From positions 192,001-256,000 of IMG/VR virus record IMGVR_UViG_3300023283_000076: a stretch of DNA of 64,000 nt. One strand, written 5' to 3'. The notes beneath the pieces were generated by a model. That model searched no databases. It was not told the DNA's origin and was given only the letters and a program-made list of their open reading frames with translations. This stretch comes from a virus. Taxonomy: Duplodnaviria; Caudoviricetes. This document shows, piece after piece, positions 1 to 64,000 of this stretch. A program made the translations under genes and the position numbers. The first letter of the stretch is position 1; the number at the start of each line of letters is the position of its first letter.

Positions 1-1
1 A

Positions 2-3000
2 ACCGGGGTCTACAACCATCATAAGCGTTCTGTTATCGCTACCTGAAATTCCGAGCGTGGGTAGGTCTCCGCGTTGCGTGCCCCCGGCAAATACCAAATG
101 CTGGCTCTTGGAATCTGTGGCTATTGCTGGATTCGTGTTAAAGGTCATGTGACGGCCATTACCGCTTATATCATCAAGCTGCTGGGCATCTCCATTGACG
201 TCTGTTGTGATCGTGTCGTTTTCGCTTGCATCAAGCCATAGCGACGTAGTGATGTCTGCAGGGGTCCATAGGTCCTCGTATACAAACGCTGCCGCGAGCG
301 TGTCGGATTCACTTCCCTGAGTCACCGCCACGTCAACTGTTCCGGTTCCAGCCGGGGTCGTGCAAGTGATTTCTGTTTTACTGACAACCGTGATGTTGGT
401 TGCAGATACACCGCCGAAGGTAACTGTCGCGCTGTTACCGGTGTCGAAATTCTCGCCGGTGATCGTGACGCTGGTTCCGCCTGCTTCATCGCCTGTAGTC
501 GGGTTGATGCTACTTATAGACAACATTCTGGCTTCTGATTGGGCCTGTATTTGAGCTGCAGAAAGCACCTTCCGGTAAAACGCTACCAACTGCACGCTTG
601 CGTCACTTTCTTTGGTTATAGATGAATCCCTTACCGCACCGATTGCAATTTCCCCTCGTGAGGATAATCGTCCAAGACCTCCGGATAACGTCCCGGTTGC
701 AACAGAAACACCATCTACAAATACCTCGACAGCGTCTGTTGAGTCTGTGAAAGTTACGTGGACAAGGTGTGTGGTTGCATCTGCCGTTAGGCCGGTAGAA
801 GAACTGTACTGCTCCCACGATCCGTTAAAAACTTTCACTAAGATCGAACCATCTGATTCAAGTGATACTTCAGTTCCCTGATTGTTGGAGACCGTTCTAA
901 TTCCCCAATGATTTGACAGATTCCCTCCAGTGTCTCTTCGCGCAAGAAATGCGAACGTTGCATCATCGCCTTTTTTGGGCTGGTCTGCATTTGTCGCAGA
1001 TGTGGTTGAATATGTATCAGCCAACCCTGCATTGTTGTTCGTTAAGTCAACTGAATCTATTGCAAAGCCGTCTAGCGCCCCGGCAGTCCCTACGTTCGAT
1101 CCTCGATCAAGTGTGCTGACACCAGATACAGACTCGGTTACTGTCGAGCCAGCTTGATCAAAGTTCCAAAGCTGGATCGGAGAATCTGCTAGCATTACGT
1201 CAACCAAGCTATCAGAAGACTGCATACTGGTTTGTGTTGGTGATGGTGTAGGTGTTGGAGTAACACTCTCAGATATCGATGGTGTGGGTGTTGGTGTAGC
1301 ACTCTCAGATACTGATGGTGTAGGTGTTGGTGTAGGTGTAGTACTATCAGATACCGATGGTGTAGGTGTTGGAGTGGGGGTGGGGGTAACACTCTCAGAT
1401 ATCGATGGCGGGCTGTTCTTGTAGGGGTGGTCTGCTGGCAATTGGCTTTCTAGTCCATGCCGATGGTGCAGATATCCTTCAACTTTTTCACGCTCTGCGG
1501 GAGCATTTTTCAAGATCAAAACCTCGCCCATAGCGCCGTTCAGGTAATCACCAGTCGATAATCCAGTCAGCCTGCCAAGTCTTACCTGCCCTCCTGTTGT
1601 CATTTCAGCAACTGCGCCGGATGTGGTGACGTTGCTGATTTCCGTTGCGGCGTCGTAGATCCTGACAGACGTCCCGACGATTTTCCTAAGCTGCGATACG
1701 AAAAGAGGTTTTCCGGAATTGGGGAAGCTGTTAAATACCGAGCTGTCGGCACGGGTTGAATTGTTAAACGCTTGTAAAAGCTGTCTGGTGTCTCGAATAT
1801 ACCGAGCTAACCAAAAGCCAGACGAGTGCTCGCCGAAAGCTATAATCCCTTCATACTCTGCGGCAGCCCCGACCGCATCAGCACGCATAACAATAAATGC
1901 TTCGTACTCATCATTTGTGCCGTCTTCGGGGTTAATATCAGGCCCGAGGAATTCTTGGTTATTGTCGAATTGCCAAAACGCTCGCCCGTTAATATTGACC
2001 GTAGTCGGAGCGCCGTTCGAAACGAAGTCATGGTTGTTCCCAGATTTATCGAGCCAATTAAATTCGCCACCCCCGGCATCCGTTACTGTGGATGCGTCGT
2101 CGCGATCAAGCCAGATAGGAAGATTTGCGGCGGGGATGCTTGCCGGTGTCCAAACGCTTGATGCTGCTGTAAACTCAAACGCCCCCGCCAGTGTCTCGGA
2201 CTCGCCACCTTGAGTCAGAACCACGTCAACTGTTCCGGTGCCAGCCGGAGTAGTACACGTGATTTCGGTATCGCTGACCACGACGATATTGGTCGCATCG
2301 ATGCCGCCGAAGGTGACTGTAGCCGCTGTGCCTGTATCGAAATTCTCGCCCGTGATCGTAACATCGGTGCCACCTGCTTCATCACCTGTCGTCGGGTTGA
2401 TGCTACTTATAGACAACATACCGGATTGTGGTGATGTTACGTTTATATCCGATCCGATTTGAAAATATTCTTTCCCATTTTGTATTATACTAAGTTGATC
2501 TGAACTAGGATCTTCTATAGGAAAACTTATTATATTTGAAGTAGGAACAGTATCATCATATGTAAAAGTATTATCCCATTGACGTATTTTAAGTGCTTGT
2601 GCTATACGATCTATCCTACATGCAAAGGCATTTATTGTATCTCCACTTCCCGCAAACGCCAATCCAACAATCTTCTTAACTCCACCAAATTCTGCTATTA
2701 ATGCAGATCCAGAATCCCCACCATCAATTATTCCAGCGCTTCCATCAGAATGTTGATAATGTATAATATCACCAAATGGTATAGACAAATTTCCATTATC
2801 AAAACCTACGTTTATATTAACACCCAATCCCACTGCCTCTATTGTACAAGCAGGGTCAGTTCCCCACCCTTTAGGTCCTGTTGTTCGTCCCACAGAAAAC
2901 ATTTTCGGTTTGGGTGTATCTAATAAACTATCAATTTCTGTGGTAGTAGCAAATGGTAAGAATGCGGTAGATTCGGTCACTCCTGAAGGATGGTGTATTT

Positions 3001-3748
3001 TAAAAGAATCGTTTTCAGTTATATTTTGAGGATTCATTATAAGAAGTGCAGTATCTACGTAGTTCATTTGACCATCGTTATGCATTGGATGGTATCTTTT
3101 GATATCAGAAGATACATCAATGATACTATCAGCAAATCCGGTTCCACTTCTAGCTCTCGCAGATGAAGAATAGGATTGACCATCAACAGGCCAATTAAAT
3201 TCTTTTTTTGTATTATACGGATTATCACTTTCTTCACGTATGTCTCTATTTGAGGTAAACAGCAATTTATCTACTACCACATGGGCATTGGTTATTCCTA
3301 CGACTTTATCATCTATATCATCTACTGCAAAAAACCCTAATGTTCCAACACTAAATCCGGATGGATCTCCTGATGTATTAGTTTCCCAACCAAGTGGGAA
3401 TTTTATTATTTCTTGACCACCTTTCAATGGTGTTATAAGTGAAGGATTGCCTTGCAATTTAAGTATATCTGGATCGTTGGAGTTAGAGAAACATGCCATG
3501 AATTTTATTTCATTTATTTCTTTAACATCAGTTTTAAATTTCGTTCCATCTATTTCTATTTCTTCAGGTACTATTTCTGAGGGGGATAATTGATCTAACG
3601 ATTTCTTTTCTGGGACACTCACTCTTATACATATCTCTGACGTTTCCTTCCCATCCTTTTCTTTTCTAGCAATTGATATTGATCTACAGTTATAACTGTT
3701 TTCTTTAAATAATTTCTCAATTTCATGTTTTATGTTATTAATATCCAT
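2..3748 (-). CDS. Multidomain virion appendage protein, partial (runs off the left edge): prodomain + trypsin-like (S1/Nal1-like) serine protease + IPT/TIG + LamG-like + Pro/Thr linker + LamG-like + IPT/TIG + LamG-like
   Basis: Not in the ORF track because no stop falls inside the window. ATG at 3748 with GGGAG upstream. I translated the frame by hand and found it open to position 2 (1249 codons). Triad motifs: TNAHV (His codon 3281-3283), VDTAL (Asp 3053-3055), GDSGS (Ser 2711-2713). Confidence 0.88.
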   Translation of the reverse strand, partial: MDINNIKHEIEKLFKENSYNCRSISIARKEKDGKETSEICIRVSVPEKKSLDQLSPSEIVPEEIEIDGTKFKTDVKEINEIKFMACFSNSNDPDILKLQGNPSLITPLKGGQEIIKFPLGWETNTSGDPSGFSVGTLGFFAVDDIDDKVVGITNAHVVVDKLLFTSNRDIREESDNPYNTKKEFNWPVDGQSYSSSARARSGTGFADSIIDVSSDIKRYHPMHNDGQMNYVDTALLIMNPQNITENDSFKIHHPSGVTESTAFLPFATTTEIDSLLDTPKPKMFSVGRTTGPKGWGTDPACTIEAVGLGVNINVGFDNGNLSIPFGDIIHYQHSDGSAGIIDGGDSGSALIAEFGGVKKIVGLAFAGSGDTINAFACRIDRIAQALKIRQWDNTFTYDDTVPTSNIISFPIEDPSSDQLSIIQNGKEYFQIGSDINVTSPQSGMLSISSINPTTGDEAGGTDVTITGENFDTGTAATVTFGGIDATNIVVVSDTEITCTTPAGTGTVDVVLTQGGESETLAGAFEFTAASSVWTPASIPAANLPIWLDRDDASTVTDAGGGEFNWLDKSGNNHDFVSNGAPTTVNINGRAFWQFDNNQEFLGPDINPEDGTNDEYEAFIVMRADAVGAAAEYEGIIAFGEHSSGFWLARYIRDTRQLLQAFNNSTRADSSVFNSFPNSGKPLFVSQLRKIVGTSVRIYDAATEISNVTTSGAVAEMTTGGQVRLGRLTGLSTGDYLNGAMGEVLILKNAPAEREKVEGYLHHRHGLESQLPADHPYKNSPPSISESVTPTPTPTPTPSVSDSTTPTPTPTPSVSESATPTPTPSISESVTPTPTPSPTQTSMQSSDSLVDVMLADSPIQLWNFDQAGSTVTESVSGVSTLDRGSNVGTAGALDGFAIDSVDLTNNNAGLADTYSTTSATNADQPKKGDDATFAFLARRDTGGNLSNHWGIRTVSNNQGTEVSLESDGSILVKVFNGSWEQYSSSTGLTADATTHLVHVTFTDSTDAVEVFVDGVSVATGTLSGGLGRLSSRGEIAIGAVRDSSITKESDASVQLVAFYRKVLSAAQIQAQSEARMLSISSINPTTGDEAGGTSVTITGENFDTGNSATVTFGGVSATNITVVSKTEITCTTPAGTGTVDVAVTQGSESDTLAAAFVYEDLWTPADITTSLWLDASENDTITTDVNGDAQQLDDISGNGRHMTFNTNPAIATDSKSQHLVFAGGTQRGDLPTLGISGSDNRTLMMVVDPG
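279..526 (-). repeat. IPT/TIG domain copy A
   Basis: Encodes [26 protein letters not shown]...[15 protein letters not shown]. Bases 498-526 are identical to 2391-2419. Confidence 0.85.
1235..1410 (-). repeat. Short Pro/Thr/Ser linker array (about 4 units of ~36 bp)
   Basis: Encodes [11 protein letters not shown]-type units with the same DNA unit as 3803-4390. Confidence 0.85.
2171..2419 (-). repeat. IPT/TIG domain copy B
   Basis: Encodes [29 protein letters not shown]...[15 protein letters not shown]. Confidence 0.85.
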
Positions 3749-3751
3749 AAA

Positions 3752-6700
3752 TTAATTCTCCCATGTTATAAAGATAGTAGAAACGTCATTCAGATTTGAT
3801 GGCGTTGGCGTAGGTGTAGGCGTGGGAGTAGCACTCTCAGATATCGATGGTGTGGGTGTTGGAGTAACACTCTCAGATACTGACGGTGTAGGTGTTGGAG
3901 TAGCACTCTCAGATATCGATGGTGTTGGTGTAGGTGTGGCACTCTCAGATACCGACGGTGTAGGTGTTGGAGTAGCACTCTCAGATATTGATGGTGTTGG
4001 TGTGGGTGTTACACTTTCAGATACTGACGGTGTTGGCGTAGGTGTTACACTATCAGATATTGATGGTGTTGGTGTAGGTGTGGCACTCTCAGATACCGAC
4101 GGTGTAGGTGTTGGAGTAACACTCTCAGATACTGACGGTGTAGGTGTAGGTGTAGGTGTAGGTGTAGTACTATCAGATACCGATGGTGTAGGTGTTGGAG
4201 TTGCACTATCAGATGTCGATGGCGTAGGTATAGGTGTTGCACTTTCAGATATTGATGGTGTGGGTGTTGGAGTGACGCTCTCAGAAACTGACGGTGTGGG
4301 TGTAGGTGTTACACTATCAGATATTGTTGGTGTAGGAGTAGGTGTAGCACTTTCAGAAACTGACGGTGTAGGTGTAACACTCTCAGATGTTGTAAATTCA
4401 AATGCCCCCACCAGCGTATCCGCTATACCGTTCTGTGTGACCACAACGTCAACTATTCCGGTACCAGCCGGGGTCGTGCAGGTGATTTCGGTATCACTGA
4501 CTATCGTGATGTTAGTCGCAAGTACATTATCAAACCTGACTGTCGCGCTTCTGCCGGTGTCGAAATTCTCGCCCGTGATCGTAACGTCGGTTCCCCCAGC
4601 TTCATCCCCTGAAGTCGGGCTGATGCTACTTAGAGATATCACACTTGGTGTCGGTGTCGGAGTAAATCCGCTACCCTGACTAGGTGTCGGTGTCGGAGTA
4701 AATCCGCTGCTCTGAGTAGGGCTCGGCGTGGGAGTAACGCTTATAGATACTGACGGTGTAGGTGTGGGAGTAACACTTATAGATATTGACGGAGTAGGTG
4801 TGGGTGTGACACTTGTAGATACTGATGGCGTAGGCGTGGGTGTGACAGAAACCGATGGTGTTGGAGAGGGTAATATTTCACCACAGTCAATTTCTGAAGG
4901 AAACACCTGTATTATATCCTCCAGTGTTGGCGTATTTAATTCTACCCTGTTAGATACATCTACAGATACCCATGAAGTTTTAAATATATCAGGATGTTTT
5001 TGATTTAACGATACTGAACGCTCCAGTAATTCAAAGAAAATATCGTTAACTTCAACAGCAGAAAATATTTCATATATCGATTTATAAAAATCTCTTATAC
5101 CTTCTATTCTATCTAAATCAAAACTATCAATGAATTCTTCTATGTCAACTCGCTCCCACTGTCTTGAAGGATCCAGTAGTACTTCCATAGTTAATTTCAT
5201 TATCTCAGGCTTGTCCATAAGAACTCTGCCATTATATAACCCTATTCTTGATGTTGCTCCTTCTATTAAAGTATCAAATCGTATTCTGCTTTCGCTTGGA
5301 AGTGACGATTCTGTATCAAGATCAAAATCATTATTGATCACAGTTTTTTCAGTTGCAGCTTCTATAACCTTCTTCCACAATAATAAATCTATTTTTCCAG
5401 ATTGTTTTCTTCTAGTTAATTTCCATGACCAATGCTTATTACTTAATTTTAAGTCCTTTTTGTTTAATCGATCACGTAAGGTATAATCTTTAGTAAGGCG
5501 TAATATGTAATTATTATCGTCTTTAACGGTTCGATTTAATCCCTTTATAGTACATGCAGAGAATCGTGTTGGCAGGGTATTATCTTCTGGATCATATGTG
5601 CTACCGAATAAAACACCGTAACCCGTTCCTTCATTTCTAAAGCCATGTATTATGGCAAAAGGTTCTGACATTGATTTATATGCTCGTTCAGCATCAAATA
5701 AAGTTAGAGAAGTATTTTGCAGCAATTTTTCTGAGCGCATATCGGACACCCAATAAAAATAAATATATTCTTCCTCTAATGAGTTAGTATTGAATGACTT
5801 AACTTTGGTATGTGGATAAATTATTACATACTCTTCATTTTCCAGTTCTTCTTGTGTTGGTTCGTGTGGTTCCCGCACAAGAGTTAACATATCTTTTTGT
5901 TGTATGTCCCCAGATGTTATATCATTGTCTATCATTACTTCTAAGGCAGATGCATTATCATATTCTATAGATCGTAGAAATTCTCCGTTAACATATACGT
6001 TTAAAGAATCACCGGAGGAAAACATAGAAGTATCGTTTGTATTGTCATATCCTGCCACAGGAAATTTTGATACTGTTATCGTCTCTTCCTGCCATATTGG
6101 TTCTTCTGTAGTTCCAATATTTTTATATACTATTCTACGAGGATTTCCGGTAACTTTCTCTGACAGTTCTATTCGTCTATTTTCATCCTCTTCCGCTTGT
6201 TCAATGTATTCAGTTGGGGAGAGCGTTGTCTGGATCCATTTATAAAGTTTAACATCACCAAATTCTTCTAATTGTCCCCACACTAAACTTCTTTCGTCTT
6301 CTGTTAAAAAGATATCTTCATCAAAATATGGTTTATAAAATTGTCTGGACGTATCTAACCAAATAGTTCCTGTTTCTTTACTGTGCCAGTAATTTTTTTT
6401 CACCCTACTTTCATTTAAATCATTAGTGTATTTCGCCGGGTCATCGGGTCTATCTATATCAATAGGAAACTCACCAAGTGGATTATGTTGATCCAATGCG
6501 GGGTTCCATATAGGAATTTCTTTTAGCACCTTTTCTGGTTTTTTAGTTTCGATTAATCTAAGTGGGTTTTCTTCTTCATATGCATAGGTTAATGTTACGA
6601 CTTTAATATTTTCCCAATCATCAAAATCTTCATCTATAAATTCTAAAATTCTAGAGTTTATGAATCTAAAGGATATTCCTTCGGATGCATTTTTTTCTGT

Positions 6701-9700
6701 CCCATCTATTGTATATGTTACAATTGCACCATATGCTGGTTTGTTTAATTTTATTGATTTATTACCGGTTCCTCTTTGGAATTGTGTAAGCTCTGCAAGA
6801 TTTTCGGCATTTAAAATAATCTCTTGTTCTTTGGCGTCAAAGAAATATCCATTATGCGGATTCATTAACCGTATTACATCAGGTAAATTATTCCAACGCT
6901 CAACATCATTTAACCTAATAGGAATGGCGTTTCTAATTATAACCCCGCCAGTAGGTGGGGCAAATTCTAATCTTAATTCTCGTTTGATAACGTCATCTGT
7001 TTTTAACTTTATCTCTGGATATGATTTTCTTTCTGAATCTCCAAATTCACAAAGTCTATATGCCCAATATTCATCTATGTTCACGTTTTCTAATAATCTA
7101 TGACCAGTAAACGCTGTTAAGGATTTGTTTGTTCCTTTATTTTGTATAAAAGATTTCCAAAAAATAAATTGAGACTTTTCGTCTATGCCCAAATCAAACA
7201 TAAATTGATTAGGTCCTTGATATCCAACGGATTTTTTTGCCTCAATAGAAGTTTTGTCGGTCTCTATAGACTTATATGGGTCGTAATAATACCGTATATC
7301 TTCTATAGATTTTTCTATACTATCTATCAATGAATTATTGTTCAATACTAACCCACCAACACTAGGTCGACCAGTTTTTTCTGTTGGCTTTATAAATTCT
7401 AGAAATATTCTGGGGGTTGCTATACCTAAGAATGAGTCGTATATCAATTTATCTCCGGTGCTATACGGGTCAAAGTTGCATATATGGCTAACATCAATCA
7501 ATGAGGTACTTCCGCCAGCTATAACTTTATTAGTATTCTCAGTTAATGCTATTTTTGATTTGGTATCTTTTCTATATAATAATACATCTTCTAAATCTAA
7601 GTGTTTTAATTCACTGTCGTATAGCGAGTTATTTTGGAAAACATTAGAATTGTTTGTTTCTACGAATGACTCCAAAAGGCCGTTTTCATGTTCTACAGAA
7701 AATTGTATTTTATAAGGATTTAATATTCTATTGGGGAACTTTTTGTTTTTTCTGAAGACACTTATTTCTATAATACCATTTCCTGTATTGAATGGTATAT
7801 TTTTTCCATTTAATGCATCTCTTTCGGTAAATGCTAATTGAATGTTTCCACTGTTAGTGATTATTATATAATATGGTATAAAACTATTAAACGGAAAGTT
7901 AAGTTCATCTGGGACAGTACCATTCTCGCCGGCAACGTCATTAATTGAAACCTTGTCCCCTGTTCCAAATATTATATTGGTTTGTGGTTTAAATGCATTG
8001 CTGTTTCGGTCTACTTCAACTTTTATCGAAGGAGTGGCGTTTATACTGGTTAACAAGAGCTTGTTAGCCCATGAAAGATATTTTTCTAATTCTACTTGCC
8101 AACTATTTCCTCTTCCAGTTTCTTCATCAACATTATCTTGTCGTTCGTTTTCCGATAATATTCCAGTATATTCTAGATAATCATTATATCCTAAAATAAA
8201 GTCTACTAAATTTTGTAATCTTGATATTGTGATGTTTCCAGTATATTCATGTATTTTTCTAGTATCTGGTTCATAATGTCTAAATGGAATATCTGGATCC
8301 CCGCCCAATGGTTTAAAGGTTCTCGCGAGGTTACCAACCCAGAAACACCCGGCACCGGTTGAGAGATTTATTAATTCTTTATTGTCAATTGCATTAGCTT
8401 GCGTATTTGCTAGTTTAAATGTAAAATCATCTATTTTAATAAGATAATATGGTTTCTCTTTGTCTAATGCTCCCGGTAAGGTTCCATCAGTATCTAGATA
8501 TACTTCTTGACCGGTATCCCATGGAAGAGTGATTGCGTTTTGTGGTATTATTACCCCGTCCACGGTTTCAGATGATAAACCCCTATCTTCTTCTACTCTG
8601 ATAATCGTTTTTGCGTCATCGCGGGAAAATGCTACTGACTCTATAGTGAATTCACCATTAAAATTCTCTGAATTAATAATTTCTATAGTGTCCCCGATTT
8701 TAAAATATCTTGTTTGGTTTCCTTTTAAAAAGAATATATTATCAAATTCTAATGATGTTGTACCTGTGTCAGAGAAAAATCCAGTTTGTATATTAGTAAA
8801 TAACGTGTCGGAAGATACGTTTATACTCGATGTTGATGTATCAACATTTGTATTATCACTCTCTATAATGATAGAACCGGACTCGATTGAGGCTGACGCA
8901 CCTGATAGTTGCTCATTTAATGATTGTAATATTTTGTTTATTGTTGGTGGTGTTTGTGCGTTTCCAACAATAGTGACTGTAGTTGATGTTTGTCCATCCA
9001 CTTCTATAGTTGCTTGATAAGTAGATGTTAAGTTGCTTATAGTATCTAACGAAAGCGGATCACTATACGTTGCCCTCCAAAACCCTCTAGTATTAGATAT
9101 ACTCGCATCTTCTATTTTATAAGATGAAATTCCAAATTCTGAATCAGATAATTGTCTAAATTCATAATTTTGTGGATGAAATGTTTCTAATGTTTTTACT
9201 TTTTTCGGAGTTTGAGATTCTAATTCAAATACCCAATTCTTACTGTCATATATTGAATCTGAAAATCTTGAAGGAATTTTTCGTATGGATGCTTTTATTG
9301 ACGCAAATAAATTACTTATTTTTGTAGTATCTTTTAATATATCAACAGAAAAATCCTTATCTGTTATATCTATTGTATCTCCCTGAACCCGCAGTGTAGT
9401 ATCATTTATAAATGTGTTAAACAGATATGACAGTCTTGGTTCCCAATTTTTCCATATATTTCTATACAATGACGATGCGCCATCCTTTTCATTAAATCTA
9501 TTATAGTGGACTAACCACTGTTGCAGTCCGTGTGATATGTATGGAGAACCTTCACGTATTTCTCCGTGAAATGTCGTATTTTTATGTGAGAGTACCTTTT
9601 CTGTTTTTTTATCAACTAATAAACAATCTACGTATTGGAATTGATTTCCATATGCCTTATTGAAAAATTTAAGAGGATCTAGTTTATATGCTATTTTAAT

Positions 9701-12700
9701 GCGGGCGTATATATAATCTATCGAGTTTCTCCACTCCCACTCGTTATGGCCATTTTGGCCAAATAAAAAGCTTGCATTTGGAGTCTTTATAAATTCTTGT
9801 TCAGATTTATCAAATATTGGTTTGAATCTTGGATCGGATGATAATGAACCATCCCAATATGGTGGTATTATTTGATCCGGGAGCACTCCAGCAATATTAT
9901 CATTTGTTATGTTTATCGGGACGTGTGAATATGCATATGCCGCTTCATTAGAGGCCCCTGTTGATGTAGTGCCGTTTGGGAGTGTTTCTCCAGAAGGTAT
10001 TATACCAGAAAGTATATTATCCCACATTGAACGATCCCATTTTGCAACTGAAGAATCGTCTAGGTTTATATATTTTTCATCCCACCAATCAGGTTTATTT
10101 TTATAACCCTGCATTCTCCACGGCTCCATATGTGGATATGGTGTATTGAATAATTTTTCATATATGGCCTGCCAAGAGCCCCTAGATTCAGTTGGGCCCT
10201 GTCCTATTATTGGATTGTTTTCAATTAGCGTAAGTGTATAGTTCCACGTGAATGCATCCGCGCTATCAAATATATCGTTTTCCAATGCATTATTATTGCA
10301 AAAATAGTTTAAAAATTCTTTCCTTTCTAGTTCTGAGAAATTGTCCAATTCTATGACTGAGTCAATATCATATTGCCGATCTACTGTTTCTGCTATTTTT
10401 TTTGAAACTTCATATAATTTAGTTTCTATTTCTATTATGTAGTCGCCTATTATTTTTTCTAGGTCTACAAACTTCCATGATGAATCTTCTAAAGAATATA
10501 AATCAACTGTTTGTTTTACGGAATTTCCTCGTATTAAAAAGTCTCCGTCAGAGAAGTTAGATGAATCCGGGAAAGGATCATCTAATGAAGTTATTTTTTG
10601 TTGTGTATCTGTTAATGCTCTGAATGCAACTAACTTTTCTTCCAATTTTGGTTTTATAATGCTTCTATGGCCGTCATGGTGTAAAATAGCCCAATTGTCT
10701 CTTACTTTATATAATTGAGGTTCATAGAAGTTAGTTAATCGTATTACACTGGATGTTGCAATTACATTTTTTATACCAACACCAGCGAAAAACGAAGATG
10801 AATCTCCAAAAATTCTATCTAATCTAAAATCATTATTAATGTAACTGAGTATATTATCAGATGTAATATTCTCTTCTAATATTTGGGGCAGGGTATCCAT
10901 GATTCGATTCATAACAGAAAATAATATGTTTCTGTATTGTTTGCCCGCAAATTCTATAACGTCATTTATGCTTACGTTTCCAGATGTTAGTGTTGATATC
11001 AATAAATCCCAATTTTCATTATGTTCTTTTATTGTCCCGCCTATCCCTTCGTTAGGGTACTCTAATGCATGATATATGTTTTGTGGTTCTCCTATTAACA
11101 TGGGATCACTTTGGGCAAGTTCTATTGTTCTATAATGCCGGAAGATGTCTACTAGACTGGTCTCTTTTTTTAAATCGTGTTCTATGTTATAAAACCACGG
11201 ATTTGGCATATCCCAATCTGGTCCAATTTTTTGTGGAACATATTGTTCATTATTTCGACCTCTCCTCCATATAGATTTGACGATTCCATCTGTTAAATCT
11301 TTATAACATAACAATCTTCCGTTATTTTCCATTAATCCGTGTTCAAATACAAAATCACTTGCATTTCTTTTTGTTTCCAATCTTCTAAACACATAATTGT
11401 TTATTATTGCATCGTTAGATTCCTTAAACCAAAATATTGGATTTGATTTTTGCAATGCATTTCCAAAAATATCATACAATTTAAATTGAGGATATTGGTT
11501 CGTTTTAGTTTTTTTCTGTTCTACTCGACGATCATCTGATATATTATATGCATCTATACCATAGTCCGTTAAAACATCTACATCCTTTTTACCGACATCT
11601 TCTTTAAAATATTCTCCCAGTTCAACTCTTATACGATCACTTGGGCCTACTACTATGTCATTGTCTAATATTATATGTGTAGTATATTTTCCATTTACAC
11701 TTCCTTCGTTAAACCTGTCAAATATTCTTTCACCATTAATATATAATCTTAAATCGCCTTCTTGAAAATCTTCAAAGAGGCATATATTATGTAATGTGGG
11801 ATCAAATTCAATTCTTAACCCGGCATATTCGTTGGTAGGGTTAAATTCTTGGAAATTTAACCCTACTATACTTTCAAATTCTTCGCCTACTGAATTAATT
11901 GCAGTATATGAATTTGTTTTTCCTAATAGCATTGGGTTTATTTCTTTGTCTACGCTACTAGGTGTTATATTTTTTACTCCGTTGAATATCCAGTGATCAT
12001 GATTCGGATCATATATGTCACCTTTACTGGTAAGTCTAGGATGTATTAAGGCCCCTACAGGAGAATCTGATAGATTTAGAAATGAGCTAAGTACTCTAAT
12101 TTCAGTTACGTATCTCTTATTTGGTGCTGGCTGTATAAATTTTACTTCATCAACGGCATACGTTCCAGTATTATTAGAAAAACCAGAAAATACAATTATA
12201 TCACCCGGTTTAATATGTGGTTCCATATTACCATATTTTTCAGGTAATCTAAATGTATTAGGACCTACATATTCTAATACATTATCGCTATCTAATTCTA
12301 TATTAGATATTTCAAATAAGTTAGGATCTTGTTCTACTTTTATATGTGAAGCATCTACCGCAGGTGAATATTCCCAATCATATGTAAAATTAGAAAACTC
12401 AGATAATTCCAAATATGACTCGTATTCTATAATAGGCATCGCTGCTTGGCGACTTAGTGATAAAGTGCTTAATTGGTTTTTATGTGCCCAACTATTGCTT
12501 TTTTGCCAATCATTTGTATGTATATTGGATACTTTCTCGGTTGAGTTTAATAAAGTTGAAAAAGATAATCCTTTATTAACCCATTCACCTTGAATATATT
12601 GCTTTAATATATCATTAACAAGATCAAACCAAACATCGTTTTCTTCTGGTGTTTCGTTTTTTTCTAGTGTGCTATCTTTGAAGATGGTAAACTCTTGATC

Positions 12701-13942
12701 AGTATCAGTGAAAAAATTAATGGAATTGTTTAATGTAACGCTGTTATTCGTATAAGAACTTATATCATAAGTACCTGAATTTGGGCCTGTTTTTATGTTT
12801 ATTTTATAATCAATATTTGGTATTAACAAGGTATTTAAATTAATACCATTTATTGTTATGGTAGAAGAACCTAATGTTGTTTCACCTGTACCTGATATTA
12901 TTTCATTCTTATTGGTCCATATAGTTTTTCCTATTGTAAAGACATCAATCTCTTCAGGTAACACTGTTTTTGAAGGGTTTTTCAACGCTAGATATTTTTG
13001 AAACTCTGTTGTAATAGTTGGATGTAACGAAAGCTTTGAATAATTAAAATTATTCAAGGGTTCTGTAAACGTTATTGTTAATAAATTAGTTTCAGGTTCC
13101 CAGAATACATTTTCTACAGTAAAAAATTCTTGAACGTCATTCTCTGTTGAGTATAAACTGACTATATATCCACTAGGAATGTTTTGTAAATTTGGGCCAC
13201 TTATTGTTACTGAGTTTGGTGTAATTGAATTTAATGAATAATCGAGTTTTATATATTCAAACGTGTTCGAGAATTCTGGTTCTGTTCCATTTTCAAGTTC
13301 AACTAACGTTAGCCCGGATTTTCTTACCAATGTTCGAGTATTTTTATTGGTATCAATCACAACGAAGAGGCCATCGTCTTCGTTATTGATTATGGTATAT
13401 ATTGAGCTAGTAATAGTAGGGTTTTGAACCATACCAAAAACGGATTGGAGAAGTTTTTCAAGCCGTCCTTTGGAGTTTACTTTTTCGTTTTTTATCGTGA
13501 TGTAGTCTGGTGTTGTCTTTTGATCCGTCCAATAATAGTCTTGGAAGTTTATTATTTTGTCTATATCTATAGGGGGATAAAAATTAAACTGTAGTGTTTT
13601 GCCCCATTCATTAAACTTATCTACATCTATCCCTTCGTTTTCGAGAATTCTCATGAATTGTTCAAAGGTTAAAAATTCTGATTCGTTACCAATATCTTTT
13701 TTTAATACAGGTTGAAGTTGATTTTTTTCTAAAAATTCTCGATCTTCGGGGAGTTTATTTACTACAGCATCTTCAGAGTCTTCTCCAACGAACCCATTTA
13801 CATTTTCAAAATCTCTTTTAGTGAAAAATCTATTGAATATATTATCTGATATTCCTTCTAATATATCAGTTCTAATATGCTCTGGTAGTAGGGTTGTAGC
13901 GTCAACTACTCTTCCCTTTTTGTAATCATTATTCCTAGACAT
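3752..13942 (-). CDS. Giant virion structural protein, probable baseplate wedge (gp7-like position), with C-terminal PT linker-IPT/TIG-PT linker
   Basis: 3396-aa ORF directly downstream of gp6-like and gp25-like genes, under a late promoter. C-terminal IPT domain and TP repeats are visible. Confidence 0.65.
3803..4390 (-). repeat. Tandem 36-bp array (about 16 units) encoding [11 protein letters not shown](I/V)
   Basis: Plus-strand unit approximates GGTGTAGGTGTTGGAGTAGCACTCTCAGATATCGAT. The translation in the ORF track shows the 12-aa period. Confidence 0.95.
4394..4642 (-). repeat. IPT/TIG domain copy C (inside the 3396-aa gene)
   Basis: Encodes [29 protein letters not shown]...[15 protein letters not shown]. 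Confidence 0.85.
4647..4865 (-). repeat. Pro/Thr/Ser linker array N-terminal to IPT copy C
   Basis: SVTPTPTPS repeats. GGTGTCGGTGTCGGAGTAAATCCGCT occurs twice (~4647 and ~4683). Confidence 0.85.
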
Positions 13943-13966
13943 TGATTTCTTTTAAAGTTGTAAAGA

Positions 13967-13974
13967 TATTTATA
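13967..13974 (-). promoter_or_regulatory. T4-type late promoter TATAAATA
   Basis: Exact T4 late consensus 25 nt upstream of the 3396-aa gene. A gp55-like sigma is encoded in the window. Confidence 0.75.
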
Positions 13975-14008
13975 AAGAGTTCAATGGTTGGTTTTTTCTA
14001 AACAAAGA

Positions 14009-16939
14009 TTATAATCGTTGTTTTATTGTTTTGGAATCTAATCTTTGAACCATTTCTATATCATCCACGCTGATGCTGGGTTGAATTATTTCATCTTCCC
14101 TCGCGATTATTTGAAATAGGTCTCCAAAATTATTATCTGGTGACTTTGGGACTAATACGACAGATTCAATTTCTGAAGACAATTCATTGTGTATGGCAGA
14201 GGCTAATTCGGTAAAATAAAATGGTTGGCCAAAGTTCCATGCTGTTATGTCAAAAAATCTGTTAACAACAGATACTATATCGTTTTTTATTCTGTTATTA
14301 CTAGATACACTATTAGGTGATTTAACGACTTTGAGTGTGGCCTGTAATTCTCTTTGTGCTTTTGGTCCAATAATTGGTTTTATTTTTCCTGAATGTAAAA
14401 GTAACGTATCAGATATCATTTTACTCTCAATAAGTTCTCCGAAGGAAGATTTCAGTTCAAACGAAGATGGAGGTATGGGTTCATTCTCTATTCTTCCGTT
14501 TAACCAATCTCTTACATTATTATAATATCCTCTAGTTACAATAAACGAGTCTATTATATTACTAGCAGCCGGATCGATCAAATAATATCGTGGTGTTCTA
14601 TGTAACCATAGAAAATTAAGACCCTCTACGCCTTGTTCTCTTTTCCATAAACGATCTTCTTTGGGTTTGCTTTGTTCGTTTTGCCAATCTTCAATAATCC
14701 CATCTCTAAATGGCACAAATTTCCATGGAGCATTGCTGTCTTCTCTAAAAAAGTATACATAGGACGTATCAGTTAACATATAATCTAATGAAATTGCGTC
14801 CGGTATCCCATTTTCGTTTTCATCTGTGGGTAGAATACTTAAACTATTAAAATCACATATTCCTTTATCTATACCTTTATCTAGTGTTTTTCCACTAATC
14901 ACAAAAAAGTTTTTATTTTCGGAAAGAGGATTTCCGTCAGCGCCGATATTTGCTTTCAACACTACAATGTTATCTTTATTAGAATTTAATGTATCAAAGG
15001 TTATAACTCGTTCCTCTTCATTAGTAGAAGTAAATATTATTTCTTCGCTATGTGCGGTTAGGTCCTTGGTCTTAAAGGTAACAATCCAACTACTATCTGA
15101 TTGAGATTCTATAGCTATATCCCATTCATCTGGTTCTGAAGCAATCTGAAAGCTCCATCTGTTATCTTCTTGGTTATTTTGTATGTTTAAATTAAGATAT
15201 ACTGTATTAGGAGTTGATGTTATTACATTGTTTAGTGCAGACGCAAATTCTAATAGTTCTACTTCCGTAAAGTTAAAGCGTATGAATTCTGGAGCTACAC
15301 CATCAAGTATCATAGAATTATAAAAGTCTTGTCTTCTGAATATAGGTTCTATATGATTAAATATTATGGCGTTTGTTAATGGAACATTTAATCCTCCGTC
15401 TTCTGCAGGCAAATCATCTGCAAGTATGTTAAATGTTTTTTCTTCTGTTTCAAAAAATAAAACAAGATCGTTACCGAAAAGTTTCACATTTTCATAGTAT
15501 TCTTTCGGATCATGCCAGCCTATGAATTTAGAATCTCCTGCAAATGTTCTATTTACTGCTCTTAGCTTCAATATACTATTATTTTGAAGCATAAACTCAT
15601 TATAGTCTCTTCCATTAACCATTCTATCCTGTGTATAATAAACAGAAGGTGCGACTTCTCGTATACGTTCTACCGATTCTGTTGGGGCGGAATTTTGTAT
15701 AGGTGAGAATAAACTAAAAGTAAAAGAAAATGATTCTATACGACCATCTTCACCATTGTACGAAAAATCCCCAGATTTATTTTGTATAGAACTCCTTGGA
15801 ACAAAGAGAGATGAATCTTCACTATCAAATTCTGTTACTCTATACCATGTGTCAAATTTTCCTGATGGTATATTAGCAAAATTTCCATCGCCAAATAAAA
15901 GTCTAACACCATCATTTGCTAAGGTCTCTATTTCATACTTGTTTCTATTTGGGGATGTATTAAATAATATATTTTGAGAATTTGCTACATCAACCTCTTG
16001 CCATTCTCCTTCTCTGGGTTCATTATACCTTTCTCCACCAGATATTACTTCATTAGTTTCACTGTCTATGTTATTTAACCATACATCAGTTTCATTAATT
16101 GAGGTTGCATCTATAACTCTTTCTTGGTTTGGTAATATTCCGTCAAACTCGAATGTTTGTCGCTGTAAGTTTCCTTGTTTTGTTAGAAAAAAGAACCCGG
16201 TATTATTAGATGAGTCTCCCAATCCGTCACTTGCATATAGTATATTTAATTTTTGATTCCTTTCTGGTCTTTTTTCTTGAGGACCAAACTCAGTCAAATC
16301 AGAGCTTACTAATTCCATACTATGCGTGACATTAGAAACAGTTACGTTATATTGTATGGTTTCGCTCTGTAATGGATTATTTGTTAATGTATAAAGTTCA
16401 AATAATACATCTTGTACTTGTACTCTATCAGATGGTAAAACGGTTCCAAATTTCTGTTCCATAACCTTTTCCATGACCAATATGAACTGTTCTTTCCAAT
16501 CATCATTGTTAGGATCATTCCAAAATATGGTTTTATTAGTTAGATTATTTCCTTTACTATCAAAAACAGTTTCTGTAGTGCTTATAGATGTTATTTTTAC
16601 GAGACCTCTAGCAGGTATTAATCTAGATGGGTTATATGATATGTATTTTGCTAACCTTAACACTGATTCTTTTCTTTCTGCAGTAGATAAGAAGTTTTCA
16701 TGCGTATTAAGGTCTATTCTATATGCTAATAGTTCTCCCAGATACGAAAACAGTTCTATTATGGCTATCATATCTGAAGTTTCAATATAATCATTGAAAT
16801 CTTCTGGATAGTATAATTTAAGATAATCAACCATAGATTGTTTTATGGTTTCATAATCCCACGCCTTAAAATTTATTTCCTGAAAGGCATCATATGCTCT
16901 TTCCCAGTTTTCCGCTATGTTAGGTTGTCTTTTATCCAT
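14009..16939 (-). CDS. gp6: Baseplate wedge subunit, gp6-like
   Basis: N-terminal DYETIKQSMVDYLKLYYPEDFNDY...AERKESVLRLAK..SYNP, the ESVERIR..AP..Y.TQDRMV...DY motif, and C-terminal FGQPFYFTEL. Follows gp25. Confidence 0.85.
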   Translation of the reverse strand: MDKRQPNIAENWERAYDAFQEINFKAWDYETIKQSMVDYLKLYYPEDFNDYIETSDMIAIIELFSYLGELLAYRIDLNTHENFLSTAERKESVLRLAKYISYNPSRLIPARGLVKITSISTTETVFDSKGNNLTNKTIFWNDPNNDDWKEQFILVMEKVMEQKFGTVLPSDRVQVQDVLFELYTLTNNPLQSETIQYNVTVSNVTHSMELVSSDLTEFGPQEKRPERNQKLNILYASDGLGDSSNNTGFFFLTKQGNLQRQTFEFDGILPNQERVIDATSINETDVWLNNIDSETNEVISGGERYNEPREGEWQEVDVANSQNILFNTSPNRNKYEIETLANDGVRLLFGDGNFANIPSGKFDTWYRVTEFDSEDSSLFVPRSSIQNKSGDFSYNGEDGRIESFSFTFSLFSPIQNSAPTESVERIREVAPSVYYTQDRMVNGRDYNEFMLQNNSILKLRAVNRTFAGDSKFIGWHDPKEYYENVKLFGNDLVLFFETEEKTFNILADDLPAEDGGLNVPLTNAIIFNHIEPIFRRQDFYNSMILDGVAPEFIRFNFTEVELLEFASALNNVITSTPNTVYLNLNIQNNQEDNRWSFQIASEPDEWDIAIESQSDSSWIVTFKTKDLTAHSEEIIFTSTNEEERVITFDTLNSNKDNIVVLKANIGADGNPLSENKNFFVISGKTLDKGIDKGICDFNSLSILPTDENENGIPDAISLDYMLTDTSYVYFFREDSNAPWKFVPFRDGIIEDWQNEQSKPKEDRLWKREQGVEGLNFLWLHRTPRYYLIDPAASNIIDSFIVTRGYYNNVRDWLNGRIENEPIPPSSFELKSSFGELIESKMISDTLLLHSGKIKPIIGPKAQRELQATLKVVKSPNSVSSNNRIKNDIVSVVNRFFDITAWNFGQPFYFTELASAIHNELSSEIESVVLVPKSPDNNFGDLFQIIAREDEIIQPSISVDDIEMVQRLDSKTIKQRL

Positions 16940-16943
16940 TTAA

Positions 16944-17318
16944 TCATCCAAAAAAATCTAGTCGTATGTCTAATGTATCATTGAAATTTAGTTCTACATA
17001 AAGAAATTCTATTCGTATATTTACCGTTTTGGCATCTGGTTCTGGTTCTATTGAAAAATTTATTGGTTCTATTCTTGGATCGAAATTTACAATTTCTATG
17101 ACATCTTCCTCTATTATTGATAATGTTTCTTCATCTAAGGGTTCAAATAATAAATCCGGTATTCTAGAACCAAAACGGGGCATCATTACTCTCTCACCGC
17201 GTCGTGTAAAAATAAAATTTAATAAATCCTGTTTTACTAAATCAGAATCTTTAAGCATTATGCTTTTGTTATTTTTATATTGGTTAAAGGATATTCCTTT
17301 GTAAAAAATCTGGTCCAT
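16944..17318 (-). CDS. gp25: Baseplate wedge/sheath initiator, gp25-like (GPW/gp25 family)
   Basis: LVKQDLLN...TRRGERVMMPRFGS.I.DLLFEPLD...DPR signature. Confidence 0.9.
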   Translation of the reverse strand: MDQIFYKGISFNQYKNNKSIMLKDSDLVKQDLLNFIFTRRGERVMMPRFGSRIPDLLFEPLDEETLSIIEEDVIEIVNFDPRIEPINFSIEPEPDAKTVNIRIEFLYVELNFNDTLDIRLDFFG

Positions 17319-17346
17319 TAAATTTATATATTTTGTAGGTCAATTA

Positions 17347-17354
17347 TATTTATA
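17347..17354 (-). promoter_or_regulatory. Late promoter TATAAATA
   Basis: Exact consensus upstream of gp25. Confidence 0.7.
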
Positions 17355-17360
17355 TAATTT

Positions 17361-17699
17361 TTACCTTCTCCAAAGCGGGCCTCTTTCTATAGTTTCGTCA
17401 CCTTCAACTCTCCCTATGGGTTCTGCGGTTTGTCTACTCTCTTTGTTCGTATACTGATCTATCCAATCTACATTGTTTTTATAACCATCACTCTCTTGAT
17501 CAACGGTATCCCCTCCGTCTATTTTAAGCACTCTAGGCCACGGTTCATGCATTGGAACTCTATTAGTCCAAGGAGATATTTCGGATAGAGAAACTTTGGA
17601 TTTTTCTGCTAAAGGAGGTTGTACAGATTGAAAACGTGGGGCAAAGTTTTCAAATTCCTGTACTACGTCTTCGTTTATTGTCCATTCATTGGTATTCAT
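17361..17699 (-). CDS. Small baseplate-associated protein coupled to gp5 (ATGA overlap)
   Basis: 112 aa containing RVPMHEPWPR. Its start overlaps the gp5 stop at 17696-17699. Confidence 0.6.
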   Translation of the reverse strand: MNTNEWTINEDVVQEFENFAPRFQSVQPPLAEKSKVSLSEISPWTNRVPMHEPWPRVLKIDGGDTVDQESDGYKNNVDWIDQYTNKESRQTAEPIGRVEGDETIERGPLWRR

Positions 17700-20233
17700 G
17701 TTAATCCATCTAATCCTTGCGAGTATCCTTGATATATAGAAGCGGTGTCTGTTAATTGACTATAGTCAAATGCATTTACTGCACTTGGATCTTCTTGTAC
17801 CAGTTTATTTAAACTATCTATTGTCCTAGAGTGGTCATTTAATTCATTTTCGAGTTCTGTGACCGGTTCAACTTCTTCAAATCCTACATTTGTATTGTGT
17901 GAATCCGCTAAGCTGTTGAATTCTGCTACATTATCCCGCAGATTGCCTATTTCTGCAGTATATCTGGCAATTTCTTGTCCATTGTCTGTTACTGTTATAC
18001 TTGCCAAATTTGACAAAGAGAAGTTAATTTCGTCGACCACTCCCTTTATTTGTCCTATTGAAGAGTCAAACGCAGCCTCTCCGGTTGCCAACGCTGAGGA
18101 GAAGCTGTTTAACGAGAGATCTAACTTATCTTTATGTCTATCTGCCCAATCTTTAAAGTTGTCCAATGTCCATCCGCCCAAATCTATGTTTATCGCTCCG
18201 AACATGTTTGTGGGAAGAGGGTTAAAGTTACTTATTTCTAATGGGTCTGCAATATTTATACAGAAATCAAAATCAAACTCTGGAAGATCAATGGCCGGGA
18301 ATCTAAATGATGGAGGACGAGGAAATGATGGAAGAGCGGGTATTGTAAAACCATCCGGAAGTGGTACTAACCAACTATCAACCATTCCTTGTAATCTATC
18401 CTGAACAGTGAAAACCAAATCGTTTACATTTGTTTCCAGTTGTTCCAATCCTTTGTTGATATCTGAAACTCTTGTATCAAGTTTTCCGGTTATGTCACTT
18501 ATACCACCTTGTACTTTCATGAATACATCTTCTACTGCATCCATGTTTATACCAACAGGGTCAAATGAGACATTTACACCTCCGTCTATTCTAAGACATT
18601 GACTTGATATGGGTTGACCGTCAATTGCCGGTTCACCGTCGATAACTTCAAACCCGTTATATACTTGTTGTGCAATTTCTTTAGTACTTTGCATAACCGC
18701 TTGTCCCACAGTAAATATATTGATTGCTGGGTTTCTCATTGTTATTTGATTTTGTCCCTCGTTAGATTTAAGTTTCATGTTTTTCTCTATAGCCTCTAAC
18801 GTCATATCACCTTCAAATGATTTCAGTGTCATTTCTAGTTGTGATCCAATATCTACCTTTCCAGTATAAGAGTATATTTCAGTGTCATTAACCGCTTGAA
18901 TTATATTGTCATCACCAGAAAATATCGATGTATCGCCCGAAACATTGTGATAATAATCCCCATCTATAGATATATTATAATTGCCATCGTTTACAATGAA
19001 GTCCACACCTGATTCTACTTGTGTTTTTAAACTATCTCCTATGCTTATAAATGAATTTTTTCCGATTTCTGCAAAAGAATCTTCTTTGATTAAACTTCGA
19101 AAATTCTTTTCTACCATTAAATGTGTATCTCCTGTAGAGTGAAATCGGATTTCACCATCTTCGGGTTTTCCTTCATCTAACTCTACCTGTTTTTTGGTGT
19201 CTCCCGAGTACATGTATATACCCTTTTTAGCTTTAACGCGAAAGGATTCATCAGTAGAAAAATTTATATCCTTTTCAGCATGCACGGATATTCGTCGTTT
19301 GGAATATACATCTATATTTCCATTACTGTCAAATTCTACAACATTGTTTCCTTCGTTTGTAGAAAGATATATTCTTTCATTTGTGTCATCAAATATTAAT
19401 TGGTGGCCAGTAGCAGAACGTATTCTTATCCTGTTATTATATGCTCGATCATCCATGGAGATTGCATGGAAGCCCGGGGTTGACCATCCATATACTTTAG
19501 AGGATAAAAAAGACCCAAGTGCTTTATTAGACGACCAATCATACCCATGAGCACCCAGAATATCCTTTACCCATTCATCACTTTCTTCTTCTGATATTCC
19601 TTCATATTGTTCATCTAAATATTCTTCTAGATTTTCTGCTGGTATGGGGCCATCTTCTGGTATCGCACATGCCTGATACTCTGCCTGTCTTGTTTTCCAT
19701 TCTCTAGATTCTCTATTATTCTCAAATGCTTTACCTGCATTTGTATAATATGGCTCTATGGGGTTGCATTTTGATGATAGTGGACCATCTGGTTCTCCAT
19801 TGCCGTCCCATTTGTATCTTCCATGTAATAGAGTATGAGTTTCTTGATGACTGGGTATACATCCAAGCCAAACTCGTCGTCTTTCATCACCATCTATTTT
19901 TGCGACAAGTACCACTGCACCTTGTTCTGGTACTCCCCAAAAACCATATGATACAGCCCCTCCAGTTTTTTCTGGTCCCTTTCCTGCACCTCTAGTAAAT
20001 TCTGAGTTGGAAATTGTTCCGGCCAATGGGGATGCACATACAGCCCACGGGAGGTGATGCAATTTCTTGGGACTATCATTTAAATTGGGACAATATACCC
20101 TAAGACGTCCGTTTTGTAATGGATCGTCCGTATCTACCACAACACCTACAGTTATTGAATCATGTGCAATGGTTCCTCTGCCGACATCAAGTTGTTCGTT
20201 TACTATTTTTAATAAAGTTGTTGAATCTAACAT
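17696..20233 (-). CDS. gp5: Baseplate hub/central spike, gp5/VgrG-like, with a long C-terminal extension and no visible lysozyme domain
   Basis: N-terminal OB-fold motif GVVVDTDDPLQNGRLRVYCP...LPWA...GFWGVPEQGAVVLV, then beta-helix-type IRIRSATGHQLIFDDTNERIYLST repeats. Confidence 0.8.
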   Translation of the reverse strand: MLDSTTLLKIVNEQLDVGRGTIAHDSITVGVVVDTDDPLQNGRLRVYCPNLNDSPKKLHHLPWAVCASPLAGTISNSEFTRGAGKGPEKTGGAVSYGFWGVPEQGAVVLVAKIDGDERRRVWLGCIPSHQETHTLLHGRYKWDGNGEPDGPLSSKCNPIEPYYTNAGKAFENNRESREWKTRQAEYQACAIPEDGPIPAENLEEYLDEQYEGISEEESDEWVKDILGAHGYDWSSNKALGSFLSSKVYGWSTPGFHAISMDDRAYNNRIRIRSATGHQLIFDDTNERIYLSTNEGNNVVEFDSNGNIDVYSKRRISVHAEKDINFSTDESFRVKAKKGIYMYSGDTKKQVELDEGKPEDGEIRFHSTGDTHLMVEKNFRSLIKEDSFAEIGKNSFISIGDSLKTQVESGVDFIVNDGNYNISIDGDYYHNVSGDTSIFSGDDNIIQAVNDTEIYSYTGKVDIGSQLEMTLKSFEGDMTLEAIEKNMKLKSNEGQNQITMRNPAINIFTVGQAVMQSTKEIAQQVYNGFEVIDGEPAIDGQPISSQCLRIDGGVNVSFDPVGINMDAVEDVFMKVQGGISDITGKLDTRVSDINKGLEQLETNVNDLVFTVQDRLQGMVDSWLVPLPDGFTIPALPSFPRPPSFRFPAIDLPEFDFDFCINIADPLEISNFNPLPTNMFGAINIDLGGWTLDNFKDWADRHKDKLDLSLNSFSSALATGEAAFDSSIGQIKGVVDEINFSLSNLASITVTDNGQEIARYTAEIGNLRDNVAEFNSLADSHNTNVGFEEVEPVTELENELNDHSRTIDSLNKLVQEDPSAVNAFDYSQLTDTASIYQGYSQGLDGLT

Positions 20234-20237
20234 GTTA

Positions 20238-22115
20238 TTATACCAATACGTCCGTTCTTAATAAGAAAAGCTTTTGAAAAAAAGATCCAGCTTTTATTAC
20301 ATTCTCTATTTTATATATGTGCATCCATTCACTATGATAAAATGCACTTTCTACTGTTGAGTCAGTATCTTCTATTGGGTTGTGTTTAATAATTACTTTA
20401 GCATATATAGGAAGAACCTCTGGCTTTTCATAGTATATTGCATTACCGGGATCTCCAGCGGCTGCATCTCTAGGGGATCTAAATATATCCGATAACAAAT
20501 TCGGGTTCCCTCGTATAGTTATTTCCAGTGAGGATTGTTGTGTATTTTGTACAGGATATTTTATTTTTATATTGTCTGCTAATTCTCTTGGATATTCTAC
20601 TCCAAGAGTTTTAATATTTAACACATTTGCACGATTTCCACTATAACCCGCTTTGAAGAAGTTGATATTAGGTTCTCTTTCTGCACTTATTTCTTCTCGC
20701 TCTGCACCAAAAGAAAGTCTTCCGGCTTCCGTATCTATTACGTCTTCAATTACCAACAGAGAATCAGATCTACGTAATATTCCATTCACTGTCATAATGT
20801 CGTCACGATTTATCATGTTTCCATCTTCTGAAGATTCGCCTGTTTCTGAATTGGCCGACTGGGCCGATTGATCAGCGTTTCCGGCTCCTTTGAAGAAAAA
20901 TGTCAAGGGATCTTTCGATGATTCAGCAGCATCTCCACTGTTAAATCCATCTACTTTATTTATCGGCAAAAAATAGCTTTTTACCCATATATCATATTTA
21001 ACTTCATTGAGCAGTCGTCTCCATGTTAATCCAACTTTATAATCTCTCCGGGCACCGTTTCCACCTGCGCCGCCCCTAGCTTCTACACCAACCTGTTTAG
21101 AATACTCCATCATTCGATCTACTGTATCTTGTATATTTTCTCCATAGCGTGTCGGTATTGCCCGTACACCGGGAAGATTTTGTCTTTGTTCTGGTTGTTC
21201 AAACGGAAGGTTTCTATTATTGATTAAAAACGGTTCAAATACATCATCTAAATGCATTATATATTCTATGGGCAATTCTTCTGCTTTTATTTGTATGGGA
21301 TCTTTGATTTTATCAGTAAAATCTTCACGTATTATACCTTGCCAGTGTTGATACTGTTTATCATGCAATTTATTATTTTCGTTTAGTTCCAGTTCTAATG
21401 CTTCAAACGCTTGTTTAAGATTTTCCATTGGTTTACTTTTTTCTATTCGTTCAAGTCGTTTGCTTTCTTTTTCAGAATCTTCATCCTTCCTAGGTTTTAT
21501 AGAACCTTCGCTTGGATCGGCTTCCGGGATTTCATCATGTAACGCACCATCTTTATGTGTGATTGTCGTATTATATATTCTAGTAAAATTTGTATAATGT
21601 GCTTTTGCGTTATATAATGGAACTATATCTGCAATATAAAAATGCATATTCCCTGTTAGTTTGTGTTCTATTTGGGATATAGAAAAGAAGAGTCTATTCG
21701 GTGATATTATGTCATCTTCGTCATTATCGGGTATGAAAAATAATTTCATGGAAAATGTTATATTTTCTAGAGAGGTGTCTAGTTTCTCTAATATCTCTGT
21801 TTTTAAAAATGTTAAAAACTCACCAGCAGTAGTGTCCGTTATGATTAAATTGCCGCCAGAGCTTGTAGTGTTTATATGTTCTCCCACCCAATTAAAATCG
21901 AATCTAAAATCCTTCACTAAAAATCTGCTAGGTGCGATTCTTTCCCTTATAGAATCGTTAATCATAACAATACCGGGTCCCGCAGGCGCACCCTCGGGGC
22001 CATCTCCTAAAGATAAGTCTCGTTGTTCTGCCTCGTCGGTTCTTTTAAATGCCGCTATTACATAATATGTGGTATAACTATTGGGGGATTCTAATGGATT
22101 TACTGGTAACGACAT
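20238..22115 (-). CDS. Probable baseplate hub protein (gp27-like position)
   Basis: 625 aa between gp53-like and gp5-like genes. C-terminal LEITIRGNP...YKIENVI..GSF.QKL pattern typical of hub proteins. Confidence 0.5.
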   Translation of the reverse strand: MSLPVNPLESPNSYTTYYVIAAFKRTDEAEQRDLSLGDGPEGAPAGPGIVMINDSIRERIAPSRFLVKDFRFDFNWVGEHINTTSSGGNLIITDTTAGEFLTFLKTEILEKLDTSLENITFSMKLFFIPDNDEDDIISPNRLFFSISQIEHKLTGNMHFYIADIVPLYNAKAHYTNFTRIYNTTITHKDGALHDEIPEADPSEGSIKPRKDEDSEKESKRLERIEKSKPMENLKQAFEALELELNENNKLHDKQYQHWQGIIREDFTDKIKDPIQIKAEELPIEYIMHLDDVFEPFLINNRNLPFEQPEQRQNLPGVRAIPTRYGENIQDTVDRMMEYSKQVGVEARGGAGGNGARRDYKVGLTWRRLLNEVKYDIWVKSYFLPINKVDGFNSGDAAESSKDPLTFFFKGAGNADQSAQSANSETGESSEDGNMINRDDIMTVNGILRRSDSLLVIEDVIDTEAGRLSFGAEREEISAEREPNINFFKAGYSGNRANVLNIKTLGVEYPRELADNIKIKYPVQNTQQSSLEITIRGNPNLLSDIFRSPRDAAAGDPGNAIYYEKPEVLPIYAKVIIKHNPIEDTDSTVESAFYHSEWMHIYKIENVIKAGSFFQKLFLLRTDVLV

Positions 22116-22492
22116 TATTGTTCTATGGGTTCTTTTTGTATATTTCTATTTACAAGTGAAGATAGCGTGCGATCAACATCAGGTAATAATATTTCTTTAC
22201 CTGTTATAAACTCTTCTTCAATGTCTACTATATTATTATATTGAAGTACTAACCAAAATAAATTCGATTTTCTGTATACTCTAAATGCCAACAAATCTGG
22301 TCTTTTAGAAAATACTTCTGGTATTGTTATGCGTATGTCAGTAGCAGTATTTTTTTGAAGTGGTCTACGTTCCCACCATCCTAGTTTGTTTCCTTTGATT
22401 TCAGTATCACCACCATTTAACATTCTAGAATTTCTTTTTGCTAATGATGTTTTGTCTCTAAAAAGTTTAAATCTGTTGTTTTTACCAGCCAC
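22115..22492 (-). CDS. gp53: Baseplate wedge protein, gp53-like (LysM-related)
   Basis: RPDLLAFRVY....LFWLVLQYNNIVD..EEF..G..I.LP signature. Confidence 0.8.
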   Translation of the reverse strand: MAGKNNRFKLFRDKTSLAKRNSRMLNGGDTEIKGNKLGWWERRPLQKNTATDIRITIPEVFSKRPDLLAFRVYRKSNLFWLVLQYNNIVDIEEEFITGKEILLPDVDRTLSSLVNRNIQKEPIEQ

Positions 22493-23114
22493 CTAATTCA
22501 CCTCTTCTAAATTTATCTATATCAAACTGTCTTAATTCGTTTATTGATCTAGCTTCTTTTAATGACACCGAAACAGGCCAAATTATTGGTACATCATGTC
22601 CGTTGTCAGTTCTTATATAATCGACATCCTCGGGTTCTTCAATAGTAAGACTAGTTATTCTAACTTTAATACTATTAAACCAATTACCAAATCCTCTTAG
22701 TGTTAGTCTTGATGGGGTTTTAAGAGCATTTAACCCTCCTCCCGATTGTTCTGGCATTCTCCATGATCGTAATAGTTGAACGCTTTTCCAACTTTTACGT
22801 GCTTCTGATTTGGATCTGGAAACAAAACGCCCATTTATGGAGAACTCTCTACTAGGTGTTCCCATGTATATAAGCATGTTTGCCGCTTGTCGTATATCCC
22901 CAATTTCAAAATAAGACACACTCCCGGATTCTGAAAGTGTAGGTTGAATATCAAACTCTACTTTACCGGTTTCTTCCCCTTGCACTGGTACTTGAGCTTG
23001 GACGCCCGCAATCCCGGTGGGAACTGATCTAGTAGTACCAGTACTTTCATCAATATCATTACCAGTTAATGTTATTTTTCTATTTGAAGGAATTCTTGAT
23101 GCGTTAGCTGCCAT
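22482..23114 (-). CDS. Tail-tube initiator/baseplate tube-cap protein (gp48/gp54-like)
   Basis: FDIQPTLSES...Y.GTPSREFSINGRF...PSRLTL.GFG...VRITSLTIE.PEDVDYI pattern and its position next to gp53. Confidence 0.6.
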   Translation of the reverse strand: MAANASRIPSNRKITLTGNDIDESTGTTRSVPTGIAGVQAQVPVQGEETGKVEFDIQPTLSESGSVSYFEIGDIRQAANMLIYMGTPSREFSINGRFVSRSKSEARKSWKSVQLLRSWRMPEQSGGGLNALKTPSRLTLRGFGNWFNSIKVRITSLTIEEPEDVDYIRTDNGHDVPIIWPVSVSLKEARSINELRQFDIDKFRRGELGGW

Positions 23115-23143
23115 ATTTTTTTCTTACGTTTAAATGTTGTACA

Positions 23144-23151
23144 TATTTATC
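23144..23151 (-). promoter_or_regulatory. Late promoter variant GATAAATA (leftward)
   Basis: 30 nt upstream of the baseplate operon, in the divergent intergenic region. Confidence 0.6.
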
Positions 23152-23189
23152 CGTTTAAAGTGTTTCTAATTTCATCTTTATAAGTATAG

Positions 23190-23197
23190 GATAAATA
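23190..23197 (+). promoter_or_regulatory. Late promoter variant GATAAATA (rightward)
   Basis: 27 nt upstream of the gp26-like gene. Confidence 0.6.
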
Positions 23198-23223
23198 TTG
23201 TTTAGTATTAGAATTAATTAATT

Positions 23224-24222
23224 ATGCAAGAAAACAATAAACAACCTAATCCTCTTATAGAAAAGAGTAGGGCAGCTATTCCGGGTGTTGTATTTCGTCT
23301 TCCCTCACGAGGGAAAATATATGATGAGGGTGTATTAGACGAAGGTGTAGAAGAAGGCGAGGTGCTAGTATATCCAATGCGCCTAAAAGAGGAACTCAAA
23401 ATGAAATCAGTGGATTCTATCTTACAAGGAACTGCTGTTTCTGATTCTATTAAATATTGTGTTCCTGAAGTGTTAGATCCTTTGAAATTGTGCCCGGAAG
23501 ATGTTGATTATTTAATAACAACAATTAAAAAAATGACTCATGGTAGTACGTTTAAATTTAAAGATACTTGCATGAAATTAGAAGACCATACAAATATTCC
23601 TACACCAGATAATGCATTATCTGAAATGAGTGAAGAAAATAGAACAAGTAATATTGAACTCCCCGAAGATGTCTCTCAAGATGACTCTGAGGGTTCTGAA
23701 AACAAAGCTGACACGCAAGATGCAATTAAAAAAGAAAATATAAACAATCTTGGAGAAAATAGTAGCGTATGTGAATTTAACGTGTCTTTGGATTTTTTTC
23801 TTAATAATGCAAAAGAACTTAATATTGATGAATATAAAGAAAAAAATGCATTAACATTGAATGGATTTAATATAGAATTTCATCCCATCACATTTGAAGC
23901 GTTTAAAGAATTAAATACGTTAAATCTTAAAGACCAAACTAAAATGGATGATGAAGAATATTTTAATTTTATAAATGAATTTAGTAATGTTAATATAGCT
24001 AGAAGAATTAAAAAAGTTGATGATATATCAGATCCAAATATTATATCTGAATGGGTAGAAACGTTATCTTTAAGTGATAGAGAAAAAATATTTAATAAGG
24101 TAGCTGAACTGCAAGACTGGGGTATAGACTTTTCGTATAATATTAAATGTAATACATGCGGGAAAACTAAAAAAACGGATCAATCATATATAAATCCGTT
24201 GTATTTTTTTTTAATATACTAA
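23224..24222 (+). CDS. gp26: Baseplate hub assembly chaperone, gp26-like
   Basis: FRLPSRGKIY...GEVLVYPM..KEEL and C-terminal WG....YNIKCNTC motifs. Confidence 0.75.
   Translation: MQENNKQPNPLIEKSRAAIPGVVFRLPSRGKIYDEGVLDEGVEEGEVLVYPMRLKEELKMKSVDSILQGTAVSDSIKYCVPEVLDPLKLCPEDVDYLITTIKKMTHGSTFKFKDTCMKLEDHTNIPTPDNALSEMSEENRTSNIELPEDVSQDDSEGSENKADTQDAIKKENINNLGENSSVCEFNVSLDFFLNNAKELNIDEYKEKNALTLNGFNIEFHPITFEAFKELNTLNLKDQTKMDDEEYFNFINEFSNVNIARRIKKVDDISDPNIISEWVETLSLSDREKIFNKVAELQDWGIDFSYNIKCNTCGKTKKTDQSYINPLYFFLIY
24204..24213 (+). promoter_or_regulatory. Candidate programmed -1 ribosomal frameshift site T TTT TTA
   Basis: T9 run. Zero-frame codons TTT(24208) TTA(24211) are preceded by T. The -1 frame is open into the 24255 ORF. 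Confidence 0.6.
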
Positions 24223-24254
24223 AGATCGGAAATACTGAGGAAATTACAAAATAT

Positions 24255-24461
24255 ATGAAAGCCCTGCAAAAGGGTAGCAGAAATCTTATACAATCTGCTA
24301 TACATATATCATATTTCATGCGTGGAGGCATTCAGTATGAAGATGTACTTGAAAGAACTTTCTTTGAAAGAAGCGAAATGATAGATTACATAAATGATAG
24401 GATAAAACGTGAATCAGAAAAATGCAGGGAGAGTAAAGGAAAGCTCCCGCCAATATACTAA
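24255..24461 (+). CDS. Baseplate hub assembly catalyst, gp51-like; possibly the C-terminus of a frameshift fusion
   Basis: ISYFMRGGIQYEDVLE....ER..MIDYI pattern, directly after gp26-like. Confidence 0.6.
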   Translation: MKALQKGSRNLIQSAIHISYFMRGGIQYEDVLERTFFERSEMIDYINDRIKRESEKCRESKGKLPPIY

Positions 24462-25158
24462 TATAATTTCTATAGACCCATCCACCAGTTGTACTGGATT
24501 ATGTATAAATGGAAAGTTATATACTATTGTTCAACACGAACTCGCATATACTAAAAAAGATAAAGCAAAACGATGGTTCGAACTTTCTTCTTCGTTCTGT
24601 GATATAATAACATATAATAAAAGATCTAAAACCGGTTCTTATTCAGAAGAAGAAATATCAAAACTTGAGTATTATTATAATATAACCGATCATATAATTA
24701 ATGTAATAAAATCTAACGTTGTTGATTTTAAAAATTCAGTTGTTTTAATAGAAGGATTTAGCTATGGTTCGTCTTCTGGTCATTTAATAGATTTAGTTGG
24801 TCTTTCTACTCTAGTCAGATCAAGATTATGGAATATGGGTTTTAATATAAAAATTATAGCACCCGCAGACTTAAAAGCAATGACTGCAAGATTAAGTTAC
24901 GACCCTATAGATGTTGGCAAAAAGAAACCTAAATTAGAGTGGAGAAACAATAGTGGTGTGTCTGGTGGATCCTTTGATAAACATGATATGTATTCAGCAA
25001 TATTAGACAGTAGTAAAACAAACTCAAAATGGAAAACATTTTTACAAGAATATTCAGATGAAATATTGAACATGAAAAATGTTCCAAAACCTATAGATGA
25101 TATTAATGATGCGTTTTTATTATATAAAATATTTAAAGAGAGTTTAACCCCCCGATAA
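24409..25158 (+). CDS. RuvC-like (RNase H fold) nuclease, putative Holliday junction resolvase
   Basis: ISIDPSTSCTG (Asp), VLIEGFSYG (Glu), APADLK, and KPIDDINDA (Asp pair). Confidence 0.75.
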   Translation: MNQKNAGRVKESSRQYTNIISIDPSTSCTGLCINGKLYTIVQHELAYTKKDKAKRWFELSSSFCDIITYNKRSKTGSYSEEEISKLEYYYNITDHIINVIKSNVVDFKNSVVLIEGFSYGSSSGHLIDLVGLSTLVRSRLWNMGFNIKIIAPADLKAMTARLSYDPIDVGKKKPKLEWRNNSGVSGGSFDKHDMYSAILDSSKTNSKWKTFLQEYSDEILNMKNVPKPIDDINDAFLLYKIFKESLTPR

Positions 25159-25161
25159 ATA
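25154..25161 (+). promoter_or_regulatory. Late promoter variant GATAAATA
   Basis: 28 nt upstream of ORF 25189. Confidence 0.55.
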
Positions 25162-25188
25162 GTTTAATACTGTTCAATTATATATAAG

Positions 25189-26532
25189 ATGAAAATACAA
25201 AATGTAATACATATTGTCGAAAATGTTTTATTTGAAATATCTAGACATGGTAGTGAATCCGCAACTCATATGTCTGACGAAGATTATCAAGAAGTTCGTC
25301 AATTTTTAAATGTTTTAGTTAATATAATTAAAACAGAAAGTGACAATAAAGACATGTCATTGAAAGAGTTGAACTCTAGCCTTCAACTTATTAGGAACAA
25401 TAGTGCCAAACAATATATATTCGGAAAATCTAAATCAATTAAAAGATCTTCCACCCAGTCATCATATCGAAAAGATGATGAAGAACGGATATCTTCATTT
25501 GCTGGCCCAGAAGAGAAAGAATTTTCAGTGTCTTCCCAGAGAGCGGAAGACACTGTACATGTAGCTAAAGCATTGGATAAAATGGGTTATGTTAAACTGG
25601 ATTTTGCTTCTGAAACCTTTAATATCATAGACACACCAGCACTTGCTAGAATAAGAAACATGGTTCAAGTTGGGTTCGACCGTGCAAAACTTTCTACTGT
25701 ATCTCAAGCATTGGAAAGATTTGATGATCTTAGACATCTATATGCGGGCTATGCAAAAAATAGATTACAACCAGATGAGGATACTATACATGGTCAATCA
25801 CAGATTAAAGAGTTGACACCTAACATCATGGCATTTTTAGCTCAAGTTAGTAGAAAAAGAAAGGGTGGTGAAAAATGGCATGAACATCTAGATCCGAGTA
25901 ATTATGAAAATAGATATTTCCGTGGCAATACAGAAGGATACTTTACTTATGATCCTCATGAAGCTGCTGATGAGTTACAGCGTTTAGGGTTAGCTAAACA
26001 AACAAAATCTGGAACATATACATTAGATAAGGATAGTATAGAAAAATCTGTAAGAGAATTCAAGAGAATCGCAGAAACATTATTATCTGGTGCATTATTA
26101 GTCAATCCAATTAGTAAAACCGGAGCCCCAAACGAAAAAGAGCAAAAAGTTAGACAAACCATTAATTTTGTAAAACAACATTTTTCAGACAAAATTTGGA
26201 ATAATGCGAAAAAAAGTGTATATCGTAAAATGGAAGATGTCGGGGGATCTGTAAAACAGGCACTAGACTTTTATATTAGTTCTAAAGAACAAACAGGACT
26301 AAACGCTGATAGTAGAGTTTCAAAACAATTGAATGATGTAGATAAAACTATTGTGGGCACCGTTATAGATTTTGCGACGGCAAAATTGGTATTGCGTAAA
26401 ATGTTGTTTGATGCACGTTATGTATTGGGTAATCCTAAGAAAAATGTTCCTAATTTCATTTCCACCAAGGATGTTTCTCTTGCCGGTAGAGTCATTGATA
26501 AGGGAATACATACTCGAAAAGCTAGAGTTTAA
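25189..26532 (+). CDS. Hypothetical late protein, candidate internal head protein
   Basis: 447 aa with a late promoter. The N-terminus MKIQNVIHIVENVLFE contains I/L-x-E sites. Confidence 0.55.
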   Translation: MKIQNVIHIVENVLFEISRHGSESATHMSDEDYQEVRQFLNVLVNIIKTESDNKDMSLKELNSSLQLIRNNSAKQYIFGKSKSIKRSSTQSSYRKDDEERISSFAGPEEKEFSVSSQRAEDTVHVAKALDKMGYVKLDFASETFNIIDTPALARIRNMVQVGFDRAKLSTVSQALERFDDLRHLYAGYAKNRLQPDEDTIHGQSQIKELTPNIMAFLAQVSRKRKGGEKWHEHLDPSNYENRYFRGNTEGYFTYDPHEAADELQRLGLAKQTKSGTYTLDKDSIEKSVREFKRIAETLLSGALLVNPISKTGAPNEKEQKVRQTINFVKQHFSDKIWNNAKKSVYRKMEDVGGSVKQALDFYISSKEQTGLNADSRVSKQLNDVDKTIVGTVIDFATAKLVLRKMLFDARYVLGNPKKNVPNFISTKDVSLAGRVIDKGIHTRKARV

Positions 26533-26546
26533 ATGTTAAACAAATC

Positions 26547-26577
26547 TTGACACACATCTTTTAAGGGTGTATAAATA
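26547..26577 (+). promoter_or_regulatory. Composite promoter: sigma70 TTGACA-17-TATAAA whose -10 is also the late consensus TATAAATA
   Basis: TTGACA 26547-26552, 17-nt spacer, TATAAATA 26570-26577. No ORF of 60 aa or more follows for ~640 nt. Confidence 0.8.
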
Positions 26578-26579
26578 AC

Positions 26580-26960
26580 ACACTGTTCGTTGATATACAT
26601 GATTTCAACGCTACAATTAAACATTTTAAAATCCTGAACAGGCTGCACAATAGCACTTATACAGTGTTCGTCGGACAAGGGTGATATTAAATGATGAAAA
26701 ATAATATCAGTTTACTCCCCTTAAAGGTCTGGATGAGAGAATAGTATATTGAAAAGGTTTTAGCAGGGTTCAAACTAATAATATATTATATTCTTGACTC
26801 ATCGAAACCCCTCTCAATATTCATCATGTTGAGAGAGGTCCTGAATCTTTTTTAAGATTGTGAGGATCGACAGTCATTATTCATGTAATGATGATATCTT
26901 TAAATGATGGTATAAAGATTTTGATGTCACACCATCTAGGTTGGAGAGGGCAATTTCCTA
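26580..26960 (+). ncRNA. Candidate large structured non-coding RNA, family not recognised
   Basis: Strong promoter upstream, no ORF, and at least 7 stems found by eye (listed in findings). Confidence 0.45.
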
Positions 26961-27005
26961 ATTTAAATTTTAAATAAAAAATGGGGGAGGGAGAGTCTTT
27001 AAAAC

Positions 27006-27030
27006 TCTTAGAAGTTGAATCTTAGAAGTT
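27006..27030. repeat. 11-bp direct repeat TCTTAGAAGTT x2
   Basis: Copies at 27006-27016 and 27020-27030. Confidence 0.8.
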
Positions 27031-27050
27031 AAAGATAAAATTGTCAAAAA

Positions 27051-27168
27051 AGACAATAAAAATGCGAGCGTTAGCGAGTATTTTTATTGTCTCTTCCGAT
27101 GAAAAGAAATATAAATTTTTCAAAAACTGGCGTTTTTGCAGGGAGTTCTTTTTTCAAGAACTCCCTGC
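27051..27168. repeat. Cluster of three inverted repeats/hairpins
   Basis: 13-bp stem 27051-27063/27080-27092, 7-bp stem 27121-27127/27132-27138, and 13-bp stem 27138-27150/27156-27168. Confidence 0.9.
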
Positions 27169-27171
27169 CTC

Positions 27172-27200
27172 TTGATTATTTGTGGTACCTGTGGTAGAAT
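27172..27200 (+). promoter_or_regulatory. Sigma70-type promoter TTGATT-17-TAGAAT with extended -10
   Basis: Upstream of the helicase. It implies the true start is ATG 27224 (SD GGAG at 27214), not GTG 27182. Confidence 0.7.
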
Positions 27201-27223
27201 GTGTTTTAAAAATGGAGACCATA

Positions 27224-28885
27224 ATGCCCTTACTGACAGAAGCTCAACTTTTAGAAAAGAAAGAACAAGAGCTTATAGACCAATTAGATAAAAGAACAAT
27301 GAATAAAAGTTGGGGAACAATATTACCAAAATTTACTCCTAGAAGCTCTCAGACACATGTGATGGAATGGATTAATGAATTGCCAGCACATGTTAAATAT
27401 GTAATGTGTGAGATGCCTGTGGGATCAGGCAAATCTCCTCTAGCAATGGCGTTCAGTGGTTATATCAATAATGGAATGGGTAATGCCTTCATAATGACAC
27501 CACAAAAGACATTACAACGCCAGTACGAAGAATCATTTGAAAAAGAAATATTAGCTTCAGTATACGGGCGTTCGAATTATAAATGCGAAGCGAAAAATAC
27601 AACATGTGATGTAGGGTCAGATATTAAACCTAAATGTGAAGAATGCCCAGCAGATTGCGCTAGAGAGGTAGCATTGAGTTCTCCTAATATGGTATTGAAT
27701 TATAGTATTGCATTGACGTATTTTAAATATCTTAAACATAAAATACCTGCACGAGATGTTATGGTATTTGATGAATGTCATGTATTAGAATCACATTTGG
27801 TAGAATTCAGTTCATTGAATATCAGCAAGAATATATGTAAAAAATATTCAGTAAAATTTAAAAAACCGAAAAACTCTGATGATGCCATTCAATTTCTAGA
27901 AAAGGTATATCATCCTGCAGTATGTGAAAAAATTAGTGAATATAGAAAGCATATAACGCAGTTAGACAATTCTTTTAGTAATAAGCTATCCAAGGCTGAC
28001 ATTAAAGTAATAAAAGCTTACAAAGCTGCTACAGAGCATAGAGACACCATTCAAGAGGTATTGTCTACAGATAGAAAATACTTTGATAAAAAGTATGTAT
28101 TAATTGTTGATAATGATTATTTTAAATTTAAAGAATTATTCGGTAAAAACAATTTTAGAAACTTATGTTTACCTAAAGCAAATCGTTTTCTATTCATGTC
28201 ATCTACAATATTGGATAAAGAAGGCTTCTGTAATGATTTGGGTATCAATTCAGATGAAGCTGCAATGATTTCAGTTGATTCAGAATTTAATGTACAAAAT
28301 CGAGAAGTAATATATAAACCAATAACAAAAATGAACTATGGTTGGCATACCCCAGAACGCTCAAATGAACGTAAAAAAATGATTAAAACCATAAATCATA
28401 TATGCAATTACCATAACAACGAATCTGGTATAATTCATAGTGGAAGTTTTAAAGTTGCAGAATGGATATTACATAATATAAACTGTCCACATGAAATCAT
28501 TGACCACAACCCAAGTGGAGAAAGAACTAGAGATGATGCCATCGAATATTTTTTGGAAAATTCACAATTACGACCGATGATATTGGTATCACCTTCTGTG
28601 ACTGAGGGCATGGATTTAAAGGACGACCGTGCTAGATTTGGGATTATCACAAAAGTGCCATATCCATTTTTGGGTGATGCATGGGTTAAAAGACGTATGC
28701 AATTATCTAAAGATTGGTATAATCGTCAGGCCATTACGGGAATCATCCAAGGCTGCGGACGTGTTGTACGTTCTAAAGAGGATTGGGGACAAATTTATAT
28801 ACTTGACGAATCTTTTTCTTATTTGTATAAGCAAACATTAAAAATGATTCCCCAATGGTGGAAAGACGGACTAATTGTACTCTAA
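27224..28885 (+). CDS. DinG/YoaA-like SF2 helicase (Fe-S type)
   Basis: EMPVGSGKS Walker A, MTPQKTLQ, Cys cluster CE..N.TC....KC..C...C, FDECH, MSSTI, SPSVTEGMD....RFGII.KVPYP, QGCGRVVR...DWG..YILD. Confidence 0.9.
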   Translation: MPLLTEAQLLEKKEQELIDQLDKRTMNKSWGTILPKFTPRSSQTHVMEWINELPAHVKYVMCEMPVGSGKSPLAMAFSGYINNGMGNAFIMTPQKTLQRQYEESFEKEILASVYGRSNYKCEAKNTTCDVGSDIKPKCEECPADCAREVALSSPNMVLNYSIALTYFKYLKHKIPARDVMVFDECHVLESHLVEFSSLNISKNICKKYSVKFKKPKNSDDAIQFLEKVYHPAVCEKISEYRKHITQLDNSFSNKLSKADIKVIKAYKAATEHRDTIQEVLSTDRKYFDKKYVLIVDNDYFKFKELFGKNNFRNLCLPKANRFLFMSSTILDKEGFCNDLGINSDEAAMISVDSEFNVQNREVIYKPITKMNYGWHTPERSNERKKMIKTINHICNYHNNESGIIHSGSFKVAEWILHNINCPHEIIDHNPSGERTRDDAIEYFLENSQLRPMILVSPSVTEGMDLKDDRARFGIITKVPYPFLGDAWVKRRMQLSKDWYNRQAITGIIQGCGRVVRSKEDWGQIYILDESFSYLYKQTLKMIPQWWKDGLIVL

Positions 28886-28960
28886 GAGATCGTCTAATTG
28901 TACCTTACATGTATCATGGAGTTGATAGTATCATTTTTTCACGGTGAAAGTACCCCTTTA

Positions 28961-28990
28961 TTGACAAACGACAATGTTATATGGTAGTAT
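28961..28990 (+). promoter_or_regulatory. Sigma70-type promoter TTGACA-18-TAGTAT (TGn extended)
   Basis: Upstream of the small-ORF cluster 29018-30390. Confidence 0.7.
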
Positions 28991-29017
28991 GGTAAATAAA
29001 TTACAAAGATATATAGA

Positions 29018-29197
29018 ATGAAAAAATTAAAAGATCTATACTATAGAGAACACAAGCGTTGTCCTAAATGTGGAAATGCTACACTTTATCAAAATTACGT
29101 TGGATTTATAGAACGTCATGGGGTAATTTATAAAGATATGAATGATGCATCGTGTAAATGTGGTTGGCGTGGCATGGTACATGATTTAATAAAATAA
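29018..29197 (+). CDS. Small Zn-ribbon protein (59 aa, below the ORF-track cutoff)
   Basis: MKKLKDLYYREHKRCPKCG...SCKCGWRG with CxxC and CxC pairs. Fills the gap after a promoter. Confidence 0.7.
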   Translation: MKKLKDLYYREHKRCPKCGNATLYQNYVGFIERHGVIYKDMNDASCKCGWRGMVHDLIK

Positions 29198-29210
29198 TTG
29201 GAGAAATTAA

Positions 29211-29645
29211 ATGACAGATGAATTTATAAAAATGATAAATGAAATCGAGAAGGGACGTGTACAATATCTTGATATACCAATTAAAGATTGGGAAAAACTA
29301 CGTGATGCACATTATAGAGAAATTCATAAAAAAGAAGAAACACAAACCGATGATAATGTAATAACAGTTGATATTCCTGAAAAAGAGTTGTTAAGTTTAT
29401 GCTTAATGGCACATGAAAAAAATATAACGTTAAATCAATTAGTAAATGACATATTGCGTGATACAATAAAACAGAAACAACCAATTGACCAAACTGAATT
29501 TTTAAATGAATGTTATAAAATTTTTAGTTTTGGTTTAATACAAATAGAGTCATCACTTAGACACAATAATATTAAAGGAGCTAAGGAAAAAATTGCCAAA
29601 ATGTGGGAAGAAGTGGCCACTGCCGAGAGGTTATATACGGATTAA
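29211..29645 (+). CDS. Hypothetical protein, possible ribbon-helix-helix/HicB-like segment
   Basis: SD GGAG. Contains ITVDIPEKEL...AHEKNITLNQLVNDILR. Confidence 0.6.
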   Translation: MTDEFIKMINEIEKGRVQYLDIPIKDWEKLRDAHYREIHKKEETQTDDNVITVDIPEKELLSLCLMAHEKNITLNQLVNDILRDTIKQKQPIDQTEFLNECYKIFSFGLIQIESSLRHNNIKGAKEKIAKMWEEVATAERLYTD

Positions 29646-29654
29646 GGATTAAGT

Positions 29655-29876
29655 ATGAGAAATTTTTTAAAAACTGTAAAACATGTATCGTTTAAAGAAC
29701 TTAAAAAAATTGTTAAATCTCAAGATATGGATTATGCTGGCATATGTGACCCCGGACAACCGTCGAAAGAAGCTCAGGAGTTATATAAAAGATCGATGGA
29801 AGCAGAATTTAATCCTATGGAACGTAGACTTATTCGATATGAATTGAACATAGAAGGGTTGAGCGATCCAGAATAA
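29655..29876 (+). CDS. Hypothetical protein
   Basis: 73 aa, SD AAGGA, operon spacing. Confidence 0.6.
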   Translation: MRNFLKTVKHVSFKELKKIVKSQDMDYAGICDPGQPSKEAQELYKRSMEAEFNPMERRLIRYELNIEGLSDPE

Positions 29877-29898
29877 TATATTATTTAGGAGATAAAAA

Positions 29899-30390
29899 AT
29901 GGTAGAGAAAGTAATAATCGAAAAATATCGATCATTTGATGAAAAACTATTTGACGATATCGAAAGTTGCAAAAATCATGAACATCTTATTATAGATATA
30001 AGATCAGTAGAAATGGCATTAGAACCCATCCCAAAGGATGTTAATTTTCTTAATGGTCATGGATACGTCCAACATAACCCATTAAACTTTAATATTGCTA
30101 TGAGTTCTTTATTTGAATTGTTAAAATCGCATATTAATGACACACCAGAGAATAAAGGGGTAAGGTCCGCAGTAGAAGATGCATGTAGAGTATCGGAGCA
30201 CACACCCGAAAAAATGTCCAATCTATCTAGATTGTTGGAATATAATGGTGTTAATTCTTATTTGATTGCTTTGATGCGAGACAGATTCAATAATATTGAT
30301 AGTAGGCTTAGAGAATGGGGGCAATTATATTTTGCATTAAATCCCGACGCGGGTGACCAACATTGTTTAAATAAGAAAGAAATATGTTAA
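29899..30390 (+). CDS. Hypothetical protein
   Basis: 163 aa, SD AGGAG. Confidence 0.7.
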   Translation: MVEKVIIEKYRSFDEKLFDDIESCKNHEHLIIDIRSVEMALEPIPKDVNFLNGHGYVQHNPLNFNIAMSSLFELLKSHINDTPENKGVRSAVEDACRVSEHTPEKMSNLSRLLEYNGVNSYLIALMRDRFNNIDSRLREWGQLYFALNPDAGDQHCLNKKEIC

Positions 30391-30472
30391 GGGAATGGAA
30401 TTTGGCACCCTTCCCCTCCTAAAGTGCGAGAAGGAAAGGAGTCTTTGCTTTTTGATAAAAACTTAAAAAAAA

Positions 30473-32638
30473 TTACTTTTCTACAACATTTGAGAATCCA
30501 TTTTTGAGTTCGATTTCTACACGTTCGTTGAAAGAACTTTTAATTTCATCTCGATGTGATATTACAAACATTGATAGTTTATTATTTTTAGCGACATCCT
30601 TGATGACTTTTAGAGTCTTTTTAACTCCAACATTACTTAAGCCAACATCTAAACATTCATCTAGAATGAAAAGATTTATGAAATTATGTTTTGATTGAAG
30701 AACATCTCTAAACGCTAATGAAAGGGCAATATTGATTCTAGCCTTTTGACCGGATGACAGATTAGAATAGGAAATCTCGTTGCCAAATTGACTTATTTCT
30801 GTGGATAGATCAGAAGTAAATTTAGCTTTATGTGGAAGACCCATTAAATTTAGATAGTTTTTTAATCTTTTATTCAAGAAAGGAAGGTATTTGTCCATTA
30901 ATGCTTTACGAATAAATGAATCCTTTTTCGTAAGTAGTTTAAGTAGAAACTCTTGATGTTTAATATCTTCAATTAAAGTATTTATTTCGTCATCTTTCCC
31001 TTTCTTAGGCTCATATTTAGATAGAGATTTAAGCACTTTATCATAGGGGTTATTTTGTTCTTCGAGATATTTAAGTTTATCTTCTAGACCAGATTTCTTA
31101 TTTTTCATCTTGAATAATTCTTCTTCGGAGGTAAATAAACACTCTTCTTTTATATTATTAAACTTCTCCTTCTTTCCTTTCTCTTTATCCCGCAGATTAT
31201 CTAGCAAATTTGTGAGATGATCTATTTCATCACTTTTATCTTCGTATGGGTTATTAGATTCTTCCAAAGATTTGATGTCTTTCTTCAACTGGTTCTTCTT
31301 TGTAACATAACGTTCAATTTCTACCAATGATGAAAACTCTAGGGAAGATTTTAAGTCTTCGATACTTTCCCCTACAGATTTGATATTTTCGTCAAATGAG
31401 GCCAATTTTTTTTCGAGATCATTTTTGGAATTACCCAAAGATTTTATATTTGATTCTACATCTTTTAGTTTCCTTTTAGCATCCTCATAATCCTGCAGAC
31501 AATAAGGGCATTTAGATTTTTCTAATTCCTTTTTTTCATCAGATAGATCATTTATCGATTGATCTATCTCTTCGTATTCACTCTGTAATTTTTTTTGTTT
31601 TATTTTATGATCTTTTAATGTAGTTTCATTTTCTTCTACAGATTCTATTATTTTTTTCTGTTCGTTCAATTTTTTTGCGGAAATAGAATAATCGGATAAT
31701 TCATTCTTTTTCAATGTAATATTTTTTTCTTTATCTGATTCAAACGAATTGGCTTTGTTGGTTTCTTCTTGTATTCTTTCAAGTTCATCTGCTGTAGATT
31801 TTACCTCTCTCCTGATATCATCTAATTCTTTTTGTGTGTTTTTAAGATTCCTTAAAGATTCTAGTTCTAAATCAAAATTTATTTCACCTAGAGCTTTAAT
31901 ATTATCGTTAATATCGTTAATTTTCTTTTGAGTGGATTCTATCCATTCTGCATGATCACGTTTAGCCTCTTCAAGCTGTTTAATATGTCTTGAATGTTCT
32001 TCTTTTATGTCCTGATTACTTTCTTTAGCATATTCTAAATCTTTTTTATTGTTTTTGATTTTATCTTTTAGAATATCAGCTTTGTTACTCAATTCTGTAT
32101 AAGAAAATAGTTCTTCTATAATATTTCGTTGTGTGGCCAACGGCATTTTCAGGAAAGAATCTTCCCCAGCCGCATATGCTACAATTTTACCAAAAATTTC
32201 AAAAGGTATTTGCATAATATGATCAGCGATGAATTTATTTGCGTTTGAAACACTGTCAGGTGTTATATCTTTTCCGTTTTCTTCAATTTTGACACCATCC
32301 CCACCCATTGCTTTATTTTTTCTGAATCTATATATCTTGTATTCTTTTTTCCCGGCTTTGAGTTCTACAGCAACTAACATATCTTTGTTATTAATATTGT
32401 TGATCAGGGCATTCTTTTTAGGGTTATCAATTCCTATAGCTTTGTCATATAAGGCTACAGATATTGCCATGAGAATGCTACTTTTGCCAGAGCCATTAGA
32501 GTCAAGTTCACCATTAGAAGAGGCATCATAATTAATACCAGAAATAAGAGTAGGATCATCTCTTTGTAATTTAATTTCAGTTTCATTATTTCCATATGAG
32601 AGGAAATTTTGTATTTTTACTTTTTCAAAAACAATCAT
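30473..32638 (-). CDS. gp46: Recombination ATPase, gp46/Rad50/SbcC-like
   Basis: NFLSYGN, NGSGKSS Walker A, coiled coil with CPYC hook, LSSGQKAR signature, LFILDE Walker B, VISHR. Confidence 0.95.
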   Translation of the reverse strand: MIVFEKVKIQNFLSYGNNETEIKLQRDDPTLISGINYDASSNGELDSNGSGKSSILMAISVALYDKAIGIDNPKKNALINNINNKDMLVAVELKAGKKEYKIYRFRKNKAMGGDGVKIEENGKDITPDSVSNANKFIADHIMQIPFEIFGKIVAYAAGEDSFLKMPLATQRNIIEELFSYTELSNKADILKDKIKNNKKDLEYAKESNQDIKEEHSRHIKQLEEAKRDHAEWIESTQKKINDINDNIKALGEINFDLELESLRNLKNTQKELDDIRREVKSTADELERIQEETNKANSFESDKEKNITLKKNELSDYSISAKKLNEQKKIIESVEENETTLKDHKIKQKKLQSEYEEIDQSINDLSDEKKELEKSKCPYCLQDYEDAKRKLKDVESNIKSLGNSKNDLEKKLASFDENIKSVGESIEDLKSSLEFSSLVEIERYVTKKNQLKKDIKSLEESNNPYEDKSDEIDHLTNLLDNLRDKEKGKKEKFNNIKEECLFTSEEELFKMKNKKSGLEDKLKYLEEQNNPYDKVLKSLSKYEPKKGKDDEINTLIEDIKHQEFLLKLLTKKDSFIRKALMDKYLPFLNKRLKNYLNLMGLPHKAKFTSDLSTEISQFGNEISYSNLSSGQKARINIALSLAFRDVLQSKHNFINLFILDECLDVGLSNVGVKKTLKVIKDVAKNNKLSMFVISHRDEIKSSFNERVEIELKNGFSNVVEK

Positions 32639-33699
32639 TATAATTCCTCGTATATTTTTTTCAATTTCTCGGGCTTGATATCTTTTGAAGATATTCTGTC
32701 CAATAAATTTTTTACAATTTCGGTAGTTGATTCAGATTTTAGATCTTCTGGATCGATATCCTCACCTATAGTATAATCTTCTGCGGGTTCTTCTAGGCGC
32801 AACTCCCTCAACGAATATTTTTCCATCAAATGATTTTTAATTTCCATAACATCTTCATATCCCAGTTCTTCGTCATCGACTATACAGCGAACGGTGGCAT
32901 ATTTTCTGAGAATTTTTTTAGGTTTTTTTACAAGGTCAGAGAAATCACACCTAATATATGTAGGAGCATCTTCCCAATCAATAAACCTTAAATTATCTGA
33001 AGAATATTCATATATTGCCATACCTCTATTTGTATCATTGGCATCACTATAATCCATTGGAAAAGTGTTGCCCAAATAATATACATTACCTTTATTTTGC
33101 CTTTTATGAAAATGTCCGGTAAAAATCCTATCAGGTTTTTTAAAATCTTCATGTTCTGGTCCGTGTTCTAGAACCTTTGTTTCACCAGTAACAACAAAAC
33201 CCTTAAATTCAAAATGCCCATAGACAATATCATGTGAGTTTATATTTTTTATTTGCTCTGGATATTCATCGGAAAATAAGTAAGGGCAGAATAAACATTT
33301 TTTATTCCCAATAGTAGTGGAAAAATTGTCATCGATAATAAACATATTATCGAAAGGTTCAAATATTTTTGTATTAAAAGAATTTCTGGTGTTTCTATAA
33401 ACTAGATCATGATTGCCAATAATAAAGAAAAAGGGCATATCTAAATTTTCTTTAATATACTTTATACAGCGATGAGACCAATCTAATGTTTTTCCGGAAA
33501 TTGAATCTCTGTGTTCAAACCAATCCCCACAAAAAACAATATGATCCACGTTATTGTTTTTACATTGCTCCACAAACCATTTTATAAAATTAAAACAATC
33601 TCTGTTGTGTATTTCACTACTATTTTTTCTTCCTAAGTGTATATCGGTAAATATACCTGCTTTTTTTAGGGTTTTAAAGTTAAGTTTCTTCATTTTCAT
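32638..33699 (-). CDS. gp47: Recombination nuclease, gp47/Mre11/SbcD-like
   Basis: TDIHLG, CGDWF, IGNHD, GHFE, TGHFH phosphoesterase motifs. Adjacent to gp46. Confidence 0.95.
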   Translation of the reverse strand: MKMKKLNFKTLKKAGIFTDIHLGRKNSSEIHNRDCFNFIKWFVEQCKNNNVDHIVFCGDWFEHRDSISGKTLDWSHRCIKYIKENLDMPFFFIIGNHDLVYRNTRNSFNTKIFEPFDNMFIIDDNFSTTIGNKKCLFCPYLFSDEYPEQIKNINSHDIVYGHFEFKGFVVTGETKVLEHGPEHEDFKKPDRIFTGHFHKRQNKGNVYYLGNTFPMDYSDANDTNRGMAIYEYSSDNLRFIDWEDAPTYIRCDFSDLVKKPKKILRKYATVRCIVDDEELGYEDVMEIKNHLMEKYSLRELRLEEPAEDYTIGEDIDPEDLKSESTTEIVKNLLDRISSKDIKPEKLKKIYEEL

Positions 33700-34357
33700 T
33701 CTTACTATTGTCGTTATTCATGTATATTTGTGTAAAACTTGGATCATGTTCTTCTGACTTCTCAGATATTTTCTTATTAAAAAATTCGAACATGTTTGTT
33801 TTTTTATCTATCTCATATTCCATAAATTCGTTTTGTATTTCACCTAAAATATTATTCTTGGCATCTTCATCTTCTATTAACATATCTATGTGTCTTTGTA
33901 AAAGGTTGTTAAATCGGTCAGACATATAGCCATTTTTTATACTTTCTTCATATGCATTAGTGATCATCTCTTGATAATATTTTTCATTAAATGAATGAGA
34001 AGGTAATTCACCCTCTTTTACAAGCACAGCATCTCTTATATCTCTATGTCGCTCTTCCTGATACAAATACTGCCAAAATGCCCGTTTAATTGTTTGAGTA
34101 AAATATGCAAAAGGATTATCATATTTTTCTGGGTTAAATGAGTTCCAGACTTTACATACAATATACAACGCATACCCTTCCATATCTTCTACATAGGTAT
34201 ATCCACTATACTTACCTTGAGATGAATATCTTTTTACTAATAACATTATCATTCTTGAAAATTTATCAGTCATTGCACCCTGTTCTTTGCTCTTAATAAT
34301 TTCTTCTAACATGTCCTTGTTGTTGATATAGTTTTTGGTTTTAGTTTTTTTCGTCAT
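33680..34357 (-). CDS. gp55: Late-transcription sigma factor, gp55-like
   Basis: NYINNKDML...GYTYVEDM...FNPEK..NPFAYFTQ.I.RAF signature. Upstream of gp47/46 as in T4. Confidence 0.9.
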   Translation of the reverse strand: MTKKTKTKNYINNKDMLEEIIKSKEQGAMTDKFSRMIMLLVKRYSSQGKYSGYTYVEDMEGYALYIVCKVWNSFNPEKYDNPFAYFTQTIKRAFWQYLYQEERHRDIRDAVLVKEGELPSHSFNEKYYQEMITNAYEESIKNGYMSDRFNNLLQRHIDMLIEDEDAKNNILGEIQNEFMEYEIDKKTNMFEFFNKKISEKSEEHDPSFTQIYMNNDNSKNENEET

Positions 34358-34401
34358 ATAGCTTACACTCTCCTATTTTTTATAAAAATATCATAGGTTT
34401 T

Positions 34402-34430
34402 ATTATATATCAATAACCTCTTATATGCAA
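34402..34430 (-). promoter_or_regulatory. Sigma70-type promoter TTGCAT-17-TATAAT for gp55-47-46
   Basis: Read on the minus strand, followed by SD AGGAGA. Confidence 0.75.
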
Positions 34431-34454
34431 GCAGTGTTTATTTTATAATCAAAA

Positions 34455-34462
34455 GATAAATA
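34455..34462 (+). promoter_or_regulatory. Late promoter variant GATAAATA
   Basis: 30 nt upstream of ORF 34492. Confidence 0.6.
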
Positions 34463-34491
34463 GCTATAACACATGCATTTATTATTTACAT

Positions 34492-37400
34492 ATGGCAGAT
34501 AACATGAATGAATTAGCCCGTGAGTTAGTTCGGGCAATGCGAGAAGAATTAAACAATAACTCAACATTTTCCTCAAATACAGGCAGTGGGTATAATTTTG
34601 TGCGCGATGATGATGCACGTAGAAGTAACAGACCCGAAAATACATTAGATAGGGTTACTGATCAATTAGATAAATTAAATAAAACTATAATAGAAGCTAG
34701 AGGAATTAATAAAAAAGTTTTTAAATCTATGTTGGACGGAATTCCAATATATGCCAAATATAGCAAAGCTGTACAAGATATTACCGAAACGGTAGAAAAT
34801 CAGTCTCGGGGCCAATCAGAGGCATTTAGAAAATCTGCACATGCCATGAGCGAATTTACCGCTAACGTAGGAGTAAATTCTAAATCCTTTGAAAAAGTAT
34901 CAACTACCATGGCAAAAGTTCATGATTCTACTAAAACATTGGAAGACTTGGCAAAGAAACGAGAAGCATTAGAAAATAATATAAATTCCTCATTAAAAAA
35001 ATTAGGAATAACACGAAACGAATTAGATTCTGAATATAGAAATCTACCGAATATAATTGAAGAAGTAAATGAAAAAATAAAAAAAACTGGTGATTCAAAT
35101 CAAAAAGAGCATTTGATAAAAACACGTCAACAACTAGAAAATTTAAATGAAATACCAAAAGCTATTGAGGCCCTTACTGATGTAATGAATGATACACAGC
35201 TTAGAGAATTAAGTGTTAAACATCCGGAACTTAAGCCGTTGTTAGATGAGATACTTGGAAGATTAGAGGAAGTATTAAAAACAGAAGAATCTGGATCTAC
35301 TCGTAGAGCTTCCATAGATGAAATATCAGAGAGAATAGACGAAAATACAGAAACGAATGAAAGCCTTAAAGGAGCTTTACAGACTTCATCTACATGGATG
35401 GAAAAACTTGGAAACGTGTTTTCTAAAAATGTTAAAGATTTACAACACGCGTTAGAAAATTTCACAAAGTCTATAGGAGCAGCTATAGGTGAGGGAGTAT
35501 CCAAAGAACTATCGCTTGTTATGGTTAGGCAGAGGTTCACGGGCAGTGATAGCGCGTTTCGCGGTTATTCTGCAAGAACAGCCGCACTACCTATGGGAAT
35601 GAGTGAAGCTGATCTTCTTAGTTCAGTTGCAGAGAATAGAAACGTTATACGAAGAATGGCACAAGATAGCGGTGCCGCATCAGGAGCAGGGGCGTTAGTT
35701 CAGGACGGCGGGCTAAGAGAATTTCAGAAACTTTCTAGAGAAATGGGCCTTATGGGCAAGGAAGGTTTAGATAATATATTACAAGTCTCTGATAATATAC
35801 GTGTATTAGGGTTACGACTTGATCGAGCAAACATTGCAGACTCTGTAGAGTTTTTTAGAGATACGTTTAAAGATCTTGCCATAACACAGGAGCAAATGAG
35901 AAGATTTTTTGCAGATATGTCCAGCGAGGGTATGTTACGAGCACTATCTGCAGGAGAAGATGCTAGGCTTGCCTCGTTAGAATCAATACAAAATGAAGTT
36001 GAGTTTAGAGGTAAGTTGGCCAGAGTATTAAACCAAGAATTAGAGCTTCAGAAAAAACGGGTTAGGGAACTGTCCGGTCTTGCGTATGGCGGGCCGGGCG
36101 AGGCCATAAAGCGTTCTGTAGGTGTTCAAATTTTAGCAGAGCAAGCTGGGATGGATCCTGAAACTGTGCGATTGTTGGGAGAACAAACTAGAACGGGTGG
36201 TGTAAGTCTTAACGAAGAAGAAAGACAAAGAGCCGCTACAAAATATGCAGAGTTGATTGGTGATACCGGAGGGGCTCTGCATCGGGCAGTGGGCCAAGAT
36301 CAAACCGGGATTCGAGCCATGTTAACCCAAATCATGGATATGGCCGGGGTTGATGGTAGAGCGGCTGTAGAAGAATATATAAGACGCGGGGGTGATATTG
36401 GCGATCTGGAACCAGAAGATATAGTAGGCTCTCCAAGAACCCAAACCGAAAGAGTAGCTTCCGAAGTTAGCAAATGGGGCCACGCCACAGTTTCTACATT
36501 AGAAACAATGCAAGGGGTTTTAAATACATCTATAGGGAAATCCACGGGAGCCATAGTAGCAGCATTGGGACAGTATGCTATGGCCGGTTTAGCAGGAGGT
36601 ATGGGTGGGAGACTTGCTAGGCGAGGGACCGCTGGAATGGGAAAAAGATTCTTGGGCCGAGCAGGGGGCATAGGTGTTGGTGCTCTTGCCACAGGAACAG
36701 GAATGTATTTGGGGGCAGATGCAGAAAGAGGATCAGGTATGGATACTGCTAGTGGTATGCTGACCGGGGCAGGGGCCGGACTAATGCTTGGGTCATATGC
36801 AGGAGTTCCGGGTGCTATTGCCGGAACACTAGGTGGTGCTGCGCTAGGGGGCATAACCTCGGTGTTTCAAAACATGAGAAGAGAGCGAGAAATTGATCGA
36901 GCCGTAGGGTTAATGGCGATGGGAAACTTTGGTGCAGAGTCATCACCAGAATTCGAACAAAAGAAAAACGAATTGATACAGGAGCACCGAAACGCATATA
37001 TAGAAGGCGATGAAGAAAAAATGATTGAGATAGAAGAAAAGATCAAATCTGTCCAAGACTCCCCACAGGTAAATTCATTGATGCAAAATATCAATCGTTT
37101 AGACGATAAAAACGAGCGTATGGAACTTGCCATGGCCACAAATAGAGCAAAACTTAACAAAACAGTTGTAGGTGGGTTACCACGCTATAGTCTGGTAGAA
37201 CCGGATGATTCAGAGTTAAAAAAAGAAATTGGAAAAGATATTTCTAATTTTGTAGAAAGTGAAGAATTTAAAAAAATAACAACTGAAACGCCACTTAATG
37301 ATATGATCAGAGTATTAAAAGAAGATATTGATATTGAGAATGAAGAAAAGATAATGGATAAACTGTTAAAAAGAGTGGACTATATCGCGAACTTGTCAGA

Positions 37401-37566
37401 TGAAAGAAAGAAACTCTTACAAGAAGGCAATCAAGATAGGCGTAAACAATTTGAAAATATGAGTGAAACCGAGATACGAGAAGCCCTAGAGAATGCGTTA
37501 ACCGGCAAACGGGCATCTGCGGAAAATGCGATTATAGGTAATAGAAACGCGTTTTCTAGAGAATAA
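34492..37566 (+). CDS. Probable tape measure/gp29-like tail protein
   Basis: 1024 aa, largely helical/coiled-coil, with Gly-rich hydrophobic segments near residues 690-790, and a late promoter. Confidence 0.55.
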   Translation: MADNMNELARELVRAMREELNNNSTFSSNTGSGYNFVRDDDARRSNRPENTLDRVTDQLDKLNKTIIEARGINKKVFKSMLDGIPIYAKYSKAVQDITETVENQSRGQSEAFRKSAHAMSEFTANVGVNSKSFEKVSTTMAKVHDSTKTLEDLAKKREALENNINSSLKKLGITRNELDSEYRNLPNIIEEVNEKIKKTGDSNQKEHLIKTRQQLENLNEIPKAIEALTDVMNDTQLRELSVKHPELKPLLDEILGRLEEVLKTEESGSTRRASIDEISERIDENTETNESLKGALQTSSTWMEKLGNVFSKNVKDLQHALENFTKSIGAAIGEGVSKELSLVMVRQRFTGSDSAFRGYSARTAALPMGMSEADLLSSVAENRNVIRRMAQDSGAASGAGALVQDGGLREFQKLSREMGLMGKEGLDNILQVSDNIRVLGLRLDRANIADSVEFFRDTFKDLAITQEQMRRFFADMSSEGMLRALSAGEDARLASLESIQNEVEFRGKLARVLNQELELQKKRVRELSGLAYGGPGEAIKRSVGVQILAEQAGMDPETVRLLGEQTRTGGVSLNEEERQRAATKYAELIGDTGGALHRAVGQDQTGIRAMLTQIMDMAGVDGRAAVEEYIRRGGDIGDLEPEDIVGSPRTQTERVASEVSKWGHATVSTLETMQGVLNTSIGKSTGAIVAALGQYAMAGLAGGMGGRLARRGTAGMGKRFLGRAGGIGVGALATGTGMYLGADAERGSGMDTASGMLTGAGAGLMLGSYAGVPGAIAGTLGGAALGGITSVFQNMRREREIDRAVGLMAMGNFGAESSPEFEQKKNELIQEHRNAYIEGDEEKMIEIEEKIKSVQDSPQVNSLMQNINRLDDKNERMELAMATNRAKLNKTVVGGLPRYSLVEPDDSELKKEIGKDISNFVESEEFKKITTETPLNDMIRVLKEDIDIENEEKIMDKLLKRVDYIANLSDERKKLLQEGNQDRRKQFENMSETEIREALENALTGKRASAENAIIGNRNAFSRE

Positions 37567-37598
37567 ATGTTTATAATACATCGCCACCAATGTAAACA

Positions 37599-37606
37599 CA
37601 TAAATA
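37599..37606 (+). promoter_or_regulatory. Late promoter variant CATAAATA
   Basis: 25 nt upstream of the portal gene. Confidence 0.55.
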
Positions 37607-37630
37607 ATATCATATTAATTAATCTATAAA

Positions 37631-39406
37631 ATGGCGATTACCAAATTTTATAAAGTAATAAGACCCCAAGGGCAAGATTCTGAAGTATACACCAATCAAA
37701 GTCTGTATGGCTCAGGTGGCGTATATGGAAGAAGTTCATGGTATAATAGGATGGTTAACGGGTCTGCATCCAGACGAAACCAATACCGTGAATATGATTC
37801 TATGGATAACGATTCAGATATTGCGTTAGCTCTGGACTATATTGCAGAAGAAATGACTGGAAATAACCCCAAAGAAAAGGACGCTCTAGAACTTGAATTA
37901 CTACCACAACCAAATCAGGAAATAACAAGTTCTACGTCGATGACCCTTAGAGCAGCGTTAAGAACATTTATTAAGGTACAAAACCTAGAAAATAATAGAC
38001 TATTTAATATATGTAGATCTACTATAAAATACGGTGATTTATTTTTCATACGTTCTAGAAAGAATAATGGAAGATGGATATATGCTCATCCAAAGGATGT
38101 TGAAAGTGCAATAGTTGCAAAAGAAGACGTCACAAATGTTAAAGCATGGAACATAAAAACGGAAGCAGAAAGCACCCCATATAGAAATTTCACTGGAGCT
38201 TCATATTCCAACCCCTACTCTAGTGAACAATCAGAAATGGCACAACCATTTCTTGCAAAGGATGTTGTAAGGTTTAGTTTATTTGATGAGACTTCTGAGG
38301 AGGCACCATTTGGGCTTTCTATATTACGTCCTATATATAAAGCATTCAAACAGAAAGAATTGTTAGAAGACTCAATTGTTATTTACCGAATTCAAAGAGC
38401 ACCAGAACGACGGGTATTTTATATTGACGTGGGAAGGGCACACCCCCACAATGTATCGCAGATACTAGAAAAAGTTAAAAACGATTTTAGACAAAAAAGA
38501 ATTCCCACAACACACGGTCATGGCCATGGCCATCATGGCGGCCATCATTCTAACCAAGGTAGGTCTCAGGTTGATGCGGTTTATAATCCACAATCTATGC
38601 AGGAAGATTTCTTTTTAGCAGTTCGACCCAATGCAACTGGGAGCAGAATAGAAACGCTTCCGGGTGGACAAAATCTGGGTAATTTGGATGATCTGCATAT
38701 ATTCTTCAGGAAAATTTGGAGAGGTTTAAAAATACCCGAAAGCTATATAAACACACTAGAAGGCGATGGTGGTTCAGGGACATTTAATGACAATAAGGTC
38801 GGTATTGCATTAATGCAAGAGGTTAAGTTTAGTCTTTATATAGAAAGACTTCAATCATTTATAGAAAAAACTCTCGACGAAGAGTTTAAAAGATTTATAT
38901 ATGAAAATGGAATTAATATAGATCCGACATTATACAAAATAACTCTGCCTGCTCCCAGTAACTTTAAGAAAAGTAGAGACCAAGAAATTGACGCATCGCT
39001 TATTAACACATATACTAGTATTAGCGAAGATAATAATATATCTAAGAGATTTGCTCTTAAGAAATATCTACAACTTACTGAAGAAGAAATGAACCTAAAT
39101 GAACGTATGCTTAGAGAAGAAAAGGGTCTCCCCGTTAACGGAGGTAGAGAAGACATGCCTAAATTATACAACCCTGAAGAGGCAGAAGCCGGAGGATTTG
39201 AAGGTGGACTAGGCGGCGCTCCAGAGTTAGGTGGTGCTGGTGAAGGCGGCCTAGGAGAATTAGGTGACGAAGGAGAACCCGGTGGGTTGGAAGGCAGCGA
39301 AACCGAAGGTGCTGGCGGGGAAGAAGGTAATACCACAGATGCGCAAGCCACCCAAACCAGCGAAGGGCCAGCAGAAAATACTGACACAGACACCGAAACA
39401 CCATAA
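37631..39406 (+). CDS. gp20: Portal protein, gp20-like
   Basis: LLEDSIVIYRIQRAPERRVFYIDVG, EDFFL..R......IETLPGGQNLG.LDD...F..K..RGLKIP.S, EVKFS..I.RLQ. Confidence 0.96.
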   Translation: MAITKFYKVIRPQGQDSEVYTNQSLYGSGGVYGRSSWYNRMVNGSASRRNQYREYDSMDNDSDIALALDYIAEEMTGNNPKEKDALELELLPQPNQEITSSTSMTLRAALRTFIKVQNLENNRLFNICRSTIKYGDLFFIRSRKNNGRWIYAHPKDVESAIVAKEDVTNVKAWNIKTEAESTPYRNFTGASYSNPYSSEQSEMAQPFLAKDVVRFSLFDETSEEAPFGLSILRPIYKAFKQKELLEDSIVIYRIQRAPERRVFYIDVGRAHPHNVSQILEKVKNDFRQKRIPTTHGHGHGHHGGHHSNQGRSQVDAVYNPQSMQEDFFLAVRPNATGSRIETLPGGQNLGNLDDLHIFFRKIWRGLKIPESYINTLEGDGGSGTFNDNKVGIALMQEVKFSLYIERLQSFIEKTLDEEFKRFIYENGINIDPTLYKITLPAPSNFKKSRDQEIDASLINTYTSISEDNNISKRFALKKYLQLTEEEMNLNERMLREEKGLPVNGGREDMPKLYNPEEAEAGGFEGGLGGAPELGGAGEGGLGELGDEGEPGGLEGSETEGAGGEEGNTTDAQATQTSEGPAENTDTDTETP

Positions 39407-39456
39407 GGTATAACAAGACGGAATAATACATTTTATCTTTTTTAGTTATACACTAA

Positions 39457-39463
39457 ATAAATA
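39457..39463 (+). promoter_or_regulatory. Late promoter core ATAAATA
   Basis: Upstream of ORF 39501, which has SD AAGGAG. Confidence 0.5.
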
Positions 39464-39500
39464 TATGTATAAATTTTAAATATTATAAGGAGTTATTTTA

Positions 39501-40190
39501 ATGAATACAAAGGCTAGAAGATTTTTAGATCAGTTTATTAAAGAGCATAACGAAAACCAAGGATATAGTGAAAAGCTTAATGAATTGTTTAGTGATTACA
39601 TTACAGAAAACTTTTCAGGAATATTGGTTGAGGATCATGAAAAAAGAATGACCGCCACAGAAATGGCGAAACATATTAAGAAATTATTCAAAATGTGTGA
39701 AGATGAAGAAACTGAAAAAAAATTCCTGAAACGCCTCGGCAAAGCAGCAGATGTAAAAAATTGTTCTGAAAAGGATATTAAGAAATGCGCCGACGAGCTA
39801 TGTGAGGCATCCGAAGAAGATTGTGATGATACCATTCATGAATTAGAAGGAATGGTCGGATATGAATATGACGCTGATGATGATGATGATGATGATGATG
39901 ATAATGATAATGACGACAGCGCTGATGGTGGTAAAAAAAAAGTAAATGAAACCGCAAAAGGTTCTATTATACGTTCAGGAAACTCTAGGATGGTGGTTTT
40001 AGATGATTTGGGTGAGGGAGACGTTAGGGCCGCTAGACTTCACCATGGAAAACCACTATTTAGAACATCAACATTAGTCAACAGTGGTGATTATGTCGAT
40101 ACTGGTGAGTATATGAATGTTATAGAACCAGAACCCTTTGCCAATAGAGACGTAGAAAAAATGGGAGGATACGAGGAACACACACTATAA
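39501..40190 (+). CDS. Acidic head/prohead-associated protein (gp67/68-like position)
   Basis: Lies between portal and protease and has a poly-Asp tract. Confidence 0.5.
   Translation: MNTKARRFLDQFIKEHNENQGYSEKLNELFSDYITENFSGILVEDHEKRMTATEMAKHIKKLFKMCEDEETEKKFLKRLGKAADVKNCSEKDIKKCADELCEASEEDCDDTIHELEGMVGYEYDADDDDDDDDDNDNDDSADGGKKKVNETAKGSIIRSGNSRMVVLDDLGEGDVRAARLHHGKPLFRTSTLVNSGDYVDTGEYMNVIEPEPFANRDVEKMGGYEEHTL
39876..39914 (+). repeat. (GAT)n microsatellite encoding poly-Asp
   Basis: GATGATGATGAT...GATAATGATAATGAC. Confidence 0.8.
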
Positions 40191-40194
40191 ACTC

Positions 40195-40365
40195 ATGAAA
40201 ATACATAATGTATTAGATACTAAACCTAAAAAATCTGCTATGGATTTATGGATGGATAACTTTTTTACTACTACAGGAAAAAAGAAAAAGAAAACCCTCC
40301 CAAAACAAGATAAAATATTTTTTGGAACAGATTACGGACCTGACGATGCGAGATATAAAAAATAA
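40195..40365 (+). CDS. Small basic hypothetical protein (56 aa, below the track cutoff)
   Basis: MKIHNVLDTKPKKSAMDLWMDNFF...; its TAA overlaps the next ATG (TAATG at 40363-40367). Confidence 0.6.
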   Translation: MKIHNVLDTKPKKSAMDLWMDNFFTTTGKKKKKTLPKQDKIFFGTDYGPDDARYKK

Positions 40366-40604
40366 TGAATAAAATATTTAAACGAAAAATATTAGAAAGA
40401 ATAGATTATTTTAATTATATCGATCCAGATATATTTTATCAGTTTGATGATGAAAAAAATAATACTGAAAAATATAAAAAATCTGATGACACTAAAAAAA
40501 GGTCAAAAGAAAAAGAATATGAGAGGGGTGATAAACACCTTTCCAAAAAACAGGCATCAGATGTACGGAAATACATGCAATATTCTAATGTAAAAAGCGA
40601 TTAG
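40365..40604 (+). CDS. Small charged hypothetical protein
   Basis: 79 aa, coupled start. Confidence 0.6.
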   Translation: MNKIFKRKILERIDYFNYIDPDIFYQFDDEKNNTEKYKKSDDTKKRSKEKEYERGDKHLSKKQASDVRKYMQYSNVKSD

Positions 40605-40605
40605 T

Positions 40606-40613
40606 TATAAATA
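40606..40613 (+). promoter_or_regulatory. Late promoter TATAAATA
   Basis: Exact consensus upstream of the prohead core and protease genes. Confidence 0.7.
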
Positions 40614-40645
40614 AATCTAAATAATATTAAAAGGTGTATAAAATT

Positions 40646-41362
40646 ATGCAAAAAGATAAACTAACTACAGTAATTGATAGATTGGCTGAAGGGAAAGCCG
40701 TAGATGATCTTCTATCTTCTATTATCACTGAGAAAACTAGAAAAGTTCTTGGAATCACTGAAAAAGATGAGTCAATAAGTATTAAAAATAATGACGTTTT
40801 TGTTGGTGACCAAAAGGTTGGTAGTTTTACGGTAGAAGGCGACGATATTGAATTTGTAGATGGTGAGGGTAACTCCAAAACCTTTAACAGTGACGATGAA
40901 ATGATGGAATATGTCGCTAAGTTAAATGAGGGAGAAACTTCTAAAATTGCAGTTCAGCGAAGAGAAGATCGCCTTAAAAAAGTGCATAACCGCCCTCATG
41001 ATGTAGATTCTCCAATGGGAGAATATAAAAGAACTAAACTTTCATCAGAACATAAAGATTCTAGAATGGAAAATCCAAAGAATCATGAACACGGTAAAGA
41101 TGATCCATCTGGAAAAACTTTAAATAATGCTTCAGAGGGTGGCTCACAAAAATCTACCGATGGGCCAGTAGGGGATTATGATAAAACTGAATTATCTTCA
41201 AAACATAAAGACGGTCGAATGGAGAACCCTACGAAAAACGATCATGGATTGGATGATCCATCAGCATCAGATGATATAACTGGCGGCGGAAAAGAGGGTT
41301 CATCTCCGGACAAAGAATATGATGTAAGAAAAAAACATAAAAAAGACGACCATCAGGTATAA
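40646..41362 (+). CDS. Prohead core-like protein with an internal 51-aa duplication
   Basis: ATG 40646 with SD AAGGTG is preferred over the track's GTG 40634. Immediately upstream of gp21. Confidence 0.55.
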   Translation: MQKDKLTTVIDRLAEGKAVDDLLSSIITEKTRKVLGITEKDESISIKNNDVFVGDQKVGSFTVEGDDIEFVDGEGNSKTFNSDDEMMEYVAKLNEGETSKIAVQRREDRLKKVHNRPHDVDSPMGEYKRTKLSSEHKDSRMENPKNHEHGKDDPSGKTLNNASEGGSQKSTDGPVGDYDKTELSSKHKDGRMENPTKNDHGLDDPSASDDITGGGKEGSSPDKEYDVRKKHKKDDHQV

Positions 41363-41371
41363 AGGATAAAC

Positions 41372-42001
41372 ATGGAAACTCTTATTGAACACATTTCACC
41401 GTCAGATGCACATATAGTATGCGAGAATGCACCGGATTCAAAAAGCATGTGGCTGAATGGAATTTTCATGCAAGCTGATGTCCAGAATAGAAATAAAAGA
41501 GTATATCCGATTTCTGAAATGACTAATGCAGTATCTAAGGCAAGTGAAACCATTAAAGAAAATGGCGGAATTTTTGGAGAACTCGACCATCCAGCAGAGT
41601 TAACTATAAACATGGATCGAATATCACATGCCATTAAAGAAATGTATGTTGATGGAAACAATGTGTATGGTAAAGCACAATTACTAAAAACCCCTATGGG
41701 GCTAATTGCAGAAGAACTTGCACGTTCTGGAGTTCGCTATGGGATATCAAGTCGTGGTGCGGGTCAAGTGAATGAAAGTGATGGTCAGGTAAGCGGGTAT
41801 GTATTTGTTACCGCAGACCTTGTAGCAACCCCCTCTGCCCCGGGCGCGTTTCCAAAGCCGGTTTATGAGGGACTACAAAACAGCAAAGAGGGAAATAGAG
41901 TCCTGTCTCTATCAGAAAGCATGCAGCATGACAACGATGCACAGAAATATTTCCAAAGATCCATTTTACAATTTGTCGAAAACGTTTTTAATAAAATGTA
42001 A
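41372..42001 (+). CDS. gp21: Prohead protease, gp21-like
   Basis: GIFMQADVQNRNKRVYP, GELDHP, DRISH, GISSRGAG, DLVATPSAPGA. Confidence 0.95.
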   Translation: METLIEHISPSDAHIVCENAPDSKSMWLNGIFMQADVQNRNKRVYPISEMTNAVSKASETIKENGGIFGELDHPAELTINMDRISHAIKEMYVDGNNVYGKAQLLKTPMGLIAEELARSGVRYGISSRGAGQVNESDGQVSGYVFVTADLVATPSAPGAFPKPVYEGLQNSKEGNRVLSLSESMQHDNDAQKYFQRSILQFVENVFNKM

Positions 42002-42004
42002 ATG

Positions 42005-42033
42005 TTGAAAAAACACATTTTTCATGATATGAT
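42005..42033 (+). promoter_or_regulatory. Sigma70-type promoter TTGAAA-17-TATGAT for endonuclease 1
   Basis: TTGAAA 42005-42010 and TATGAT 42028-42033. Confidence 0.7.
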
Positions 42034-42051
42034 AGCATGAAAAATGTGTTT
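42011..42051 (+). promoter_or_regulatory. Perfect 16-bp inverted repeat covering the start codon, with the -10 box in its loop
   Basis: AAACACATTTTTCATG (42011-42026) / CATGAAAAATGTGTTT (42036-42051). ATG at 42044. Confidence 0.85.
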
Positions 42052-43546
42052 AATCTTTAAAATGCCCGTAGAAGATTTATATTTTTTAACCAAAGAATAC
42101 CCGCCAAGACGTAGTACGTCTAACGTTCGTATAAAATATCCTAAAGAATATGAAAAATTATTAGAATTAACCAGCTTCTTGCCCGATACTGCAACAACAT
42201 CCCAACGCCTATGGCATGTTCGCCATGATAAATTCGAACTCCCTACGTGCGAATACGAAAATTGTACTAAACCTACAAAATGGACACCTCCGTATTCAGA
42301 TTATGCACGTTTTTGCTCTACAAGATGTTTCAATAAAAATAAAACAAAGAATGCAGAAATTGACAAACATCGTAAAAATATAGAAAAGTATGGCGAAAGC
42401 TATGAAGATTTGACAACATCAGATAAAATGAAATTGACCAATGTTAAACGATATGGTGTGGATAATCCATTTAAGAATGTCAATAGGATACGAAAAATCA
42501 ATAATGGAAAATATGGGTGCGATTTTCATTTTCAGCAACATTTATCTGAAGATTCTTTGAATAAATTGAATGACAAAGAATGGTTAGTTGAAATGAATCA
42601 TAACCAGAAACGTAGTTGTGTAGAAATTTCAGAAATTTTAGGGGTTAATAATTCTACAGTAAATAAAGCAATGTATAGACTAGGAATTATGCCCAATTAT
42701 GTTTATTCATCAAGTCACTTCGAGAAACAGTTGGTATTATATTTAAGAAGTCAACATATTACAATAGCTGAAAATGATAGGTCTATTATAGCACCATTAG
42801 AACTAGATATTATGCTACCAGATCACAATCTTGCGATAGAATATTGTGGATTGTACTGGCATAACGAACTACACAAAAATAAAAATTATCATGAAAATAA
42901 GTACAAAAAATGTAAAGAGGTAGGAGTTGATTTATTAACCATATATGAAGATGAATGGCATGATAAATCTGAATTAATAAAAAAAATGATAATGCATCGA
43001 ATAGGAATGAATACAGCTACTAAAATATACGCTAGAAGTTGTAAAATAACTGAGGTGTGTTCAATAGATAAAAAGGAGTTCTTTGATAATACACATGTTC
43101 AGGGAAATGGCCCAAGTTCTATTAATGTGGGATTATATCATAATGATAGTTTAGTGGCTTGTATGGGATTGATAAGAACGAAAAATAAAGGGATGGTATT
43201 GAATAGATTTTCTACAAAAAATATTGTTCCCGGAGCATTTTCGAAATTGTTAAAATATGTATTAAATACATATAAACCAAGTGAAGTAATAACTTTTGCA
43301 GATCTTAGATGGGGTGATGGAAAATTATATCAATCTAATGGTTTTATATTAGACAAAAAATTAAAGCCTGATTATTATTATGTTTACCAAAATAAAAGAT
43401 TTCACAAATTTAATTTTAGACATAACAAACTCAAAAAACTATTATCTCATTATGATCCTAATAAATCTGAACACGAAAATTGTTTAAACAATAACATCTT
43501 CAGAATATACGATTGTGGAAAATATAGGTTCGTTTTTAGAAAATAA
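42044..43546 (+). CDS. Hef-like free-standing homing endonuclease: Zn-finger + HTH + Vsr/DUF559-type nuclease + C-terminal GNAT-like domain
   Basis: C..ENC...YARFCSTRC, KRYGVDN, an HTH, E..L...ELDI.LP...LAIEY.GLYWH...IYEDEW, then LNRFST...GAFSKLL...FADLRWGDG.LY...GF. Confidence 0.75.
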   Translation: MCLIFKMPVEDLYFLTKEYPPRRSTSNVRIKYPKEYEKLLELTSFLPDTATTSQRLWHVRHDKFELPTCEYENCTKPTKWTPPYSDYARFCSTRCFNKNKTKNAEIDKHRKNIEKYGESYEDLTTSDKMKLTNVKRYGVDNPFKNVNRIRKINNGKYGCDFHFQQHLSEDSLNKLNDKEWLVEMNHNQKRSCVEISEILGVNNSTVNKAMYRLGIMPNYVYSSSHFEKQLVLYLRSQHITIAENDRSIIAPLELDIMLPDHNLAIEYCGLYWHNELHKNKNYHENKYKKCKEVGVDLLTIYEDEWHDKSELIKKMIMHRIGMNTATKIYARSCKITEVCSIDKKEFFDNTHVQGNGPSSINVGLYHNDSLVACMGLIRTKNKGMVLNRFSTKNIVPGAFSKLLKYVLNTYKPSEVITFADLRWGDGKLYQSNGFILDKKLKPDYYYVYQNKRFHKFNFRHNKLKKLLSHYDPNKSEHENCLNNNIFRIYDCGKYRFVFRK

Positions 43547-43547
43547 C

Positions 43548-43555
43548 TATAAATA
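43548..43555 (+). promoter_or_regulatory. Late promoter TATAAATA
   Basis: Exact consensus right after the endonuclease stop. Confidence 0.55.
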
Positions 43556-43590
43556 CAACATAAGAACAACTATAAACAGCAGTAATATTT

Positions 43591-43616
43591 AGCCCCGTTA
43601 ATCGGGGCTTTTTTTT
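43591..43616 (+). terminator. Rho-independent terminator
   Basis: AGCCCCG-TTAAT-CGGGGCT followed by a T-run. Confidence 0.9.
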
Positions 43617-43669
43617 CGCTTCCAAAAATAAGATCTAAATATAAATGCTTATATAAGAGGCATTATAAC

Positions 43670-44026
43670 ATGGAATATGAAGAAGAATTTTTTGGAAAAC
43701 TTGTATTGAAAGTAGTTAGAGATAATAATAACTCAAATAGAGAATATGTTGATTGGGTAATAGTTGATCCACAATTAACAGTAAATAAAGAACGTGAGAT
43801 AGAAGATGGTGACTTTCTGCAAGTGTTTGATAGTTCCGGTCGTTTAATGATAAACAAGAAAATTTATAGAGATTATGAAAGTTTATATGATGTTAGACAC
43901 GGGATGCAATTATATAATGGAATGCGCGTTAGTTGGCTACCAAAAGGAATAGACACAGGATTTTGGCGAAATAGATTTGCAGAGCAATGCAGAGCAAGAT
44001 TAGTCAAGTTAAAACGAGAGGAATAA
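43670..44026 (+). CDS. Hypothetical protein
   Basis: 118 aa, SD GAGG. Confidence 0.7.
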   Translation: MEYEEEFFGKLVLKVVRDNNNSNREYVDWVIVDPQLTVNKEREIEDGDFLQVFDSSGRLMINKKIYRDYESLYDVRHGMQLYNGMRVSWLPKGIDTGFWRNRFAEQCRARLVKLKREE

Positions 44027-44030
44027 TATA

Positions 44031-44216
44031 ATGCCATTATTTGAATTTAAATGTGATAAGTGTAATAAAAGCGTCGATAAGATAATGTCATTCGAAGAAT
44101 CAGAAATATATGACTCTGTTTGTAAATGTGGTAAAGGGAATTTACGAAAAATACCAATTAACAATTTTAATGTAAAATATAAAGGAAACTGGTTTTCAAA
44201 AAATAAACGATATTAA
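44031..44216 (+). CDS. FmdB-family zinc-ribbon protein
   Basis: MPLFEFKCDKC...CKCG....KI....V.YKG.W pattern. Confidence 0.75.
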   Translation: MPLFEFKCDKCNKSVDKIMSFEESEIYDSVCKCGKGNLRKIPINNFNVKYKGNWFSKNKRY

Positions 44217-44239
44217 CTATTTCTTTAATATCAGATATG

Positions 44240-44263
44240 AAAAGGCCCCTTTGGGGCCTTTTT
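44240..44263. terminator. Rho-independent terminator, bidirectional
   Basis: AAAAGGCCCC-TTT-GGGGCCTTTTT. Confidence 0.9.
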
Positions 44264-44418
44264 AATTTCTAATATCATAATAAAATTATAAGATTCTGAT
44301 AACGTAGTATTTTTTTAAACAATTGAAATGGCAAATCAATAAAAAATACTATATTTTTAAAAATTATAAAAAATAAAAAAATGAGTGAAATCAATAAGTT
44401 ATAAATTAATAAATAACA

Positions 44419-44458
44419 ATGTAAATTATTTCTGTCTTATGTAATAAATAATTTACAT
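44419..44458. promoter_or_regulatory. 13-bp inverted repeat overlapping late promoter AATAAATA (44443-44450) of the scaffold-capsid operon
   Basis: ATGTAAATTATTT (44419-44431) / AAATAATTTACAT (44446-44458). Confidence 0.7.
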
Positions 44459-44494
44459 AAATTTATACCTAATATTATTAAGGAGATAAGAGAC

Positions 44495-45442
44495 ATGGAT
44501 GAGTTACTACAAAAACTAGTCGAAAGTGAACTTCTAACGGAAGACACTAAACACCAGCTTGAAGAAGCTCTATCAAAAAAGATGGAAGAAAAGACGCAGC
44601 AAATAAGAGAAGAGGTTGAGACAGAAGTTAAAACTGAACTTGCTGAAAAATATGCTGCAGATAAGGAAGAGTTAGTAGAAGCAATGGATACTGCTCTCGA
44701 AAAAGCATTAAATGAAGAAATATCTGAACTTAGAGAAGATATTGAAAGTTTCCGAAACTTAGAAACTGAATATGCAGAAAAACTTGTAGAATCTCGTCAG
44801 CAAATGGCCGATAACGTGAAAAAAGATATGACTGAGCTTCTAGAGGGATTAGATGCATATGTCGATCAAAGATTACATGCAGAGCTTGATGAACTTAGAG
44901 AATCAATTGAAGATGTTCGTAAAGAAAACCATGGGCGTAAGATTTTGGAAACCATTGGTGAAGAATATAGAAAAATGTTTACTGAAGAAGAAGATCTTGA
45001 GCAACAGGCTCTAGAAAAAGAAGAAGCACTTAAACAAGTTAACGAACAACTTAAAGAAGCTAAAGATGAATTGAGAAGAGTTGAACGTGACCAGAAGATG
45101 GAAGAGGTACTTGAAAGTCTTTCTGGTCAGAAGAAAGAAGTAATGTCTGCGATTCTTCAAGGGGTTCCAACAGAACAACTTGATGAAGCGTATCGACGCT
45201 ATATTGGAAGAGTCCTAACGGAAACTTCTAATGACGATAGTTCGGAGAAGGATAATTCAGTACTTGCCGAAAAAGAAAACGAGGATGAGTCTAATGTTGA
45301 CGACTTAAGAGTAGCATCTGGTGATTCTAGCGTTATTACCGAAGATCTTGATAACGCTGATGACCTTCCAGAAAACTCTCAGGTCCGTAAACTTGATGAA
45401 AAAACTCGTAACCGTTTGAAAATGCTGAGTGGTATCAGTTAA
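44495..45442 (+). CDS. gp22: Prohead scaffolding/core protein, gp22-like
   Basis: Acidic coiled coil immediately upstream of the major capsid gene, SD AAGGAG. Confidence 0.85.
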   Translation: MDELLQKLVESELLTEDTKHQLEEALSKKMEEKTQQIREEVETEVKTELAEKYAADKEELVEAMDTALEKALNEEISELREDIESFRNLETEYAEKLVESRQQMADNVKKDMTELLEGLDAYVDQRLHAELDELRESIEDVRKENHGRKILETIGEEYRKMFTEEEDLEQQALEKEEALKQVNEQLKEAKDELRRVERDQKMEEVLESLSGQKKEVMSAILQGVPTEQLDEAYRRYIGRVLTETSNDDSSEKDNSVLAEKENEDESNVDDLRVASGDSSVITEDLDNADDLPENSQVRKLDEKTRNRLKMLSGIS

Positions 45443-45496
45443 CCAATAACATAGTGTAAAAAATAATAGTTAAAAAACAATAAAGGAGACTATAAA

Positions 45497-46948
45497 ATGG
45501 ATGATAAACAAACACTAGTAGAAAATTGGAATGAGACCAAGGATGTCCTTCTCGATGGCCTTAAACCCGGACAGAAAGAAATCGTTGGACCTCTTCTAGA
45601 AAATCAACGTAAGCATATGTTGAACGAATCTGCTGCACAGGGTGCCGTACAGGCCCATGACGTAGCAAACTTCCGTAAAACACTGCTTCCAATGATTCGC
45701 CGTATTATCCCCGGTACAATCGGGAGTGAAATTGTAGGTGTTCAACCTATGTCAGGACCAGTGTCATTGGTTTATACTTTGAGATACAAGTATGAAGAAG
45801 ACATGACGCACGATCCGGGCCGTTCACCATTTGGTGGATTTGATATTGAACCCGGTGATGAGGCTTTCGGTAACGAAAAGCTAATTCGTCAGTTCTATGC
45901 CGGTCAGGTTGCTGAATCAAATACACCATTCGAAGGGCTTGATCAAACTGCAGGAGCATCTGGTATTGCTGCAGCCGGAGGCGATGGAACATCTGATCCT
46001 GATGAAATCGATGCTGCTACAGCAGACGGTCAGGGTTGGCACTCTGAAGAAGACGTAACCACATATGAAACTGGAACTACACTATTCGGTGAGCCAGTTG
46101 GTGGATCGTTGAAGGGTGGTTCTGGTAGCTTGCTAGAAGGCTCAGGCGGACGTAAGATGACCCTAGAGATCATCAACCAAGCTGTTGAAGCTCGTACCCG
46201 CAAATTACAAGCAGGTTGGACAATGGAAGCAATGCAGGACATGGATAGCCAGCACGGTATTGATGTGGAATCAGAGCTTACCAAGGCACTATCTGCCGAA
46301 ATTGTGCAGGAAATTGATGCTGAAATCATAACTGATCTTCTTGCTCTAGCAGGAACAACTAGAACATATGATTTCAACGAAACCGGTGGTTCTAACGGTT
46401 ATGCACCAGCTTTCGTTGGTGACCGTTTTGCTAACCTAGGTGTTCGTATCAATGAAGTTGCGAATGAGATTGGCCGTAAGACACGTCGCGGAACAGGTAA
46501 CTACATCGTTGTATCACCAATGATTGTTTCTGTTCTACAGTCTGCAGCTAAAGCAGTATTCGCACCTGCCGTTGAGGGTAGCTTCAAAGGACCTAACAAT
46601 ACATATCTAGCCGGTACACTAAACGGTCAGATTAAGGTCTACAGCTACCTGTGGAACGCTGCACAGCCAACTGATGGTGAAGCGTTTAGTGCCGGACAAG
46701 GTCTTGGAAACGACCAAATCCTAGTTGGTTATAAAGGTGGTAATGGTGAAGTGGATGCCGGTTACTGGTATGCACCTTACATTCCATTGATGGGTTCCGG
46801 TGTGGTTGTTAACCCTGTTACCTTCCAGCCAGTAATGAGCTTAATGACTCGTTATGGTAAGGTTGCTCTAACAGATACTACAACATCTCTCGGGAATTCA
46901 GCCGACTATTACGGTAAAATTAATGTTACTAACCTAGCGTTTCTCTAA
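45497..46948 (+). CDS. gp23: Major capsid protein, gp23-like
   Basis: RRIIP..I..EIVGVQPMSGP...VYTLRY, RKLQAGWT.EAMQD...HGID.E.EL...LSAEI..EID.EII, YAPYIPL, FQP.....TRYG. Confidence 0.97.
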   Translation: MDDKQTLVENWNETKDVLLDGLKPGQKEIVGPLLENQRKHMLNESAAQGAVQAHDVANFRKTLLPMIRRIIPGTIGSEIVGVQPMSGPVSLVYTLRYKYEEDMTHDPGRSPFGGFDIEPGDEAFGNEKLIRQFYAGQVAESNTPFEGLDQTAGASGIAAAGGDGTSDPDEIDAATADGQGWHSEEDVTTYETGTTLFGEPVGGSLKGGSGSLLEGSGGRKMTLEIINQAVEARTRKLQAGWTMEAMQDMDSQHGIDVESELTKALSAEIVQEIDAEIITDLLALAGTTRTYDFNETGGSNGYAPAFVGDRFANLGVRINEVANEIGRKTRRGTGNYIVVSPMIVSVLQSAAKAVFAPAVEGSFKGPNNTYLAGTLNGQIKVYSYLWNAAQPTDGEAFSAGQGLGNDQILVGYKGGNGEVDAGYWYAPYIPLMGSGVVVNPVTFQPVMSLMTRYGKVALTDTTTSLGNSADYYGKINVTNLAFL

Positions 46949-46966
46949 ACCGTATAAAAGCTCCAC

Positions 46967-46992
46967 AAAGCCCCGCCACGCGGGGCTTTTTT
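46967..46992 (+). terminator. Rho-independent terminator after gp23
   Basis: AAAGCCCCGC-CAC-GCGGGGCTTT followed by a T-run. Confidence 0.92.
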
Positions 46993-47008
46993 ATTTCTAT
47001 AAAAGAAA

Positions 47009-47077
47009 CATCGCAAACTACTTCCGTTTTCAAGTTTAAGCTGTTATAATAAATATATCAAAAGGTAGTTTGTTATG
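47009..47077 (+). promoter_or_regulatory. SD/AUG-sequestering stem with an internal promoter (TGnTATAAT at 47042-47050 and AATAAATA at 47048-47055)
   Basis: GCAAACTACTT (47013-47023) pairs with AGGTAGTTTGT (47063-47073), and CAT (47009-47011) pairs with ATG (47075-47077). Confidence 0.65.
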
Positions 47078-48688
47078 AAAAAAGAATATTATGATTATAT
47101 TGTTAACGAAATAAAACTAAGACCCAAGAATATAGATTTGACCACAAACGACGTACAGGATATAGAATGTCTTCTATGCGGTAACATATTTAAGGCAGGC
47201 GTGAAAGGTAAGGTAAATAATTATAGAAAACATGGGATGAAAGGGTGTAAAGAATGTACTTCAATCCAAAGATATGAAAATATAAGAAATGATAGAATAA
47301 AAGAATTAGAGGAAAGATTTGAGCTATATAATATTGACCCGAAGACTGTAAATAATATGTCTATGGTTAAAGTTCGTAATAAAAAATGCGACCACATTTT
47401 TAAAGTAAAATACGGAAATCTATTAAATCGTGACGTAAATTGCCCCATATGCAACACAGAACGAAAAAGAGAGCAATTTAGACAATTTAATGACGAGCGC
47501 CATGAAGAGTCATACTTATTGAAAGAAGGTTTCGACGCATATAAACAGAAAGTGTACAAGCTTACTAGAGAAACATATAGAAAACACAAAGGCAAGATCA
47601 ATCCTGAGAACCATACAAGAGTATTAAGTGGTGAGAAAGGCTACCATTTAGATCATATCGTATCTGTAAGAAATTCCTTTGATTTAGGAGTCCCGCCAGA
47701 AGTATGTGCAGATTATAGAAATATGCGCATGGTGAAATGGAAGGATAATAATAAAAAGTGGAAGCGCTCTTCTCTTAGAATACCAGAACCCTATTATCCA
47801 TATGTTAATAATACATCAGATGAATTTATAAAAATAATGAAAAATTCTGTAAAAACAGATTTTAATGCATATGTAGATTTCTCTAAATTCATGCTGACCC
47901 TATATAATGAAAAGGAAAAATTTGGTATATATTACGCTCCACTTTCTACTAATACACAGCAGATATTAGGCTCTAAGAATTATTTTAAGCAGATGAAGGA
48001 ATACTTTGCTGAAAAAAGTATCACATTAATAATAATATTTGAAGATGAATGGATCAAGAATAGATTATTAGTTATCGACAAAATAAAACATTATATGAAC
48101 CAGAGTGAAAAGACTACCATATATGGTAGAAAATGTGAAATACAGGAAATAGGAGTAACTGATAAGAATAGTTTTTTGAATGCAAATCACATACAGGGTA
48201 CTTGTGTAAGTCAAATAAATTTGGGAGCCTTTCATGATGGAAAATTGGTAGCAGTTATGACATTTTCTAAGCCTAGAATATTGATGAATAAAAAAGAGCA
48301 AGCTGGAGGCGTGTATGAACTTGCGAGATTTGCGACAGATGTACAATATCGTATACCGGGAATTGCCTCTAAATTGTTGAAACATTTTCAAAGAAACTAT
48401 AATTATAGTGAGATATATTCATATGCAGATATACGCTGGTCTGATGGTAATCTTTATGAGGTATTGGGATTTGAGAAAACAATTGTTAACCCACCAAATT
48501 ATCATTATATCATAAATAATCAACGAAGGCACAGATGGGGTTATCGTAAAGATGCTTTAAAAGAAAAGTTTTTAGATAACTATGATAAAAATTTAACAGA
48601 ATATCAAAATATGTTAAACATGGGACATGATAGGGTTTGGGATGCGGGATCAATTAAATATATACTACAAAAGGAAAAGGGTATATGA
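47075..48688 (+). CDS. Second endonuclease-GNAT fusion: Zn-fingers + HNH-like motif + degenerate Vsr-like segment + GNAT-like domain
   Basis: CLLCG, C..C and CPIC; GYHLDHIVS...N.R.V.W.DN.KK; IIIFEDEW; YELARFAT...PGIASKLL...SYADIRWSDG.LY..LGF. Confidence 0.72.
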   Translation: MKKEYYDYIVNEIKLRPKNIDLTTNDVQDIECLLCGNIFKAGVKGKVNNYRKHGMKGCKECTSIQRYENIRNDRIKELEERFELYNIDPKTVNNMSMVKVRNKKCDHIFKVKYGNLLNRDVNCPICNTERKREQFRQFNDERHEESYLLKEGFDAYKQKVYKLTRETYRKHKGKINPENHTRVLSGEKGYHLDHIVSVRNSFDLGVPPEVCADYRNMRMVKWKDNNKKWKRSSLRIPEPYYPYVNNTSDEFIKIMKNSVKTDFNAYVDFSKFMLTLYNEKEKFGIYYAPLSTNTQQILGSKNYFKQMKEYFAEKSITLIIIFEDEWIKNRLLVIDKIKHYMNQSEKTTIYGRKCEIQEIGVTDKNSFLNANHIQGTCVSQINLGAFHDGKLVAVMTFSKPRILMNKKEQAGGVYELARFATDVQYRIPGIASKLLKHFQRNYNYSEIYSYADIRWSDGNLYEVLGFEKTIVNPPNYHYIINNQRRHRWGYRKDALKEKFLDNYDKNLTEYQNMLNMGHDRVWDAGSIKYILQKEKGI

Positions 48689-48918
48689 AATTATACTGTC
48701 CAACAATAAAAGATAAACTGCGAAAATATAAAAATATACATATGTGGTTTGCATGGAGACCTGTTAGGATTAATGACAGTAATAGATGTGCATGGTTGGA
48801 ATATGTTGTCCGAAGTTATCCGGAAGCGGGTATTAATAGGTATGGTAATGATGAACAATTATTTTTGGGAGATCCTAAATATGAAACCATAAATAATCTT
48901 GAAATGTTTAAGAAATAA
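48685..48918 (+). CDS. Hypothetical protein
   Basis: 77 aa with WFAWRPVR...WLEYVVR; ATGA-coupled. Confidence 0.65.
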   Translation: MKLYCPTIKDKLRKYKNIHMWFAWRPVRINDSNRCAWLEYVVRSYPEAGINRYGNDEQLFLGDPKYETINNLEMFKK

Positions 48919-48920
48919 TT

Positions 48921-49577
48921 ATGGATATACATAAAATATTAGAAGCTCCCTTACCTGATGATTGGGATAGTAGTAAATTTTCTTCCAATAACACATTTAA
49001 AGATAGAATAGAATATGCTAAAAAAATGGCGCAACGAATCGGCGGGGGTTCTAGCAGAATAGCTTTTTTAATTAAATATAAAAATCGAGATACAATATTG
49101 AAAGTTGCCAAGAATAAAAAGGGGATGGTTCAAAATGAAAGAGAATCCATGGCCTTTAATGATGCTAGTATGCTTGGTGTTGAAGGCACTGTTACGGTTC
49201 CCATGATTGATTATGACGAAAAAAATTCACAACCCACATGGCTACACGTTGAATACGCACCTAAATTAAAAAGTGAGAAACAATTTAGACAATTATCCGG
49301 GGGATTTGAATTAGAAGATATATTAAATTATGCTGCTAAATTAACCAATAATCGATCAATACTAGGAGCAAATAATAAAACTTTTTCGAATGAATTTACT
49401 GATAAAATATGGGAAGCCGAGGGGTCATTTGCATATGAGTTAGTTAATTTTATAGGTAATACTGACACACATTTAGCTGATTTACGCAGACTTTCAAACT
49501 GGGGCGCATATAATAACAATCCCGTTATTATAGATTTGGGAGTAGATGAACAAATATTGAAAAAATTCTATTCTTGA
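48921..49577 (+). CDS. Protein-kinase-like fold protein
   Basis: IGGGSSRIAF (Gly loop), ILKVAK (beta3 Lys), QNERE (alphaC Glu), LADL...SNWG (catalytic loop), VIIDLG (DFG-like). Confidence 0.7.
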   Translation: MDIHKILEAPLPDDWDSSKFSSNNTFKDRIEYAKKMAQRIGGGSSRIAFLIKYKNRDTILKVAKNKKGMVQNERESMAFNDASMLGVEGTVTVPMIDYDEKNSQPTWLHVEYAPKLKSEKQFRQLSGGFELEDILNYAAKLTNNRSILGANNKTFSNEFTDKIWEAEGSFAYELVNFIGNTDTHLADLRRLSNWGAYNNNPVIIDLGVDEQILKKFYS

Positions 49578-49610
49578 GTAATACTTATTTTTAATCATCA
49601 ATTTATACAG

Positions 49611-49618
49611 TATAAATA
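49611..49618 (+). promoter_or_regulatory. Late promoter TATAAATA
   Basis: Exact consensus upstream of ORF 49645. Confidence 0.7.
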
Positions 49619-49644
49619 TTATTAACTAAAAATGGGGATCTGTT

Positions 49645-49995
49645 TTGAAAGATATTAAAGATTTATCTTTTTCAGAGTATTATAAATCAAAGCAACAATT
49701 GTTAGAGAAAGCAGAGGACACGCCTAGAATATACTCTTTATATGAAATTAAAACATATAAAAAGGTTCCTTTAAAAGAATCTTATGACGATGAGGATAAA
49801 ACATATATAAATTTTAAGCCTAAAGATCGTATAAAAATATTATGGGAATATGAAGATATATATTATCCTACTGCTAGAAATTTTGTAGTATTGTCGGAAG
49901 AAAACAATACCAAAACTTATTATCCATGTTGGGGCAGTAAAAAGCTGTTAAAGTGGGTATTAGTTAACACCAAAGAGATAGAAAATGTTAATTAA
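49645..49995 (+). CDS. Hypothetical late protein
   Basis: 116 aa, TTG start. Confidence 0.6.
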   Translation: MKDIKDLSFSEYYKSKQQLLEKAEDTPRIYSLYEIKTYKKVPLKESYDDEDKTYINFKPKDRIKILWEYEDIYYPTARNFVVLSEENNTKTYYPCWGSKKLLKWVLVNTKEIENVN

Positions 49996-50362
49996 CATTA
50001 ATTCACGAATATATAAAAATCCATATGGGTTAAAGGATTTTTTAAAAATGGCTGAAACAATAAACAATATATGCCATGAAAATTTTGATGTTTACCAGTT
50101 ATGTATTTTAAAAAGTGAATTAGAATCGATAGATAATGAATATAATGAGAAAGATAAATTATTTAACAGGCATACACGGGTAAAACTAACCAATCGAATG
50201 AAAAAATATTCTAAAATTTCTCCATGTGCAGAAATTTTCTATATGTCTATATTTCGTGAGTTGCTTAACAAGCATAAAAATGAACCCATACATGAACTTA
50301 TTAGATACATTAATAAACTAACATTAATGTCTAAAAATGGTGCCATAACTACTAAATATTAG
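49985..50362 (+). CDS. Hypothetical protein
   Basis: 125 aa, overlapping start. Confidence 0.6.
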   Translation: MLININSRIYKNPYGLKDFLKMAETINNICHENFDVYQLCILKSELESIDNEYNEKDKLFNRHTRVKLTNRMKKYSKISPCAEIFYMSIFRELLNKHKNEPIHELIRYINKLTLMSKNGAITTKY

Positions 50363-50390
50363 TATTATTTACCAAGGGGTTAGAGAATTT

Positions 50391-51101
50391 ATGTGGCCTA
50401 AACTTTTAGAATGGTTAGAAAAGTATGGCGGGGAAAGTATTGTTGTTCTTGTAATATCAGGTGCACTATATGTTTTTTGGGAAACTTATATCAAATACAT
50501 TTTCCAAAAAAAATATTCTGATTACAAAAGAAAAAACGACAACCCCGTTTTAGAAGATAAACCAGCAACGACCGAAGAACAAAAGGATATGTTGAAACAT
50601 CAAGATTTTTTTTCTAATGTTGAATTTAAAATTAATGTGGATATTCCGTCGGAAGATTTTTCAAAAAATCCTGTTAAAAAGTGTCTTTATAAAAATATTT
50701 TATTGATATTGTTTGAAGCGTATCATGAAAACATGTTAATTTTTATAAAGAATTTAGATGTTAATTGGGACAAGCATGAATGGTTAAAAGAGTTAAATAC
50801 CGTAAATTATAAAATTATAGAGGAATTGAAATCGAAATCTACGCAGCGTGGAATTCCTAAAAAGGCGATTCAGTTTTTTCTGACATGGTATAATCCGTTT
50901 ATGCAACAAATTTATTTTTATATGAGAAAGATTTCAGATATGGATAATAGAAATGCTGTGGATAATACAAATACATATCTTTTATTATTAGAATTAATAT
51001 TGATGAACACCTTGTCAGACATTAAAAATATCGGTAACTTTGATTTTGAATTAGATGGGTTAGAATATAAAGGTCAGATAATAACAGGCGAAGATGGGTA
51101 A
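50391..51101 (+). CDS. Membrane-anchored protein with a single N-terminal TM helix
   Basis: SIVVLVISGALYVFWETYI followed by a basic patch and a soluble domain. Confidence 0.65.
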   Translation: MWPKLLEWLEKYGGESIVVLVISGALYVFWETYIKYIFQKKYSDYKRKNDNPVLEDKPATTEEQKDMLKHQDFFSNVEFKINVDIPSEDFSKNPVKKCLYKNILLILFEAYHENMLIFIKNLDVNWDKHEWLKELNTVNYKIIEELKSKSTQRGIPKKAIQFFLTWYNPFMQQIYFYMRKISDMDNRNAVDNTNTYLLLLELILMNTLSDIKNIGNFDFELDGLEYKGQIITGEDG

Positions 51102-51151
51102 GAACACTTTTTAGCTGGTTATTTTGAAGGGTCAAGGGGTATTTGCTTTTT

Positions 51152-51159
51152 GATAAATA
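51152..51159 (+). promoter_or_regulatory. Late promoter variant GATAAATA
   Basis: 29 nt upstream of the gp13-like gene. Confidence 0.6.
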
Positions 51160-51187
51160 ATAGACATATAAAGATTTAACCTATAAC

Positions 51188-54124
51188 ATGTCTATATACG
51201 ATTCATTTGCAGATAAGCCTAACAGAATTAGAGAAGAAGGGCAAGAGATAACATTAAGATTTTCTCGTATTGACGATAATACTGGAAAAATAACATGGAA
51301 TATACCACCCGGGTTTAAAGGATGTGCCGGGGATGGTGTTTATGATGGGATTGTAATAACAGTAAGCAGAAGTCCAGCAGATTATATCGAATCGTCTCCC
51401 AAAGATGGGACTTTTTATATAGGCGACAATAGTGTTGACCCAGATTTACATGCTGGAAGTAAACTTCTTAATAACGAAGAAGAAAAGGTTTTAGTGGTTG
51501 GTGCTTTTTATAATGACAGAACCACTACAGAACTTGAAGTGATGGATCTTGAACCTAGGACCGCGTATTATTTTTCGGGATACGCAGTAGATAATGTGGC
51601 AAGGTATCACAGAGAGGGAGTGCATTCATATTCTCTTCCTACCGGAATAGCAGAAAGTAATGAGGAAATGTTGACCTCAGCAGAGCATGTCGTAGATTTA
51701 GATGAGGATGTAAACCTATCATCGGCTACTGGTGTTAAGGAAGGAAAAGAGTTTAATATAATAGCTGACATAAACGAAGAAGAAGATGTAGAAATAAAAA
51801 TAAACGGAAATGAAGCAAAAACGTATCGTTCTATGATAGAGACTATCAACCAACGATACATGGAACTAGATGAACCATATTATTCCCCCACGGTTCCATT
51901 TAAGGGCACTATTTTTACAATTAACGGACAATTTTATAGATGGGACGGTGAAAGTAGAATAGAGATTAATCCGTTAGAAAGCGATAATATACCGAACATC
52001 GCACAAGAGGGAGATTTGTGGTATAATACTACTATAGGAACGTTAAATGAATACGATTCTGGTCAGTGGGTAGAACAAACAGTCATAAAATATGATTTTG
52101 ATATTACAACGCCACCAGACGGGGCCATTTGGTTTGATGGTGTTATGGCAAGAGAATGGAGGGGAGATTTATGGTGTGATGTAAATACTATAATAAGTGA
52201 GAGAAACCCTCTTTTGCCTCCAAAACTAAAGGGAAATGTATATTGGTTCAATACTGATACGGGAGAGTTTTTTGAAAGAAATACTGAATTAAAAAAATGG
52301 GAAGATGCGTTAGTTATACATTTTTCGAAAGATCCAGAGGACATAGACATTGGAGATTTTTGGTTTGATGAAACAAATGAAAAGGTTTTTCAATTAATAT
52401 CTGGATTTTTATGGGAAGAGGTTACGGATATAATTTTTGAGGAAACGAATTCCACACCGTCTAACAATGAAGAAGAAGTAGAATACAGATATGTAATAGA
52501 TGAGCAGACTCTATATGAATGGAAGGCTACTGAATTAGAATGGGTACCCGTTCCAATCGCCATATTTCCAACAGACCCAAGAAATAGAGAATCATGTGGT
52601 CTATGGTGGGATTCATCACCAAACGTTGACAATGTGTTTTTGTGGGACAATATCAATAATACATGGATTCCTTCGGATAGTTTTTTCCAACAGTCTAGAG
52701 ACCCGGCGTTACCTGAAAAGTTAGAAGAGGGTAGTGTTTGGTATAACTCCAAAACAGGAGAACTGCTAAAAATATTAAGTCAAACATGCGAGAAGGTTAA
52801 TTTCATAGATGAAGTGTTTAATCCGGTGAATGACGTTCCTATTGGTTTATTCTGGAAACATGATGACATATTCAAAGAATGGAATGGAACCAATTGGGTA
52901 GAAATAGATCCACAACCATTAAATTGGATCAAAGACCCTACGATTGTTGAGGAAGGAACCTATTGGTTAAATTCAATGAATGTTTTAAAGGTTTGGAACG
53001 GAACCGAGTGGATGGAAGTAGAAGTATCAAATGAAGATCCAATTCCAGATGATGGTTTTCTTTGGTATAATACTGTAGACAAACAGTTATATGAATGGAA
53101 CGAAAATACTAAATGGACAAAAACTACAGGTGTAGTTTTTGTTGAGTTTGTCCCTAAAAAAACAGTAGAAGGGCGAGCATTATTAGAGTTTAAAACGCGT
53201 AAAAAGGGTTGTGATGCGTTTCTGGAATTAAAGGCGAGAAAAGATAATATTTTATCTGCGCTTAAAACGAGTATACGATATAGACATCCAAAAGAAGGTA
53301 AAGATTTAGAAGAAGGCAACCCCATGTATAAAAGATTAGGCGTGGGGGATGATGGCAGCCCAGATGAACGAAGAGAGCTTCATGATACAGTACGCCAAAT
53401 ATTAGGGGAACCAAGCACTAAAGTAGAGTTATCTAAAGCAAATATTGATATATGCATAGACAATGCACTGACACAACTTAGGAAATATGGTGGCATATCA
53501 TATAAAAGAGGGTTCTTTTTCTTAGATCTTAAACCTAACCAACAACATTATGTATTAAATGACCGATGCACTGGGTTTAATACAATAGTAGAAGTAAAGG
53601 GTGTGTTCAGATTACGCAGTGGTTTTTTTCAAGGGGCGTATTCTGGCCATGACATTTATGGATATGCAGCACTAAAACAATTATACACATTAGGCTCTTT
53701 TGATTTATTAACTTTCCACAACGTATCCCATTTTATTGAAGAATTAGAAACTCTATTTGCTACAAGAATAACATATCAATGGGTTGAAAGATTAAGAGAA
53801 CTCCGGCTATTGAACGCAATTTATCATCCAGAGCGGGTATTAGTAGATGCCAGTATAGAAAGAACGGAACAAGATTTAATTGTAGATAGGGGAACCAAGT
53901 TATGGTTACAACGATGGGCAGTAGCTGAGGCGAAAATGATGCTATCGCAGAGCCGAGGAAAATTTCAAACGTTGCCCGGGCCTAACGGGAGCACTGTATT
54001 AAATGCACAAGAATTAATTACACAATCCGAGGCTGAGAAAGCAGTATTAATGGAAGAGCTAGAAGACATGGCAATGCAGGGAGTAGAAGAAGTAGGATTA
54101 AGTGCTTATTTTGTATTAGGATAA
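51188..54124 (+). CDS. gp13: Neck protein gp13-like (C-terminal ~270 aa) fused to an N-terminal beta-sandwich and Trp-rich repeats
   Basis: ILGEP..KVELS..NIDICIDNAL...WLQRWA.AEAK..L...RGKF..LPG....V.LN..EL...EAEK. Confidence 0.8.
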   Translation: MSIYDSFADKPNRIREEGQEITLRFSRIDDNTGKITWNIPPGFKGCAGDGVYDGIVITVSRSPADYIESSPKDGTFYIGDNSVDPDLHAGSKLLNNEEEKVLVVGAFYNDRTTTELEVMDLEPRTAYYFSGYAVDNVARYHREGVHSYSLPTGIAESNEEMLTSAEHVVDLDEDVNLSSATGVKEGKEFNIIADINEEEDVEIKINGNEAKTYRSMIETINQRYMELDEPYYSPTVPFKGTIFTINGQFYRWDGESRIEINPLESDNIPNIAQEGDLWYNTTIGTLNEYDSGQWVEQTVIKYDFDITTPPDGAIWFDGVMAREWRGDLWCDVNTIISERNPLLPPKLKGNVYWFNTDTGEFFERNTELKKWEDALVIHFSKDPEDIDIGDFWFDETNEKVFQLISGFLWEEVTDIIFEETNSTPSNNEEEVEYRYVIDEQTLYEWKATELEWVPVPIAIFPTDPRNRESCGLWWDSSPNVDNVFLWDNINNTWIPSDSFFQQSRDPALPEKLEEGSVWYNSKTGELLKILSQTCEKVNFIDEVFNPVNDVPIGLFWKHDDIFKEWNGTNWVEIDPQPLNWIKDPTIVEEGTYWLNSMNVLKVWNGTEWMEVEVSNEDPIPDDGFLWYNTVDKQLYEWNENTKWTKTTGVVFVEFVPKKTVEGRALLEFKTRKKGCDAFLELKARKDNILSALKTSIRYRHPKEGKDLEEGNPMYKRLGVGDDGSPDERRELHDTVRQILGEPSTKVELSKANIDICIDNALTQLRKYGGISYKRGFFFLDLKPNQQHYVLNDRCTGFNTIVEVKGVFRLRSGFFQGAYSGHDIYGYAALKQLYTLGSFDLLTFHNVSHFIEELETLFATRITYQWVERLRELRLLNAIYHPERVLVDASIERTEQDLIVDRGTKLWLQRWAVAEAKMMLSQSRGKFQTLPGPNGSTVLNAQELITQSEAEKAVLMEELEDMAMQGVEEVGLSAYFVLG

Positions 54125-54132
54125 TTTATACT

Positions 54133-55845
54133 ATGGAAGATGATAAAAAAGTAGACTGTTTCCCCACAGAAGACGATGTTGTAAAGGATTGTCCTGACGA
54201 TGGGGTTATAGGTCCAAACGATCCTACATTTGACGATCCCACTACAAATGATCCTTGTGCAGATAACGCTCAGAATCTACCGTGTCCTACGGAAGAGCCA
54301 TGTTATCCATGGCAATTTACAAACTTCACACAAGAGGTTTGTTCAATTGAGGGATACGTGGAAGAGTCTATTAACATCGGGGCTGCAGTGGTAAATGTTC
54401 ATAAACTTCTTGGTATTCATGAACAAAAAAAATTAGTTGATGTAACGGGAATGGGGAAAGCTATTTCAAATGGTGATCATCCTAATTTCCCGGCAGACAA
54501 CGCCTTTGACAAATATGATACTGAATGGAGATCTGAACAATTAGGAAAAGATGTTACACGCAAGGCATATATCGGTTATGATTTTGGACCAATACGGTTA
54601 GATAATGGAAGAGTCAGGTATTCTATAGAAACCTTTGTAAAAAAGAATGTAGCCACAATAAGATTCCAACAGGGTTGTGATGCAAAAAATAGAGTTACAA
54701 AGGTAAGACTAGAACGATCATATGACGGAGAAAAATGGTATGGAGTTTCTGCAATCAAAATACCAGATTGCGAGGGTTTAGTAACAGTGCATTTTAAGTC
54801 TACTGCACCGGCAAGGTATTGGCGAGTTCGACCCTTGGCTTTTAACGGTGGTGACAAAGATTATTGGGCAGTCAAGGCACTTCAATTATCTGAACATGAG
54901 AAAACGGACATAAGAAACATACAAGATAAAATATTTTTAGAAAATAGAGATAGAAAATATTCAAAAGATGTTATTCGGACAAAAGGATCGTATGCTCCTG
55001 TAGAATATTCGGCATTCTTATCAAAAATCGGAATGAATAGTCCATTTAATGCAGAACAATTCATTTTTGAATTTTCATTCAGACAAATAATTCGAGAAAT
55101 TGGGAGACCCTTAGTTATAGGTGATATAATACAAATACCTAGCGAGACATATTTTAATACTTCATTGGACCCGAAGCTAAAATACCTTGAAATAACAAAC
55201 GTAGCGTGGGCTACGACGGGTTTTAGTCCCCAATGGGTGCCCACTATGCTTAGAGCTATTGCGGAGCCTGCAATGGCTTCTAGAGAGACACAGGATGTAT
55301 TTGGTAAACTGACCGAAGATTTGGATGAGCTAGGAACATCAGACACTAACGACGGGAATAGAAGAAATAAAAATTATCAAGACATACATGATGTTTCTGA
55401 CACAGTAGCGTCTGATGCAAATACACAAGTTCCCCATAGAGGGCAAGATTATGCCAACAAACAAAAATTAAGTAACGAATTAAAAGATTGGATAGAAACT
55501 AATTTAGATGGGAAAGACCCAAATAGACTAGATCGCAATCGTCACATATGGGGAATTGATGGCTTGCCCCCAAACGGTGAAGAATTTACCGAAGGAGAAA
55601 AATTCCCCGACAATCCAAAAGATAGAGATTACCATAGAATAACATATGATAGTATTGACCGGAATCTTTCACCTGCACTATATAGGTTCTCAAAAGCAAA
55701 AAATAAATGGATTTACATGGAAACGGATTTGCGCCATGAATGGAAAGAAACGAAAGCAACTCTTACTAGCTTTTTAAACCCTGCTGGAGAAGATAAAGAT
55801 TTTCGAAGTGATGTGGATGATATCGAAGGTAAACTGGATGAATAA
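54133..55845 (+). CDS. gp14: Neck/head-closure protein gp14-like with an inserted F5/8 type C (discoidin) domain
   Basis: YVEESINIG...V.VHKLLG and FLENRDRKY...GRP..IGDIIQ.P flank ADNAFD...W...YIGYDFG...RLERS.DG..W...ARYWRV. Confidence 0.7.
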   Translation: MEDDKKVDCFPTEDDVVKDCPDDGVIGPNDPTFDDPTTNDPCADNAQNLPCPTEEPCYPWQFTNFTQEVCSIEGYVEESINIGAAVVNVHKLLGIHEQKKLVDVTGMGKAISNGDHPNFPADNAFDKYDTEWRSEQLGKDVTRKAYIGYDFGPIRLDNGRVRYSIETFVKKNVATIRFQQGCDAKNRVTKVRLERSYDGEKWYGVSAIKIPDCEGLVTVHFKSTAPARYWRVRPLAFNGGDKDYWAVKALQLSEHEKTDIRNIQDKIFLENRDRKYSKDVIRTKGSYAPVEYSAFLSKIGMNSPFNAEQFIFEFSFRQIIREIGRPLVIGDIIQIPSETYFNTSLDPKLKYLEITNVAWATTGFSPQWVPTMLRAIAEPAMASRETQDVFGKLTEDLDELGTSDTNDGNRRNKNYQDIHDVSDTVASDANTQVPHRGQDYANKQKLSNELKDWIETNLDGKDPNRLDRNRHIWGIDGLPPNGEEFTEGEKFPDNPKDRDYHRITYDSIDRNLSPALYRFSKAKNKWIYMETDLRHEWKETKATLTSFLNPAGEDKDFRSDVDDIEGKLDE

Positions 55846-55856
55846 CCCCGACACTC

Positions 55857-55885
55857 TTGCTAATTCCTAAATAATCCAGTATAAT
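55857..55885 (+). promoter_or_regulatory. Sigma70-type promoter TTGCTA-17-TATAAT
   Basis: Upstream of the replicative helicase. Confidence 0.75.
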
Positions 55886-55913
55886 TCTCTGAGTCAATAT
55901 TCAAAAGGATTTA

Positions 55914-57416
55914 ATGAATAATAAAAAACAAAAACATATTATTAATAATATGCTTAATTCTGTGGACCTTATGGGGCGATGTATTGATATTATTGAACCC
56001 ACATTTTTTGACCCTGAATATATACCGCATATAAAATTTCTTTTAGATTATCATATAAAATATAATACAAATCCGTCACCCGAATTGATGAATTCAGAAA
56101 TCGATTCAGAAATTATATATGAAAAGTATACGATTCCCACAGATGAAATTGAATATACTGCAGAAGAAGTTGAATCGTTTTGTAGACAATCTGCAATGCG
56201 AGATGCGATAACAGAAAGTTTTTCATTGATACAGGAAAACAATTTTGGTGAAGTATATAAAAAAGTTTCAGATGCATTAAACGTAAGTTTAAAAAAAGAT
56301 TTGGGATTAGACGTATATGAAGATCCAGAAAATAGATTAAATAAAATGTTGGAAGAGTTGGATTATATCCCTTCAGGTATTAAAAGTTTAGATAATTTAA
56401 TGGGTGATGGTGCACTAAGGAAACAATTTCAAATAGTATCAGCAAATTCAGGGGGAGGGAAATCGGTATTTTTGTCAAATATTGCCAACAATTATTCGTT
56501 ACAAGGATTAGATGTTGTATACATATCTTTAGAATTACCACCAGAAATGATATTTTTGCGGCAAGCTTATATTATGACTTCCTTTTCTCATCGTGTATGG
56601 AAAAGTAAAATACCAGAAATAGCTTCGAAAATGTCAGAGTTTAAAAAGTTCGGAGTTGGAAATTTTAGAATAGTGAGACTTCCAATAGGAAGCAATGCAA
56701 ACGCAATACGCGCATATTTAAAGCAATATGAGATAGAATTCGAAAAAACACCTGACGCATTAATAGTTGATTATTTGGATCTAATGTCACCTATTTCAGG
56801 GGCAAAAAATAAAGGAATTTCAGAGCAAGACAAAGAAAAATCTGAAGAGATATATGAACTGCTTCATACATATGATATGATTGGTTGGTCTGCGTCTCAA
56901 CAAAACAGAGACGCGTTAAAAATGAATTCGCCCGATCAGTCGGTAGTAGCAGGTGGGCTCTCAAAAGTTAATATATGTGATAATTGGATATCTGTTTATA
57001 TGAGTGGGGAGATGCGGCTTGCGGGCGAGCTTATGATATTTATGTTAAAAACAAGATATGCAGATGGGCAACATCAGAGTTCTTTGTTATCGTTTGACGA
57101 TGGTAGTTTAAAGATATCAGATCATGAAACTCCTGATAAATCTGAAGATTTGATCCGTCAAATTGAGAAACGAAAAAATAATAAAAGTTCTTCGAAAGAG
57201 AAAGAGGTATTAGAGTCGGTGATTGATGCAAGAGAGATTGATTTACCCGGCGCACAAAACGATGAAGAAACTAAGATAATAAATAACAGATTAGACCGTC
57301 TAAAAAAAGACCTAGTAGATTTTTCAGATGAAGATGATAATGAGCCAATACACGAAAATCAAGATTTATTAGATCTTATAGAAAGTACAAATCATTTACA
57401 AACAAAGGATAGTTAA
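55914..57416 (+). CDS. gp41: Replicative DnaB-family helicase, gp41-like
   Basis: ANSGGGKSVFLSN, YISLELP, LIVDYLDLM, SASQQNR, KTRY. Confidence 0.92.
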   Translation: MNNKKQKHIINNMLNSVDLMGRCIDIIEPTFFDPEYIPHIKFLLDYHIKYNTNPSPELMNSEIDSEIIYEKYTIPTDEIEYTAEEVESFCRQSAMRDAITESFSLIQENNFGEVYKKVSDALNVSLKKDLGLDVYEDPENRLNKMLEELDYIPSGIKSLDNLMGDGALRKQFQIVSANSGGGKSVFLSNIANNYSLQGLDVVYISLELPPEMIFLRQAYIMTSFSHRVWKSKIPEIASKMSEFKKFGVGNFRIVRLPIGSNANAIRAYLKQYEIEFEKTPDALIVDYLDLMSPISGAKNKGISEQDKEKSEEIYELLHTYDMIGWSASQQNRDALKMNSPDQSVVAGGLSKVNICDNWISVYMSGEMRLAGELMIFMLKTRYADGQHQSSLLSFDDGSLKISDHETPDKSEDLIRQIEKRKNNKSSSKEKEVLESVIDAREIDLPGAQNDEETKIINNRLDRLKKDLVDFSDEDDNEPIHENQDLLDLIESTNHLQTKDS

Positions 57417-57417
57417 T

Positions 57418-57696
57418 ATGGCACTCGAATTAGAAAAAACACATTATTTCACATTAGAAGATGGCACTAATATATTAGTATCACATCTTCCAGATTCAAT
57501 AAAAGAGCAGGTTAAAATATATGATGAGATTAGAGAAAATTTCTTACAAAAATCCTTCGAAGCTCAAGTATATAATCTAGCTAGCGAACAAAAACGGCTC
57601 CAGCTTAAAAAAATGCTTGAAAATTATTTAACCTCTGAAGAAACCGAAAGCAAAAAAGATCATACTGATACTAGAAATGCCGTAGATCAAGAATAA
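57418..57696 (+). CDS. Hypothetical protein
   Basis: 92 aa, coupled to the helicase. Confidence 0.65.
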   Translation: MALELEKTHYFTLEDGTNILVSHLPDSIKEQVKIYDEIRENFLQKSFEAQVYNLASEQKRLQLKKMLENYLTSEETESKKDHTDTRNAVDQE

Positions 57697-57708
57697 CGCA
57701 AATATTTT

Positions 57709-58281
57709 TTGAAATATAATATAAAATGGAACATGCTTATGAATACTGAAACTGACGAAAGTGAAGAAGACTATAAAAACGTAGAAACTACAAAAAAAGC
57801 TCATGCGCTAGAAAAATGGTTAAACTTAGAAGAAGAGTCTACTGAAGTTGAAAAGGTTACATATAATTTCCCACGAAAAGAATCTAAACATTATGATTCA
57901 AAGGATCGTGAGATAGAAGAACAGGCCCACAAAATATTTGAAGAAGCAATGTCTGGCTATCTTAGCTTGGAAAGTTTATTATCCAGTATAGAACCCAAAT
58001 ACAGAGCACGAATGGCCGAAGTTGCTCTGGCGTATTTAAATACTGCTCTTGATGCGACAGATACTAAAAATAAACAAAAAGAATCATTAGAAAAACTAAA
58101 ACTCCAAAAAGAGAAATTACTAAGGGGCTCAGATAAATCTGATAGTACAGTATTTGTTACTGCGGATAGAAATAAATTATTAAAAGAACTCCGTAAAGAA
58201 TATGATAAGCGTAATGGGGTAATTGACATTAATTCAGACGATTCAGACGATTCAGACGAAGGAAATACTGAAAATGATTGA
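57709..58281 (+). CDS. gp16: Terminase small subunit, gp16-like (true start may be ATG ~57731-57740)
   Basis: EPKYRARMAEVA..YL.TALDA...coiled coil...STVFVTADRN.LLKEL resembles the gp16 AR..EV / VF.G....L pattern. Upstream of gp17. Confidence 0.6.
   Translation: MKYNIKWNMLMNTETDESEEDYKNVETTKKAHALEKWLNLEEESTEVEKVTYNFPRKESKHYDSKDREIEEQAHKIFEEAMSGYLSLESLLSSIEPKYRARMAEVALAYLNTALDATDTKNKQKESLEKLKLQKEKLLRGSDKSDSTVFVTADRNKLLKELRKEYDKRNGVIDINSDDSDDSDEGNTEND
58232..58258 (+). repeat. 9-bp tandem repeat ATTCAGACG x3 (DSD tail)
   Basis: Seen directly. Confidence 0.85.
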
Positions 58282-59089
58282 TGGTAATCATAGAAAGAAT
58301 GAAATAATACGGTTAATTAAAGAATGTATAACATCGATGCGTGTAAGAAATGGACAAATTGTAATTAATGAAGACGAATTTGCAGATGTGCGTGAATTTG
58401 TTCCAATAGTTAAATCATTGTGTAATTTTTTGGTCGAGTCTAATTTTGAAGAAGTATACTGTGAAAAGATAAATGATACTAATAATATTGTAATTTATAA
58501 TGGAGATTCTGATTGTCTTGGAACATTATATAATATTATATGTTCTGATAGCATGACATTTTCCGGAACAATAGGAGTTCGACAAATAGAAAAGGACGGT
58601 GGAATTTCCGCTCATCTTAATTATTTATCATTATTTTTAGAACCACGTGGGTTAGATTTTTTAGAAAACAACTTTAATGTAAAAAAAGATTTCCCCAGAA
58701 CAGAAAATGATGTTATAGATGTTTATATGAATCTATACAAAGTATTACGAAGATATTTTGAAACCTTTCCCATGGCAATGTATTCGTTGATGACAGGAAT
58801 TAAAAGGGTATATAGTCTACCAAACAGTGGAATAATAATAAACCCAACCAATTTTGAAATTGTAGATTTTAAAAATTTTAAAAATGTAAATTTAATAAAC
58901 TTTTCACATGAATCTTTTACATATGAGTTATCAAAAAATACTCCCCACTTGAAAATATGTTTTGAAGGCATTAAACTAATGAATCTTAGAACAAAAATAG
59001 ATTATAAAAGTAAAAAGTTTAGACTACGTTTTATGATGGAAACGGGAAAAAACTTTTTTAAAATATTTGAAAAATTATCGGAGATATAA
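58274..59089 (+). CDS. Hypothetical protein
   Basis: ATG 58274 is preferred over the track's TTG 58223, which lies inside the repeat of the upstream gene. Confidence 0.65.
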   Translation: MIDGNHRKNEIIRLIKECITSMRVRNGQIVINEDEFADVREFVPIVKSLCNFLVESNFEEVYCEKINDTNNIVIYNGDSDCLGTLYNIICSDSMTFSGTIGVRQIEKDGGISAHLNYLSLFLEPRGLDFLENNFNVKKDFPRTENDVIDVYMNLYKVLRRYFETFPMAMYSLMTGIKRVYSLPNSGIIINPTNFEIVDFKNFKNVNLINFSHESFTYELSKNTPHLKICFEGIKLMNLRTKIDYKSKKFRLRFMMETGKNFFKIFEKLSEI

Positions 59090-59092
59090 TAT

Positions 59093-60799
59093 ATGGCGCT
59101 TAAAAGATTTGAAAATATGGAAGACTTTCTAGCTAAGTATAAAGCGGCTAACAAGTCAAAGCTTAGAATTGAAGAATTGGCTTACATAATGAATGTAAAG
59201 CCGGATACTATAGCTAGAAGGAAAATATCAGTCAAACACCACATGGGAATTGAACTCCCACAATTAAAACGGTATGGGGGTGATTTGAAAAAAGTAAATT
59301 CTGTTATTCCTTCAGAAGAAAGCAATGAAAAATTTTGCGCCGCACTGGAAAAGCTTAGAGAAGCTAGTGAAACTTTTGTAGTTGAAGAGAAAAAAGAAAG
59401 GCGTAAGATTTATGTAATAACATCTGCACAAAATGCTACTCCTATATTTACAAACTTCTTACAATCCATAAAAGTTTATCTCAAGGAACGGGGTGCTGAA
59501 CTTATGATCATCCCCAATAGATATCGAAACCCAACATCAATCTGGTCTGATATGAATAAAGATAATGAATGGTGGGATCATCGGATACAAAAATATCTAG
59601 TCGATAAACGAGTTAGACTCAATAATAATATTGATGTAATGGGAAATATAAAAATACAGCCTACTGCAGTTAATCCATTAGGCGGTTTTGAAACTTACAC
59701 AGGAGAGTCTTCTGCTATATTTGGTCATCCGTCAATTCAATTAAAGAGTGTCCCGACCCCTGCTAAATCTATGGCTAAAATACTTTCCACCACAGGTTCA
59801 ATAACACAACCTAATTATACAGATAGTAAAGCAGGTCATAAAGGCGAGTTTAACCACTGTTATGCTGCGGCTATTGTAGAAATAGATAATGGGGCCTTTT
59901 ATACTAGACATATTCATGCAAACAAAAATGGAGAATTTTATGATTTGGACCGATATTATACTGCTAATGGCTCTACTAAAGTAGAGTCCATTCCTGCCCT
60001 TATAACAGGAGACATACATGCAGCATTTCATGATGAGGAAGTAGAAAAAGCAACATATACTAATAATGATTCTATAGTTAACACATTGAAACCGGAAAAT
60101 TGGGTTATTCATGATTTAGAAGATTTTTATTCTAGAAATCACCATCATAAAGATAATGATATATTAGCGTTTGGGAAACATCACTTTAACAAACGAGACA
60201 ATGTTGAAGAGAGTTTGCAAATTTCAGCAGATTTTGTTGATAGACATTCCAGACCTTTTATGAAAAATATAATTGTTAGGTCCAACCATGACGAAGCATT
60301 CGACCGATGGTTAAAAGAAGCTGATCCTAAAAAAGACCCTGAGAACGCTCTTTTTTATCATTATATGAAATATCATCAATATAAAAATGTGGTAGAAACG
60401 TCTACCAGTTATAAAACCATAGATGCGTTTGAATTTTGGTGTAAACATCCAGATTCATGTAGGGGACTAGAAAATATAGAAAACACTACATTTCTTAGTA
60501 GAGATGAAAGAGATCCTAAAAGAGTTATAAAAGGAATAGAAATAGGTTACCATGGCGATGAGGGGCCTAATGGAACACGGGGAACTTTAAATAATTTATC
60601 TAAAATAGGACCTAAAATCGTTATTGGTCATAGTCATTCCCCCGGAATACTGAATGGAACATATCAGGTAGGTGTTAGTGCTAGAACCGATCTAGAGTAT
60701 GCTTCTGGTCCCTCAAGTTGGCTCCATACTCATTGTCTAATATATCCTGATGGGCATAGAACACTAATACATATAGTAAAGGAGAAATGGAGATTATAA
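59093..60799 (+). CDS. Metallophosphoesterase-fold nuclease resembling phage T5 A1, with an N-terminal HTH
   Basis: YVITSAQNATP, TTGSIT.PNYTDSKAG, LITGDIH, IHD, SNHD, YHGD.GPNG.RG, GHSHSP, GPSSW.HTH. Confidence 0.7.
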   Translation: MALKRFENMEDFLAKYKAANKSKLRIEELAYIMNVKPDTIARRKISVKHHMGIELPQLKRYGGDLKKVNSVIPSEESNEKFCAALEKLREASETFVVEEKKERRKIYVITSAQNATPIFTNFLQSIKVYLKERGAELMIIPNRYRNPTSIWSDMNKDNEWWDHRIQKYLVDKRVRLNNNIDVMGNIKIQPTAVNPLGGFETYTGESSAIFGHPSIQLKSVPTPAKSMAKILSTTGSITQPNYTDSKAGHKGEFNHCYAAAIVEIDNGAFYTRHIHANKNGEFYDLDRYYTANGSTKVESIPALITGDIHAAFHDEEVEKATYTNNDSIVNTLKPENWVIHDLEDFYSRNHHHKDNDILAFGKHHFNKRDNVEESLQISADFVDRHSRPFMKNIIVRSNHDEAFDRWLKEADPKKDPENALFYHYMKYHQYKNVVETSTSYKTIDAFEFWCKHPDSCRGLENIENTTFLSRDERDPKRVIKGIEIGYHGDEGPNGTRGTLNNLSKIGPKIVIGHSHSPGILNGTYQVGVSARTDLEYASGPSSWLHTHCLIYPDGHRTLIHIVKEKWRL

Positions 60800-60800
60800 A

Positions 60801-61739
60801 ATGAATAAACGTAAACTAGGGAAAGATTTATATCATGTAAAAGTAGATTTCTCTGATAGATGGGAAAAAATACCAATTACTAAAAAGGAAAAATATTTAG
60901 ATCGTTTACGACTAAGTTTAAAACACAATTTTCCAGAGTACTCGTGGATAGTGACGGATGAGAGGATAAATATAGAAAGTATTTCTCCAATCGACGCACC
61001 AGAACTTTATGAAGTGGATGAATTATACAACCATCAGAAGCTTATGTTAGATAACATGAAATCTGATGGTAATACTATTATTGAAACGTCCAGACAATCA
61101 GGGTCAACTCATGTATTATTAGAGTATATTAAACATATATTAGAAAATAACGAAGGGTATTTAATTCGTTATACGGGGTCACCGAGACGGGCTGATGTAT
61201 TACATATGTTACACGAAAAGCTTAATCCAACATTAGTAAGCCAAACTAATAGCACGTTAACTTTTTTCACAACCGGAACCTATAAGCCTAATAAAGTACA
61301 TGTGTTATCTCCTGATACACATCATATGGATCATAGTGATATTAGGGGATGTTCCTATAATGGTGTAATAGATGTTTATGATAATAATAGAATCATTGAC
61401 TCGCAATTTTGGGAAAGATTAAAAAAATCGAATGATGTATTATGTCATTTTGCTTGTAATGGCAACTTTAAATTTATATTAACACGCACTGGACAACCAG
61501 ATCCTACATATAGAAAAATATTATTGACCGGAAGACTTAATGATTTATATTTTGCAAATAGATTAAAATTAGATTATACCGAGATTGCTTTACTGAACAA
61601 AGATCAGGAAAATCCACCAGATGCTCTACCGAATATGTTTAGAAATCAAAAATATTCAGAACTAAAATATCAAATCGGGGAAAAATGCTTTAACCGGGAA
61701 CATAGATTGCACTTAGATTTAGATGGGGGACACTACTAA
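60801..61739 (+). CDS. Degenerate terminase-ATPase-like protein (paralog of the gp17 N-domain)
   Basis: LYNHQ, ETSRQSGST, RG.S...IDVYDN, QFW, ILTRTG and IGEKCF.RE align in order with gp17 LYDYQ, SARQTGKT, GRG...LYCDE, KFW, IISSTP and IGKRKW.QE. Confidence 0.6.
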   Translation: MNKRKLGKDLYHVKVDFSDRWEKIPITKKEKYLDRLRLSLKHNFPEYSWIVTDERINIESISPIDAPELYEVDELYNHQKLMLDNMKSDGNTIIETSRQSGSTHVLLEYIKHILENNEGYLIRYTGSPRRADVLHMLHEKLNPTLVSQTNSTLTFFTTGTYKPNKVHVLSPDTHHMDHSDIRGCSYNGVIDVYDNNRIIDSQFWERLKKSNDVLCHFACNGNFKFILTRTGQPDPTYRKILLTGRLNDLYFANRLKLDYTEIALLNKDQENPPDALPNMFRNQKYSELKYQIGEKCFNREHRLHLDLDGGHY

Positions 61740-61768
61740 GTCTCCATATATCGACTAGATAAATGTTT

Positions 61769-61776
61769 AATAAATA
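61769..61776 (+). promoter_or_regulatory. Late promoter variant AATAAATA
   Basis: 26 nt upstream of gp17. Confidence 0.55.
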
Positions 61777-61801
61777 TCTGTGACCCTTCATAGATATTTG
61801 C

Positions 61802-63391
61802 ATGAGTAGACGTAGAGACCCTAGACTAAAAAAAGCACATGAAGAAGTAGAATTTGATCAGAGCATGGTCAGAGAACTCATGCGCTGTTCTACTGATCCA
61901 AAGTATTTCATAAAAAATTATATCAAGGTTAAGCACCCTAAAAGGGGTAAAATTCCTTTTTCATTGTATGACTATCAAGAAGATATGGTAGATCTTTATA
62001 ATAGTGATGATGATGTAATTATAATGAGTGCTAGACAGACAGGTAAAACCGAATCAATTTGTGCCTATCTTCTTTGGTATGCAATATTTAATGAAGATGT
62101 AACAATTTTGGTAGTCTCTAACAACTCTACTAATGCAATGGAAATAATTTCAAAAGTTCAATATGCATATAAAGAATTGGATAATTGGATTAAACCCGGA
62201 ATTGACGATGATTCATGGAACAAGCACGAATGTAAATTTGATAATGGTTCACGGATAGTTTCTACTACTACCACTGAAGATTCTGGTCGAGGTATGGCGA
62301 TATCGTTATTGTATTGTGATGAATTGAGTTTCGTTAAATCCAGCATACAAGAAAAATTTTGGACTTCTATATCTCCCACTCTTGCCACTGGAGGAAAATG
62401 CATAATATCCTCTACCCCAAACGGAAATTCTAATTTATTTGCTGAATTGTGGAGAGGGGCAACCAATGGCATAAATTCTTTTAAATATAAACATGTTCCA
62501 TGGGATGCCCCACCGGGCAGGGATGAAGAATTTAAACATCAGCAAATAGGAAAGATCGGTAAAAGAAAATGGTATCAAGAGTATGAATGTCGCTTTTTAT
62601 CAGAAGATCATACTCTTATTGATACCATGATTATCAACAACATTGAAAATGAAATGGATGTGAAATATAAGGATAATGATGGAGAGCCGCCAGTAGCATT
62701 TGAAATAGGAGACTTACAATTCTTTAAGAAAGTAAATAAATCCATGGCTTATTTAGTATCAGTTGACGTGGCTTCTGGAGTAGGAAATGATTATTCCGTT
62801 ATAGAGGTGACTGAATTTCCTAGTATGGAACAAGTTTTAGAATTCAGGTCTAATGATACGAACGAGAAATTTTTATATTCTAGACTTAAAAATATTTTAC
62901 TCTTCTTACAACAAAATAGTAAAGAGGTTTATTTTTCCGTCGAAAATAACGGGCTAGGGGCTAGTATACTAGCCCTGTATGAATACGACGAGAAACCACC
63001 ACAATCTGCATATTTGATCTCTGACAGTAATAGTAAACGTTTAGGACTCTCAATGTCAGAGTCTACTAAACGAACAGCTAGCATGAAGTTAAAAAACATG
63101 ATTGAAACTAGATCATATAAGTTTTATTCTAAACAAATAATTAAAGAATTAAAAAGTTATACCCGTCAAGGAGCTAATTTTAAAGCAGAGACGGGCTCTA
63201 CGGACGATACGATATCAGCATTATTGATTTTAATGAGAATGCTAGAAGAAATGGCCGATTATAATGCATATGCGTTTGATAAATTATATAATATAAAAGG
63301 ACAAGATGTACAACAAGAGAACTTTGACGATGAGTTTGTTGACAATCCCGAAACATTAGATGATATGCCGATGCCTATTAGTATAGGTTAA
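61802..63391 (+). CDS. gp17: Terminase large subunit, gp17-like
   Basis: LYDYQ, SARQTGKT, LYCDE, ISSTPNG, QEYEC.F, VDVASGVGNDYS, DDTI. Confidence 0.96.
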   Translation: MSRRRDPRLKKAHEEVEFDQSMVRELMRCSTDPKYFIKNYIKVKHPKRGKIPFSLYDYQEDMVDLYNSDDDVIIMSARQTGKTESICAYLLWYAIFNEDVTILVVSNNSTNAMEIISKVQYAYKELDNWIKPGIDDDSWNKHECKFDNGSRIVSTTTTEDSGRGMAISLLYCDELSFVKSSIQEKFWTSISPTLATGGKCIISSTPNGNSNLFAELWRGATNGINSFKYKHVPWDAPPGRDEEFKHQQIGKIGKRKWYQEYECRFLSEDHTLIDTMIINNIENEMDVKYKDNDGEPPVAFEIGDLQFFKKVNKSMAYLVSVDVASGVGNDYSVIEVTEFPSMEQVLEFRSNDTNEKFLYSRLKNILLFLQQNSKEVYFSVENNGLGASILALYEYDEKPPQSAYLISDSNSKRLGLSMSESTKRTASMKLKNMIETRSYKFYSKQIIKELKSYTRQGANFKAETGSTDDTISALLILMRMLEEMADYNAYAFDKLYNIKGQDVQQENFDDEFVDNPETLDDMPMPISIG

Positions 63392-63396
63392 AAAAA

Positions 63397-63404
63397 TATA
63401 AATA
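63397..63404 (+). promoter_or_regulatory. Late promoter TATAAATA
   Basis: Exact consensus upstream of the SWIM gene. Confidence 0.7.
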
Positions 63405-63435
63405 GATTATACAATACACAAATTAAAATATATAA

Positions 63436-63987
63436 ATGAAACTAGAGTCTTTATTTTTAATTGAGCGAACCATGGCGTCGTTAATATCCATTACGAAAAA
63501 CTCTTTTGGAAGCAGTAGAGAAAATGACGCAAATAAGGTTCAAGTGAAAGATGTAGAATATATACCCTTTGTAGAAGAGGGGATAATACAAGTAAAAGCA
63601 AAAACGTTTAGTGGTCCAGATTCAAATGAATATCAAAGCATAATACTAATTGAGGATATAGAATATATTAATGAAGAAGAATTTAATGAAATGTCTGGTA
63701 ACGCAGGATTTGAAATTACGTCGCCAGATGGTACCCCATTCTATATTAAAGACGCCCAAACCAATAATGACGTAAAAGTGCGGTGTAGTTGTGAGGATTT
63801 TCGATGGAGGTTTGCTACATATAATCATAAGGACAATAGTTTATATGGTAACTCACCAGAAGCATATGCAAAAAAAACAGATAGACCTTCGGTAAATCCT
63901 ACTAATAGTCCCGGAGTTTGTAAGCATTTAATAAAACTTAAAAAAGAATTAGAAAGAGAAGATTTTTTTAGAACGTTATTGCATTGA
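63436..63987 (+). CDS. SWIM zinc-finger protein
   Basis: VRCSCEDF.W......GVCKHL (CxC-x(n)-CxH). Confidence 0.75.
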   Translation: MKLESLFLIERTMASLISITKNSFGSSRENDANKVQVKDVEYIPFVEEGIIQVKAKTFSGPDSNEYQSIILIEDIEYINEEEFNEMSGNAGFEITSPDGTPFYIKDAQTNNDVKVRCSCEDFRWRFATYNHKDNSLYGNSPEAYAKKTDRPSVNPTNSPGVCKHLIKLKKELEREDFFRTLLH

Positions 63988-64000
63988 TATGTTCAAGACA

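Follow-up and report, generated by a model that had tools for sequence, protein, structure and literature searches.

Large structured RNAs that combine pseudoknots with conserved junctions are uncommon, and the majority of the known classes have proved to be ribozymes or the cores of ribonucleoproteins. Among those borne by phages and prophages, GOLLD and ROOL are several hundred nucleotides long, possess many helices and pseudoknots, have their own promoter, contain no ORF and have no known function. A different kind of non-coding transcript is found at the origins of T4, which sit near switches of transcription direction (PMC3016281). Of these, oriF (ori-uvsY) is located between the hub genes 25/26/51 and uvsY/uvsW, its primer being transcribed away from the hub genes, while oriE gives an early transcript with iterons (PMC3016281). 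At both, a host-polymerase promoter points into a non-coding stretch beside hub and SF2 helicase genes, and the RNAs of the T4 origins are short, with no known structure. In the case of ColE1 RNA II and mitochondrial LSP/CSB II, a G-rich tract gives rise to a persistent hybrid or a hybrid G-quadruplex, from which the primer is formed (PMC3488243, PMC4176368).

The DNA analysed here (the window, i.e. the whole stretch of 64 kb, to which all positions refer) comes from an uncultured jumbo myophage whose IMG/VR record comprises 270.6 kb at an estimated completeness of 79 %, with a G+C content of 34 % and, according to ARAGORN, 48 tRNA genes in the whole genome. It contains an ORF-less gap of 649 nt (26533-27181) upstream of an SF2 helicase gene, which is followed by two small ORFs and by SbcCD-like genes on the opposite strand. 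The surroundings of the gap are as follows:

23224-24222, gp26-like baseplate-hub gene
24409-25158, resolvase-like gene of 249 aa (PHROG 159)
25189-26532, ORF of 447 aa, no family assigned by search
27172-27226, plus strand, the helicase gene's own promoter (TTGATT, 17-nt spacer, TAGAAT, with TG upstream), GGAG ribosome site and ATG, outside the RNA

The protein of 249 aa shows no similarity to gp51. The helicase carries ResIII and Helicase_C_2 domains, has FANCJ as its PDB match and is of the XPD/DinG/FANCJ type; its identification as a UvsW orthologue was rejected. Its closest cultured relatives are found in the Xanthomonas phages XacN1 and Xoo-sp13 (47 % identity), and its true start is most likely the ATG at 27224 rather than the GTG at 27182, since the alignment with the related locus L124 places the start there, so that the gene would span 27224-28885.

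Judging from the sequence, the gap encodes a large structured non-coding RNA with a core of ~415 bases, or ~600 bases with its tail. The preliminary description had placed a multi-stem RNA of ~380 nt at 26547-26960; this holds for the greater part of the core, but the RNA continues past 26960 through the G tract to around 26995 and probably extends to the terminator at 27138-78. Its parts, including the predicted signals on either side, are:

26547-26577, plus strand, sigma-70 promoter: -35 TTGACA (26547-52), 17-nt spacer, -10 TATAAA overlapping a T4-type late box TATAAATA (26570-77)
26588-26610, plus strand, leader hairpin CGUUGA/UCAACG; by inspection, a hairpin of different sequence at the equivalent place in most relatives
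26616-26650, plus strand, conserved single-stranded block ACAAUU..AAUYCUGAAC, Pa 5' strand CAGGCU (26639-44), conserved GCAC
26654-26666, plus strand, hairpin 1, CACU/AGUG; by inspection, variable in length and absent in L125 and L126
26670-26722, plus strand, conserved junction GUCGGACAAG, then hairpin 2 with outer stem AAGGG/CCCUU (26677-81/26718-22) and inner stem UGAUAUUA/UAAUAUCA (26682-89/26702-09)
26726-26731, plus strand, Pa 3' strand GGUCUG, preceded by conserved UUAAAG
26732-26803, plus strand, arm Pb: Pb1 GAUGAG/CUCAUC (26732-37/26798-803), Pb2, middle stem AGUAUAUU/AAUAUAUU, apical stem GGUUU/AAACU; apical loop UUCGGAAUUA in many relatives
26804-26838, plus strand, junction GAAAC (UAAAAC in most relatives), then hairpin Pc CCUCUCAA/UUGAGAGAGG
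26838-26867, plus strand, hairpin Pd: outer stem GUCCU/AGGAU, inner stem AAUCUU/AAGAUU
26868-26891, plus strand, junction CGACAGUC (GACAGCCGA in relatives), then hairpin Pe UCAUUA/UAAUGA
26896-26936, plus strand, H-type pseudoknot: helix Hx AUCUUUA/UAAAGAU (26896-902/26913-19) and helix Hy, GAUGGU in the Hx loop (26906-11) with ACCAUC (26931-36)
26937-26995, plus strand, 3' domain: conserved UAGGUUGGAG, small hairpin GUUG/CAAU (loop ..GGG), pyrimidine block UUUCCUA (26954-60), AU hairpin (26961-66/26970-75), A6 run and near-invariant purine tract UGGGGGAGGGAGAG (26982-95)
27006-27030, plus strand, two direct repeats UCUUAGAAGUU (27006-16 and 27020-30) in a variable linker
27050-27093, plus strand, 15-bp hairpin tipped by GAGCGUUAGCGA
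27138-27178, plus strand, GC hairpin resembling an intrinsic terminator, with a U-rich tail; the unit's 3' end probably lies here

Hairpin 1, the junction GUCGGACAAG and hairpin 2 lie inside the long-range helix Pa (CAGGCT 26639-44 with GGTCTG 26726-31), which the preliminary description had missed. Among the stems that had been proposed, CGTTGA/TCAACG, AAGGG/CCCTT enclosing TGATATTA/TAATATCA, the hairpin at 26807-39, AATCTT/AAGATT and TCATTA/TAATGA are all conserved in relatives, as is the long bulged arm 26732-50/26780-803, whose basal helices Pb1 and Pb2 covary. The pairing GATGGT/ACCATC is conserved as well, but is the second helix of the H-type pseudoknot instead of a plain stem. ACACTGT/ACAGTGT and the long-range pairings CCCTCTC/GAGAGGG and CTCCCC/GGGGAG, on the other hand, are not conserved in relatives and are probably not real. 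A candidate pairing of CUGAAC with GUUUGG involves two blocks that are either invariant or mismatching.

The preliminary description had suggested looking for homologues upstream of the DinG-like gene, and 14 were collected. Loci were fetched from viral contigs and metagenomes with the helicase as anchor, and an nhmmer profile applied to all fetched loci yielded the further members L124, L125, L126, L128, L130-L134, L139-L141, L252 and L077; family counts of 15 comprise these and the window. When short conserved motifs were scanned on viral contigs, the matches were mostly due to chance and only true members were retained by nhmmer, while a scan of metagenomes with the helicase alignment gave six loci, three of which carry the RNA. 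No match to the gap was obtained by megablast or blastn among 50,697 phage records. All 15 members belong to uncultured phages, and their RNA lies directly upstream of the helicase gene and on the same strand in every case. The resolvase-like gene is found upstream of the RNA in most members, sometimes with an inserted gene in between, and had no match in the fetched stretch of L140 and L141. While the helicases of the members are 43-90 % identical to that of the window, the conserved blocks AAUUCUGAAC-GGCUGC, GUCGGA, AAAGGUC, UAAAAC, GAGUUUGG, CAAUUUCC and AAAAAUGGGGGAGGG are visible even in the most distant members, i.e. sequence blocks persist between phages at helicase identities as low as 43-50 %.

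Members of the RNA family are distributed over the entire clade in the helicase tree, with RNA-less lineages nested within it, i.e. XacN1 (the nearest cultured relative by helicase, and sister of L133), the group L129/L135/L137/L142, and L143. Therefore, the RNA must have been lost or replaced at least three times with the helicase retained, which argues against an obligatory pair of RNA and helicase. Neither nhmmer nor the covariance model R1, built on arm Pb, found an RNA homologue in XacN1, L129, L135, L137 or the Pseudomonas phage PA5oct, and the non-coding stretches of these five did not align cleanly to each other. Other jumbo-phage lineages possess unrelated non-coding stretches at the equivalent spot.

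Since MAFFT misregistered whole RNAs as well as the pseudoknot region, base pairs were counted only on the short, anchor-flanked alignments A5, A8 and A9, with the strands of Hx and Hy parsed by hand and those of Pa and Pb1 by an anchor script. In A5, a plain MAFFT alignment that was not fitted to the structure, 96.8 % of the cells of Pb1 and Pb2 are paired (72.3 % after shuffling; slid controls 29-47 %), with double changes in nine of nine pairs. Pa (A8, 14 sequences) is 100 % paired compared to 87.3 % after shuffling and at most 60 % in slid controls; three of its six pairs show double changes (CG/AU/UA, AU/GC and CG/UA), and its covariation score is 0.40 versus 0.14 in shuffles. Likewise, Hy (A9) is 100 % paired (80.7 % shuffled, slid controls at most 53 %) with double changes in four of five pairs. 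For Pb1 and Pb2, Pa and Hy, none of 500 shuffles matched the observed percentage of paired cells or the covariation score. Covariation among homologues, which the preliminary description had named as a check, was thus found in four helices above controls. Strand tables covering all members gave 70/70 canonical cells for Hx and 71/71 for Hy, each helix occurring in 11 versions. Two invariant G-U pairs are present in Pa, and this helix can therefore form only on the plus strand, as RNA.

In Pc, Pd, hairpin 2 and the leader hairpin the whole sequence changes between lineages with complementarity kept; this was seen by inspection in structure-fitted form and is weaker evidence. The stem of Pc, for example, has an entirely different sequence in each lineage and is complementary every time, and the outer stem of hairpin 2 reads GAGC/GCUC in L124, AAGAU/AUCUU in L130 and L134, AAGUG/CACUU in L128 and AACCA/UGGUU in L141 (all by inspection). 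The model R1 finds 14 of the 15 members with E values of 1e-9 to 1e-13. The comparison of folding energy with dinucleotide-shuffled controls, likewise proposed beforehand, placed the RNA of the window below its controls, i.e. better than shuffles, though not dramatically so (z = -2.54), and the mean z-score of the minimum free energy over the 15 cores was -2.4, with values below -2 in 10 of them. No conserved ORF was found in the RNA among the 15 homologues, the longest frame ranging from 40 to 103 aa.

The near-consensus promoter that had been seen to point into the ORF-less region is present at 26547-77, and the combination TTGACA-17-TATAAATA occurs nowhere else in the 270-kb genome; the transcription start is predicted near 26582-85. 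A promoter of the form TTGAC(A/T)-N16-18-TAnnnT is found at the equivalent place in 11/15 homologues. The proposal that it is active both early and late is supported in part only: most members have the sigma-70 type, and TATAAATA exactly overlaps the -10 element in only 5/15 members (as TATAAAT in 7). In the genome of the window, TATAAATA lies 25-40 nt upstream of several structural genes and is not enriched genome-wide (57 observed versus 72 expected). Early expression of the RNA can reasonably be inferred from its promoter, while late expression is possible in the subgroup of the window only. A GC-rich hairpin precedes the helicase promoter in the relatives inspected. The gap would thus form one transcription unit of ~0.6 kb with predicted ends, made up of promoter, ~415-nt core, variable linker, hairpin and terminator.

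The purine tract has the composition A6-U-G5AG3. Its G run may pair with the upstream pyrimidine block in a tentative, energetically modest helix UUUCCUA/UGGGGGA; in L139 the U before the G run is changed to C and its partner A to G. In all members the AT tract separating UUUCCUA from UGGGGG folds into a hairpin, the sequence of which is unrelated from one member to another. At 50-120 nt 3' of the G tract, 14/15 members have a long AU-rich hairpin whose loop follows the consensus GARCG-N-AGYGA, with an inner pair that alternates between G-C and A-U. We interpret its tip as tandem G.A/A.G pairs, followed by one or two Watson-Crick pairs and a tri- or tetraloop. Downstream of the G tract, direct repeats reach significance in the window, L124, L125 and L131 and are borderline in L132; as they are significant in just 4-5/15 members, iterons were rejected as a family trait. 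None of the three motifs, i.e. G tract, hairpin loop and repeats, recurs elsewhere in the genome.

A search of the 64-kb window with Rfam 15 (cmscan; the families meant here include GOLLD, ROOL, tmRNA, RNase P, group I/II introns, HEARO, OLE, raiA and the small ribozymes) gave nothing at the gathering threshold, which was the outcome of the Infernal check suggested beforehand. At E values up to 10, only chance-level microRNA and snoRNA matches were obtained on the RNA region, and the RNA in 10 relatives had no match at E values up to 1. ARAGORN found no tRNA or tmRNA in the window and no tmRNA in the whole genome, so that tmRNA was rejected; together with Rfam, this agrees with the earlier impression that the RNA does not fit tRNA, tmRNA, RNase P or group I/II introns. 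A hammerhead has the conserved core CUGANGA ... GAAA, three surrounding stems and a cleavage triplet. A hammerhead was rejected, as the similar CUGGAUGAG...CGAAAC is found only in the window, L124 and L125, is base-paired as Pb1 and has no Rfam match; other members have UGUAAG, UGCAAG etc. at these positions, again forming helix Pb1. The topology Pa 5' strand-hairpin-hairpin-AAAG-Pa 3' strand presumably recalls a permuted RNase P (P4/P1-2/P3). In RNase P, CR-I provides the 5' and CR-V the 3' strand of P4, with CR-II to CR-IV in addition. Pa is like P4 in composition, with the strand order reversed, no RNase P model scores, and permuted RNase P was rejected; nothing resembling CR-II to CR-IV was seen in the RNA. 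With structure and covariation in 15 phages and no Rfam match, the earlier suggestion of an undescribed large phage RNA is borne out.

Our data are best explained by a stable folded RNA that acts in trans as a ribonucleoprotein scaffold, a reading to which we assign a probability of roughly 0.45. Host sigma-70 RNA polymerase would start near 26583 and stop at the terminator (27138-78). The transcript would fold into the leader hairpin, Pa closing a two-hairpin domain, the 80-nt arm Pb, three hairpins, the H-type pseudoknot and the terminal domain, in which the pyrimidine block may pair with the beginning of the purine tract; 3' of this core, the variable linker would lead to the long hairpin with its tandem G.A tip. 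As a component of a ribonucleoprotein, the RNA would offer its unpaired conserved junctions, purine tract and G.A-tipped hairpin as candidate sites for the binding of proteins or nucleic acids. The core has the hallmarks of trans-acting RNAs in that it is pseudoknotted, contains multi-way junctions whose unpaired nucleotides are invariant, and comes with a promoter and a terminator of its own, the helicase gene having a separate promoter. Moreover, what looked like DNA-level origin features belongs to the RNA fold: the AT tract folds into a hairpin with complete sequence turnover, and the tip of the downstream hairpin covaries. Linkage to one spot near replication and recombination genes and the R-loop-like purine tract, however, would fit a role in cis at least equally well.

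The main rival is such a role in cis: the RNA could be a structured pre-primer at an origin that is primed by transcription, corresponding in jumbo phages to T4 oriF/oriE and ColE1 RNA II, a reading that is possible, if doubtful, by analogy with these systems. Host polymerase would transcribe the locus and RNase H trim the RNA to a primer, whereupon the displaced strand with the long hairpin would load the replisome and the DinG/FANCJ-type helicase later remove the hybrid. This would be in line with the single-copy locus, the conserved strong early-type sigma-70 promoter directed into the region, the oriF-like gene order (gp26-like hub gene, resolvase-like gene, RNA, SF2 helicase), the lineage-specific direct repeats of some members and the unrelated non-coding stretches at the equivalent spot in other jumbo-phage lineages. 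The helicase is of a G-quadruplex-unwinding family, and E. coli DinG also unwinds R-loops; the purine tract presumably resembles retroviral polypurine tracts, too. Its near-invariance and its likeness to primer-forming G tracts, e.g. mitochondrial CSB II (PMC3488243, PMC4176368), also point to an origin, as does the action of DinG-family helicases on G-quadruplexes (PMC10400533). At 3.4-4.5 kb upstream of the RNA locus, the cumulative GC skew has its global minimum and the direction of transcription switches, but GC skew in this genome also follows gene orientation, so the minimum is not independent evidence. Further points against an origin are that the AT tract is a conserved RNA hairpin rather than a free unwinding element, that the tentative helix could engage the first half of the G tract inside the RNA, that the repeats are significant in so few members, that an intrinsic terminator follows, that a 400-nt pseudoknotted core is not needed by known origin transcripts and that the helicase is not a UvsW orthologue. 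Hence, the origin pre-primer idea of the preliminary description comes out weakened. It is tempting to speculate, more tentatively still, that the main early origin uses the RNA as its device for recognition and priming and is thus a ribonucleoprotein origin at the position of T4 oriF. In that case the pseudoknotted core would place an RNase H-resistant, polypurine, CSB II-like tract that provides the primer for a T4-type replisome, the displaced strand would load the helicase-primase through its G.A-tipped hairpin, and the FANCJ/DinG-type helicase would reset the R-loop or G-quadruplex.

The constant position directly upstream of the helicase gene on the same strand could also indicate a cis-regulatory leader, which would sense a signal or bind a protein and control read-through into, or translation of, the helicase gene, with the intervening terminator-like hairpin serving as attenuator. 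This is unlikely, considering that the helicase's own extended -10 promoter lies downstream of the terminator, that 600 nt with a 415-nt pseudoknotted core far exceed known leaders and that relatives with an orthologous helicase are devoid of the RNA. Quite unlikely, too, is a catalytic RNA with the conserved junctions around Pa, Pb and Pc as active site, involved in self-cleavage, RNA processing or tRNA maturation: the strictly conserved unpaired junction nucleotides (GGCUGC, GUCGGA, AAAG-GUC, GAAAC and GAGUUUGG), a size and pseudoknot typical of ribozymes, the 48 tRNA genes in the genome and the topology presumably reminiscent of permuted RNase P would suit such a function, but no Rfam ribozyme matches even at E values up to 10, the hammerhead-like motif is restricted to the window's subgroup and paired as Pb1, and the strand order of RNase P is reversed with its other conserved regions not seen. 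Finally, the region might hold no functional RNA at all, with chance stems in AT-rich spacer DNA or a small coding sequence in its place, as the RNA of the window taken alone is only moderately better than shuffles (z = -2.54) and an ORF of 49 aa is present on the minus strand. Four helices covary above all controls, no ORF is conserved and sequence blocks are kept at helicase identities of 43-50 %; the covariation counts therefore contradict this explanation, which we regard as extremely improbable.

The RNA offers experimental handles in that its architecture is clear, its genomic address is fixed and two of its motifs, the purine tract and the G.A-tipped hairpin, are sharply conserved. If it acts in trans, as we favour, it would add one more well-supported family to the unexplained RNAs of giant phages. 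If it is tied to replication, it would give tRNA-rich jumbo myophages their first defined origin element and would link T4-type R-loop origins to RNA structure, and a ribonucleoprotein origin of the kind outlined above would have no described phage counterpart.

Compared with the described systems, the locus shares with T4 oriF (ori-uvsY) and oriE the host-polymerase promoter that leads into a non-coding stretch beside hub and SF2 helicase genes and, in some members, direct repeats that recall the iterons of oriE. In contrast to the short T4 origin RNAs, it has a pseudoknotted core of 415 nt, an AT hairpin and a terminator. With ColE1 RNA II and CSB II there is no homology, and only two G tracts are present here (G5AG3 after an A run), which are partly pairable within the RNA. 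PA5oct (MK797984, ~75.8-77.2 kb; L299) harbours a hub-adjacent non-coding stretch of ~1.3 kb with only tiny annotated ORFs and a sigma-70-like promoter, adjoining hub and recombination genes. This locus is not among the four non-coding RNAs of the PA5oct transcriptome (PMC7318152). Its core shows no similarity to our RNA detectable by nhmmer or model R1 and no helicase gene follows downstream, while the stretch ends in a 16-bp AU-rich hairpin with a GA...GA loop (L299:4453), which shares its design with the hairpin described here. Regarding GOLLD and ROOL, cmscan gave no match in sequence or structure. All traits of large orphan structured phage RNAs are nevertheless present, i.e. a length of >300 nt without an ORF, covarying helices, a pseudoknot and an own promoter, and on comparative grounds the RNA is a new family, absent from Rfam, that belongs among them by kind and not by homology. 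It differs from GOLLD and ROOL in that it is located not beside tRNA genes but at a fixed place upstream of a helicase gene, and in its conserved purine tract and G.A-tipped hairpin.

A 447-aa ORF (window 25189-26532), for which no family was found in Pfam or PHROG, separates the RNA from the resolvase-like gene. It is present at that place only in the window and in the RNA-bearing loci L124 and L125 (56% and 28% identity, respectively), while in the other members the resolvase-like gene directly adjoins the RNA.

On the opposite side (window 27182-27226), the mechanical ORF start of the helicase gene, GTG 27182, overlaps the helicase promoter. Instead, ATG 27224 is indicated as the real start codon, both by a GGAG site and by aligning the relatives. 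In L126 and L127 (1600-2500 in both loci), the helicase gene is split by an in-frame coding insert of ~1.5 kb, which is located just ahead of the GKS (Walker A) motif, carries LAGLIDADG-like motifs and looks like an intein or a homing-endonuclease insertion. Due to this insert, the RNA is found farther upstream (547-969) in these two loci.

In PA5oct and relatives with an equally similar helicase, the genomic spot of the RNA holds another sequence instead, 0.65-1.3 kb long and poor in ORFs:

L129:1850-2500, ORF-poor stretch
L137:455-1060, ORF-poor stretch
L135:1880-2570, ORF-poor stretch
L123 (XacN1):2233-2916, ORF-poor stretch
L299 (PA5oct):3300-4680, ORF-poor stretch

Those of L129, L137 and PA5oct share their beginning (AAUAAUAAAAAC..., GGUG..GGCA..UUCUUG). 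The stretches may represent a second RNA family.

In L140 (1640-1800), two or three copies of the G.A-tipped hairpin of window 27050-27093 (loop GAGCGUAGCGA) follow the RNA core and precede the helicase gene, and a hairpin of the same design is found in PA5oct:

L299:4453-4506 (MK797984, about 76.95 kb), AU-rich 16-bp hairpin, loop with GAG at its start and CGA at its end

The whole genome contains 48 tRNA genes and, outside the window, two tRNA arrays:

C1:28900-37800, - strand, tRNA array
C1:64300-74950, + strand, tRNA array

Their tRNA content is largely shared, with the order in one array mirroring that in the other (Cys, Tyr, Arg, Pro, Tyr, Leu x3, Met, Val, Thr), suggesting a large inverted duplication.

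Within the window, TATAAATA boxes are located just upstream of structural genes:

13974, 17354, 40606, 43548, 49611 and 63397, coding strand, TATAAATA box

This placement is as expected of T4-type late promoters.
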